NCBI GenBank assembly: GCA_965655095.1
Contig: OZ296652.1
Location: 102,238,001 to 102,302,000 of the forward strand
Origin: Haplodiscus bocki
Lineage: Eukaryota
Length of the DNA stretch: 64,000 bases
Direction of reading: 5' to 3'
Every line of letters starts with the position of its first letter. Position 1 is the first letter of the stretch. The notes beneath the pieces were generated by a model. It saw only the letters and a program-made list of their open reading frames with translations. It was not told the DNA's origin and searched no databases. Position numbers and translations under genes: made by a program. Positions 1 to 64,000 of the stretch are shown here, piece after piece.

Positions 1-730
1 GAATTCGATTATCGTCATGAAACGTTATTAGTAGCACTGTTCGGCATTTTCGGATCCTCATGATTCTGATGGAAGGATCAAAATCAATGACTTGGATATC
101 GAATGCTCCTCTACAAAAGTAAGGCATTCGTTTGAGAACTTGATGAAAGAAATCGGAGTTGTATTATCTGAGCAGCTGGAATTTGAAAATAGTGATAAAT
201 CTGCAAAGCTTTTTTTGGACGTTCAGGAACTTGACACATGGATAAAAAGGAGTGGATTTCTAATCAAATCCACCTCTACAAGTTTGAAAATTTCGATTGA
301 GGACCTTATGGGAGAAATCAAACCTGTAGTTGCTGAGTTTAGAGTTTGAATTTCGAGATAAATCATCATTAATAGTAATAACAACTTTCAGTTTTTGGGA
401 CTATCCTGACTTCGATGCAACGAACAAACTGATTGAATTTTTCAATCAAATCTCATTTTTCAGGTAAAGATTCCTTGATTGAGATCTTGATGGAAGAATT
501 CAACCCTGTAGTTACCGAGAAAAATAAGTGTGATTTTCGAGATTTTTCAATACTAGTAGCTTTTTTCGGAAATTTGGGACCATCAGGATTATGGCGCAAG
601 GCACAAATTCATTTTTTCGATGGAGTACTTTGGCATATTCAACAGGTTTCTGGTTGTGACCTACATGAAATAATTGAGCCTTTTATTTCCGGAGAAAAAA
701 GTTACCACTTAAAGGAATTTCAATACTGAT
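1..730 (+). repeat. Diverged tandem array of ~165-180 bp units (copy 1, may extend left of the window)
   Basis: Unit core recurs: TTGATGAAAGAAATC (~140), CTTATGGGAGAAATC (~305), TTGATGGAAGAATTC (~487). Bases 8-360 align with the reverse complement of 18925-19285. Confidence 0.7.
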
Positions 731-1128
731 TCCGCTCTTTAATATTCCTTTGATCTTGGGATCCTAGAACGACATGTTCCAGTAGAAATGTTTCATATTA
801 AATTTCTTTGACCCCGGAGAAATTAGGTTAGCAAAAAATGCTGATACCCTAAAATTGAAAAAAAATCAAATATTCATACCTTTGATTATTTTCAACTGAT
901 TCGTAAAGTTTTAACTTTTTTCGACCTTTTTGGAAAATCGAAAGTTTTTTGTCCATTTTTTCATAAATTATCGTGGAACGCCGATTTGATTCAGTTAGGT
1001 CAGAAAACGGATATTTTTCGAACAAAATAGAGTTGGAAAATCAAAAACTCTGAATTTTGTCAAAAAAACTTTTTGGTTTTGAAAAATGAGAATGCGTTAA
1101 CGAGTAGCTAAAAATAAGTTAAAAATTA

Positions 1129-1190
1129 TGGCCGAAAGCGGGATTCGAACCCGCCACCTCTGACTTCCTCACCGTGGTGACTCCCACACA
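1129..1190 (-). mobile_element. tRNA-derived (SINE-like) fragment
   Basis: Minus strand reads ...GGTGGCGGGTTCGAATCCCGCTTTCGGCCA: a T-arm/B-box (GGTTCGAATCC) with paired stem and a CCA-like end. No complete cloverleaf upstream. Confidence 0.5.
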
Positions 1191-1959
1191 TATGTATTAT
1201 TCAAGGCAATAACGGTTCTGCATTATGCGCGCGCATAAGTCGGAGCGTCATGGGCAGTTTCAGGAAAAGGAGAAAAAACTCCGACTGCTGAATTGAATGT
1301 TTTCGTTTCGAATTTTTGTCGACGGAAATAATAAACTACCGGATATTTCACAAGGACTACTTCATAAAAAGCTTCAATTTCCGAAGCAAATGCTTCTGGA
1401 AAGTTCTTTGCAAATGTGGAAACTGCAAGATTTGAAAAAGAGAGCCACAGATCCTATGAACTACACACGTACTGACTACGAAAGTCAAACAGACGCATGG
1501 GTATCCATACCCAAATTTCTCTACTATTAATACTTGTGTCTTTACTTGCTTGTTTTTTTTTGGGCTGCGCTTGGGATCAGAAACACTTATAACGACAGTT
1601 TCTATTTTACGTTACGCAGAATTTGTTGCATTTCCGGGAAAATTGCCTAAATCTCCGAGCCTTTAAGTGATTTTTTGGCGTCCAAATCTCGAAGCCTTTA
1701 AGTGAAATTTTTGGCAAAAATTTGTTAAACACAGCCTTTCTGGGCGATTCGGAGCTTAACTTTTTGTCCAGTATACAGTGCTTAACAAAAAGCCATACAC
1801 TCTGAAAGGAGTGAATAGAATTGCTGACGGTGTATTTGATAATTTCCGCCCATCTTATAATGTAGAAGGAAAATCATCCACTCAATACGCTCAAATCCGA
1901 CGTTTTTTCACGCTGATTTGCCCCTTCATAATGTTCGACTTCTAACGCTAATATCCGGT

Positions 1960-2200
1960 TCTTACTGTGATTTTTTCACAAAATTATAGCATCTTTGCCG
2001 TTGAATGCGTATCAAATGATAATTATTTTTGGAAGTTTTTTTCGCCTAAATTGAGGTTTTAGAAATTTGGAAAGTTTTTAGATTTCGAAAAGTTGGAAAA
2101 TTTGATAGTTTTCTTAAAATAACGCGTTTATTCTTCTAAAAAGGATCTTTAACAAAGTTAGAGGGCGGAAAAAATGCCGATGGTAGCCGGCCGTCTTCTT
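1960..2200 (+). repeat. Dispersed repeat family ending in GGTAGCCGGCCGTCTT (copy 1)
   Basis: The same terminal motif and an upstream TTTAACAAAGTTAGAGGGCGGAAAAAATGCCG-like block recur inverted at ~7225-7275, and related motifs occur at ~20085 and ~46725. Confidence 0.6.
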
Positions 2201-3424
2201 TTAATTAAGCAGCTCCTTCTACCTGTTCACATTTTTATAACAACCGAATTTTTTCTTTCGAAGTTTTTGTCAGGGATTATTTTTTATTTTACGTAGACAT
2301 AGTTTTTACACATTCTGTTTGGAAGGAAGAATGTCTATCAAAAACACTTTTTTTTAGTTTTTAACCTCTCCAAAATTTGAGTGTTGTGACACCATCAGTG
2401 AGTCTAATGGTGTGGTGGAAACGGACTCTGTTGAGACATGTTTAAATTGTACTTTTTAATTCCGCGTTCAAAAAGTAGATCTTTTTACACTTTCTCACTG
2501 AATGTGTACCGAAACTGCCTCATGCTTAGTCTTTTTATCTTGTCCAAAACTAGCAATTTTTGACGTCATCATAGAGTCTAACCATATAGTATAAATGTTC
2601 AAAAAAGACCTCTTTTTGGCAGGTACTTTTTCATTCTCGTTCATGATTGACGTATCATGATTTTTGGATATGAGACAGTGTGGCGTGGCATGTATTTTTC
2701 TCAATTTGGGTTTTTCAAACCAATGTTTTGAATTTGGCACAACAGCTTTGGAGGGCAAATGTTCATTTTCGGGTTGTTTGCTGCGTAAACCTCATAAACA
2801 TTGGACTGCTAACGGGCGTAATCTAAAGAACATCATTGACAGATTAAATTTTTGAGTATTAGACTGTGACATGTACTTGCCTTAATTTGACCTTTTCGAT
2901 AGAAACTTTTGATTGACAGCTAGTGTACTGATTTTAAAAGTGTCAATCACATGACCGATTGCAGTTGAAATGTCTTCCAGAGTCTTTGATCTCAACTGAC
3001 AACTCAATGTATCGCGAAGTTCCGCTTCCCCTCTGTGTTCACAAATAGCCTGTAAATCAGATGCTACATTTAGTGCTTCTGGGGACCTAATTCCAATCAC
3101 CTATGTCTCCTTGGGTCTATATTCCGGGAAAAAATTCTACGAAATCATATAGATCCAAAACGGAAAGTTTCGTCACCATAAAGCTTAAGCTTTACTCTTT
3201 CGCTTAGTTAGTTAATTGGGAAACGAGCTTTTTTCTGTAGAGTATTTGAGAAGTTTCTGAAGTTCTGTAGCGCTTGCAGTCGAAAGGAGTTGGAATCAAA
3301 GTGGATCTATGACATTATATTGAGCTTAACGCATTTAAAAGATGCAGAACAACGATACACATTATGCAAGGGGATATTAAACAAGTACAAAAATGACATG
3401 TTTTTTAGAATACAATTTCTGACA

Positions 3425-3487
3425 CTGAGCTAGTCTCGAACCCGTATTTACGACTTGGAAGCATTTTCTGCAACCCTCTAACTACCA
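3425..3487 (-). mobile_element. Degenerate tRNA-derived SINE head
   Basis: Minus strand GGTAGTTAGAGGGTT...CGGGTTCGAGACT has A-box-like and B-box-like motifs at tRNA spacing. Confidence 0.4.
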
Positions 3488-6400
3488 GAACACATTTTAT
3501 TTTCATGATTTTGCCCTAAAGTTTTAGGACCTTTTGGTCGTGAAAAATTCACTGGAATCGTCAGCCTTTTACTAAATATAAAGTGTCGACTGAATAATTC
3601 CTTAACTATAACGTTTAATTTCTTAGCCTAGTATCAGTTCAAAATCTGAGTTAAAATATCCTCAGTCAAAAGGCTGAGATCCTTAAAATTAGAGGATGAA
3701 ATTGGCTATTTTGTCTGCATATCCGTTTTCCATTTTAAATTATTTTATAGATTTCAATTTCAGAACGTGACCATTTTAGACGTAGGTGGTGCAATATTAA
3801 TAAAATGTTGTCTGGACTAATCAATTTTTAATTAGTGGTTATGATTACTTCAACACAAGTAGGTAGGGGATTTTGACCCAGCTGAATTTTAACATCCAGC
3901 TCTTTTAAGCATTGATTTTTACTAGTTAGTTCAGCTGTCTTATTGAAGGAGAGGTATTTATTGCATTGAAAAGATTGATTTTGAAAGAAGTGACTGGTGT
4001 ATTGTACATCTAGGACTTTATTGGCCATAGAAACAGAAAGGTGAGGGAATGTTTTGAATTGTTCGACTTACCATGGATTAATATTCATGCTTTTAACTCA
4101 TGGCTTCTTGGCCGCCTCTATTCTATCTTTCTATCAAGATCAGTTTGCACTTCCGATCTTTTCTAGTTTTATCACTGTCGTACACTCTTCAGCGTGTTGG
4201 GAATGATCTGCTAAACTGATGCGAAAAATAAAATTCATTCCGACAATGTTCATTCTTTCCTGTGACTCTAACAAAAACAATACATTCTCTTCACAAATGC
4301 CTGTTATTCAATTTTTGAAATCCCACATTCATCGCATTTTCACAATGATTTTTGAGATGTGCAGACTAATCTTTGAGTTAATGACAACTTGTACCCGAAA
4401 CTTCATCTAAAAGAATTTCTAATGTATACAATTCCATTTTGGGCCAAAAACGCTCATTATCGGGGCAAAGCGATTTTCCACGGATCCATAATTCAAATGA
4501 GTTTTCCATTCATACAATGAGAAGATTTTTCGATTTTTCATTGAATTTTTGCAAAAAAACATCGGAAAACTGTTCTTAGTTTTGAGTCTGTTTGTTGGAT
4601 GGATTGATTGATTGATTATATAAACCATTTGAAATAAATGATTCTTATCATTCGTTTTTGATCATTTGGTTGATCATGTGGTTGAAGACTCGTTTTTGTT
4701 TGTCTTGTTTCTGGTCTGAATTAATTCACACTTTTTCATCGTCGTCCTCTTCGTTTTTTTTTCACCTTCTCTTTCTTTTCTTTTTATCCAATCATAACGC
4801 AGCTCTGCTTGTTCTTATTTCAACATCACTCTCCACGTAATTACCCTTTCGAACACTTGTGACATGACACTCAAACTTTTATTCATCCGTCTGCCCAATA
4901 ATACCTCAGAGTTAACGTGTCCTTTGTTGAGAAGACTCAATTGGCAAGACGCCCGGCTGACTCCAAGATATTTTCCACCCTCCAAATACTTAGTCAAATT
5001 CCTTCAAAATAAATGGAAATAATAGTTTTCGACATATGATTCTCAAATAGCCGACTGCTCAATAAACCGATTGTTCTATGAGCCGAATTTAAAGTGTCTC
5101 ACAAATAATATTGGATGAGCTTACGAGATTCGGTAACATATGATTTCCGAGCGATGAGCGGGACTCAAATACACTACTGTGATGAAATGGAACACAAGGC
5201 CGTGAAAATGAAATGGGACACCTGGATATCTAAAAATCTTACAAGGAAGTTTCAGGAACAGAAGTTCTGGGATTTTTAAGTAGATTACAATGGTTTTTCT
5301 ACGAAAAAAATTGGATCAATATTATAGAAGACAGACTTTTACTCCTGGGCCATTTGTCAAAATATTTTTTGACAAGCTAAAAGCATTTCAACCCATTTGG
5401 CAAAAAATCTCTTTTCTGAGCCCAATATCCCTGAACTTCTGAAAACCAGAAAGTTTACTTTGCCTATAAAAATTTGTTGTTCCAAAGAAAATCGACTCTT
5501 TGCTTTTATAGAGAAATTTGCTTTCACATGCATTAAAATGAGGTATAGCATTTTTTTGCCAGCAACTTGTCGAATTTTTTTGCAAGTTTTGGCAGTTTGG
5601 AAAATTCAATTGTTCTACCAAGCCAGCCCGTGAGGTGGTAAGATATCGGCTCAGATTGAAAGAAGTTGAAAATATAGTTTCTTGGTTGAGCAAATATAAG
5701 ATTTCAAAAAAAATGTCACAAAGAACAGTTCAAAAGGGGTTTACAAACCACCTAATATCGGGACTTTCAAGTTTTTCAGATCAATTTTGTTGGAATAAAT
5801 TTTGAACGGCTAACAATAAAAAAGGTTATGTTAATTAAACCCTCGATAACTTTCTTACATTGACTATAAAACGACAAAAACTAAATTGTCTCATTCTCTT
5901 TTTTCACAGCCTCATTTTCCATCTCTTTATCACAGTACAGTAGTGTTTCAAAACAATGGAGTTTAAGAGCGTTCACTGACGCTATTAATCCAATACGATC
6001 TTGTTCTTTGCTCTCAATTTGCAATCCCATTAGTTAATATATGCCAGTTTTGCTAATCTCTATCGTTTTTTTTGAAGTTTGATCAAGTTTGAAATAACTT
6101 TTACGAGAAATTATGAACCACAAAAATTCCTTAGAGTTTCTTGAATCCTGTGATAAATTTTGATTGAAGAATTATTTTTAATTTACATAGATATGGCGCA
6201 TTATCAAATTACAGTTCTTAAAACCTGTGTAAAAACATGTAACTTCAATGTTCATTTAAAAACTAAGTATATTAATGGTTTCAAGATATTTTGAGAAACA
6301 TTTACGTACGAATTGTGTCTAAAAATTTTTTAATTGAGGCCTTAAGGTATCAAAAATACCCGAAATTTATTTAAAATTGTCCGGAAATGACCATTTCTAA

Positions 6401-7221
6401 CTTTTGCTGTATTAGTCACAAAATTTTGAAACAAAAACGATTGTAAACTGGATAAAAATCCAAGAAATTCTTCCTACCAAAAGTAACCATTTCGAATAGT
6501 TTCAGAGATAATGATGACTTCAGTTGGTCAATTTATGCATAGAAGTTCCATTTTTTCAAACCACTCTTGCGTGAGAAAATTAGTCCCAATATTGTCAACT
6601 AATAACGTTACACTTCGCTTATGACGTCTACCGGTTATAACGTAAATTTTTCAGGTCTCAAGAGTATCCTTGTATCAGTTGTCCACGGTACGATACAGGG
6701 ATGTGATTTTATTGCGTACTCAATAAAGGACTATTTTTTGTCGAAACGCGGTTTTTAAGACGTCGCATTTTTGCCCTAAATTGCCATGAAATATTTTCTT
6801 AGATATACATTTATTGGTTTTGAAAAGTTTCGTGAAGTCAAGTTCTTTAAAATTTGAATTACTTGATTTGCAAAAACCGTGTGTTTCGCCACGCAAATGC
6901 AATTTCGATGAGCTTTTAATGTGATTTCGTAATAGATTTCTGAAGTATTTCGGATACCAAGTACCAAGACCGGACTGCTCAAGTTGGCGTTGCCCGGAAG
7001 CCTTAAGTACGGGGTTTCTGCAAAAAGTGGGATTTCTGTAAACCACCAGAAACGGGTTCTTTTCAAGATTTCAGTGAAAAAAAAATAGTGTAAAGACTTT
7101 CAAAAAACAAACTTGGTCGCATTTTCTTGAGCAGTTCCACATAGCACTCATTCTCTGTGATAGAAAGAACTCTTCGGCGCGTTTTGATTTTAATGCTGCT
7201 CGAATTTTTGTTTCCATTTAC

Positions 7222-7555
7222 AAACAAGACGGCCGGCCACCACCGGCATATTTTTCGCCCTCCAACTTTGTTAAAGATGCTTTTTAGAAGGATAAAAGCT
7301 TTATTTTTAAGAAAACTATCAAATTTGCGAATTTGGAACCTTAAGAAATATAGAAATTTTCTGATTTTTTTGCAAAACCTCAATTTTGGCGAAAAAAAAA
7401 GACATTTAAAAATATGATTTGATACGCATTCTACAGCAAATTTGTCACATTTACTGGTTTTGAAAATAGTTCAAGTCTTTTGTAAAAAATTTTTTGAAAA
7501 AAAACACTCCGTACGTGTTTAAGAAATCTTTTTATTTCAGTCGCATTCTACGCCA
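7222..7555 (-). repeat. Dispersed repeat family (copy 2, inverted)
   Basis: AAGACGGCCGGCCACCACCGGCATATTTTTCGCCCTCCAACTTTGTTAAAGAT is the reverse-complement homologue of 2145-2200. It also carries the TCAGTCGCATTCTACG motif seen at 11822 and (inverted) at ~46476. Confidence 0.6.
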
Positions 7556-8148
7556 ATTATGCTATAATTTGGTGATAGAAAAATTTTAAGTTCAGAACCG
7601 TCGGACATTCGGACATTTTCAATTGGCAAGTAAACGCACATAATAAACGTTCGCGTTGAATGGAACATTTTCCTTCCATATTATAAATATGGCGGACAGT
7701 AATAAAAATTGATACATAATTTCTACTAAAAGCCCTTCTGTAATGGTCAAACAAACATTCTCAGCTGGCATGGTTATGATTTTTCTGATCTTTAATTGTT
7801 TGGATAAACCAGTAATCTGCTCTTGATTCCAAAAACGAATGCAAAATTAAAGGTTTTTAATTCGAAGACGATTGATTATCTGCCATTGATTGGTTTGAAA
7901 TGAGGCTAAAATTGGTATATATGAAATTCATTCAACTGTTTGAACAACGTTTCCTCAGCACAAAGCATGTGAAACGCTCTGTGGAAACGTTTTTCACTGT
8001 TCGACGGAATTGAACTTTCAATTCAAGTAAATTTGGGATTGAAGCAAAAGCGTGTGTCTCAGTGAATGTCTCAGTTTAACAAGCAGTTGAATCTTCGGTT
8101 TGATAGAGGCGGTGATATACAAGGAATTCAAGATCTATGTATTTTTAG

Positions 8149-10396
8149 AGCGCTCACCAATTTCGAAGAGAGCAAAGATGATTTTGTGGCACTTCTGGGT
8201 GACTTGAAACACGAGAACAACCCAACCGGTGATCACTCGTTCCCGGAGTTGACACCTTTTCCTGCTTCTGCTGGACCTTCTGGTGCAATGGTCACTCTGG
8301 AATCCATCCCCGCTCTGGAAATTGCCGAAAACTTGACCTTCATTGAGTACAAAGTATTCGCCGCAATTCCCTTCTGGTTAGAAAATTTAGTTGGTTTTTG
8401 TTTGGATGAGGTCGGTTGCTGCGTATTGACGCCGGTACTACTATTACTATCGTATAGGAATACATAGTTTTAGTCAAAATAGATTGAATACTGGACTTCA
8501 GCGGCTATATGAATACGAACTTAGGTTCGAGTTCTTGGGAAATCAGGGATTGTGCACGACAGTTCATCGACTTAGTGCTTCAGAACTTAGCGAGTTCAAA
8601 ATGTTTTTTAACTGCTGAGCTACCGAAGCAAAAAATGGTGATACTTTCTCAAGTTATCAATAAGATTAGATTTTTGCAAGCTGCCTTTTCCCAATTCGCA
8701 TACACCTAATTTTTTCGAAAAGACAGCTTACAAAAAATTTCCTATAAATCTACTAAGTTTCCCATGACGTTCCAAATAAACCCCCACGAAGTGATTTGGC
8801 AATAAAGTATCAAACGGGCACCTAGATTTTTTGAAGCTTTGCGGGCAGTGCCGATTCTCAGATTGTTTAACTATGGTCAGTGCAAAAAAACATAGGTGAA
8901 GTAGTGAACACCCGTTCCACTACTTGAATAAATAAAAGTACTCAGCAATGCTAAGACGGAGAAGCTGTTACTATACAGAATATCATAGATTTCATTTACG
9001 GCTCCAGAATTGAAATTAAACTGTTTCAGGGAGTTTTTCAACCAAGCTTGGGTGAAAGAAGACAAACATGAGAAGGCGCCTCGAATATTGTTGACCACCA
9101 AAAGATTCAATGACGTAACGCACTTTGCTTCTCTCAATCTAGTATTTGTAATTTGTACATGAAGGCAAAAGTAAATGTTTTGATTTGTTTGACAGGTTTC
9201 GACGTTGGTTGCGACCACAATTCTTCGCGAGCCGACTGAGAAGGGAAGAGCGTCTGTGATTGAGAAATGGGCTGGGGTCGCTGATGTGTGCAAGGGCATG
9301 CACAACTTCAATTCTGTGCTAGAAATCATCTCTGCTTTCGGAAGAACTCCCGTCTACCGTTTGAGAAAAACTTGGGACCGTGTATCAAAGCAAGTTAGTC
9401 AGTCTCATTCAAATGTAAAGATTTATGCATTACGTAGCTAGTAAAGAGCCCAATAGAACGCGTTTCTCAATCTTCGGATTTTGAAACTAAATCTCAAAAG
9501 GAAGCCAAAGTCTGAGTAGCAAAGCGTTCTCATGAGTCATCGGGGAAAAGTTTTTTTAGTCATCTTGAATTTTGGTTGATCAGTCATTGGTCATGAATAA
9601 AAACAATTGCATTGGTTAAAAAAATTCATTGTTTTGCGAAGTTCGATCACGGTAATAGAAGTGTTGCTGAACTTGAAATTAGTTTTGTTTTCCAGGCAAA
9701 GAGCACGATTGACAAACTGCAAAATTCGGTATCAACGGACGGGCATTTCAAGAACATGCGCGATGCCTTACACAAGTTAGTGATCTTTCAATCAGCTATC
9801 TCAAATAACCATTACATTTGAGGCAACCACTTTTCTGAGAGTTCGAAACATGCACTTTTCAACTTCGTGTGTTGTGTTAGGTGCGATCCGCCGGCCCTTC
9901 CTTATTTGGGCATGTACCTCACAGACTTGACCTTCATCGAGGACGGGACCCCCATGGTCACTGCAGACCGTCTCATCAACTTCTCCCGCATGCGAATGGT
10001 AAGATTGGAGATAGAGATTATCAACTTATATCCAGTGAAAAAACCGACCAAAAGAGACGTCTCCACTTGATTTTCAAATAGTCAAACTCAAAATTGCCTG
10101 TACAAAGAGCAGTGTGATGAAATAGGTGGTTCTATTGTTCCCAATATATATATATATATATATATATGACTTAGTATGTAGAAAAGAATTATTTGGCGTA
10201 GATAAGCAACGTGGTGCAAGAGATCCGACTTTACCAACAGACCCCCTACCAGGTGGAGTTGAAGTCAGACACCCTCAAGTGGCTTCTTCAGTCCGGACAT
10301 GTCTGGACAGAAGAACAGATGTACAACAAGTCTCTGGAACTGGAGCCTCGACCCACTCCTCAGACCAACTCAAACAGAACCACTCATAACTTGTGA
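8149..10396 (+). CDS. RASGRF: RasGRF-like Ras guanine-nucleotide exchange factor, 3' exons encoding the CDC25/RasGEF catalytic domain (5' exons not found in the window)
   Basis: Six GT-AG exons in consistent phase: 8149-8376, 9030-9114, 9196-9393, 9696-9775, 9881-9998, 10202-10396 (stop). Spliced product includes [144 protein letters not shown]. These are canonical CDC25-domain blocks; [20 protein letters not shown] and NFS.MRMIS point to the RasGRF subfamily. Confidence 0.92.
10144..10167. repeat. (TA)n microsatellite in the last RasGRF intron
   Basis: Uninterrupted ATATAT run. Confidence 0.9.
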
Positions 10397-11643
10397 ATGA
10401 ATTACTCGAATAACGCGGAGGAGAAGGACATTGAATAGAATAGAATGCGTCGCAAAAAAACTGATAAAGTGATATCTTCTGTCGAACAAAAACGAGTCAT
10501 CGTTTTAAATTGAATAAATGAATTTAAATTCTAAAACATTGAATTCTAAGTTTATATTGCAGGTAGTTTTCACTGGTTTATTTATAAATTTCCCATAGTT
10601 TTGGTATTGTTGTACGTATTGGTGTACATTTTATTTATTAATGTCAGTTGAAATTTTGGATTATTTGTAAATATTCTTTTGTTAGAAATGAAATGAATTA
10701 TGCGGAGTTTTTTCAATCCCTATCGTTTTCTAGGTTACTGAAATGTTTCTAAAAGCAATCAAATGTGGCCATATATTATGGTGGAGAAGCTCGAATTGCA
10801 AAAACATACTAGCAATTAAACAAAAGTTTCCAAACTTGATACAAGCAAAAGTAGATTGCCTTCATAGTCACTTAGTGTTTCGACATTCCACAATCTTCCG
10901 AAATTCTTCGCTGGAAATTCGTGTAAGATTTTCTTCGAATTCGTGCTCACAACTCAAATCATTTTTCGCGGCTGGAGAAAAATTCGAAAATATAAAATGC
11001 TTGACAATTGGGCTAAAAAGTGTTGAGGAAAAAATGTCGTTTCGGTGTCAAAATTGTGCTTCGGTGTGAGCTACAGGATTGATGGTGCGTTTTGTGGATA
11101 GGAATAATCTGATATTTTGGCAAACTTCTTGACAGCTCGCATGAATCGATTTCACAGCCTCTCTCAAGGAAATTTTCAAATGTCCGGATTTAGAGTCACA
11201 GAAATATCAAGGCTTAGGACAGCACAGTCAAACAAAAGATTCGATCTCGATATCTTTGAAGGGAGGTAATGTTGAACAGATATTTTGAGAACCTAAAAGT
11301 TGGCCCTTTATCAAGAACTATTAAGAGTTGGGTTAAGACCGAGACCTGACAGTTAAAATGTTGATTCAACAGCCGGGCTCAATTGTAAAGATATGTGCGT
11401 AACTTTTCGTACTGAATAAACATGCATTGAGTATTCCGTTTTTGCAGAATTAATTCGGGTTCTGAGATCTTGCACCACTAAAACTAGGATATGAAGCATC
11501 ACACTGATTGTTATAGTAGACGAAGGCTGATGGACTTTGACCGTTGAAGGAAGATACAGGATGTCCATCAAATTTACTTTTTACAAGGACTCTCAACGGA
11601 ACTTTTGGCTGGACAAGCAAGCTTGAGGCACAGCATCACTACG

Positions 11644-14600
11644 AATAAAATTGATAATAATAACTCATTTCGATTTTTGGCATAACTTTGACGTCTGTTT
11701 GCGAGCTAACCATTATATAACAAAAGGTCATGCATCGACCGAAGTCATACATGATTTGGAAAAAACTGATCCTTTTACCAAAAAACCCAACTTTGGGACG
11801 TTTTGGGGAAAACTTACTCTTTCAGTCGCATTCTACGGACAAAAAATTTTCAAACTCAGACCCGGACACTAGCGTCAAGTCAGACATTATCAGTTGGCAA
11901 AAGCGTGAAAAAAAATGTTCAATTTCAGATTTTTGAGTGGGTGATTCTCCTTCCAAATTCTAATTTGGGTGGAAAATAAAAATCTGATTGTGTCGAAAAA
12001 CCGCGATGGTCAACACTTGAACGTTAGTGATACCATGCCAAAAACCAAATTACTTTCTGAAAAGACGTGGGTTAGCAAACTTACATCAGAAGAGATGATT
12101 ATGGAATTCCGAACTCAATTAAACATTTGATGCTTATTTGGGCGAGTCCAAAACCATGCTGCAAAACAATTAAATGACAGTCTGACAATCATGAAAACCC
12201 AAAAACTTTGAAAAACTCGAACTGAAATTAAGGTAACCCAACCAAAACAACTGTTTTGTGAACAAACAATTTTGAGTCCAAAAGCATGTTGGAAAATCAA
12301 TTAAATATAAGCGTCCTAACGCCTGATTCCAAAAGAATCTGAGAAAACCGTTTTTACCCGAATTTACATCAGAAACTGCTTTTACAACTCCGAACTTTGT
12401 TTGATGTTTGAGGGCGAGTCCAAAAACTGCAAAACGATTCAAATTGCAACTGAAATAAACAGAATTTGTACTGACTTGGGAAGTCCCGAATTCAAATGGG
12501 AGCAACGAAACACTACTATTATAAAGCGGGAAAGTTGAAAGATTCTCTGAAAATGTCCTGTTTTGCAAAATTGTGGCAAAAGATTTGTTCTGAACCTGTA
12601 ACAGGAATTTTGATATACACTTCCTGTGGAGCAAAAAACCGCCTCCTGAACAAGCTAACGCACAAGTCGGAGTGAGCTCATGTTTTGAAACACTAACGGT
12701 AATCTCACGCCACTTTAAAACCAAAGTCTTTCTCAAATTGTTACACCTCACGCAATTTGCAGCTGAACTGGCTATAGTCATGCGAGTGCAACTGAAGATT
12801 TGAGGTAAAGCCTTGGACGAGTCGGAAAACTACCTTGGAAAAACAATTGGACGCAAATTAGGCATGAACTTGAACAGGAATACTTTCTGGAGAAAACGGT
12901 GATTTCAGGAAAATGACATAACGATAATGAATTCAAAATTGCAAACATAAATGAAATAAGGTACTGGATTCTAAATCGAGTCCAAACAGTGCCATAACAA
13001 TAAATCAAATTTAGTTTCACGTGAGCTAAAAGCAAGTTTTTCTGAAAAATCCATTCTGTTGCAAACTCCCATGAAAAATGTGTTTCAGGTTTTCTAACTT
13101 TAATAACGTGTATTGTGCAAGTGTTGAACAGTTCAACAATCAGTTTGTAAACAGCGAAAAGTTCAATGCAAACTGTTGAATCATTCACGAATTGCTTTTC
13201 TTCTTTAAAACCACATCAAAAATGGTGGCTGTAGACACCTGTTAGCAGCTGAGAAGTTGATGTGCAAAACAATGCAGGCTCGATAACAAAATTTCAAGCG
13301 TTCTGGTAAATTTTTTAATATGCTAATAGCAGTTCGCTCACCTTCGGGCTTTGTTGTGGTAATTTGAACCAACCAATGCTGACCCCAGAACGAATACAAG
13401 GTATTTGGTTACATGAGACTACGCTTAACATCGCTGCCAGATGTTATCGATTTTTATAATTTTAAGGGATAGATTGGGAAAAAATCTCATCTAGTCTGTG
13501 ACTTGGCATAATCGTCGAAACAATTTTTTCTTCATTTGTTCTACCGTAGTTGATTTGATCTCTGAGAAGCTTTTGTACTTTTCTGAAATCGTAAAGTTGT
13601 TCACAATGTCCAATTTTGTCGAAATGATTGTGGTTTCAATTGAATCTGTCGAGACCAAACACACACAATGCTCTACCCAAAGCTCCATTCAGGTTCTCGT
13701 TGGATCGTGGGAGCATCAATCAACTGAAATTGAACAGTTGTAGCCACTCAGAGTGTGTTTTTTGTAGAAGGTCCTTCTTCAGCATGAATAATTCAAGATG
13801 AAATAAATTTTAGGAGCTTTGTTTTCCCGTCTGGGAGATTGTTTCAGTTTTTCACTTGTGATAATTTCGTAAAGGTTTCAAAAAAACATAAAATGAATTA
13901 ATCTTCAATTCAATGGTGTGATCCAGTCAGGAATTATGTCAGTCGAGTGGTCAAAAGGCTTTGTGCCCACGCTTCCATTTCATTCATTGCTCGAGCCTCT
14001 ACTTGATTTCGTAAAATTCAGTTCTAGAGTTTTCAACTTGAGCCTTGTGCGGACGCTTCGGTGTTAGCTGAGCAATGTTGTGCAAGAAACATGGCACAGT
14101 ACCAATCCTGAATCTGACTCACCTTTTAAGGGTACTATAAAAGAGTCTGGCATACGTGCATGACAAAACATGAAACACGCAATCGTTCTTTCCAACTTTG
14201 GCTATTTGCCAAATTCTTGCCACTGAATAGAAACCGTGAAGATGACAATAATGGCATTGAAATGCAAGTGATTTCAAGGAGCTTCAATTTTTGGACTGAG
14301 GGAGACTTTTTGTGGGCGTCAGCGCTTATGCTACACTATCTGTTTAGTCTCAAGGCAACGAAATCATCTCGGATTAAAAACAAGTACGAGTGGTTCAAAC
14401 TCAGTACAGCCTTTTAGATGGCTGGCATGAGGGGATTGCTTATGGCCAGCGTCTTGAACTTTGGCTTGGTGAGGTCCACACAAAAACTGCTCTTATTGTC
14501 GTTGCCAGTTGTAAAACCTGCGGACATCAATCGAATGTTCCTGGAAAACACAACCAGCGTCTGCAGTGAAGAACTCCAGTTTTCAGGCTTTAACTCACCC

Positions 14601-17600
14601 ACTAAGTTCCAACTGAGGTCTGTTTTTTTTCAAAAGTAGAACTTGTGATGCTTAGTGTAACAAGATACTAGAAGTTACCCAAAATGTTAATTCAAAAGAA
14701 AACGACAAATTGCCCGGCTGCGTTACAGCAAATGTTATTGTTTCATAGAACACACCTACCATGAAGAAGTTAGCAGAGCAGAATTAGGCTATGGGAATCT
14801 TCACTTGTGGAAGACTGCTCGTTCTTTTTTAAAGGTACTATAGTTGAGAGGTTGGCAAAGAGCGTCGCAGCTTGAGAGTTATGAGAGCCACTCGCTGCCT
14901 TGCCCAAAGTGTACACCGCCCTTTGTTATCCCCTGAAAAACACTACCTTTTGAAACTTAGAGGAGCTGTTTAGTTTAGAAAACACTGCGGACTTCATTTT
15001 TCAAACAGAATCAGGAAGCATCTCCTCCCTTGGTACTGGAAGGCACCAAGAAAAAGTGAAAGCGGAGGGTTTTCAATAACCCAAGTGGGGCTTGAAATTC
15101 TGCTGATTCAAACGTCCAAACAAAGATTCAATGATTAATATCAAAATGCAGCGTTTTAAATGGAGTGGAGACATTCATGGTTCTCGATTTACATTTTGAC
15201 GAAGTCAAGTTTCTTAGTTCAAGCCTTCATTCACTCTTCAGCACTAAGAACTGCAAGTCTGCTCTCCATTTTGATGAACATTAATGGGGAAGATTACAGA
15301 TGAATTTAGAAACAGGCCGGAAAACACTTTGATATTTCAAAGCTGACATGCTGACGATGAGTTTTCAGAAGTATTTTCAGAATTTGTTTCAATGCATCAA
15401 CAGTTTCAAGTTTTCAACTGACTTTTATGGACCCTTTATTTAAAATGAAACAATGATTTTCCTAATACGAAAATTGAAACAGTTTGGGTGATTTTTTAAA
15501 AGTTCAGACAGCACTGTTTCCTGTATTCACTCACGTCAAGTGCACGTTTCTAGTTGCTACCATACATTTGAGTTTCAGCAGTTAATCTATTGTTAAAAAA
15601 ACAGCTGCCTGTTTTTGTCGCAACAAAATAAAGTACAGTTTTCACGCAACTAGTTTTTACTTTCGAATAGTCTTGGGAAAGCGAAGGCTAAAGTTCCAGT
15701 AGACCGTTGTTTGGGCACTGATTGTTCTCAAATGCTGAAAATCTTTGCTGAAGTGTTCTACTTGAGCCTGTGGTTTTGAACTGACACTTGTGGATCCGTT
15801 AATTGAATGGAAAAAATCATTCGTTTGATTATAAAATTTGAAACAGTGTGGGTGAACTATTAAACGTTCAAGTAGCGCAACTTGTTGTCTTCACTCAAAT
15901 CAAGTGAACGTTTCTTGTTGGCTTTTTACATTTAGGTTTCATCAAATACTCCACTAATCAAAAGAAAACAGCTGCTGGTTTTCGTGGCAATAGTATTGAA
16001 TACTCTTTCCAAGATCCTAGTTTTCACACTCGAATAGTGTTGGGAGTTTGGTTGTTCATAGATGCGGGAAAAAATTGACTTTTATAAAGAAATTTTGTCC
16101 TAGTTCTTTTCGTTATAGAAGTTGAACAAAAACCTTTCTAAGCCTTTTTCCACGTCTATTTGTTGTGAATGAAACATTGCCGAAAAACTCACGTGTTAGC
16201 GGAAAGCTGGGATCAATTTGGATTTGTTTTCCACTAGTTTGTTTTTGGATACAAACATCACCCCAATTATTTTATCGCTCGGTGGTTAAAATTTTGCGAG
16301 ATCAGACTTCCGAACAAGATTTGTTTGTTTCACAATTTCAATTTGCCGGTTGAAATTTTGTTTTCGAGCTCGGATTGTTTTGCCCGTCAAATTCTCATCT
16401 GATAACAGGTGTCTACAACCACCATTTTTGATGTGGTTTTAAAGAATAAAAGCAATTCCTGAATGATTCAACAGTTTGCATTGAACCTTTCGCTGTTTAC
16501 AAACTGGTTGTTGAACTCTTCAACACTTGCACAATACACGTTATTACAGTTAGAAAAGCTTAAACACGTTTTTGATGTGAGTTTGGAACAGAACGGTTTT
16601 TTCAGAAAAACTTGCTTTTAGCTCACGTAAAACTAACTTTGAAATAACGTCATGGCACTGTTTGGACTCGATTTAGAATCCAGTAGATTAGTTCATTTAT
16701 GTTTGGAATTTTGAATTCATTATCGTTATGTCATTTTCCTGACCTGAAATCACCGTTTTTTTTCCAGAAAGTGTTCCTGTTCAATTTCATGCCTAATTTG
16801 CGTCCAATTGTTTTTCCAAGGTGGTTTTCCGATTCGTCCCAGACTTTACCTCAAATCTTCAGTTGCACTCGCATGACAATAACCAGTTCAGCTGCAAATT
16901 TCGTGAGGTGTGACATTTTGAGAAAGACTTTGGGTTTATAGTGGCGTGAGATTACCCCTAGTGTTTCGAAACATGGGCTCACCCCGACTTGTACAACAAA
17001 CGTTGGATCTAAAATAAATTGCATTTTTGATGAGAGTTTGAAAATTCACCTTTTCCAGGAATGTATTTTTCGGAGTTGTTGGACTTCCGCTCAATTTTTT
17101 TCCAAAATCTCTTTGTGGGCTCATTTACACTTGTAGGTCAATTGTTTACGTGAGTTCAGAGCTCTAGAACAATCTTTTGATGTCAATTTACAAAACAAGG
17201 GCTTTTTCTGACAGACTCGTTTCCCTATATCAAGAAAAACCATTCATTGCTTTAACTATACACTTTTGCCTTCTGCAAGGCTGCACATCAAAAATTTAGT
17301 TTAGTTCAGACGAACAAAAGCACCTTCTGGGTTGGGATTTTTCCAATGCATGGGGTATGCTGAAGTGACTGGTTTTTTAAATTACGAGGCTAACGGTCAT
17401 TTGTTTTCCATTATGGCCATGGGGTTGCCAATGTTTTTTGTCTTGTATGTAGTTGTTTACTTGAGACCGAAGGTGTAGAATAACTCTTTGAGATCAACTA
17501 GCAAAAGCACGTTGGTTTCAGACAGGTTTTGTGCTTCCCTTAATATAGTAGTAATGTTCAATTGCTTCCAAATTGCTTTTGGGCTTGTACTTGCACAAAG

Positions 17601-18892
17601 CTATCCAATTTTTCACCAGAAAACGGAGGACTGAAGCCACAGTTTGTGAGTGAGTTAGCAAAAGCAGGGCGGTTTTCGAAAATATTTTGGTTTTTGTAAT
17701 ATGATGACAACGCTCAGTTGTTTTTCACTGCAGTTTGAATCCAGTTAATTCTAACGCATTGAAAAAATTCTTGAATAAATTAAATGCTTAAAATCGCAAT
17801 TTCGGAGTGAATTGGAAAAGGCACTGAGCTTTCCGACAACTTTTTTGGTCATCGACGTTGAAAGTTGCGTTCACTTGTTCAGGAGACGGCTTTTTTGCTC
17901 CACAGGAAGTGCATATCAAAATTCTAGTGTCAGGTCCAGAACAACTTTTTTGACACAATTTTGCAAAACAGGACCTTTTGAGGGAGACTTTCAATTTTCC
18001 CGCTATAGGATTTTCCCGAAATAGTAACATTTCGTTGCTCCCACTTGAATTCTGGATTTCCCAAGTCAGTACAATTTTAGTTCATTTCGGTTGAATTTTG
18101 AATCGTTTTGCAGTTCCTGGACTCGCCCACAAACATCTAACAATGTTCGGAATTGTAAAAGCATTTTCTGATGTAAATTTGGGAAAAAACGGTTTTTCCA
18201 GAGTCTTTTGGAATCAAGCGTTCGGACGCTAGTATTTAATTGTTTTTCCAATATGCTTTTGGACTCGACCAAACTCATTCACGAAACAGTTGTTTTGGTT
18301 GGGTTTCCTCAATTTCAGTTCGAGTTTTTCAAAGTTTTTGGGTTTTCATGATTGTCAGACTGTCATTTAATTGTTTTGCAGCATGGTTTTGGACTCGCCC
18401 AAATAAGCATCAAATGTTTAATTGAGTTCGGAATTCCATAATCATCTCTTCTGATGTAAGTTTGCTAACCCACGTCTTTTCAGAAAGTAATTTGGTTTTT
18501 GGCATGGTATCACTAACGTTCAAGTGTTGACCATCGCGGTTTTTCGACACAATCAGATTTTTATTTTCCACCCAAATTAGAATTTGGAAGGAGAATCACC
18601 CACTCAAAAATCTGAAATTGAACATTTTTTTTCACGCTTTTGCCAACTGATAATGTCTGACTTGACGCTAGTGTCCGGGTCTGAGTTTGAAAATTTTTTG
18701 TCCGTAGAATGCGACTGAAAGAGTAAGTTTTCCCCAAAACGTCCCAAAGTTGGGTTTTTTGGTAAAAGGATCAGTTTTTTCCGAATCATGTATGACTTCG
18801 GTCAATCACTTTTTATTTTATAATGGTTAGCTCGCAAACAGATGTCAAAGTCATGCCAAACTCCGAAATGTGTTTTTGTTATCAATTTTATT
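11644..18892. mobile_element. Foldback-type structure with long inverted arms; no transposase recognised
   Basis: 11644-12660 is the reverse complement of ~17860-18892, and ~12660-13290 of ~16390-16990. The right arm has an extra ~870 bp (17000-17860). ORFs 11730..11936(+) and 18604..18789(-) share an identical peptide. No target-site duplication seen. Confidence 0.75.
15460..16050 (+). repeat. Diverged tandem duplication (~360 bp period) inside the foldback
   Basis: TTGAAACAGTTTGGGTGA..TTCACTCACGTCAAGTGCACGTTTCT (~15475-15550) versus TTGAAACAGTGTGGGTGA..TTCACTCAAATCAAGTGAACGTTTCT (~15838-15915). Confidence 0.7.
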
Positions 18893-18919
18893 GTTATTAT
18901 TTTTATTATTATTATTATT

Positions 18920-19700
18920 GGTGATTTATCTCGATCTTCGAGCTTCAGTTTCAGCAAACACCGGTTTCACTTCTCCCATCAGGTCCTTAATCAAAAACTT
19001 CACACTTGTGCAGGTGGATTTGATGAGAAAGTTTTCCGTTTTCATCCATATGTCAAGTTCCTGATCGTCCAGAAAAGAAGCTCTTCAGATTTATCACGAC
19101 TTTCAAACTCTATTCTCTCAAATAATACATCTCTGATCTCCTCCATTAATTTTGCAATGGATAGCTTTTAATTTTTATAGAGGAGTTTTGGATATCGTGG
19201 TCATTGATTTCAATCTTTTCATCAAAATCATAAGAATTCGAAGTTGACAAAAAGTGCTACTAATAACGCTTCATCGTGATAATCAAATTCATGTTTATGC
19301 ATACCCAAAGGTATGATTTTTCTCATCGAGTTTTCAATGGAAAACTGAACGCTTTTATAGTAGCAGCCGATGAGAAAATCATTGATTTTGATCCTTCCAT
19401 CAAAACCCTAATAGTGCAAAAACTCCAAAAAGTGCTACTAGTATTGATCTATCTCGATGTTCATATTCATTTTTCTCGGTAACTACCGGCTTGATTTCCT
19501 TCAACAAGGTCTCAATCAGGGACTCCACACTTGGAGAGGAAGATTTGATTAGAAATTTATTCATTTTGTTCGTTGGATCAAAATCCTGCTAGTCCCGGAA
19601 GTTGAAAAGTGTTATTATTTTTAATGATTTAAATTGATATTTAAAGTGATATTCTCTTTAACTATAGGCTTGAATTTTTCCTTCAAGGCCTCAATCGATC
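18920..19700 (-). repeat. Diverged tandem array of ~165-180 bp units (copy 2, inverted)
   Basis: AAAAGTGCTACTA / AAAAGTGCTACTA / AAAAGTGTTATTA at ~19250, ~19428 and ~19605; homologous to 1-730. Confidence 0.7.
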
Positions 19701-19749
19701 GGCTTGCATGCTTGTGGCAAATTTCCCAACTTTGAATTTTTAGCACCAA

Positions 19750-20105
19750 GTTACAGCAGTTGTGCTCCAAAATGCGTTTCAAACAGTAATATTTTTTTCA
19801 GAGCGCCTTTTTCGACCAAAGTTTTGGTTTTTCTGGAAAAAAATGAATTTTGATGAAAAATTTTTAAATCGGGGGAAATAAAAATCTTGTAAAATGCGTA
19901 TAGAAGGGCCCTATTTCTAAATATGCGTTTCCCAAACGGATTTTTGGGTTTTGTTGAAAAATAAATCGAAATTTTATTCAGCTCGGGAAAAACTAGAACT
20001 TTTCTGTAGAATGTTTTCATCTAAAACGCATTTTGAACACAGTCAGACTTGGTAGCTGTAAAGAACGTTTTGCAATATTGCGGTGGTAGCCGGTCGTCTT
20101 GTTGA
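19750..20105 (+). repeat. Dispersed repeat family (copy 3)
   Basis: Ends in GCGGTGGTAGCCGGTCGTCTTG, like copies 1 and 2. Confidence 0.5.
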
Positions 20106-20636
20106 CTTAGTGCCCAAAAAATTTCGGAAAAATTATTCCTTGTCAACTGCCAATTAATGTGGGACTATTGGAAAGTGGCGAAACTTTAGTCAAAACGAAG
20201 TTTTGCCTTAGTTTGACATCAACCAAAAAATTAATCTGAACAAGTTTGAAGGTTTGACAAATTGTGAGTAAATTCAATTGCAGTCGTCCGCTTTTCAGAA
20301 AAATTGCAAAATTGAAAATTTTAAGAAGCCCCAAGTTTAGTTTGTTTCGAAAATTGACTACTTTCATATTCAAATTCTTTTCGAGTTTTCTAATACTTTT
20401 CCGAGGAAATCAGAATTTGTTTTCAACTTTAAAAATTCTTTTTGTGCCATTGCGTCCAAAGAGTGCGGAATACACCTAAAATAAGCAACCTGAGTTTGAG
20501 CAAGGGGCTCGTTGCTTAAAACTTTGAGTTATTTGAACCTCAAAATTGCTTCTCAGTTGCCTAATTTATTAACATTTATTTCGGGAGTTCCCTCGCTCAA
20601 CTGTTTCAAACTATTTATGAAAGTGAACCAGTGCAG

Positions 20637-20804
20637 TTATATACTTTTTCGATTTTTGACATGTCCGCGGGAATTATATCTTCGAACAATATCCCAACAA
20701 GTGCTTTTTGGAACAGACGTAGCTTTCGAAATTGAAAATAAACTATATCCTTTGTGGTAAAGTGAAACTACCTTTTGTTTAGCTTCAATACTGCAATTAG
20801 GCAT
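20637..20804 (-). pseudogene. Tc1/mariner transposase N-terminal HTH remnant
   Basis: Minus frame MPNCSIEAKQKVVSLYHKGYSLFSISKATSVPKSTCWDIVRRYNSRGHVKNRKSI* fits the paired-like HTH at the start of Tc1 transposases. It is truncated before the GRP motif and no DDE domain is visible. Confidence 0.6.
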
Positions 20805-20849
20805 CCTCAAACTCTTTAAGCCAACTAATTTTTATGAAACTTGTCAACT

Positions 20850-21700
20850 GTATTGACCGAGAATTAAGTTTCTCAAAACTAATTTCTGTTAATTAGTGAT
20901 TTATTTGCTCAGAAGAATACCGTCCGAAACTTTTCTCACAGTAAGGAGTCCGATTCTTTAATCACACTAGTGATTGGCGAACACACCGATTAAGGAGACT
21001 CTTGTAAGGCGAGAAGAGTTCAATTCTTGTGACAATGAAGCAATCAAGTGACTACTTGATCGGCTGAAGTTGTCTGCCTGAGTTGATCATCGCAAATGAA
21101 GTAAGTGTAAATATTTAGACTATTAATTTCTTGCTACAACTTTTTGTGAGCCTAGCTGTTGCTTAAAAAATACTTTCATTTTTTTTGGAATTTTGGAGCT
21201 AAGTTGCTTATGAGCGGTTGCTTCTAGTGGGAACTGGTTGTAGTTCATGTGCGGTTCCTTCTTTTGTTTATGAGAACAGTTGCGGACCAAGGAGAGTTGC
21301 TGCCTCCTCAAGTTGGATGAAAAAAGTTTCAATTTTGGTAAAGCAAAGTCTTCTTAATTTTGTATGTGAAAACGCTGAGTCCAATAAAGAATTGCCATTT
21401 GAATAGATTTCTAGTGTAGTCGACGTTGCAGACGTGTTTCAAAAATGGTAAGAGACCATCATTGATTACGTCATTTTTAAAAAGGTTAACTAATGAAACG
21501 TCAAACATAGACGAAAGAAATCAAAACTACCGAACGCAGTTGAAGAAATTCAGTCACATCAAACAGGTGGCCAAGCTTAAGCGATCAGATGTTTTGTTCA
21601 GTTACCATTCTGCGACAGTTCAAAATTATCACAGAGCGGGCTTTTTTGGATAACAACTTTGCAATTGGATTATAATGGTTAGTGACAGAGCGCAAGCAAG
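20850..21700 (-). mobile_element. Highly decayed Penelope-like reverse transcriptase fragment
   Basis: Minus-strand pieces FFIQLEEAATLLGPQL (cf. fy.Q.eG.aMGspLgP) and QEINSL (cf. lNs.hp.i.Ft); many stops and frameshifts. Confidence 0.4.
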
Positions 21701-22148
21701 TTGTATAACAAGCTCTCAGCAACAGTTTACTTCTTGAACGGCTTACTCTCACAAGAGTGGAATTAAATTGGTAAACTGTGAATCGTATACAGTAAAAACT
21801 TTTTGAAAAGCACGAGAAAGCAAAGCAAGCAAACTTCGGTTTAATGCGTACAACCAGACTGAAATCGCGGACTTCTATTAAAAACTGAGCATAATTAGAC
21901 GAGTTAACATAAGATGATGTTTTCTTTCGGCGCGGTAGTTGTCAAGGATTGTTTCATTGAGTGACGAAAAATGTCTCCCTCAGTCGGTTGAACAAAAACG
22001 CTGATTTTCCTCTGAAATGAACGGTTTTACCAAAAAGAGAAGTCATTTTAACTATGTGCACTCAAAAGAAAGTATGATGCTATGTCGAATTTATCCTTGT
22101 CGCCTTATCGCTTTCTCTAGGAGCCGTATACCCTTTTGCTCAAGTATC

Positions 22149-23687
22149 TGTGAGGAGCCTCGTCTGTGTGTGAATCAATTGAATGAGGGGATTGAGAGAC
22201 GGAGGGTCCCACTTCAGGATGAGGATCATCCTGGGAACGATCCTCATTTGGTTCCTGGTTTTCCACGTTTGTGTTCCGGCTTGTTCCCGGAACGGTTCCG
22301 GAGTGCGTCCCTATCTGTGGGTTCAGAACAAACTCGTCTAATTTAGACAGAGCACCCAAAATGTGGACCTCTGTCCTGCTGAACTCCTGGGACAGTTTTC
22401 TAGTGACTCTGCCTTCAATCTCCTCAGAAACTTGTGTGATATATTCCTCGTTAATACTAGGAACGGACGTGTTTCGTGACTGGCCGTTCCTAGGATGTTC
22501 CTCTAGTGTTTCTCTTGTAACTTTCGTTTGTTCCTCAACGTTGCCATCTTTTGAAGGGAAAATGCTACGCAGTTATGAAGACTTAATTAGGTTTTATTTG
22601 TCAATCAAGTTGAGATTATAACAAAAAATGTTATTGTTTACAATAAACAACTAGTCGCAATCAGTTTAGTCAACTGATAATCAAAGTGATATAAGGAATT
22701 GCTTTTCTAGTACTTTCATTTCTCCTATTTATACCTTTCGCTTGGCGGGAAACAAAATTGTTTACACGCCAAGTAAAGGTACAAAGTAGGGAAAAGTACT
22801 TTAATCATAATAATTACAAAAGAAATATGCCAATTCCGGCGGGAAATAAACATCTTTCCTTTGATTTCTTCCTTTACAGACCGCGTCTTTTCCATCTTTC
22901 GGCGGAAAATATACGGTTCTGATCAGTCGGAAATTGATATCAAAGTGCTTTTTCCCGCGCCGACACAATAAATAATAACATAAACAAATGATCAGAAAGA
23001 TTTTCCATAAAAGGAAAGTAATGAAAAAAGCACCAGAATTAGGTAAAATGCACTAAAATAATCATAGAAAATCATCATTACATGCTTGGTAATACTATTG
23101 CATTGATTAAATTCACTTTTGGAACGAAACTAGGCTTTTTCCTAGTCCGTTCCTCGTTACTACAGGCTAGTTCCTCATTTTGGCCAAAGTGTTCTGGAAC
23201 GACTACGTAGCCGCTTGTAGCACTGCTCGCCGCAGTGCTACTGAGAAGAATGAATTAGGTGGCTACGTAACCGTTCCGTGTTTGTTCAAATTGACACAGC
23301 ATAAAAGCACAGCGAATTGGTTGAATTTCTAATGACGTCACCAGATCGGTAGCGACCGAACCCGTACGGAACGTATATTCACTCCTAGCCTAGAGAAGCT
23401 ACTAGGTAAGTACGTTTCTGTTCCGTAGCGGTTCCGTCCCAAATTGGTTCAGTACACGGGAGAGCTATGTATACAATACGTTGAATTTATGTGAAAATTT
23501 ACTGAGGAGTGATACGTGTTTGATACGTATCAACTATATGTAAAGTTGTTGATATAATACCGCAATATTATTATATGAATGGAAAAGGAAAAGTCTTAAG
23601 TTTCGATACAGTATTTTCTAATTTTAGGCAATCCGGGGATGTCTTTTTCTTTCTTTATGCCGTAGGCTTCGCGGATGTACTACGACA
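22149..23687 (-). mobile_element. Solo LTR (1539 bp) of the Gypsy family found at 51030-62379
   Basis: Minus strand begins TGTCGTAGTACATCCGCGAAGCC and ends ...CCTCACA. Flanked by a 5-bp duplication GTATC (22144-22148, 23688-23692). Colinear with 60566-62379, including the MATLRNKRK...LGALSKLDEF.LNPQ reading frame. Confidence 0.9.
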
Positions 23688-24046
23688 GTATCCTTCTTTC
23701 TCGTTCAGTAGTTGTTACAGAGTATCTTTTCTAAACTAAAGGAACTAAAAACAGTTTAGGCAAAATTTGTGTATTGTACTTTGAAGATTCATTTTTCAAT
23801 AAATGATTTGAACTATTGTCAGAGAAGCTTAGCTGACAAGTTGTTGGCATGGTGTGCATGCGCCCATATCTAGACACTATGCCTGGAAGTTCACACTCCA
23901 AAATGAAACGGCGGTAGAATAACAAGTATGTAGTGACTAAAATCTATCCACAACAACACATCCCCAATCATGACAGAAAACTTACACAGGTATTAAAAAT
24001 AAACAAGTACTCAACTCAATTGATAGGTGAATCAAAGAAGTTTCAG

Positions 24047-27000
24047 TTACATTGAACATAAACGATGAAGATTTGTTTGTTTGCAGGACAGTGGAAGCCA
24101 GCAGTTGTATTCAATAACTCCTTTAGGTTTTTTGCAGGGTTTATAGTGAAAATCATTACTCCCATGCCGTACCAGGTCGGTACGTTTCTTCATCTGTTCG
24201 AAGCACGTTTCATCATTTTCCCCACGTTCTGTGGGCGGAAAAATTTCGAGTTCATCATGGGGCAGTTCAAGTTTCTTGTCTGCCCGTTGTCGTACTACGG
24301 TGGCTGAAGTAGATAGCGCTTTATTTTTCCACTTAAAAAATGGTGGCTTTTTTGGCAACGGCGCTAGGTTGTTGTGTTAAAACAGGTTGTTGCGGTTCCT
24401 CAATTTCATCATCAGTAGAAGGAAGCAAATGGTACTGCAGGGATCGCTCGTATTTGCTAGTGTTGACAGGGTGTGGTTTTTAAAAGGTTCATCAGTTCAT
24501 CGATTGGTATGTTCAGCAGCAATTTGTTCAGCAGTTCTGATTGGCCCCCTTGTTTCTTTGTGTTGATTGGTTACTTTGTGATGAGTGTCCTGTGTAGTAT
24601 CAACAGTAGTGTTACGGGAGGAGGTAGTGTTCGCAAGTGCATGGGGGACATGGCGGTTGGAAAATAGGTGGACTTTAGTCTTCGCTGTAGGCATTAAAAT
24701 AGTCTTGTTAGACTCATTCAAGATGCGTGCGCGTTGCTTCTGGAACGCTGATTTGAGTTTAGAATCACGCACGCGCTTTTACACTTGAATAGTTCCATCA
24801 GTACAATGTGGGAACTTGGTAAGTCCAAACTGGACAATCGAGTCCTCAAAAAACAAAACCACTCCATGGATTTAGCAGATGTTCGAATCTATTTGGTTTT
24901 CGACTCACTTACACTGCAATCGGTAACTTGGCGTTTTTACATTTCACCGTACGTCAGGAAAATTTAGACTCTAAAATTCCTATATTTTCATGTGCAAGAA
25001 CAGTTTCTTTTCGGCCTGCAATCTCTCAGATATAGTGCGAGATCTTTCCGCCGATCATCTGTAAATGAACACCTTAGATTCTTCATAAACCACTCTCTAC
25101 GAAATTGTTGAACTGGATCCGACCAGAAGGGTGAATTTGGATCTGTTTTGATTCTTTTGGCAGCCCTAAGAGCGTTACATCATAATTAGCAAGCTGTGAA
25201 GTTTTAGCTGTGTTTGGTATACATGAAAAAAGTCTTTCAGACAACTGCTTTAACTACCCATTGCTAGAAAAATAACTCGTGTTACTCGTGAAGATTTTGA
25301 ATTACCTAGCAAAACGTGCAGAAAATTCATCATTGACAACTAGGGCGATGATTGATTTATCATATTGACTTCCTGCTTTATTAGTTTTGGAATTTTTACA
25401 TGCCTTTGCTCATTTTTTCCATGTTTTGATAGACTATGGATATCTAGTCACACTCAATCCAAAGATTTGAGCAGTGTTACATCGTGGTTAGAGTTCCCCC
25501 AAAAGAGAGATCTCTGGGACGCGTTTATTAAGCCGTTGGGAACACCAGTGGACCGTCCATGTAAATGTAACTGGTCATGTCCGAGGAAAATGTTGAATAC
25601 TTTAAGCGCCGCTGCGCCGGACTTTTATGATTTTTGTGCCCCCTTAGTTAACCATTCGCTTCAACATGCGAAGCATTTCAGCTTGGACTTCCTATTTAGC
25701 ATTGAGGAAATTTTTGACCAGAACATGGTTGATGGGAAGATTGTCATTGGACAAATTTGACAAAATCAGCTGGGAAGACGTAGGTTATCGTAAATCCGAA
25801 TATTATTTCCCTTCAATGGTGGTAGGAAATTTGTAAGAAATAGATTTTTTGTTTTAACTTGAACTACCATTAGATTTTGACCTCCCGAGTGATTTCACAG
25901 TGTAATTTATTCACGGCGATTATGAGTTCTTGCACGCTCGGTCGTTTTGCTTGCATTTGATTGACCGATTGTTTTTATTCTTCAAAGAAAAACAAAAAAA
26001 CGTAGTCACTTGACTCCCCGTAACACAAGTTTTCCAGAAGTCATCTAACTCATCTGCCTCTTTGTTCAGCAAGAAAATACGAAGTATGTCGAAACAAGTA
26101 ATCGGTAAAACTTAGCGTAAGGCCCTGTCCATGTAATACTTCAAAATAAACTAGTTTTTTTCAGCACACCTGAGGTAGTTCTAGTACGGCACAATCAGTT
26201 CCCTGTATGTGGCTTTATTTTACTAGACTCATGGTTTTTGGTCCAGACTTACCTGCAAAAATCCACCATAAGCATACTTGCGAAAATCTACTGACCAAAT
26301 CACCTCTAAAACTTCTAATTCGTTAGTTGAATATTTGCTTCCAGTTCAGTTGGGAAACAAGAAGCAGAAAATGTTGTAGCACAGCACTTAATCACGCTCT
26401 ACTGGCATCACAACATACAACATATACGCAGATTTGCATTTCGGCCAACATGCGTTACTTTGGTTACCCTCTCATCACTTTCAATAAACTCTGTGAACGC
26501 TTTGTTGTGTTTTCCTTTACAATCGCAGGTAATCTCAGTTCTGGCAGTGGTCGTAACAGCAAGAAATTTTGCGCTAAGTTGGGAAAGAATCGATTCAAGC
26601 AGTTCACTGCTCTTGCAACGGGATCGATTTTTTTTCATCATTTTTTTGGCTTTCGACGGTCCGTAATCTCCTGAATTTAACAATTTAAGGGGTCGATACC
26701 TGTTTGGGAGAGCCTAAACTCCAACTTTTCTGCCTCTTTTTCCGCATTTTTGCATTTTTCCAATACGAGGCGAAGATTTTCTATGCAGTTTTTCCCTGCT
26801 TTCCAAAATTTTTGCCAAAGCATACTTTTTGTTCTTCCAATAATGACTAGAATATCATCATTAAGCTTGTAGTTATTGGATAAACCATTTGATATCTTGT
26901 CCACTATTTGATTAAGTTCTGTTTGAATTGTAGTTGACCCATTGAACTTTGTGTTGAAACGACTCACGCCGAAGACTTCGTCGACATAGTTTTTGAAGTT

Positions 27001-28130
27001 GCACTACTCTTACGTTTATTTTTCTCATGAAAGTTGTCCGAAAGGTGTTCAATGCCTGTTGAATTACAGCAGGCCTTTTTCGTTTGTCCAACTGCTCAGC
27101 AAAGATGTCGATCAGATGTTTTTTACTAGGCATCTGATAACGGTCTTCAACAATCGCTTTGTCTAATTTTTGTGCATCTATTGGGATCATCATGCTTTTG
27201 TACTTTCTACGACAAATGCTGATGAGTTGATGAACATCTTATCGTTTCTTGTACGATTTTTCTTTCTTCCGTTCAGATTTATCAAACGTTTAGTCTTTTT
27301 CTGAAACGATTCTTTTAACTGAAATGGCACCACCTGCCTTCTCTGCTGTATGAAGTTTACATCATCTGTGAAGTCAATTTAAATCATGTGGTCGTTATGT
27401 TTTCCTTGTTCCGTGATTAGTTGTGGAAAAACTTGTTGCACTTCACTCCTCTCATAACTCTTACCATCAATCGAATGCGCATTTTTCAATAATTACTAAT
27501 CATCGGAATACTTTCTTTCGCTGCAATCTGATTGGGTGGTTTGAATTGGTAATTCAAGTTTGCCAGTAAATCGCGTCCCACTAGTAAAATGTCCTTCAAC
27601 GTTACCAAAGTTGGCGTTCATTTCAGTTCCTGATTTCCTTTTTTCAGCTGTAGTTGATCAATTCTAGCAAAATCTAGAAGTTGTTCATTAAATTTCACAC
27701 ACGTCGACTGTTGCAAAGGCTGTGAACGCAAAACACATCCGTGTAATTAATTACTTCTACTAAAATTGTGTGAAGATAGTGACCGGCGAACCACAACCAA
27801 CGTTTGCCGTAGATTTTTGGCCTTTTACTTTGTTGACAAAAATGTGTCACCATCTCCGCCAGTTATTATGTTTCTAAGACCTATATTATGGTCATAGCTG
27901 CCCTTACTTGGATCACTCCCATCAATGTATTGTTTTTGTTTATTTTTTGTGTAATTCCTTTTGGTTCTGCTGCACCCAGTAATTCCTGTCTTGAATTACG
28001 TACACCATCTGCAAAATACCTTATTTTGCTAAATTCCTGCATTTCCTTTCGACTGCTTTCCCTGAGAAATTTGTCGGGGTGTAAATTTTTGGGCTCCGCA
28101 ACGGAAACGGTTTTTTCCCGGTGTTTTTGA
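24047..28130 (-). mobile_element. Old, heavily decayed Ty3/Gypsy gag-pol remnant
   Basis: Minus-strand order: Gag zinc-knuckle relic RFRCGA..KC (~28010-28125); RT IDAQKLDKAIVEDRYQMP (26912..27193) and LNDDILVI..LEKCK..EKLEFRLSQTGIDP (26677..26967); RNase H DASRA*LSAVLQ (~26375-26410); post-integrase tail RDSKLKSAF (24497..24772). Confidence 0.75.
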
Positions 28131-28199
28131 TCTCACGTAGGAAAAGAAATGGGATCGATCTTTTTCGCCTTATGAGGTCTGTCGCGTCCAACCACCTTC

Positions 28200-30310
28200 G
28201 CGTACAACAGCGAATTAGAGTGCTTCTTCTGAGCTACTTCTTGCTTATGTGACTAATCGTTCATGAACCGTCTTCCCACGCACAATTGGAACGAAAATAA
28301 CGTATACCAATTTGTTAGTTTGCCCCTCAAAATAACCCGCCGGAATACTAGACAAGAATTTTTCAACTATCCGCCAATTGCATTCTACAACCTACAAAGT
28401 TATGACGCACATTAATTTTTTCCGAACTATTCGAGCAACAGAAGAAAAGACCTAAATTTACTTTCATCGCTAAAAATGATTCAAAGGATGTTTCAGTGAC
28501 TTGTGGTTGTCAAAGACTTATACGTTCAATAAAATTTTTGGACGAGACTTTAGACGCATTGGTAAAAAACATGAAGAATCATGCTTTTGTTTTTAGGGTA
28601 AAACTTTTTGAATACGGGTGGCAGTTTTTTGAGCAAAAAAGCTCTTTGTTATGAAGCTTTCAAATAGTTCAGTGATTATGACAAATTGTCAACTAACCCC
28701 CAAAAATGAAACTTTTTCATCTCTAACAATCGACGCCCCAAATGTAGAGAAGACTAATAAAATCATGAAAGAATTCAATCTTTAAACTGGGCTAGAATTA
28801 ACAGATTTTTTTATCTGGCAGACGTAGTTCTATTAGTTGATGCTCTTTGTAAATATTTGAAAAACTCTCAGGAAGCGAATGATTTAAATCCATCACATTT
28901 TATATCATTTCCAAATTATGCTTACACTGTGTCTTGTATAAAACAAAACAACCAATTAAAAAGAAAAAAAGAAGAATTTTTTATTTCTGCTTAAAAATTT
29001 CAGAGGAGGTGTATCTGGTAAATTTGGCCCACATTTTTTTTGAATATTTCGGAGGATTTTGATGTAATATACAGATGCCAATAATTTAAATGAGTGGGCG
29101 ATGATCCAAGCTTTACCTTCTGCTGGATATGAATTTGTGCTAATAATTTCAGATGAGATACTCGCAACAGCAGATGATAGCAGATTTGGTTGCTTTGTTG
29201 ATGTGGACTTGGAAGATAGACATCACAAAAATAAAACACGCTATTTCCATTTAAGTCCTGAATCTAAAAAAGTTATTTCAGATTAAAAGAATTTTTCCCT
29301 GACTTTATGAAAAAGGAATGCCACCAAATTTCAGAGCTGTGTAAAAATTGATTTGCGAGTGGACTAATGAGAGTTTTTCTTTTAAACTTTAGAGAAACTT
29401 AAATTTTTATGTCTAATGGGAATGAAACTTCGGAAAATAAAAAAATATGAAGATCAAGCAAAAGGAATCCTTGAAACTAACCAGAGACTTGAATACGAAA
29501 CTGAGAGCTAAATTTAAAAAAATTCAGGAAAATGTTTGTAAAGGTATGAATGGTTGTATTTCAGGAAGGTTTGTGGATGATTTAAGAAAAACAAAAAGAC
29601 AAGTAACCGCTAGAACTGCGGAAGATTGTATTAAAACACCATCAAAAATAACTTTTAACCAATACAAAAAAAAATGAAATACTAGCAGCTGGAGGCAATC
29701 CCTTACTATATCTGTCCCTGATAAACGAGTATTTACTTTTAGCAACCCAATACACATAAATTTCTCCAATTTATAAATATCATTTTCTTTTATGCACAAA
29801 ACGGAAAACTTTAGGTTACAACGATTTTCTGGAGAGAAAAACTTGAAACGTCTTTATAGGACTACAGACTCACCTAAGAATTGTTTTCGAACATATGATT
29901 CAGCTACCGATAAAAAAATCACAGGAAAGATGATATGTTTGATTTTAGTATTTTAGAGAAAAGTCCTAAATTATATGGCGAAACAAAAGAAGAAATCTCG
30001 GTAAAATCAAAATACAGACACCAGATTCACCTGGCGTTGTTGATTTTGCTACACTAAGCGCAAAAGCGTATGTTTACACACAAAAAAAGAAGAATGTGAA
30101 AAAATTAGGGGAATTACACAGGCAGCAGTAAAAATCATACTCTTCAGTAAATTTAGAGATTGACTAGACAATGAGAAAAAGCTTTCAGCACAATAGAAAA
30201 ATGTATAAAAAACGTACTTATGAGAAACGATCGTCATAAACCATCGGCACGATCAACTAATAAAAAAGGTTTGTCTAAATCAGATCAAAGAAAAAAATAT
30301 ATGCGCGACT
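28200..30310 (+). pseudogene. Protein-primed family B DNA polymerase (pPolB), disrupted
   Basis: PIAFYNLQSYDAH (ExoII, 28374-28412); FYLADVVLLVD (ExoIII); RGGVSG (~29002); YTDANNLNEWAMIQALP (motif A, 29068); KLICEW; CKGMNGCISGR (motif B); LYRTTDS (motif C, ~29855); TLSAKAY; KIRGI. Many stops and frameshifts. Confidence 0.88.
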
Positions 30311-30349
30311 GAAAGTGATAGAAAGTCGGATAGATCCAAAGTAACCTAT

Positions 30350-31220
30350 TAATTTTTTTCAAAAAAATATCAAACAGTAATTGAAAAAGAAAACAGTTTT
30401 TGCGGATGAGTTTTATGCCAACCTTTCCCTCCTCCCCCCCCCCCCAAAAAAAAAACCTGCTACTAACGGAACTAATATATAATAAATAAGATGGTTTTTG
30501 GAGCATAGTTTTTCTAGACTTAAATGATTATGGGCCGAAAAAATAGGCTATAGATATAACTCAGTAATCATCGATAACTTTAAGTAAGTTGGATGGATTG
30601 TTCCAATTGGAATTAAAAAAGTTCAAACAAAAAAAGAGATTCATTTGAAAACATTCTTAAATCCTCAAAAAGAGAATCAAAATTATACGAGACTGATGAT
30701 AAAAATGAATTTGTAAGCAAAGTCTTTACTGAAGTCCCGAAAAATTTTTGGAATGTACAGTCGCCATACATCAAATGGAGCATTTTCGTTGAACGTTTAG
30801 ATCGAGCTTTTGAAGATTTCTTGGAAACGCCTGTTTTCGAGAAGAGTGCTGGAATTTGGAAAAATAAATTGAACACAGTATCAAAACATTATAATAATAC
30901 AGAACTTTCTTCAACTAAGTTGTCACAATAACAGCGTCATAGAATATGAACGAAGGATGTGATCATCAAAAATCATTAGGTAGAAGAAGGACAATGGAAG
31001 CAGAATAAAAATTGGTAGATTTGGTCAGAAAGGCAGACAAAAAAATCTCCAGAGGTGATACAATAAAAAAAGTTTCACCAGTTTCATCAAATACAGTTTT
31101 ATTACTGACACAATAACAATTTTTCATATGAATCATAGAATTGAAAGATACAACAAAACTTCACTTAAAAAGTCGGAATTACCAGTGAAAAGAAATGAGA
31201 ACGTACTATACGGATTACAT
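30350..31220 (+). pseudogene. Polinton retroviral-like integrase, disrupted
   Basis: WSIVFLDLNDYGP (~30498), VIIDNF (~30565), DSFENILKSSKRESKLYETDDKNEF, FVERLDR, YNNT..SSTKL, DLVRKAD, ERYNKTSLKK. Confidence 0.85.
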
Positions 31221-31229
31221 TTATTTTAG

Positions 31230-32480
31230 GTCAAAATGTCTTTGTCCATCATCACTGATTGATAGTAACTTTTTTGTTAGCATAAGAACATGTCCAACTA
31301 TAGTAGCAAGAATAATTAGATCCTAAATGAAAAATACTTTTATAGATTGTGCAAAAGAATTATTCTTTTGATATATTATAACGGAAAAATTTTTTTATCC
31401 ATTATAATCAATATAAATGGCGGCTGCAATAACTTTATCACTTATGAAGTCTCCGTGTGATATCTATAGTTGCAGGATATCACCTTTTGTCACTTTTTTC
31501 AAACAATGTACAAGTTGACCATAAACATGATCGAATTTAAATTGAGCATAAACTAATCTTATACTAGCTTCAGGTTATTTATTTGTTCTCACAAAACAAT
31601 GAGCAAAACTAACTGGCAGTCTAAGGGAGCCCTGATTATTCAGTTCTTCATTGTTTACTCTATCTCTCTTTGTTCAAACCTTACTTTCACCTCTATTGGT
31701 TTGCCAGCTCCACTGTTAACTCCTAGGTCAAAGTTCCTCCCACTTTGTTGTTCCACAAATTTACTAAGAACCGATCTTTTAAAATAAGAAAAATCAGTTG
31801 GGATTTTAAATAAAATAAAATCACTCATCAACTCTTGTTGACCTACACCTGCTGGATAATGTGGTACAGACGAACTTTTAGTTTTTTCCGTGTTTGCCCC
31901 ATCTGCAGTAGCGTCATTTAAACCTAAAAATAAACTATCAATACTTTTTTATTTGTTAAATTTCAACCCAATTCATATGTACTTTTCTCCTGATATCAGC
32001 AAAACCAAAAGTACCTTTCAATACAATGCTCATATGAAATTCACCATAATTCCACTATTTAGTTGTAGAATAACTCGCAAAGTTGTCAATTCGACAATGA
32101 AAACCAGTAACTAAATATACCCTCTAGCTGAAGTCAAGTTTTATACATGAAACAAACAGTCTGAGCGTGGTCAGTTTTTTCTAATTCCGTTCCACCACTA
32201 GCTGATAACTTATACTCACTCAAAAAATTAATTGGACTTGAATTAAAAACTTTCACATTTTCGGCAGCTAAAAATCTTGTCAGTTCCTCTGTCATTACGA
32301 TCAAAAACTAAATCAAGAGAACTTTCTCCTAAAGATATTGCTGAATCTTCTCTTGGTCTGTCAAAAAAAGTTAATTGTTTGCTGTCTAAAAATTAGCTAA
32401 TGCTTGATGGATATAACAAAATTCTTCACCTTTACGGACTGGTCTATCAACATAAAGTTTTCAGATAACCTAATTATGTA
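31230..32480 (-). pseudogene. Putative Polinton major capsid protein, disrupted
   Basis: Minus-strand blocks RPREDSAISL, SPINFLSEYKLSASGGTELEKTDHAQ, LKGTFGFA and VPHYP..PTDFSYFKRSV..FDLGVNSG. The ~1.25 kb size and the position fit a double-jelly-roll capsid gene; fold assignment is inference. Confidence 0.6.
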
Positions 32481-33369
32481 TAATAGTTTAAAATTGAAAA
32501 TACTTATGCGATGGGTTTTGGTAATACTTTTTTATTCTAATAATTTTTTGAACATGGCAACAATTTAAAAATCAAAGCTTTTTGTATCAATTGCCATTGG
32601 CTTTTCCGAATATTCATCGCAAAATACTACATAATTTTTCTGGATTTTCTGAAAGAAATTTGATTCCGGAACCAGATTGCTCAACTTCTCTATCAAAAAA
32701 TATTTTATCTTAAGAATCATATTAATCAACAATTTAATCACTTCCCCAGCGTTCACCTTTCCTCTCCAGGGCTTTACTTTTTTCTTCAATCGCAGGTACT
32801 AACGTAGATGTTTCTTTTTTCAAATCAGATATAGCAGATTTTCTCTCGTACTATTATTTCTAAGATAAGGATTCAAACCCATTTGAGCTGAGAAACAACG
32901 TAAAAAATCTCGATCGTCCGAATTTTTTGCATTAAATGTCATATCATTGTTTCCTTCTAGGAGATCACTTTTCAAATTGAGATTTTTTTCAGTTACGTTA
33001 AATGGAGATTTTTCGAAAGCAAATTCATCTCGTTCAATTTTGACTGTCCGAACTTTTAACAGGTATTGGTCATTTTTACATATTGCACCTGGATTAGTAA
33101 TTGGTTTTATTGCAAATTGAGAAACAGGACTGGCCAAAAACTAATCCTAGTTTTGGGCCAGTCTTATGTTCACTTCTGGGCTCATCTTCAGGGTGGCTCG
33201 AAGAGCAACGAGGTTCTTGCAATTTCTCTCAGAGAGTCACTTGTGCCTCGAAAGCAGCCAACGTTCTCAAAGTGAGTTGTTTATTGTTACTAAACGTATT
33301 TGTGTTCATTCCTTTACTTTTCAAAAAAAAATTGTTTTTAAAATGATTTAAATGTGCGCCTCGCGCATA

Positions 33370-33930
33370 GTCGGCATACCCGACACAGTTTGTAAAAACA
33401 TTACATAAAGAGTCATTTTCTTTTTCATCAGTCACATTACCTTGTCAACGTTTTCCAGATAATTTGTCAAAAGATTTGAAAGCATTTTGAGATCTTTCAT
33501 TTCTTTTTCTTTCATTTACAACGAATATTAATAAACTTTTCATACAAACCTTTGTTAGTTAAATTCAAACCAAATTAACTACCCGTCGAAATTGATATCA
33601 CTATCAATCCAAAACCAGTAGCAAATAAGGTTAAAGAAGTGGAGTTTGTAGCAATGTTAAGGAAAGTATCAAATGTTTTTAAAACAGCAGTTACAGACTT
33701 TGTATTTTTTTAATTTCTTCTTTGATTTACGATTTTCATCTTTGAAGTATGTAATAGTTTCCGAAAGGTTAATTTTAGAAATATTGAAACTGTTGTTATT
33801 ATTTGTTAGTTTTTTTCTAATCTCTTTTCAATTTTTGTATTTGGTTCTAAAGGTGCAGATGAAAACAAACTTCTTGTTAGAAGTTTTCAAAGTTGAAATT
33901 TTAATATTGTATTTGTCTCAAAACAATTTC
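33370..33930 (-). pseudogene. Polinton small membrane protein, disrupted
   Basis: Basic KKKLKKYK followed by hydrophobic IATNSTSLTLFATGFGLIVISISTG and a C-terminal ENDSLCNVFT block. Confidence 0.5.
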
Positions 33931-34320
33931 TCCGAGATAAATTCCTTTGCCCGTATGAGAAAAATGAATATATCCGTAATTCTAGATGGAGCTGTTCTAG
34001 AAGTTTTAGAAACAGCAGCATTTGCAATCATGGCTATAAACTCCAGTGCTCTCGCAGGATTTTTATTACATTTTTTTTCGCGAAATTTTTACGTGCTAAG
34101 TTTTTACGTGCTATGGCAGCGCTTCTTCCCAAATGTTTGAGGAGGTTAACTAATCCTTCATTTTGTATTGTATTTTCACCAACAACCAATGGGTTTTTCT
34201 ATTACACTGATCACAAAAACCAATTATTAAATTTTGACCTGTTTCAATATCAACACCGTTGAAAGATATAGTTGCAGGTCGATGGCGGCCGCCAACACAA
34301 TTTTAACTATTTTCAATTTT
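33930..34320 (-). pseudogene. Polinton small basic protein (Cys motif plus amphipathic segment), disrupted
   Basis: CVGGRH..IGFCDQCNRK..EGLVNLLKHLGR..KNPARALE..FSHTGKG on the minus strand. Confidence 0.5.
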
Positions 34321-34439
34321 TTGATAAAGCATTTTTCAAAAAACAAAACAGGATTAAAATTTTTCGCGATATACGAACAGTGAAGAAAAAATTAAAGCGT
34401 TTGTAATCTTACTTGAATTTTTAGGAAATTTAAAAAGTT

Positions 34440-35010
34440 AAAGTACAAGTCACAGTTTCAACATTGAAATCAACCTTACCATTGTTTCTAAAAAACAACA
34501 AGATAACACTTAATGTGGCTTTCTTTTTTTCTAATAAATTGTTTCAAGTTCACAGGGAATTTCAAAACTTGACCGTTTACCCGATGCAAATGCAAAAAAA
34601 ACTTTTTGTTGTACTCCATTCGCAAAACTTCCTTCGATACAACCATTTTTCAAAAAAACTCTATCAAATGTAAAATTGGTTACAATTTTAATTTTAGTAT
34701 TTGTAGGAATAAACGTTCAGTCCCAGTATGGATTAAAGCCTAAAAGTTTTGCGGAAGTTGATTTTTCAACCACGGATAAAGCTTCCCTTGTTTCATATTT
34801 TTCTCACTTACAAAAAAAATAGGAAAAATTTTTTTCAACAATTCAATCAGCTGTTTTTTTCATGTTTCACTGTTTCTTCTGCACATTCAAATAAATGAGA
34901 ATTATGTAGTTTCAAAAAAAATTAAAACTTTTTCATCAATACGTTTTGTTTTAAAAAATTTTCATGTTTTGGACAAACACTGATTGTATTCAGCAAAAGT
35001 GCTTTCATAA
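34440..35010 (-). pseudogene. Putative minor capsid (penton-like) gene 1, disrupted
   Basis: KSTSAKLLGFNPYWD and a C-terminal FAFAS..NNGKVDFNVETVTCT, resembling the vdFnGe.vtft ending of Polinton minor capsid proteins. Confidence 0.5.
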
Positions 35011-35539
35011 GCAATACTACTTTGGTCGTCTAGGAAAAAATTCACTTTCCCTCCTGTTAGTTTCAATTAGTTTATCATTACTTTTGTTTTATTGTCTTTT
35101 ATTATTTTCAATCTCTCAATTATAATTGGTTTTAAATCTTCAAAATTTTCTTCACCTGAAACTATCTCAATATCTTTTTCTTTTTTATCGAAAAGTTCTT
35201 TTTTCAAATAAATATTCTCTTCTTCGACTTCATGGATTTAATTTTTAAGTTTGATTATTTCATTTCTTTTATTGAAATTGGAATCAAACACTTGAATTTT
35301 GGTAACCCTATCGACCAATTTCTCCTTAAATCTGTGGTGTGTCGAAAGTAATTGTCTCCTATCAATTATCCAGTTTGAATTCTAAACTTTCCTGTGGTTT
35401 CGTTTGTATTTGGTTGAATAATGTATTTGTATTTTTTGCAATTGGAAGTATCAAATCTTTTAACTCTTTTCCTGGATTGAACCTTTTTAAATCTATAATT
35501 ATACTTATAACCTAGCGAAGAGAAAAAATTTTGTAATTA

Positions 35540-36530
35540 CATTTGAATTGATAGAATAGTGAAATTCACAGTTTCACCTGTTAGTTTAACACCATTATTG
35601 TCAGCATTTTGCAGATAGAACAAATGAAATGTTTTTTTCATTTCAATGTTCAATCTCTGGTCTTTCAATTATCCTGGTCCTAAATTTAGCGCAAAACTAA
35701 AGGAAATAGTTCCTCCGGTGCATTTTGCTATACTTTCATTGAAAGAACCAAATTTTAAAAAAATTATCAAATATGGTAAAACTAATCTGTTGATCTTTTC
35801 AAAACTTTTTTGCTTAGTATCTTTTTTGAAAGTCGAGAAAACCCAGACAGTTTTCGAAATAGAGAATTGATATCAAATTTCACTTTCAATTTAATGTTTT
35901 CACCGTATATTACCATAGATGTTTTCTTTGTTAAGTGGTCCAGGTCAACTGTTATAAAATGACACAGGGCCTCACTAATTGTCTTCATTTGATACGTTCC
36001 TTCTGGTTTTGACCAGTATTGTGTCTTCGACTCATGACATTTTATGTCCATTGTTCCCAAAAATTCTTTTAATGTAAAAATCATTCTGTATATCGTATCT
36101 TCTTAGTCTTTATGATTTTTTTGTTCTTTTTAATAGTTTGGTTACATTTTATGTTGGAAGATCATGGTCAGAACCAGATGAAGGAGCAGAGTTGGTTTCC
36201 GTATTTCTATGCCGTCTTCATATGTAAATTATGTTCTGTTCTCAGTTTTTTTACAAACGAAAGTCTAAAGGAATGTCTTTACAGTCAATTGTAAAATCAT
36301 TACAAAAACCGGAAAAAAACTAATGAAGTTATTGTTCTTCTCTGTTAGAAGAAAATTAGAGTTAAATACTTTTAAATTTACTCCCATCATCCATTTGCCT
36401 CTTCTTAGTTTTGGAGGTATATAAATGAAAAAAAATGGTTCGACCAATGTAATCTAATTTCTAAGATTTCTTGTGGCCTTGTCTTTGTTCGCTCAGTTAA
36501 TGTATCCGTTTTTTTTTGTATCAAAAAAAG
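35540..36530 (-). pseudogene. Putative minor capsid (penton-like) gene 2, disrupted
   Basis: GKWMMGVNLKVFNSNFLLTEKNN (N-terminal), KPEGTYQM, NSLFRKLSGF, SFALNLGPG..FYLQNADNNGVKLTGETVNFTI (C-terminal). Confidence 0.55.
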
Positions 36531-36829
36531 GCTGTCTGACTCAATTAAATTCAACTATTAACTTTGAATGCTTCAGTAGATTCTTCGTTTATAAACCTTT
36601 AGTTGTTTTTATTTATCGTTTTCCATGTGTTTTTACGTTTGTTTTTTCTTCTGGAATTGACTTAATTTGTGGTTAATCTGTCGGGTGGATATTTTCCTTA
36701 TCTACAGGTGTGCGCGTGCTTCGTGCAAGGTTTCCTTTGGGAACGTCTTTTGCACGGTTAACAATTTCTGTTTTTCTTGCCTCCATTTACGATAATAGAC
36801 ATTCAATATTGTTGTTTCGTACTCTTTTT

Positions 36830-37160
36830 TTGAATTTTTAGTTAGGTGAAAAGCATATAAAGAAAGGGAGGCGCAATAACTAACACTTCATTGTGTCTTA
36901 TTTTCAATAAAATTACTTTCTATTTTTTTATGATTTAATCGGAGAATAAATTTGGTGATGTCCAACCATGAAAATCAAAAAGTTGTTTTTGTATAAAAAA
37001 CCCAACGAGTTCCTTGAGTTGGATCAAGATTACCCACTCTATGTTCTGTTAAAAATTTACTATCTCCGATTTAAATCTTTGTATTTAATCCTATTTTGTA
37101 TAGTACCTGCTGTATTTTTACGTTTGATGTTGCCTACTTTTTCAGATCAAAATTATTAAC
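36830..37160 (-). pseudogene. Adenain-like cysteine protease, disrupted
   Basis: VGNLDPTQGTRWVFY (cf. vN.....GtHW), FDFHG (cf. FDSyG) and SYCASLSLY (cf. CG.yClyf). The catalytic His position reads Arg. Confidence 0.65.
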
Positions 37161-40100
37161 AAATCCCGTAAGGGATAGTGTCATTTCTATTTAAATATTT
37201 TTGATTCTCCTTTCGTCTCTTGTTGAGAGTAATGTAGTCCTTAAGTACTTCATCATTTTTATCAAAATTATAAAATAACTCAATACCATAAAGCTCTTGT
37301 AATGTAACTTGAACAGCCTTGTCTATAATATTGCTGTATCTTAACTGTAAAACTTTTGAAGATGTATTCAATGCTTTTTAGGAAGCTTCTACACTTTCAC
37401 TGAGAGAAATATTAGCTTCTCCGAATTCTCCAATCTCATTCAATTTTATTTCTTCCTAAAAATCATTTAAGTTCTTCTCTACTGAATTTGTTCTACTTTA
37501 TAGCGGTTTTGTTCGCTCTGTTATTGTAATTGAAGAACTTTGAATTCTGTCATAGTTTTATCTTGTAATTTATCCTTTCCAGAAACGTTATAATAAAACT
37601 TAATTCTAACAGATATGTCAAAGCCTAATTATCTCATTTATAAAAAGATTATATGGTCGAAAAAAATCAACAACTAGCTAATTGTGATGAAATTTTTTTT
37701 GATTACGAAGAAAATGTTTATGTTTACTTTTAGGTGTTATTAGTGCTGTTTTTTATCACTTTGTTTGTGTTTTTTAAAAGTTTTAATTAATTTTTTTACT
37801 CTATCTGTTTTATTGAAAATTTAAATTACTTTTTCTTTTTTTTCCAATGTTTCATTTGAAATTTCCGATTTTTTGGCTGAAAAACTTATATTGCTTGTCT
37901 AAATTCAAAGTCTTCATTTATTTCTTCAATTTCTTGGATTACGAAGCGAGTAGCGAATATGGCTGGTAGAGCTAGCTTTCACGTGGTATGAAAGTTTAGT
38001 AGCCTCTTGGCAGCACATCATTTTCCTTTCAGTGTTCTTCCTTTCATAAGGGCATGTTTACTTGATTTCTATGTCGTTTAATTGTGGAATCTGATTAACC
38101 TAATCGCAGTATTTGTTTTTGGGTCAACTATTGATTGTTAGACTCGTTCACCAAAGATAAAGACATCAGATCTAATTTATATTGGCATAATGTCAAATTA
38201 GCATCAAGGTTTCCTGTTTTGCATAATAGTTCTAGCAAAAGTAATATTCATTTAATGAAAAGAAAACTAAGAGGTTTTTATATTATCAACTTTTTTTTGA
38301 AAGGATTATTTTTAATGAAAAATATTCGAATATTTTTCTACATAAAACAAAAAAGATGCTATCATTGACAGAAAGGGAAATATTGTACAGAAGAAACGTT
38401 GATTTTGAATCAGAAATTTGAGGAAAAAAATCTGAAACTGATGAACATAATTTTTTTGAAATTGATATATAACAAACTTATGGAAAAAAGCTTTATTAGA
38501 GGTTTGTTTTGTAGTCTGTGTTAGCAAGTTGTAATTGAGAAACTTATGCTGTGTCACGTTTTATCTAAAAACCATTCTGCAAAAGTTAATTAACTCATTA
38601 GAAAGAACTTTCTTTCTGAAAACTTTGTGAAATTCCTGTTGAGAAAGAGATTTAATAAACCCATACAAGTTTGGTAGACCATTAGGAAATTCCTAAAAAT
38701 CACTTAAACTTTTCCAATAGAGCTTTTGATTTATTCTGCTACTTATTTAAATTTTCAATTCTTAAAAGAATAATTGAAAAACCTTTTTCCAGAAAAAAAC
38801 CTTTGATTGAAAGTAGACAAATTTTTACAGAACGTTCGCACAGGAACCGTCGCTCTACGAGCCACTAAATTTCTCACTACTTCTTTTTTAATGAATTGAT
38901 AAAACGTTAAAGACCATCGTTAACTTTTTTATTTGCACAATATCTTGCTACACACAAATCAACATCTGAATGCAGATATTTGCGACGCGCGGAACAAATT
39001 ATACAAAAATTGTAGTGAGAAACAACATGAAAAACATTTCTTTCGTTTTTCACACATACAAACTTACATGCAAGTTAGTTTTTTTAAAATATTTATGCGT
39101 TTCAAAAATGTCTTGATTGGAACAACAAAGGGGAAAAAGTCGAAAATACCGGTTTTTATTCATTGTATATGCTGTATCAGTTATTAGCTTAGCTCTATTT
39201 GCACCAAAAACAATGAAAGAAATAGATAGCTCTTGTAAACCTAAATCACTTGTTTCATACTGGTCTTTTGCAAAGTTTTGTAATTTGACTGGTTAATACC
39301 ATCTAAAACGTTTAAACAACCCATCTCCCGTCTCATTAGCAGACAGTCATGGTGTATTAACTCGGATTCAGTAGTGGTTCAGGACGGGAAGAGAAAAGTC
39401 AGTGTGCCAGAGAATCTGTACCAAAACGTAATAATTTACGTTCCTCACCAGGAAAGATGAATAGATTAGGCCAGTAAAGTTTTTTAATTGCAAGAAGCGT
39501 GTAAATGTTTTTAGTCCCATGCAATGAAAAAAGGCGGCAACGCTTTGCGTATATACTTCGCAGCAGGCGTGTATAAACATTCATTTTAAAGAGGATGCAA
39601 TTTTTTGTACGTGAAACTATGGCGTTATTCTTTGTTTGTTTTTGGTGTGGTTTTTGTAGGTAAATGTAAAAGAAACCATGTTTTAAATCATAAATTTTTT
39701 ATTGGCTCCAAAAATTTTTTGACTTGGAACTGTAACTGTAATGCGGAAGATTTATCTGCTATTTTTAAACTTGGAAACTTTCTATGATTTTTGACATTCA
39801 CCTCTTGCATGTAACTTACGAAACTCCGCCAAGTTTTGCCAGATTCAATACGAAATTTATGCAATACCAACACAATACACAAAATTTTGGCATGGAAAAC
39901 TTCATAAGAATCATTTGATTGAAATCTTTCAAACTGTGTTTGAGAACATGTGTTATCGTGCAAAAGTTTCATGCGTGTTTCGCCAGAGTTATGATACCTA
40001 ATTTTACGTGTTTTCGACCAAGTTTTGAATTTCTGCCAAAAAGATTTTTGTATTTAAGAGAAATGTCGGAAGCTTTACAATGCTTATTTGCAGTTATATA

Positions 40101-42229
40101 TCTCCTCTATAACTTTCAATTTTCAAACAGTTTCAATAATTGAACTCCTGGGAAGCTTCCGACAAAAAACCTGAACTAAAACTTAAATGTCCATGTATTA
40201 AGACAAGGTGTAACGAAAATAGTCTGTTTTTTGTTGGCAGCTTCTCAGGAGTTCGATTTTCAGAAATCGATTATCGGATGTTTCATTTTGCTTAAGAGTC
40301 AGTCCTGCAGGCAACAGTAGCTGCTTCATTCGCAGAAACTGGATTGATTTTTGCCCACACTTGGAATTTTTCACAAGTTTGTTAGGAGGTTATGTTAAAT
40401 TGTGGAGAAGACTAGCAAACTTTCAAAAACAATCGAGCTTGTGTGGCAAAATATAGGGATATTTCAATCTCCACAACGGAGAAAAACGTCACAGTCAAAC
40501 TCAGTTTTCTCATAAAATGCTTGAATCATTTTTCTGGGAGTTGCATACCGCCAAAGGGACGCACGAGACATGATGTTTCAACCCCGGGAGTGGCAAAGGA
40601 TCCGGTGGATGGTTTTCGCAGTTAAATGACAGTGAACGAAATGCATTTCTAAATGACGAATGTTTTGAAATATTCACGGATTTTTTTTTGGCTTTGGATC
40701 GTTCATGAACTGTTTGAAGCTTTTAATTCACTCTGGTGAAAATTTGTTGACATAAGAAGTTAACTTCTTACATCCGAACGTTTTCCATTCGTAATCCAAG
40801 TAAGACTTTTAGTCTTTTAGTAAGACTCATGGATACACTTTAGTAACGTAGCTATGGTCCCTGGGCCCATACTAAGATATCTTCGTTTTCTTTGTACCCT
40901 ATCCTTGATGTGCGAAGAAAGCACTATATCATACCTGGGTGGTATCCCGGGTCGTTCATTTTGACTTGGACCTAAACAAGAGGGGCAGTAGCGGAAGCAT
41001 AATCTGAGAAAGCTACTTCTCAACATCCCAAGACCCTATGATAGATTTTTGTGCAGTTATAATCCTGTTGTTGGAAGAGAGCATCAATGCAGAAAACATT
41101 TTTCTTATTACTTGTATTCTTACTATAAAAAATATTAGCATACATGTCTAAGTTTAGCCCTGCAATACGAATGAAAACCTTCTTTCCGAACAGTGGCAAA
41201 AGCTTCCATCTGTTACTTGATATATTTGTCTGTCAGAGGCGACAGCCTGCGACAGTGGTACCTTCGGATAAATTGATATTTCTTGAGGACGTTGGTGATT
41301 GCGTTCACCAGTTTTATCCGATCGGGTTCTTCTTCGTCATCATCTTGATGGCCGAGACAAAAGTCAGTGAGGTTGTCTACTGTAGTCGTTCAATCGATGT
41401 TATTTCTTCGGTCAGCGTTCGAGTTGACTTCTGTAACCATGTCTCATGACTAACCGGTTATCAGATGAGATTCAAGACGCCGCATATTGACGCAAGCCGG
41501 AGGTTTCTCGGTTAACAGCAAGTATCAACTCGTTCTTCTTCATTATCAGCGCACATAGTCTCTCAGGTTTTCTGAGACTAGGATCCGTAGCGAACTCGAT
41601 TTGTGCGCTTACCGATTAGTGAGTAACCTCAAAGGACGTAAATTTGGGATAGTGGTGATCCGTAGAAAGAGTTTGACTTTTATTTAGCTCATTTGATTCT
41701 TCTGGACTGTCTTGTATCTGGGAGCTAATCTAGGCGACAGTTTACATCAACTTGTTGAAGGTTGATTTTTGATCTAGTTTTTTGAAACGTGTGTTTAAGA
41801 TGAGTTCAATCCAAAGGCATTGAGAAGTTTTTTTACAGATGACGTTACAGAATAACCGAGTGAAGTTCAGGATAGTACCGTTTTCGAGCGTGTGGTGTTG
41901 CCCAAATATTTGATTGTGTACAGTAGCTTTTGCTAAGTGAAGCTCATTTGCGGATGCAATAAAATCACATTATCTTTTCAGTGAGTTTCACTGGACCTCA
42001 CTTTCGCACCTGTCCTGGCCTCACCAGCCCGGCAAGAATTGTTCAACCAACCATGGTTTCTATAAACTTTTACATTAATTTACAAAATAATGCCACGGTC
42101 TAAATTTTATATGACATGTCTGTTCGAATGATGTTAATATGGCGTCACTGTTGGTATCAGGCAAGTCACCAACTTAGGCTGTTTGTAGTGTCTGTAAATT
42201 GTTCTTTACTTGATTTGAATGAGCTGACT

Positions 42230-42750
42230 TTCAAAGGATCAAGTTTCTTTAGTGCCGCGAGATCACATACGTGAAGGTTTAATAAGCAGCAGTTTGTTGC
42301 ACTCCAAAAGTCGTTCCAGAGCTATGTATTATAAGTGCACTAGAGTGAGGTCTGGTAAAGCTCAATTCCAATGAGTGTTCTGGTACTGCTTTAATCAAAT
42401 GAACTTGAGTGAGGTATGGTACGGATCACTCTAAATAACAATTCGACGGTGTTTAGGTTGATTGCACTGAATTAAGTCTCCTACGGCTCACTTAAAATGA
42501 TTTTCAGATTGATGAAATTCGTTAATTTCTTGATTATCAGTGACTGAGGTGTGGCATTTTACATATATGTTCATGTTATTTATTCGCGTTCATAACAGAG
42601 GGCAAGGAAGTAGAGTTATATAGTGATGTTCATATCGTTTCAATATATTGCTTCATGTGTTATATGTTTTGGGTGATACTAAAAAGTTGTAGGAGCGTCA
42701 TAATAGGACATAATCTAAGGGCTTTTTATAATAATATAGAGTTAGAAATT
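42230..42750 (+). repeat. Diverged repeat with short internal subunits (copy 1; copy 2 at ~46870-47620)
   Basis: GCTCAATTCCAATG, GTGAGGTATG.TACGG.TCACT, GTT.A.TGCACTG and TGATACTAAA.AG.TGTA.GAGC.TC..AATAGGAC occur in the same order in both copies. Confidence 0.6.
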
Positions 42751-44149
42751 CCTTCATATGAGCATGACAACGATAACCCTCTAAAATTTCATCGATGGTA
42801 TGTAAAATACAAAACCAGCATTTGCATATATTTGCAACTTTTCATTTTTGACGTTAATGGCAGAAAATCGAGGGGTGGATTATCGACAGCGAAGATATTA
42901 TACTTGTATTGTATTTGAGCAACGCGCAAGTGCTACAAGTTATATATTTATTTATACCTAACTTTCTTGAATTTAGGTAGCTGGCGTAAGCAAAGCAGGG
43001 GAATTGCATTTTTGAAATTAGGTTACACGTTTCAAACGACTGGAAGAAAAGCCGAGAGGTATACCTATAATATCGAATGCCTTCGTTGGCTTCGATATTA
43101 ATATTGTCAATACCCGAGAAATATTTGTTCCAACTTTTGACACAAACAGCAAGTCTCTCTAATATATCACAGCTAATTCCTCGGTATTAATCCATATTTG
43201 AACGATAAACGAAACATTTTGAACAGGGTTCGAGCGTGGTCTAGTTGGTGGGAATTAATTTGAAAGGGTGGAACTACTGCCCGCTGTTAATGCCCGCTCT
43301 TCCAAATTTTTGACCTGGATTTAGAAGATGTACGAGCTATAACCTTGAAGTAGACAGGTGTTCAAGCAGCCAACTAGCTGAGCCCAGTAGTGCAATAGTG
43401 TCTGGTGCAAAGTATGGTTTTCAAGTTAGGTCAACTCACGGGTAGTAAACCCGGGCACTGCTGGGCTTCGAGTTAGGAATATACAATGCAATTCTGTGTA
43501 TAACTTTCCTTTCGTATTAATTTCTATCCGTGTTCATTATTTGATAAAAACTAAGTTCGTAACGCCTGAAAAGATAAACCGAATCTGTTCAATGTACTTA
43601 TAATACAGAATTACGTCAAGAATGACGAGTTCTAAAAGCATTGTTATGTAATAAGTTAGATAAGAAAGGCCTACACTTGTAACAAACGGTCTCGTTTTCT
43701 GCATTATTCATCGGACACAAATTTACAGTACATTGAGTTGTGCACAACGTGCTCTATAAAACAGCGACGTCTTTTACTGGTCTTTCGTACGTTGAAATTC
43801 CACCAACTTGCATTAGTATTTTTTTTCATTTCACTACACAGACTGTCAGAGACGGGGCGTGTAAAATAGCATCATCGAATCGAACTGCGTGCCAGTTTTT
43901 CTAAGTAAGCATTTTACTACCTCCACATTCCAACTCAATTCCAACTCAATTCCAATGTCAGTCGTGCAGCTTGCTTTCAGAATCCATTAGAGTTCCAGTT
44001 ACAGGGAAACCTTCAACAGTGGGGCCTTTCCATTTCAAATACCACTCCAATAAAATTCTGCAACCGTCGACAGTGTAGGAATTGTTCGTATGCCATTGTT
44101 CGTATGCCAGACACCCTTTGTTGATTAGCCCCAGCGTTTGTCACGATAC

Positions 44150-45800
44150 TTGAAATCCAATACATTCCTCCGATTAAATTCTGCGCTTTCAACTGTGCAG
44201 ACAAGCAGAGCCGCAGCATTTATCTTCATTAATTCCATTTGTGACTATAAGGTAAGTGGCGTCAATTTTTGAATTGAATAAACAGTTTTCCAGCTGGCCC
44301 AAATATATACTGACAACGCATACAAAAATATTACGAATAAAACTGCTTTTGTTTATATTTGTCCTGTGGACTGTTTAAGGGTATTTTTTTTGTGCTATAG
44401 GAGTTTTCAACTTTTGCGGGCGTCCAACTTATCTTCACCGGTAATTTTAGCAAACATCAACATGAAGAAACCAAGATTCGTTATGGTGACCTGCTGGAAC
44501 ATGTAAAACTGAAGGTTACTCGCGGAAACCGAAGGTTCACATTTGCTGCACAACCAATTACCCGCTGCGGTTGGGCTGCTTTGCGGGTATGTTGATCACA
44601 AGTCCAAAAAGCCTGGAACGGCCCAAGTTGGTGCCGCCCATAAAGCTCGAAATATCCAAGGGGTGCGTTATTTCAGTTGAAGAAATTGTCGGTTTTCCAA
44701 CAAAAAAGTGGTATAATCAAGTTTTTTCTGCTGAAAAATATTCGTTTTCTTTTCTGAAATTGACTGGAAATGGAAAATTTAATAGAGGAGGCTTTTTGGT
44801 ACGTTATATTTTGTCTGAGAAAGTTCTGAGTTCAAACATGTTTGGTATATGCTTTTGCGAAACCTTTTTTGGTAAATGTACGGGGGTATTATGAAAAATT
44901 TTGGACCGACGATTTTCCCTTCCTGGACTGTTATCTTTGTATCCTGGCCCTAAATTGAAGGAGTACCCTTGAAACTTCTTCAACCGAACACTTTGAACAC
45001 TCCGTATTTTGACACAGTGAAAAACAGCATGTGTGATAGTTGAGACCTTTTCTTTTGAGAGCGCCGACTAAAAATTAGTTTGCGTTACATGAGCGACGAA
45101 ATTGATCCGTGCCAAAGGTGTTTTGAGCATCTTCACTATGTATGATCCTCCCGGGTTAATCACCACAGAGATAACTTACAACGGGTGCATATGTGTAAGT
45201 AACTCTGCCACAGATAAAACTCGCGCCAAGATATTGACACACAATGCCCTGTAACAAGGGATGCACCTCAGGGATGGATCCCATTGGATGTACCCGCATT
45301 TTCTTAAGTTTCATGTTTTCCACAACGAAAAAGTAAAAACCCAAGATAGTTGCTTCCAAATAGCAAAGGTTTGGCATCGGTACAGAGAGCAACACCAATG
45401 ATCTGATCCAAAAGGACAAAGTAGAGTATTTTTTTCAGCAATTGTTTTCCTAATTGAATCTATCGTCAGAAAAAATGAGACTACTAAAAGTTCCAAAGAT
45501 GCAAAAGAAATGCGTTTTTATTTGTTTTGCAATTGCTACTTAACGGCATCCAATCGAGACTTCATTATCCTTAATTCTCTACTCGCCGGATTGAAAAGGC
45601 TTGATTTTTCTGTAATAATTCTGTAATAATCTCATATTGCATATATTGAGATTTTTACAGAATTCCATAATTTGGACCTAATTGTTGTCGTACCAGTTGT
45701 CGGATGAGCTTCCCAGCATCTCATCTTGTCGGAGAACGTTAGTTTCACTGTTTCCAGCGGTCTTCAAGTCGTTTCTTCTAGCAAAAATGCACGCAGTCTC
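44150..45800 (-). mobile_element. Decayed Penelope-like retroelement (RT plus GIY-YIG endonuclease)
   Basis: SFWIRSLVLLSVP (cf. SFDv.SLFt.vP), GFYFFVVENMKLKKMRVHPMGS (cf. yF.f....y.Q..G.pMGS) and YLCGD (cf. ryvDD) in ORF 45156..45419. Downstream CMRC..(shift)..IYLGQ at ~44295-44325 (cf. C..C...YiG.T). Confidence 0.55.
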
Positions 45801-46379
45801 GCGACTTGCTAGAGGATGAGCTCCGTTGCCAACTTGTTTTGTGCATTTACTGACCGATGAGTATCCTGAATGGAAAAGAGTTCGATTTGTTGCTGATCCA
45901 TTTCTTGTTACGTCTTAACTCAACGGATTCTGAGGTACTATTGTGTGTTTTTCAGTTGTTTTCGACTTCGTTGGACATTACGAGGAAAGACATGGTCTTG
46001 GTGAAAATAACTCAAATATTCTGTTGGTGAGTGGGATAAAATTACAGGCAAAGTGAGATTTTCGGAAATGATAGTAAGGTAGAAATTTACATTGTAGTTT
46101 GTGTCAGAGTGACGTTATTGATCTTAGCAAGAAATAAGACGTTCCGATTGAGTTCAATAGAACTGGAGAAATGAAAACTAACTGCAGACGCAGTTAAATC
46201 ACGCTAACAATTCAGTGCTTTCATTCGACATCATTTTCCCTCCTGTACGTACTTCATCTGCTTAGCACCAATTATTTATGTTTATATCGTACTTTTGATG
46301 CATCGTTTATGTAATTTGCGCCTTGTTACTTAAAATGTGGAAGCAAAATATTTCTCTCAATTGAATCGTTTTTTAACCC

Positions 46380-46745
46380 GATGTTTGCCAATTGCTTTGA
46401 CGCCAACATCGGCCGTTTGGCAGTTTCCTCATGTCTGAATGTGAATCTTTTACACCAAATTGTTGCAAACTTGACGTAGAATGCGACAAGTAGTAAGATT
46501 TTTCAAGAGTTCCAAATGTGGAGTTTTTCGAGGAAAATGAGTTTTTTCAAAGCCGCTAAAGGTGGCAAGTTTGTTATGGAATGCGTATCAAATGATAACA
46601 TTTCCTTAAAATGTCTTTTCTACCCTTCTTACGAGTTTTATGGAAAAAAGACTTTTACAGTTGGAAAAACTAGGGAAAGTTCTGAAAAAGGCATCTTTAC
46701 CAATACGGAAAGTTGCAAAGTATGCCGGTGCTAGCCAGCCGACCT
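46380..46745 (+). repeat. Dispersed repeat family (copy 4)
   Basis: Contains CGTAGAATGCGAC and ends TGCCGGTGCTAGCCAGCCGACC, a diverged version of the family terminus. Confidence 0.5.
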
Positions 46746-46869
46746 ATTATATCCATCAATTCAACCATATTTTTTGAACGCTCGAATGATACTATGATCA
46801 TTTCACCAATTGCATCACCTAAGTACTGAATTCATTTAAGCTGTAGCTGGCGTCAGTTGATAATTGGTT

Positions 46870-47620
46870 ACTTGAATCTAGTGAGCTTTTGTGAGGGTCA
46901 CTCCAAGAAAACTCCTTTGTTTATTAACCCAGTGAAAAGTAACTGATTAAAAATTGAGTGTGTTTAACGCACTTCAACTTGGTTCTCACGCTCATACACT
47001 TAGAATGCATAAAACAGGTCGGTTAGAGCTCACTTTGAAAATGATTTTTTGATGCTGTATACACTGGTTGCTCTAGTTTGAGATGTAGTGCGGCTCAATT
47101 CCAATGCTGGAATTTCAAGATGATATTTCTAAGTGATATTCCGTGAGGTATGCTACGGTTCACTGTAGACAATGAAAAGCATTACCGTCTCGGTTAACTG
47201 CACTGGAGTGATGTTTGTTGCAGCTTACTTCGAATGTTGAATCACTCAGCACTAGAGTTAAATTGTGTAAATAAACTGCACCTAAAGTGAGTTGCGTTAT
47301 GGTTCACTTTAAATAATAGAATCGTTTCTGTGTCGGTTGGCTGCAGTGAAGTGGAATGTGTGTTGTAGCTGACTTCAAATTTATCTTCTAACTGATGAAT
47401 GTTGTTGCGTAGCATGATTTTTGTTGGGTGAGGTGTATGTAGCATCATTTTCCACGTGCATAAAACATTATCGGGTTCAGAAGAAGGAATACGGAGTAAA
47501 TTTTTATTGTGTTTTTAAAAATGCTTCAATATAATGTTTCACATGTTAGAGCTTATTGAATGATACTAAATAGATGTAAGAGCTTCCAAATAGGACTAAA
47601 GCTAGTTGCATATTATCATT
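46870..47620 (+). repeat. Diverged repeat (copy 2 of 42230-42750)
   Basis: Same ordered blocks as copy 1. Confidence 0.55.
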
Positions 47621-50600
47621 TCATAGACGTAGTTTCCCTTCATCCAAGCATGACACTTGGGACAAGAATAACTTACTACGGCCCAGGACTTAGTCTAGAG
47701 AAAATTTGTGGACCCGAGAAGGTTACTGCTGGCTCCAGTGATAACACTTTGGACGTTTTAAGACATCGGTGATTCTTTTGTACCACACCTGTTTTTTACG
47801 AATGCGCTAGGAAGACTATCCCAGTCAACTGCTCTTTTCAAGAATGAAAAAACCTTCGAAATCACCAATCTGTGGCTTGGAGAGAAAAATGAGAGGAAGT
47901 TAAAATTTTTGTCCATTTTCTCTGTCTCTTTCTCTTAATTGACAAATTAAGAGAAAGAGGCAGAGAAAATGCACAGAGTTTGTAAAACAATTGTTAAAAT
48001 CCAGTTAGGTTTTGTTGCAACTCTTTAGCAAAAATTAAAGATTCATGATTGCCAGATTTTCTTTAAGTTTCTAATCAAGTGAAATAGGAAAAATTCAATT
48101 CAGACAATGGAGCACAAAGAGATGAGAGTTTTTGTGAGAAATTTAGATTTTTGGATTTTTGGGATTTACTGATTCAGATGGTTTAGGTTTAGAATATTTA
48201 GTGACAAAAATTAAAAACCGACTTTAGTGCTACTCAAAAAGAATATATATCTATTATTGAAATGTTCGTTAACAGCTAACATTATCTAATGAATATTTCA
48301 GATCAAAAGGAATTATGATAAACCATTATCTGAACTACAGAAACGAGTTCACGTTTCAAAATTATCTGAAAAGACTCAAGAAGAGGAAGAAAAAAGTTCT
48401 TATTCTTGTGAAAAAAATTTATCTCACGACTGGTAAAAGTTTATCAAAGCTCAACATGAAACTAGATATCACAATTTTGTCGGACGTAAATGAAATTTTT
48501 TCCCAACTGTTAAGAGAATTGGTATCAATCCATTTTTTTCTGTTTCCGTACTTGATTATAGTTGGCAGTGATGATTGAAATTAACTGAAATGGGGCTACA
48601 AAATATAGGAAAAAAATGTTTTTTTTTGTGGGTGCTGTAAACCTTGAATCTGTTGAAAACGAAAGTGTTGCACCTAAATATTGAAAAATTTATCTGGATC
48701 AGCTATTTCACAGCCTCTGCTCTATAAAAACTCTTTGATTACAATTTTAGTTTTCAACACTTGTATCTATACCCTGAATAATGCATATGAGGCAGATGTA
48801 GGGTATTTTGTGGTTTTTCTCAAACATACAGATGCCCTAAATAGTCCGTTTTGTCCGCATGGTAGAATTTCATTTAATAGTTCTAATGATTATGTGAATT
48901 GAATTAAAACTGAAGCCCATGTTCCTCTCTGTTTTTGCGAGGGACACTTAAGGAAAACTATGAACTAGATTGCAAAAATATAAAGTTTTTTCGTTAATAA
49001 ACAGGGTATGGATGCTGAAAATGTCCACTATATTAGACGCTTTAAACATAGGTTCTGGTAGGAAAAAGTTGAGTCAGAGTGTTTGCAGAAAAAATCTTCA
49101 GAATTCTAATTTTTGCATTTTTGTCCATGGAGAATTATCACCAGAGATTGTGACTGATTTGTTGAATTAAAGATTTATATTGTGTCCAAATGCAAAGCAA
49201 TGTTAATTATACAGGAACAAAATCATATGACGACTTCAGTGTTTTAATGTTTGAAGAAAATGAAATTACGTTTTTTTTCTTCTTTCTTTTCTCTTTTTTT
49301 AAGGTTTTCTACTTTGGACTTTTCCAAGTTTCACATGTATGAATTATAATTTAAACTCTTGAAACCTCACTGTGGGAAAAGTTACTTTGCAGCCACAATT
49401 TATTGATTGAGTCTTATGCTTCGAGTAATAATAATCCTAACTTAGTTGACACTTCGCCTTAAGTGCAAGAATGAGAAAACTTGTTCGATTTTGGTAACTT
49501 ACACATTCCATAAATTGTATTCTTTGAAAAAGGTATAGATGAGTTCAAACTACAATCATCTTAAAGTATTTGGAAGCATGAATTTTGTGCCTTACGTTCT
49601 AAAGCTTTTATAAGAAAATATAGCTCCAAATTTGAGGGAAAACAAACTGACTCACTAAGCCCACTAGAGAACAAGTTGCTTCTAATTGTTATGCTTGTCT
49701 AAATGCAGGCAGTAAAATTTAAAAAGACATTTATGTATGAAGGAAAATTAGTCAATGTTTCTTTCTACAAAATATCATATGCAAACATTTGATTCTCTTG
49801 ATGATAAAAGTAATTACATAAATAAAACTGAACGTGTGTTTTGTGGATCATCTCTGGTTAAGAAAACAGCTTGAGAAATAACTATAACGAATCAAACGCA
49901 TTATCAATCAGAAATAATGGAAACTATTTTTCCGAAAAAACAATTGCGCATGCAATATAGGCCACTGCGACAACAGCTTCACTGTTCAGAACTGGAGTAT
50001 CGCTTTAACCAATTCTGATGGAAGACGCTATTTTAACATTTTACATCGAAGATTTATAAATACATCTTTTTCTAAAATCATGTCTCGATGTTTCTGATTG
50101 GAGGATATCATCTTTTGTGCTTTGTCTGAGGAAGGAAACAACTCCATAGTATTATTGCCAGTTTTCATCTCCAGTATGAAATGTAATTTTACCACTGTCA
50201 GGATATATTCCCGATCTTCTGTTACATTGAGCACTAACTACAGAAAGTGGGTTAAAACATCATTTTTTAAGTAGGTGTTGAGAATGTGCTCCTTGAAAAC
50301 CAGCTTTTTTGTGTTTTGGGATACTTATGCCAGATCCTAGACTTCAGCCAGGATTTTTATTAATTTACGTCTTCCAGGAAAACAGAAATTTCAACATAAG
50401 TTAGTTCTTGTGAGCTTCGTGCCATGGTTTGTTCTGATGTTATAGTTTCCTGAGTGACTTTTTGGTTTGCAATAAGGAACCTTCAAAAGTTATCTTTCAA
50501 AGTAACTTCAATTACAGACACGCTGACTCGGGTTATAGCGGTAACAAAAAAGTTTTTCTTTCAAAATTAAGGTAAACCCTAGTTTTTAGGACATTTTCTA

Positions 50601-50829
50601 ACAACGTTCAGCAAATGCAAATTTATTCTTCGTACCCTTTCCAACAAAAGAATGTTCCGTTATGCTTTGTTTTTTTTTCAGTCAGTTCTTGTTCACGTTT
50701 CGTCGTTGATGAATCCAAGCCGTACAGAAAATCATCTGCTTGCTTACAGGAGCTGAGTGGTTAATACATTAAAAGTACTACATAAGTAAGATTGACAATT
50801 AGTTTTTTTAGACACGAGCAGTTTTCACT

Positions 50830-51029
50830 NNNNNNNNNNNNNNNNNNNNNNNNNNNNNNNNNNNNNNNNNNNNNNNNNNNNNNNNNNNNNNNNNNNNNNN
50901 NNNNNNNNNNNNNNNNNNNNNNNNNNNNNNNNNNNNNNNNNNNNNNNNNNNNNNNNNNNNNNNNNNNNNNNNNNNNNNNNNNNNNNNNNNNNNNNNNNNN
51001 NNNNNNNNNNNNNNNNNNNNNNNNNNNNN
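50830..51029. other. Assembly gap (200 N)
   Basis: Run of N. The Gypsy pol starts immediately after it, so the 5' LTR, gag and protease are missing. Confidence 0.99.
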
Positions 51030-54000
51030 TGACCAACACAACGGAATCACCATATCTTATTAAAAAACACACACAGATTGCAGAATTCTCCGTGGTTACT
51101 CCGGAGCAATCCAAGCACATCAAACCAGTAGATATGGCAATCCTTAGTATGATTCCACAAGACGATCCTGACCTGACTGCCTACTTAAATGAACTTCTCA
51201 GAACGAGTAAACCCGAGCAGCAAGACATCACATTCTGGTTCCCAACACCTGAAAATCCTGGACAGCCTGAGGATCATACTCCAATACAGACAAGAATCGT
51301 CAATGAATTGAATGAACTCAAGGACAAGGAAAAACTCAATCCACAAGAGAGCACAGAATCTCGAAACAAATTTCTCAAACGATTTGATTGGACCGATACA
51401 CTTCTTACCGAAACGGAAAAACAAGCAATCGAAGATATCCTGGTTGAATATCATGATATATTCGCCAGACACAGAATGGATATTGGAATGAACACGGAGT
51501 TCAAGGTGAAATTAACTCCCAAAGACGACAAAGCCGTATATAGCCAAAATCTACCAATGGCAATCCACCTGAAAGAAGACCTAATTGTCGAATTAGCCCT
51601 AATGCACAAATATGGAATCGTCACAGTACTGCCTTTCTCCAAGTACGCGAGCCGCATATTTGGACAAAGGAAGCCCAACGGAAAATTACGTCTCCTTGTG
51701 GATCTACGAAAAATCAACAGCCTGATTGCAGATGACTACACTAACAACAATCATCCAGTTAGCACTCTGTCAGACGCAGCACAACACTTGGCAGGGAAGT
51801 CATTATTCTGCAAACTAGATTGCTCAGAAGCTTATCATTGTTTGCAGATGGCGGGACCAACGCTCAGTGGAGATGCTTGCATTCAATTTTGCTAGCAGAA
51901 CTTTTGCCTACAAAAGACTTGCACAAGGTCTCAGCAGATCTGTGTCTGCATTTTCAAGTTTCATGCGTGAGTACTTGGACCCAGTCGTCAAAGCTGACCA
52001 ATGTGCTCAATACGTAGACGATATTGGAATTGCAGCCAATAATGCAACGGACCTTACCCGGAATATCCGAGCAGTCTTCAAGTGTATTCGCCAAGTAGGA
52101 TTGAAGCTGACAATTGAAAAATGTCATTTTGGAGTCAGACAAGGTGAGTTCCTAGGACGAACAATTTCATCAGAAGGAATCTCACCGCAAGCTCGGAAAC
52201 TTGAAAATTTCCTTGACAAGCTTAGATTCCCCAAATCAAAAAAGGCATTACAGCGATATCTGGGTTTCGTGAACTATTACAGAAACTATATTCCCAGAAT
52301 GGCCGAAAAACTTAATCCGTTCTACAAATTGCTTAAAACGGAAGTGCCAATCAATATTACGTCGGAATTGAAGGAAACATTTGATTCAGTCAGTAAAGCT
52401 CTGTGATGCGTGTGATTTAGCATTGAAACAACCCATTCCAGGAAAGCAACTCGTCTTAATGACGGACGCTAGCTTCAGAAGTGCTGGATATGCCCTAATG
52501 ATTGAAGACAATCCCGATCAGAAAATACAGTCAAAGCGGGAAACGTATGCCCCCGTGGCATTTGGCTCAAAAATTTTCTCCCCTGCATAACTAAAAATGT
52601 CCATATACTCAAAAGAATTTCTTGCAATATATATGGCATTTCTTGAGTTTGCCCACATTTTGTGGGAAGCAACAAAGCCAACGATTGTCCTAACAGATAA
52701 CAAATCTGTCACCCGTTTTTTCCAAACAAAAGCAATCCCACCAGCACTCTGGAACGCATGTGATTATGTATTACAATTCAACTTAAAATAGCGCATATTG
52801 CTGGATCAGTCAACACTGCAGCTGACTTCCTCTCCAGACTTGAACTTAAAGTGACGGAGAAGATACGTCTCAAAATCAGGGAGGATATCTTCACAACACC
52901 TATCGAGGTGACCACCTCTTCCTCTGGTGTCGCGGATGAGGAACAAATTTTCTTCACACACGCAGATGACGGTAAAGAGTCAGAAGAACAAACCCTTGAA
53001 CGAAAAGAGCAATCACGACAAAATGCGAAGCAATGGGGCCGCGAATGAAGAATCACCAGCTTTAAAGACAAGTGTGAAAGAATTCACAAAGATCGACGGG
53101 AACACTACGTCGTACTCCATGAACGGAATTGAAGCAAATGCAAGAATACGAGTAGAGCAGGACGTTGATCTTGTGCTGAAAAACTTGAAACTCAAATTCC
53201 TAGGCCAACCGTACGATGAAGTGTTAATAATGACAGACTCAAGATACAAAAATTACAAAGCAAATGAGGACCGCATAATTCTTAAAGATGGCCTATTATT
53301 CAGGAAATATTTTGGAGAAACAGGTAGCGTCAAATACTACCAAATTCTCATTCCCAAGCAATTAGTTAAAGAAGTTCTACGCAGCCTGCATGGAGAATTT
53401 GGCAAGCACCCGGGAATTTTTAAAACAATAATTGCTTATAGGGAAAAATATTATTTTCCGAAAATGGCGCAATTAATCAGGGAATGGGTCATGTCATGTG
53501 AGCAATGTATTAGAGAATCACGTACTGATCGTAGCCTCACCCGCCCTCCCCTGCAAAACCCAAACGAACACATTACTGCGCCCGAAGATGCCATGCAAAT
53601 TGATTTGGTGCCGGAATTACCGCCATCTGGTGGCTATGAAAACATTGTGACAGCTATGGATGTGTTTTCCCGCTATTTATTTGCATACCCGACATCAAAT
53701 CAGGACGCCAAAACAATTGCTAAAGTCTTAATTAACATCATGACTAAACACGCCTACTTACCGACGACGCTCATCTCAGATAAAGGTACAGCCTTTATGT
53801 CACAAGTAATTAAAGAAGTGACCGGCGTCCTTGGCATTACTCTAAAGCGCGCCACCACGAAGCACGCTCAAACAATTGGGCTACTTGAACGATATCACGC
53901 GTCAATCAAACAAGCATTGAAGATTGAGACAGGCGAGCGGAGATCATTGTGGCAGAAATATATTAACATTGCAGTTCTAAATTACAACACTTCCTACCAC

Positions 54001-54836
54001 ACAAGTATCGGCTGTGAGCCAAGCCGGGTCTTTCACGGCAGAATTCCCTATAATGTATTGGATTTAAAATTGGGAATTCGCCCACAGCAGCAGCCCATTC
54101 CTACTTCGCAAATTGCCCAAGAAGTTCTTGAACAAACAGAAATGATCCATCAAGATGTTCGCAAGAATATAATGCAAGCATACATTAAATACAAGGCCTA
54201 TTACGACAAAAAGGCCAACGCTTCAAAACTTAAGCAGATTACGTATATATCTTGCAGCCGAAAGCGGATCATCAAGGCAGCAAAATTCCGTTCACAGAAT
54301 TTCGATGGGTTGGCCCGTATATTATTGAAAAAGTATTGCCAAATAATAATTATCTGGTACGCAAAATTGGCACCAACAAGACGCAAGTGCTTCATCGAAT
54401 GAGAATGCGTCAGTTCACACCCCGCCAACCACCAGCTGACATAACAGTCAAGCCGCAAGAATACAAATCCGATCCTGAAGTGAGTCTTAATCACGACGAT
54501 TTATATGCAAGAGCGTGGGAGTGTGATTATGAGCAGCCAATTTTTGACGTTGAGAACGATAATAAGGCGCCGCCCAATCAACGAGAAATTCCAGTACAGT
54601 CTGATTCTTCGACGGAGGAAATTAGGAACACACCAGGAAATCCACATCTCTGTTCCCCAGAGATTTTCCCCAATACAGACGAGCTCGGTGACGTAACAGA
54701 TACGTGTCCACATATGGAACCTGATGTGGTGACAAGCTCGGAACAACCGCAAAATAGCCCGACCAACCCCCGCAGCTCCAAGTACAACTTACGTCATAAC
54801 CCGAAGCCGGACTGCAACGACGACTACCGATACTAA
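51030..54836 (+). pseudogene. pol: Gypsy pol (RT, RNase H, integrase), recently disrupted
   Basis: KPNGKLRLLVDLRKIN, KLDCSEAYH, RLAQGLSRS, YVDD (~52011); RNase H TDAS..YSKEFLA..TDNK; integrase LHGEFGKHPG..CEQC, QIDL, ISDKG, LER and GPY motif RWVGPYII. Lesions near 51852, 52403, 52588, 52783, 53037 and 54237. Confidence 0.95.
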
Positions 54837-55244
54837 CTTGTCAGCACAATGAGTGTGTTCTACGTAGCGCACACGTAGCCGTTCCACAAATTCAAGAAAC
54901 GCGCTACGTGGCACATACGTGGCTGTCTAATCTTTCCACATAGCTCAACTGTAGCTAATCCCTGGCAACTTACTCAACTGCTACACAGCAGGAACTATTC
55001 CAAAACACGGCCACCAATACTAAATTCATTCATATTTCCTTTTTCGCTGCATGGGCCTACTTCATTTCATTTATGATTCATTATTTCTTTTTTTTTAATT
55101 TTCTGTTATGGCTCGATCAACTATCTACATAAATATCAATAAACAATTAAAAAGAGGGAAAAACAGTTTCAAAGCGCCGATGACGAAAACAACAGCAATA
55201 AAAGAGTACGGAGCAATGTCCATATGTCGAAAACGAAGCACCAA

Positions 55245-58200
55245 TTATGGCAGTCCACCCTGGAACACAGGAGCGGCTCTCCGTTTTCTCTCACTTCGCC
55301 GCAACTTCTTGCAAGATTGCTGACGGCCCAAAGCGGCACTAAAACTCATATCCTCAACAAGACGATGTTGCTGAGATCTTGGAGGGGGACTTGAAATTTC
55401 GAAGCGTCTTTTCACAGGGCTTCGACTGATGCTTCTCTTTCTAAATTTCCCTGAAGAAACACGCAAATTGCTAGGACCAGGAACACTAGCCGAAGGAGCT
55501 CTCACGGGAACATACTCCACCCGTCCCTCTTCCACAACATTACAAATCCTCACACCGGACCGCGATGTCGAATCCTCGGATGACGGTCTGATTCCACCCA
55601 CCGCATACCACTGCTCTTGTGAGTCCTTCAACATCCTCCGCCGATCAAGAGCCTCACTCACGCACCCACAGACGTCAGCTACCACCTGGGAATGAGACGT
55701 AGTCCCCACGTGGCTCCATGCTCGAAGACAGCGCTGTGTGTGATCCTGTCAGAGATAGCTGCAGATTCAGTCAACATCGCAATCCCTGAGTCTGAAAAGA
55801 AGCTCCGCTGCGTAAAATGCGGACTCCTCACAAAGTCCTGTACGCAAAGGATCGCACTTTGCACCTCGTCCTCACAAATCATCACCCGATCCAAACTGAT
55901 GATGAACCGCCCACCATAAGTCACTGGTCCGCGCACAATGAGAGCTGTCAACTGGAAAACCTGGGAAAACAAATCAGTGTTTTCCAAATAACCAAATTCA
56001 AACCTTACCACATTGGTCACGATACATACTTTAAACAGATGCTGACGAGCACGGAAGCCAGCCTGCGAACAGCAGAACGACAGGACATCACCTATGTCAG
56101 GGCGGCTCCTCGTTGAAGACCGCTCCAGCTGTCGTTGCTCCTGAACGAAGGACTGGTATTGACCGGCAAGCCTGGATCTCACTGCCCTTGATCCACCCGC
56201 GCCCTAACAGACCGTCCAGCAGAAGACTCAGCAAATGAAATGGCGCATGATCATCGCCCCCGATGACGATCGCTGGACAGAAACAGCTTAAACCGTGTCC
56301 AATCTTTGAGCGGGCAGCCACAGTTGACAACACGGATGTGGTAAAATCTTCCAAAAATCTACGGGCATCTCGTTGAAATTCCCGCTTCAAGTACGAACTC
56401 CCAATCTTGTTGAGAGCTGCCAACACCCGTGTCCCGGCCAGAAACTCCCCATCAGAAATTGGATGAAACTTGGAGTGATTGGGCAATACATACTCGTCCC
56501 GCTGCTCCACAAGCGGCAAAGTGGACCCCTGCTTGATCTTCTGTAGCAGACAGTAGATGAACCGAGCCAGTTCACCAAACATGTGGTACCCGGAGTCATC
56601 TGCTGTTTCACGATGGATGAAATTTTTTGCAACAGAAACAGAAACATGTATCACAGACAGGGCGACATTGACTGCGCCCTGCTTCAATGACAAATTTCAC
56701 CAACAAGCAAACATGGCACCAATGCGGAATAAAACGAGTGTGCTCCGATAAACGTGCATACATAATCCGGAGCCACCACGTACCAACACGTATCATTGGA
56801 ACAAAGTGATGATGATACTTACAGATTTCTAGAAGGAGATGAAACAGCCTGAAATTCATCCTGGCAAGCTGGTCATGGTACAAGTACCCGTCCATCCCCT
56901 TCTTCTAAAAACAACAAAGAGAATGGACATACATTGATGAAGAAGGCAAATGCCCACAAGAAAGGACCTTACCACAAGACTATCTCCTCCGTCTTTTCGG
57001 CCAGTCTCTTTGAGGTACGACACGATCAAGGGCCATACCCCAACAATGTTCGCCACCACATCAACCAGGCCCGGCATGGACAGCTCATTGGTGATGATGG
57101 CCTTGCGCAAAGCTGGACGAGAAACCATCCAGTCTCGAGTTTCTGCTCCTTTCAGGCGGTTCACAATAAATTCAGTCAGTGAGAACGGGTCGAGGCTCCC
57201 AAAGACAGAAGAAGCAGTGCGCTGAAGGCAACGCTTCAATAGCCGCAGATCGAAAGTCGGGTATTCAACTAGTTTTGTCTGGTACCCACTTCCAAGATAA
57301 TTCGCGAATGCCTCGGCTAGCACATGAGGACCTCCGTGAAGAGACACCACAGCAGCATCGGGACCAGCAGCATCCAGAATTTTGCCCAAAACTGTCGCCT
57401 CCAAGGTGGTGTTGGCACTAAACCGGTTCAGCACGGCAACGCAGACACGTCGGAATGTGGACCTCTCCCACGTCCTCACCATGACCCAGATTTCTGAACC
57501 ACGTTCCTCAAATTCGATGCTGCACCTCCCGTAACTCTTGACCCAGCCAAAGACTCGAGCAAGAATGCGGGGGAACATTCCGTTCAAGATGATCGACTAA
57601 AACACAGCACCAATAAGCCAGTGAACACGTACGCGTGGTGATAACAAGCAGGACAATACCAACCAGCACCTCGTCCCGGGACCATGCAACTTCAATGTTC
57701 ACCCGGCTAGCAATCAGAGTGAACTGTGACCACAACTGACTCACCAACTCATATTGTCCACCCAATCGCAGAGTCTCAATGAGCGACGACACCTTGAAAA
57801 CCACTGGCAGTGTCGCATCAGGGGCTCCGGACTCGTCTATAATGAGATCCTCGGCAAAGGGATACTCGCGATCCCGAACTACCAGACAACCTCGAAGGAT
57901 ATGCTCTCGTCGCCGCTCCAGCTCACCTTCACTGAGGGGGTTTCCTTCGAAATCTAGCACCCGCCACACAGGAGTTTCCAGCCTCAATCACTGGTCACGG
58001 GCAAAGTGCCTAACCCCCTGATAGTGTCGCAAGATCTCATGAGGGCCATGTGTCAAAACCGAAACATCTTTGCGACAGACCCGACAATAGAAATGGCTCG
58101 GTTTATCAGCCGCGTCAGTAGCCCCAGTCACGAAAAACTGACCCACCTCGTTCGCTCCCCACACCTTCATCTTGAATGTGCGCTTCGAACGCACACGACG

Positions 58201-59496
58201 ACGAGAGTGACTGGCCTCTGACTCATCGGCACTCGAGTCACTTGTCTCAGGAGCATGCACACCAGAACGTGCAGTACTCTGCCCCAATTGTTGGAGAACA
58301 GCATCTAATTCTGTGAACAAGAAAAAACAATGAAGAAGAAGGAGGCTAAAAACTCGTAGAACGCAAAGAGAAGCACTTACTTCCCAGCAGCGGTTCCAAA
58401 ATCTGCGATCTCTCTTCAGCGCAGACCGAGCGGCATAATGTCACCAGCTGATGACCAGTAGCGTTCACGGGAGTGACGGCAGGATCAACAGCAAAATGGT
58501 CTAAACAATTCAACAAATGAGGAACCCACAAGGAATCAAACCGAGAGTATCCTCATTTGAATTCAATAATACCATCGTCAAAGGCCTGCTCCAGCATCAC
58601 TCGGCTCCGCTCGTGGCTCCCGAAATCAACTGGGCCCGGCTCCTGACACGACAGCGGAACAAGACGACGCGTGATGACGGCCTGCCTTCGCCTTCTCGAG
58701 CGCCTCACCTCAGCCTCCGTTGACACATCGCCAGCCTCCGAAAAACATGGACCATCACTAGTTGCACCTGGAAAACAAAATCATAGTGGATGGTCGCCAA
58801 CTTGCCAAAAGAAAGCACAATAATGCTGCAAACTTGACGGAATTTCCATGGGAGCACCAGTAGAAGCGCCAGTAACCTCCTCATAGGACGTAGAGCGCCC
58901 CACAACAAATTTGGTTCGGGAACTCACCGGAACACCACTTTCCGTCTCGTGAGGGCGATCATCAAGCTCTCCCGAAGACCCAAACACTAAAAACATAAAA
59001 GCCCCATGATGCCATCTTCATGAAGAGGCGCGCGCTGTATACTAGCTAATGGAGAATATAGATGGCCACTATATTACTCCTCAAAACAAAGCTAAAGGAA
59101 TATGAAGAATGACGACTAACACAATGGCAAATCAGGAACACCGACCATACCCTCCAGAACAGTTTCTGGCAACGGATCTGCACGCCGCAGAATGTCAGCC
59201 AAAGTCAATCCCTCTGACTCACTTCCAACCTCTTCCTCCAGGCCACCCATGATGTCGATGAAACTCTCTCCTTCACTGGCTTCTTCAGTTCGACTATCGC
59301 TTGCTTCGATCTCTCCTAGAATTCTCCTCACGCACTCCTCTCCTTCTTGGATGTTGACTTTCGAATTGGGGACAAATTGCAAATTCGGGACAACGCTACT
59401 CTCGGGGACACCCTCATCGATTGCCAGTTCTGGCTCGTCACTGGCGACACTCCCAAAGGGAGACATGACCCTCACCTCACCATCAGATTTGCTCAT
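55245..59496 (-). pseudogene. Nine-exon antisense cargo gene: acidic N-terminus, BED-type zinc finger and catalytically substituted hAT-transposase-like body (~1200 aa)
   Basis: Exons 59496-59151, 58986-58834, 58767-58573, 58500-58381, 58310-57664, 57596-56973, 56904-56823, ~56754-56030, 55960-55245. Introns are GT-AG (intron 7 acceptor damaged) and exons 1-7 join in phase. Zinc finger FYCRVCRKDVSVLTHGPHEILRHYQGVRH. Lesions: TGA at 57988-57990 and frameshifts near 56695, 56160 and 55720. Confidence 0.8.
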
Positions 59497-59922
59497 TATT
59501 AGCAACAAAGAACGACGTGGCAAATGCAAATGGCTCATAATATCGCTAAGAGTTAACCACTTAACACATGGTGGATTTACATATTTATTCATAAAATTCT
59601 AATTATTTTATTCAAAAGTCTGATTAATTTGTCTGCCAGCAATGACGTCAGCATGCATTTTGAAGGACATCTTGAGGAATCACACTCAAATATTCCTTGA
59701 AATTAAAATCTCCATTTCGAGATTTGTTTACATCTCATTTAACTTAAAACTGCACTCTTGACTTTCTACCTTCCATTGATGCAGAGCAGCGGCGCGGGAA
59801 CATCAAACGAAATCCCGCTTCAGGAAAGTGCACACGCATTACCCGCGGTACCGATCACTCTTCCATTTTCATTTTTCGATATCAGTTACCTGCTTCATCA
59901 ATTTATAATCTTGATCAGTAAA

Positions 59923-60645
59923 ATGACTTCAAATATTTCGATGGCTTCTAATGACTCTGATGTGTTCTATGTGGAACAAAGCTCAAGCGAACTAAGTCCA
60001 CAAAGAAACAATACGCCCAATATTCTCAATTCAACCGAGATATCCGAACAGCACACGGCACAGATGCCCTCAATATCGTCAATAGCATCCCCAGAACCAC
60101 GAATCTTCACAATAGATGACGATTCCAATGAGCCTACCATGCCGTATGGATTTGGACGGCAGCTCCCGATTTTTCCCCCAAGCCTAAACGACTTGAACCT
60201 GCCGCCCAATCCCTTTAATATCCTTAATACGACGGCAGTTGTAACGTAAACACAGGATAACAACGAACAATACAGCCCGGAATCACCTGAGCCGTCACTG
60301 CCATCGCCCATCTCAACACCACCCATGAATGTCAGTGCGTATAACAGTTGGGAAACGCCCCATACCACAACTGACGATAACACTTTTTACTCGGAAGACG
60401 AACCACGACGAATCTACTGGACATCTCCCCTGGGCGAAACGTTTGAATCCGAAGATGAACCCCGGAGGATCTACGTCCTATCACCGAGTCCCTCACCGCA
60501 GCCATCACCTCCACGATGGCAGAAAAACTTGAGCCTGGTAATGTCCTTTCCAAAAGAGGGGGGAGTCTTGCAGCACATCTGCGAAGCCTGCGGTCAGACG
60601 ATCGCCTCAACAAAGGACATCCCAGGTCCATCTAGCAGAAGTTAG
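59923..60645 (+). pseudogene. Sense accessory ORF, Ser/Pro/acidic low complexity (~240 codons, one internal TAA at 60247-60249)
   Basis: ORFs 59758..60249 and 60325..60645 are in the same frame. SEDEPRRIY is duplicated. The C-terminus KEGGVLQHICEACGQ is read across the PPT into the LTR. Confidence 0.6.
60552..60565 (+). other. Polypurine tract
   Basis: AAAAGAGGGGGGAG lies directly before the sequence matching the 5' end of the solo LTR. Confidence 0.85.
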
Positions 60646-62379
60646 AGACAGCAGTGATACTTCAAACAGACACATATATATATATAAACTCTTAAACTTA
60701 TAGCCCTACTCATTTAATTTATGAACTCATTTAAGTATAACTTAAGGATACGTAGTAGTTACGTATCCATTTAATACGTACGCATGTAATTTATGTGGAC
60801 GATACGTAGTAGTTACGTATCGTCCCATAACATTTATTTCATGTAAAAAGCACGTACCTGATACGTGTAATTCTGGTGAACTGATCCTTATTGGGACGGA
60901 ATAGATGCGGAACAAACGAATATTCACTGTATTTTTATATTAATTTAAGTGCTATTTTTTATAATTAATCTAACTAATTAATATATAAATCGACCTTTTT
61001 GATTGTGCAGTAATCTATTTAGATTGACAGCTGTAACAAGTTTTCAATAGCTTAACTATTAGAACAGAGCTTGACTTTAAAAGTGAATATTTGTTCCGTA
61101 TGTGTTCCGTCGTAACTAATCTGGTGACGTCACTAGAATTTCAGCCAATCCGCTGTGCTACTACTCTGTTTCACTTTGACGGACACGGAACGTCTACGTA
61201 GCCACCAGAATCATTCTCCTCAGTAGTACTGCGGAAGGCAGTGCTACAAGCGGCTACGTAGCCGCCACGGAACGCTCCGGCCAAAGTGAGGCCTGAGCTA
61301 GTAGAAATGTGGAACGGGCTAGGATTTACGCCTAGTTTGTTCCAAACAGTGGTTTTAATCGACGCAGCATGTAATCATGAATCTTTTATATTGTACACCT
61401 CGTATTTCCATACTCTAAACTATTTTTCAGCTGTATTATTTTATTTATTCCCAGTATGGAAATGACTTTGATCTTTGTTTATGTTATTATTTAGTGTGTC
61501 GGCGCGGGAATAACCACTTTGATGTCCATTTCCGACGGATCGGACCGTACTTTTTCTTTTTCCTGTCGAAAGATGGAAAGGACGCGGTCCGTGAGGGAAG
61601 AAATGGATGGAAGGGTGTTTATTTCCCGCCAGAGTCGGCATCATTTTCTTTGATAAATAATATGATTAAAGTACTTTTCCCTATTTGTACCTTGATCTGG
61701 CGTGTAAACAATTATGTTTCCCGCCAAGGAAAGGTATAAAAGGAGAAATGAAAGTACAATATTTATTATATAAATTGTAGCTTTTGGTACTGTACCTTTG
61801 TAAAATATTGCAACTGTTGCATTTTGTTATTCTCTGAAAATCACTTTCAACTGTTGACATCATTGAAACTTTATTCCTCAGATTGAGAGGCTATCAGCTA
61901 ATCAGAACAATAAATGATAAATTCAGTCTTTATCACTGACAAGATTTTCCCTTCGAGAAAAATGGCAACGTTGAGAAACAAGAGGAAATTAGCGGCAGTT
62001 TCAAGAGAAGCTCCCGATTGCAGTAGCAGCAGTAGAGGGCGGACCGTACTTGACCCTGAGTTATCCCAGGATTACATCTCCCAGATCTCCGAGGAGATGG
62101 AGGGGAGGTTAACTACGAAACTGTCGAAGGAGTTTAACAAAACAGAGTCACGTATCTTGGGTGCTCTATCGAAACTTGACGAGTTTCTTCTTAACCCACA
62201 AGTTCGGACTTGTTCCGTAACCGCTCACGGAACATCCCGACACTCTAATTTAGAAAACTGGGAAACTCATGGGGATCGCTCCTCAAACGATCCTTATCCC
62301 GAAGGGGGGTATTTTCCTCACCTCTCAGGACAATTCAATAGTTCCGAGGCAGAAATGGTGACTGAAACCTTCCCTCACA
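60566..62379 (+). repeat. 3' LTR (1814 bp)
   Basis: Begins TCTTGCAGCACATCTGCGAAGCC (solo LTR: TGTCGTAGTACATCCGCGAAGCC) and ends CCCTCACA (solo LTR: TCCTCACA). Homology stops at these points. Confidence 0.88.
61120..61745 (+). promoter_or_regulatory. LTR promoter motifs: CRE-like TGACGTCA (61125), CCAAT (61145), E2F-like TTCCCGC sites (61501, 61622, 61717), TATAAA (61735)
   Basis: All are retained in the same order in the diverged solo LTR (23333, 23316, 22951/22839/22745, 22728). Confidence 0.55.
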
Positions 62380-62390
62380 AGAATGACTGA
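61962..62390 (+). CDS. LTR-encoded ORF, probable Gag N-terminus (MATLRNKRKLAAVSRE...)
   Basis: Open from ATG 61962 through the LTR end (62379) and stops only in flanking DNA. Conserved at the protein level in the solo LTR (minus strand, ~22547-22149). Confidence 0.6.
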   Translation: MATLRNKRKLAAVSREAPDCSSSSRGRTVLDPELSQDYISQISEEMEGRLTTKLSKEFNKTESRILGALSKLDEFLLNPQVRTCSVTAHGTSRHSNLENWETHGDRSSNDPYPEGGYFPHLSGQFNSSEAEMVTETFPHKND

Positions 62391-64000
62391 AGTATTTTCA
62401 ACTGCTGTTAAAATCAAGGCTTCAAGTACACAAAAGTTCCTGGGTATTTTGAAGCTCTCCTTCAATTGGGACTGACACCCAACATCACCGTTTTGCTTTT
62501 GTTTTGTGGTCTGTTTGAAGTGTGATGATCTGATGGTTAAGTGGCCTACTAAGTTCTCTGCGACTTTTTTGAGAAAAGACATAATACGAATAACAATATC
62601 ACTCTCACTTTATCTGTTGTTTTTGAAAAAATATGGAAACTGAACTTAAAAGCGTTTGTTTGGAAGTTTTTCTGCTCATTGACACAATCAATACAATCTT
62701 GTGATGCTCCTTGTTCAGATAAATATTGTTTAACTTTTTCGTTTTCTATTCGGAATACCTTTTTGAAAAGGTTTTTGATAAAGTACGTGGCTGCGAGATC
62801 TAATCTGTTCTGATTTTCCTTGTCACAAGTCGTATCAAAATTATTACAGTCGTATAATTCCGAAAAACCGTTCCTATCCAAGCTTTTATGTCTACAGGAT
62901 TTATCTACTTTTATCCACAAAAACATGGCACTTTCTACAACTGGGCCGTGTTTTGATCATGATAAATCAGTAGTTTTCTATGTCCATAGGCAAACCACTC
63001 CTCCATTTGAGGCTCTCTCTAACGTAAAAACCCATCACGGCAATCATACTCTACATCAACTTTGATTTGATGAAGAGAGGTCTTGATTTGCTAATAGTTT
63101 AAAATATTGCTTTATATACAATACTAGGACGTACAAAGAATAAGTTACCAAGTCGTTCACAGTGATAGCAACAGTTATTTTCACTTTATATGTCATTGCA
63201 ATAAACTTAGAATAACACTATGTCCTCAACAACTCAAGTTTCTTTTGTGTGTCGATGGGGACTATACATGGTGTGGTTGGTTTTATTGTCAGTGAAAGCT
63301 TTTAACGGAAGAGAGGGCTATTTTTTGGAATGGAACACTGCTGACGTCATGATGACCCTGGGGAACTCATCTGCAAGAAGTTGGATAGGCAATAACGGGC
63401 GTCGAATTCTCTCGAAAAATTTAATGATGCTGATGGCAAAGGAAGTTTTGGTGTTTGTAAAGTATGGGGTATCGTGGAGCAAGTGTGGACCGAAGGTGCA
63501 AACTTTGGTCTGGAAAACAATGATAGGACGGTCAGAAAGGTTTTGACTTTCTTCTGTCGAAAACTATTGGAATCACAAAAGTTTTAACATTGCGAAGCAT
63601 AGTGCAAAAACTTTCTTTCATGCCTTAGCGAAAAGTTCTGATGTTCGTATAAGCTTTTCGAAGTCTTTGGAACATTCTGCTGAAAGTTTGAACTGTATTG
63701 AGTCTGTGGAGGGTTGCTTACGTGGATTGGTGAACATGGTGGTTAGTATAAAAGTTGAATTAAAAAACGTGGTTAATCATTGAAAAAGCACAAAGTACTG
63801 ATGTAATCCGGCTTTTAACTAAGCGCTTTAGTTAACACTTTCCATAAAAGCCTTTCCATCGATGTAATGCATTTTCTAGAGATGACAGATTTTACTTTTC
63901 TGGAGTTTTTCCTTCCCGACAAGTTGACTAAACGACATTACCTTCTCTGCTCACAAACTCAACACAGCTCCGCAGGAGGTTCCACAAGAAAATTGGTACG

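What the first reader, a model, noticed from the sequence alone, without database searches (positions are those of the whole stretch)
55245..59496. Gypsy retrotransposon carries a spliced antisense gene derived from a catalytically dead hAT transposase
Seen: a nine-exon minus-strand gene lies between pol and the PPT, so it is inside the element. Compared with remembered hAT (ZNF862-like) transposase motifs, the blocks appear in the right order: BED/TTF finger CRVC..H..H; WSRDEVLSIILNGMFP (cf. CGRTKAT.II..GLAP); CSIEFEE (cf. FSL.FDE); VMVRTW (cf. IVVRYW); VVSLHGGPHV (cf. VQISMDGPNV); EYPTFDLRLL (cf. IGSCGLHVV); ANIVGVWPLIVSYL (cf. ERALE.WP.L..YF); HLFKVFQLTALIVRGPVTYGGRF (cf. P.L.KVVKLLL.LSHG.A.VERGF). 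The three catalytic positions read E, G and G, and the CxxH motif is gone, while the zinc finger is intact. Inference: a DNA-transposon gene was captured by a retrotransposon and repurposed as a non-catalytic DNA/chromatin-binding accessory factor (anti-silencing, transactivation or targeting). I know of no description of this arrangement.
Basis: partly seen in the sequence, partly recalled or inferred. Interest (0 to 1): 0.92.

Follow-up and report, generated by a model that had tools for sequence, protein, structure and literature searches.

The report
Gypsy retrotransposon with spliced antisense gene
A very abundant Gypsy retrotransposon family carries, on its opposite strand, a conserved nine-exon gene for a zinc-finger protein with a transposase-like but catalytically incomplete core; it probably descends from a hAT DNA transposase, but that origin is not proven.

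Summary
Window 51030-62379 is a 5'-truncated copy of a ~15.5 kb Ty3/Gypsy element. The minus-strand gene at 55245-59496 lies between pol and the polypurine tract in all six copies examined, two of them from a divergent lineage in another dataset.

The nine-exon, eight-intron model is right. All introns are GT..AG. One natural copy splices to a single open frame of 1164 codons. Exon lengths are conserved while intron lengths drift. dN/dS between subfamilies is 0.15-0.19, similar to gag and pol.

The window copy itself is dead: a premature stop, two frameshifts and a lost splice acceptor.

The hAT origin is only partly supported.
- Against: Pfam, PDB profiles and profile-profile comparison give nothing. 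The hhalign score equals that of a reversed control.
- For: the AlphaFold model of exon 6 has RNase H-like topology. Foldseek's top hits are Hermes (E 1.7e-3). A shape search of the ESM Atlas returns mainly hAT families. Language-model features map three consecutive segments to a BED-type finger, a hAT RNase-like core and a hAT C-terminal region, in that order.

The second catalytic Asp is missing in nearly all family members examined. No RNA evidence was obtainable.

The scan noted this family at six or more other places in this genome.

The parts
50830..51029 (.). Run of 200 N (assembly gap or mask) that cuts off the 5' part of the element (5' LTR, gag, protease). It was not filled.
   Evidence: the homology to full copies starts at 51030
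51030..54836 (+). Gypsy pol remnant in the order RT, RNase H, integrase (H2C2, rve, p58 C-terminal). It is split over several frames in this copy.
   Evidence: Pfam hits PF00078, PF17919, PF17917, PF17921, PF00665 and PF22938; ORF list; blastn to full copies
55094..55099 (-). ATTAAA-type candidate polyadenylation signal about 146 nt downstream of the antisense stop codon (inferred).
55245..55960 (-). Exon 9: conserved C-terminal region with a basic, Ser/Pro-rich tail. The stop codon is at 55247-55245. This copy has a 1-nt frameshift at about 55721/55720.
   Evidence: dN/dS 0.22-0.28
55961..56029 (-). Intron 8 (69 nt, GT..AG). It is in frame and open in some copies. It is 123 nt in L040 and 60 nt in L039, without sequence conservation.
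56030..56632 (-). Exon 8: all-helical region and the most constrained exon. This copy has a 2-nt frameshift at about 56161/56160.
   Evidence: dN/dS 0.07-0.09; helices in a low-confidence model
56633..56822 (-). Intron 7 (190 nt; 205 in c8, 550 in L040). The acceptor dinucleotide is lost in this copy (56634-56633).
56823..56904 (-). Exon 7, 82 nt in every copy and lineage compared.
56905..56972 (-). Intron 6 (68 nt, GT..AG). It is read through in frame by the 246-aa ORF in the ORF list.
   Evidence: the lowest-pLDDT end (blocks of about 38-39 from residue about 230) of the exon-6 model lies within its translation
56973..57596 (-). Exon 6: RNase H-like core (about 57527-57291) followed by helices. 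EFEE lies at the end of beta-1 (57515-57504). HGG lies after beta-4 (57338-57330), where DDE transposases have the second Asp.
   Evidence: AlphaFold model; Foldseek; Atlas shape search; family alignment
57597..57663 (-). Intron 5 (67 nt, GT..AG). It is 68 nt in L040 and 93 nt in L039.
57664..58310 (-). Exon 5: C2H2/BED-like zinc finger (about 58095-58015) plus a helical region. This copy has a premature stop codon at 57990-57988.
   Evidence: ESM features point to zf-BED and zf-C2H2_12 at 0.89; Pfam gives only sub-threshold C2H2 hits
58311..58380 (-). Intron 4 (70 nt; 76 nt in c8).
58381..59496 (-). Exons 1-4 (59496-59151, 58986-58834, 58767-58573, 58500-58381) with introns 1-3 (59150-58987, 58833-58768, 58572-58501). 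The encoded N-terminal part is acidic (51 D+E in 272 aa) with short basic runs.
   Evidence: composition and dN/dS 0.25-0.28
59497..59757 (.). Spacer between the antisense ATG and the sense ORF3, a candidate divergent promoter (inferred). The CRE-like palindrome TGACGTCA at 59643-59650 is kept in 4 of 5 aligned own-genome copies.
59758..60645 (+). Sense-strand ORF3 (two pieces here, about 300 aa continuous in copy c8). It overlaps the polypurine tract and the LTR start. It has no family match.
60552..60566 (+). Polypurine tract directly upstream of the 3' LTR.
60569..62379 (+). 3' LTR (1811 bp, TG..CA). It contains the start of the gag reading frame and 8 CGGAAC/GTTCCG hexamers.

Best explanation
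The stretch is a dead copy of an accessory gene that belongs to a high-copy Ty3/Gypsy family.

Gene structure (shown). The gene lies antisense between pol and the polypurine tract. It has nine exons and encodes about 1160 aa: an acidic N-terminal part, a C2H2/BED-like zinc finger, an RNase H-like domain that lacks the second catalytic Asp, a long helical region and a basic tail. The exon model, its open frame in a natural copy, purifying selection and co-evolution with gag and pol are all shown.

Intron retention (follows from the replication mechanism). The introns are antisense to the genomic RNA. The spliceosome therefore cannot remove them from that RNA, and every new copy inherits them.

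Origin (inferred, about 60% on its own). The protein descends from a hAT-type DNA transposase that entered an ancestral element at the DNA level. It then lost its terminal repeats and its catalytic triad.

Mode of action (inferred, untested). The gene is transcribed from an internal promoter in the 59497-59757 spacer, spliced, and polyadenylated near 55099. The protein acts in the nucleus as a non-catalytic DNA-binding factor for the element, for example on its LTR.
For: Position inside the element:
- blastn to four full copies, with LTR, polypurine tract and pol defined.
- Same architecture in divergent elements L039 and L040, which are 35-50% identical in this protein and about 60% in pol.

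Gene model:
- All eight introns are GT..AG in c5, c1 and c8.
- The spliced c8 gives one 1164-codon open frame.
- Exon 7 is 82 nt everywhere, while introns 7 and 8 vary from 190 to 550 nt and from 60 to 123 nt.

Selection:
- dN/dS is 0.15-0.19 between subfamilies and 0.6-0.95 within a subfamily.
- Per exon it is 0.07-0.28.
- gag and pol give 0.06-0.18 with similar dS.

Fold:
- The model has the topology beta1-beta2-beta3-alpha1-beta4-alpha2, with pLDDT above 80 for residues 10-80.

hAT leads:
- Foldseek's top six hits are Hermes, E 1.7e-3, probability 0.98.
- In the Atlas shape search, 6 of 7 named rows are hAT families over residues about 5-246.
- ESM features: exon 5 maps to zf-BED and zf-C2H2_12, exon 6 to DUF4371 and FAM200-ZBED5 RNase-like, and exons 8-9 to Dimer_Tnp_hAT and FAM200-GTF2IRD2-like.

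Other:
- Nearly all aligned family members have EFEE or a variant at beta-1 and G/S, not Asp, after beta-4.
- No TIR or TSD flanks the gene.
Against: - No sequence-based method links the protein to hAT. Pfam gives nothing at E<=1 for any exon or for 74 family members.
- PDB profile searches give nothing.
- hhalign against a 29-member DUF4371/Dimer_Tnp_hAT profile gives probability 0.1-0.2%, and scores equal those against the reversed profile.
- The Foldseek E-values do not pass 0.001, and all ESM scores are below 0.9.
- The C-terminal half could not be modelled (pLDDT 37).
- The position of the third catalytic residue is ambiguous.
- There is no evidence of transcription or splicing. The four available runs behave like DNA contigs and their joints do not match the introns.
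- The function is pure inference.
Confidence: 0.55

Rival explanations
1. The antisense gene is a real, selected accessory gene of the element, but its RNase H-like domain is not of hAT origin. It could come from another DDE transposase superfamily, from a duplicated retroelement integrase or RNase H, or from a host gene. The hAT resemblance would then only reflect the shared fold plus a common zinc-finger type.
For: - All profile methods are negative, and hhalign scores equal the reversed control.
- A MULE row also appears in the Atlas search.
- The ESM scores are in the range that shuffled sequences sometimes reach.
Against: - Three separate segments point to the matching parts of hAT proteins, in the right order.
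- Foldseek's six best PDB hits are all Hermes and cover about 240 columns, not only the core.
- The Atlas hAT rows span the helices after the core, whereas the MULE row covers only residues 1-118.
Confidence: 0.3
2. The gene is a passenger. A DNA transposon or host gene landed in one ancestral Gypsy copy and has hitch-hiked since, without serving the element.
For: - The element tolerates a 5.7 kb region between pol and the LTR.
- Many genomic copies carry stops or frameshifts in the gene.
Against: - A useless passenger would decay in the active lineage. Instead dN/dS between subfamilies is 0.15-0.19, with dS equal to that of gag and pol.
- Splice sites and exon lengths are kept in lineages whose pol is only about 60% identical.
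- No TIR or TSD remains.
- The defects in individual copies fit neutral decay after insertion (within-subfamily dN/dS 0.6-0.95).
Confidence: 0.08
3. There is no antisense gene. The apparent exons are chance open frames or reflect constraint on the sense strand.
For: There is no RNA evidence. The window copy itself does not give an open frame.
Against: - A 1164-codon spliced open frame with eight GT..AG introns in a natural copy cannot arise by chance.
- No long sense-strand ORF covers the region.
- The synonymous versus non-synonymous pattern fits the antisense frame.
- There are 576 protein-level relatives in public data.
Confidence: 0.03

Closest known systems
Antisense accessory ORFs of plant Tat/Retand-type Ty3/Gypsy elements (Retand, Grande gene23, RIRE2; TRP28 domain, PF04195), as described in PMC11963269
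   Same: Both have a conserved gene in antisense orientation in a long region between pol and the 3' LTR of a Gypsy element. In both it is present in most copies and in distant lineages, and is proposed to be a nuclear DNA-binding regulator of unknown function.
   Different: There is no TRP28 match here (Pfam). This gene is much larger (about 1160 aa) and is split by eight spliceosomal introns. It carries a zinc finger plus an RNase H-like domain. The host is not identified here and is not known to be a plant. Membership in the Retand lineage was not tested.
hAT superfamily transposases and their domesticated, catalytically inactive derivatives (Hermes; ZBED, ZMYM1/ZNF862-like DUF4371 proteins, GTF2IRD2, FAM200)
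   Same: The domain order is the same: an N-terminal C2H2/BED-like finger, an RNase H-like core, then a long helical region and a C-terminal part. Foldseek, the Atlas shape search and ESM features all point here. Loss of the catalytic Asp is as in domesticated hAT genes.
   Different: There is no detectable profile similarity, no Pfam hAT domain, no CxxH or RW motifs, and no TIRs or 8-bp TSD. The gene resides inside a retrotransposon rather than as a host gene or an autonomous DNA transposon.
Antisense genes of retroviruses (HTLV-1 HBZ, HTLV-2 APH-2, HIV-1 ASP), from the background section of PMC11963269
   Same: Each is a protein encoded on the strand opposite to gag-pol near the 3' end of a retroelement. 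HBZ is also spliced and nuclear.
   Different: The proteins are unrelated (bZIP or small ORFs). They are transcribed from the 3' LTR rather than from an internal spacer, and they have one intron at most.

Membership tests
Ty3/Gypsy LTR retrotransposon | Pol domain order RT, RNase H, integrase | tested here: met
   Pfam on window ORFs, in order along the + strand: PF00078, PF17919/PF17917, PF17921, PF00665, PF22938
Ty3/Gypsy LTR retrotransposon | Long terminal repeats with TG..CA ends and a polypurine tract before the 3' LTR | tested here: met
   The 3' LTR is 60569-62379. Both LTRs are seen in full copies at 96-99.6% identity. The polypurine tract is at 60552-60566. The window copy lacks its 5' LTR because of the N gap.
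hAT transposase superfamily (origin) | Significant sequence or profile similarity to hAT families (DUF4371, hAT-like RNase-H, Dimer_Tnp_hAT) | tested here: not met
   Pfam gives nothing at E<=1. hhalign probability is 0.1-0.2% and equals the reversed control.
hAT transposase superfamily (origin) | RNase H-like catalytic core followed by an all-helical insertion domain, structurally closest to Hermes | tested here: inconclusive
hAT transposase superfamily (origin) | DDE catalytic triad and the CxxH motif | tested here: not met
   The family has EFEE at beta-1 and G/S instead of Asp after beta-4. There is no CxxH at the expected place. The third residue is ambiguous: G-E-x-F in many lineages and GGRF in this subfamily.
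hAT transposase superfamily (origin) | N-terminal BED-type zinc finger | tested here: inconclusive
   A Cx2C..H..H pattern is present and conserved. ESM features give zf-BED and zf-C2H2_12 at 0.89. Pfam gives only sub-threshold hits to other C2H2 models.
hAT transposase superfamily (origin) | Terminal inverted repeats and an 8-bp target duplication around the gene | tested here: not met
   Inverted 11-mers between the two flanks are no more frequent than in shuffles, and none has matching 8-mers beside it. One search also found none.
Plant Retand-type antisense aORF (TRP28) | Antisense ORF between pol and the 3' LTR | tested here: met
Plant Retand-type antisense aORF (TRP28) | TRP28 / Transposase_28 domain (PF04195) | tested here: not met
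   No Pfam hit for any exon

The most novel reading that the evidence does not exclude
A retrotransposon lineage has domesticated a DNA transposase for its own use. A hAT gene, captured with its introns, survives every round of reverse transcription because it lies antisense. It has been kept as a non-catalytic, sequence-specific factor that binds the element's own LTR (candidate sites: the CGGAAC/GTTCCG hexamers) to drive transcription, counter silencing or guide integration. This would be a transposon-by-transposon exaptation, not described in the papers searched.
Probability: 0.3. Interest if true: 0.85.

Novelty: new variant of a known kind. Interest (0 to 1): 0.62.

Why it matters
Antisense accessory genes in LTR retrotransposons are known mainly from plant Retand/Tat elements and from a few retroviruses, and their functions are still unknown.

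This case is large, multi-intron and strongly constrained, in a family with thousands of copies and recent insertions. It gives a tractable system for asking what such genes do.

If the hAT origin holds, it would show that a class I element can capture and repurpose the transposase of a class II element. It would also show that antisense orientation is a general way for a retroelement to carry an intron-containing gene through reverse transcription.

For annotation, the gene explains thousands of orphan 'hypothetical protein' fragments in public assemblies.

Tried and rejected
- **Pfam** on every exon and on 74 family members: no hAT or other domain.
- **PDB sequence-profile searches**: nothing.
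- **hhalign** of the exon-6 and exon-8/9 family profiles against a 29-member hAT profile built from an own-genome DUF4371 gene and its relatives. I tried local, low-mact and global modes. Scores of 16.6-18.8 compare with 17.3-20.0 for the reversed profile, so there is no signal.
- **AlphaFold of exons 8-9**: pLDDT 37, unusable.
- **VIA-align**, both modes: only generic RNase H-like cores.
- **Read data**: the only four runs holding the stretch are of unrecorded kind and behave like DNA unitigs. Their listed joints (for example skips of 68-70 nt) do not coincide with any intron. They show neither splicing nor intron-less DNA copies.
- **Nested-transposon reading**: no TIR or TSD.
The arrangement therefore rests on 6 of 6 copies.
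- **Organism identity**: all protein relatives are unnamed ENA entries.
- **Literature**: five searches found no description of a hAT-like antisense gene in a Gypsy element. The library is incomplete, so this is not proof of novelty.
Full report
**What is in the window**

The + strand from 51030 to 54836 encodes reverse transcriptase, RNase H and integrase in the Ty3/Gypsy order. The frame is broken into several pieces. A run of 200 N at 50830-51029 cuts off everything upstream.

I fetched four full copies from the same genome (c1, c5, c4 and c8, held as L031-L038). Comparison with them shows that the repeated unit runs to 62379. Positions 60569-62379 are the 3' LTR: 1811 bp with TG..CA ends, preceded by a polypurine tract at 60552-60566. 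Full elements are about 15.5 kb. LTR pairs are 96-99.6% identical, so some insertions are recent.

The family is very abundant. Exon 6 alone gave more than 6500 first-look candidates in the 1.5 Gb assembly.

**The antisense gene is real and the nine-exon model is right**

I aligned the window with c5, c1, c4, c8 and two divergent elements from a public metagenome-type assembly (L039 and L040). This showed eight places where coding similarity stops at a GT and resumes after a pyrimidine-rich stretch ending in AG. Between those points the length is free and there is no conservation.

The introns are 164, 66, 72, 70, 67, 68, 190 and 69 nt in the window. I applied the same exon columns to the other copies:
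- All eight introns are GT..AG in c5, c1 and c8.
- The spliced sequence of c8 is one open frame of 1164 codons ending at the shared stop.
- Exon lengths are essentially fixed; exon 7 is 82 nt everywhere.
- Intron 7 ranges from 190 to 550 nt and intron 8 from 60 to 123 nt.

No long sense-strand ORF covers the region.

**Selection**

| Comparison | dN/dS |
|---|---|
| Spliced gene, between subfamilies (c8 against c5, c1, c4, window) | 0.15-0.19 (dS about 0.4) |
| Spliced gene, within a subfamily | 0.6-0.95 |
| Exon 8 | 0.07-0.09 |
| Exons 5 and 6-7 | 0.12-0.16 |
| Acidic N-terminal part and exon 9 | 0.22-0.28 |
| gag and pol, same pair of copies | 0.06-0.18 (dS similar) |

The within-subfamily values are what neutral decay of dead insertions predicts. 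Because dS matches that of gag and pol, the gene has evolved with the element and was not acquired recently.

**Integral part, not a nested insertion**

The gene sits tail to tail with pol in all four own-genome copies. It does the same in L039 and L040, where it is only 35-50% identical at the protein level and pol is about 60% identical. No terminal inverted repeats or 8-bp duplications flank it beyond chance.

**State of the window copy**

This copy cannot make the protein. It has:
- a premature stop at 57990-57988, just after the zinc finger;
- a 2-nt frameshift in exon 8 at about 56161/56160;
- a 1-nt frameshift in exon 9 at about 55721/55720;
- a lost acceptor dinucleotide in intron 7.

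I describe these only. I built no repaired or consensus sequence.

**What the protein is**

Sequence methods say nothing.
- Pfam finds no family for any exon or for 74 family members.
- PDB profile searches are empty.
- A search of 1.8 billion representatives found 576 relatives, all short unnamed fragments of the same family.

The AlphaFold model of exon 6 has mean pLDDT 67, above 80 for residues 10-80. Its order of elements is helix, beta1-beta2-beta3, alpha1, beta4, alpha2, then helices. This is the RNase H-like topology of DDE transposases and integrases. The motif EFEE ends beta-1 and HGG follows beta-4. These are the places of the first and second catalytic Asp. In the alignment of 40 family members, nearly all have a form of EFEE at beta-1, and none shows an Asp after beta-4, where G or S is usual. 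The canonical triad is therefore incomplete family-wide.

The third residue is ambiguous. Many lineages read G-E-x-F where this subfamily reads GGRF, and the register against the hAT E-R-x-F-S motif differs by one residue.

**The hAT question**

For:
- Foldseek against the PDB ranks six Hermes transposase chains first (E 1.7e-3 to 4.8e-3, probability up to 0.98, about 240 columns). Other RNase H-fold proteins come below them.
- A shape search of the ESM Atlas returns, among named clusters, DUF4371/FAM200-ZBED5 RNase-like, ZNF862-like, ZMYM1/FAM200, ZBED1-type hAT RNase-H and ZNF618 (Hermes-type). These span residues about 5-246 at TM 0.36-0.47. A single MULE row covers only the core.
- Language-model features place exon 5 near zf-BED and zf-C2H2_12 clusters (0.89), exon 6 near DUF4371/FAM200 RNase-like clusters (0.81-0.86), and exons 8-9 near Dimer_Tnp_hAT and FAM200-GTF2IRD2-like clusters (0.84-0.86). 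That is the hAT domain order.

Against:
- I built a 29-member profile from a genuine DUF4371 hAT gene of this genome (L045) and its relatives. hhalign of the exon-6 and exon-8/9 family profiles against it gives probability 0.1-0.2%. Scores are no higher than against the reversed profile.
- The C-terminal half did not fold (pLDDT 37).

I put the hAT origin at about 0.6 and an RNase H-fold transposase- or integrase-like origin at about 0.8.

**How it probably works**

Shown: a selected, intron-bearing antisense gene that co-evolves with the element.

Follows from the replication mechanism: the genomic RNA is the sense strand, so antisense introns are not recognised in it and are copied into every new insertion.

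Inferred:
- Transcription starts in the 260-bp spacer between the antisense ATG and the sense ORF3. The spacer holds a conserved TGACGTCA palindrome at 59643-59650.
- Polyadenylation uses an ATTAAA signal at 55099.
- The product is a nuclear, non-catalytic DNA-binding protein that serves the element, for example in LTR transcription, in escaping silencing or in target choice.

The LTR holds 8 CGGAAC/GTTCCG hexamers in 1.8 kb, against 26 in the whole 64 kb window. This makes a testable candidate site, but nothing links it to the finger yet.

**Expression**

No RNA run was on record. The four runs that hold the stretch look like DNA unitigs. Their listed joints do not coincide with any intron. 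Splicing is therefore inferred from comparison only.

**Known relatives and novelty**

Antisense accessory ORFs between pol and the 3' LTR are a recognised feature of plant Retand/Tat elements (TRP28 domain) and of Grande and RIRE2. HTLV-1 HBZ is the retroviral analogue (PMC11963269). This gene has no TRP28 domain, is three to five times larger, has eight introns, and carries a zinc finger plus a transposase-like core.

Five full-text searches found no description of such a gene. I therefore rate it a new variant of a known kind.

First-stage readers of this scan noted the same family at six or more other places in this genome.

Noticed in passing
window 59758-60645 (+): A sense-strand ORF3 lies between the antisense gene and the 3' LTR. 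It overlaps the polypurine tract and the LTR start. It is in two pieces here and about 300 aa continuous in copy c8. It is Ser/Pro-rich, ends with a CxxC motif, and has no Pfam match.
   Followed up: partly
window 60569-62379 and 22208-23436: CGGAAC/GTTCCG occurs 8 times in the 1.8 kb 3' LTR, against 26 in the whole 64 kb window. A second cluster of 7 sits at 22273-23436. That cluster lies in a diverged (72-81% identical), inverted LTR-like sequence at 22208-23383, probably a solo LTR of a related family.
   Followed up: partly
window 61914-62390 (+): The gag reading frame (N-terminus MATLRNKRKLAAV...) starts about 450 nt before the end of the LTR. Each LTR therefore carries the gag start codon; in full copies gag runs out of the 5' LTR.
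   Followed up: partly
window 59643-59650: A perfect CRE-like palindrome, TGACGTCA, lies in the spacer between the divergent antisense gene and ORF3. It is kept in 4 of 5 aligned own-genome copies.
   Followed up: no
L037/L038 (copy c8): This locus has three LTR-like repeats at 98.6-99.6% identity, which suggests a tandem or nested arrangement of two elements.
   Followed up: no
L045:454-2322 (-), own genome C10: An apparently intact 622-aa DUF4371-type hAT gene with DDE, CxxH and ERSFS motifs, one of only 8 DUF4371 matches in the genome. I used it as the hAT comparison. It shows no detectable profile similarity to the antisense gene.
   Followed up: partly
window 55200-59700 (runs X1-X4): Contigs in the four runs show recurrent 68-70-nt and about 600-nt skips (for example 59343 to 59412 and 59019 to 59619) that do not match any intron. 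They are probably deletion variants among genomic copies.
   Followed up: no
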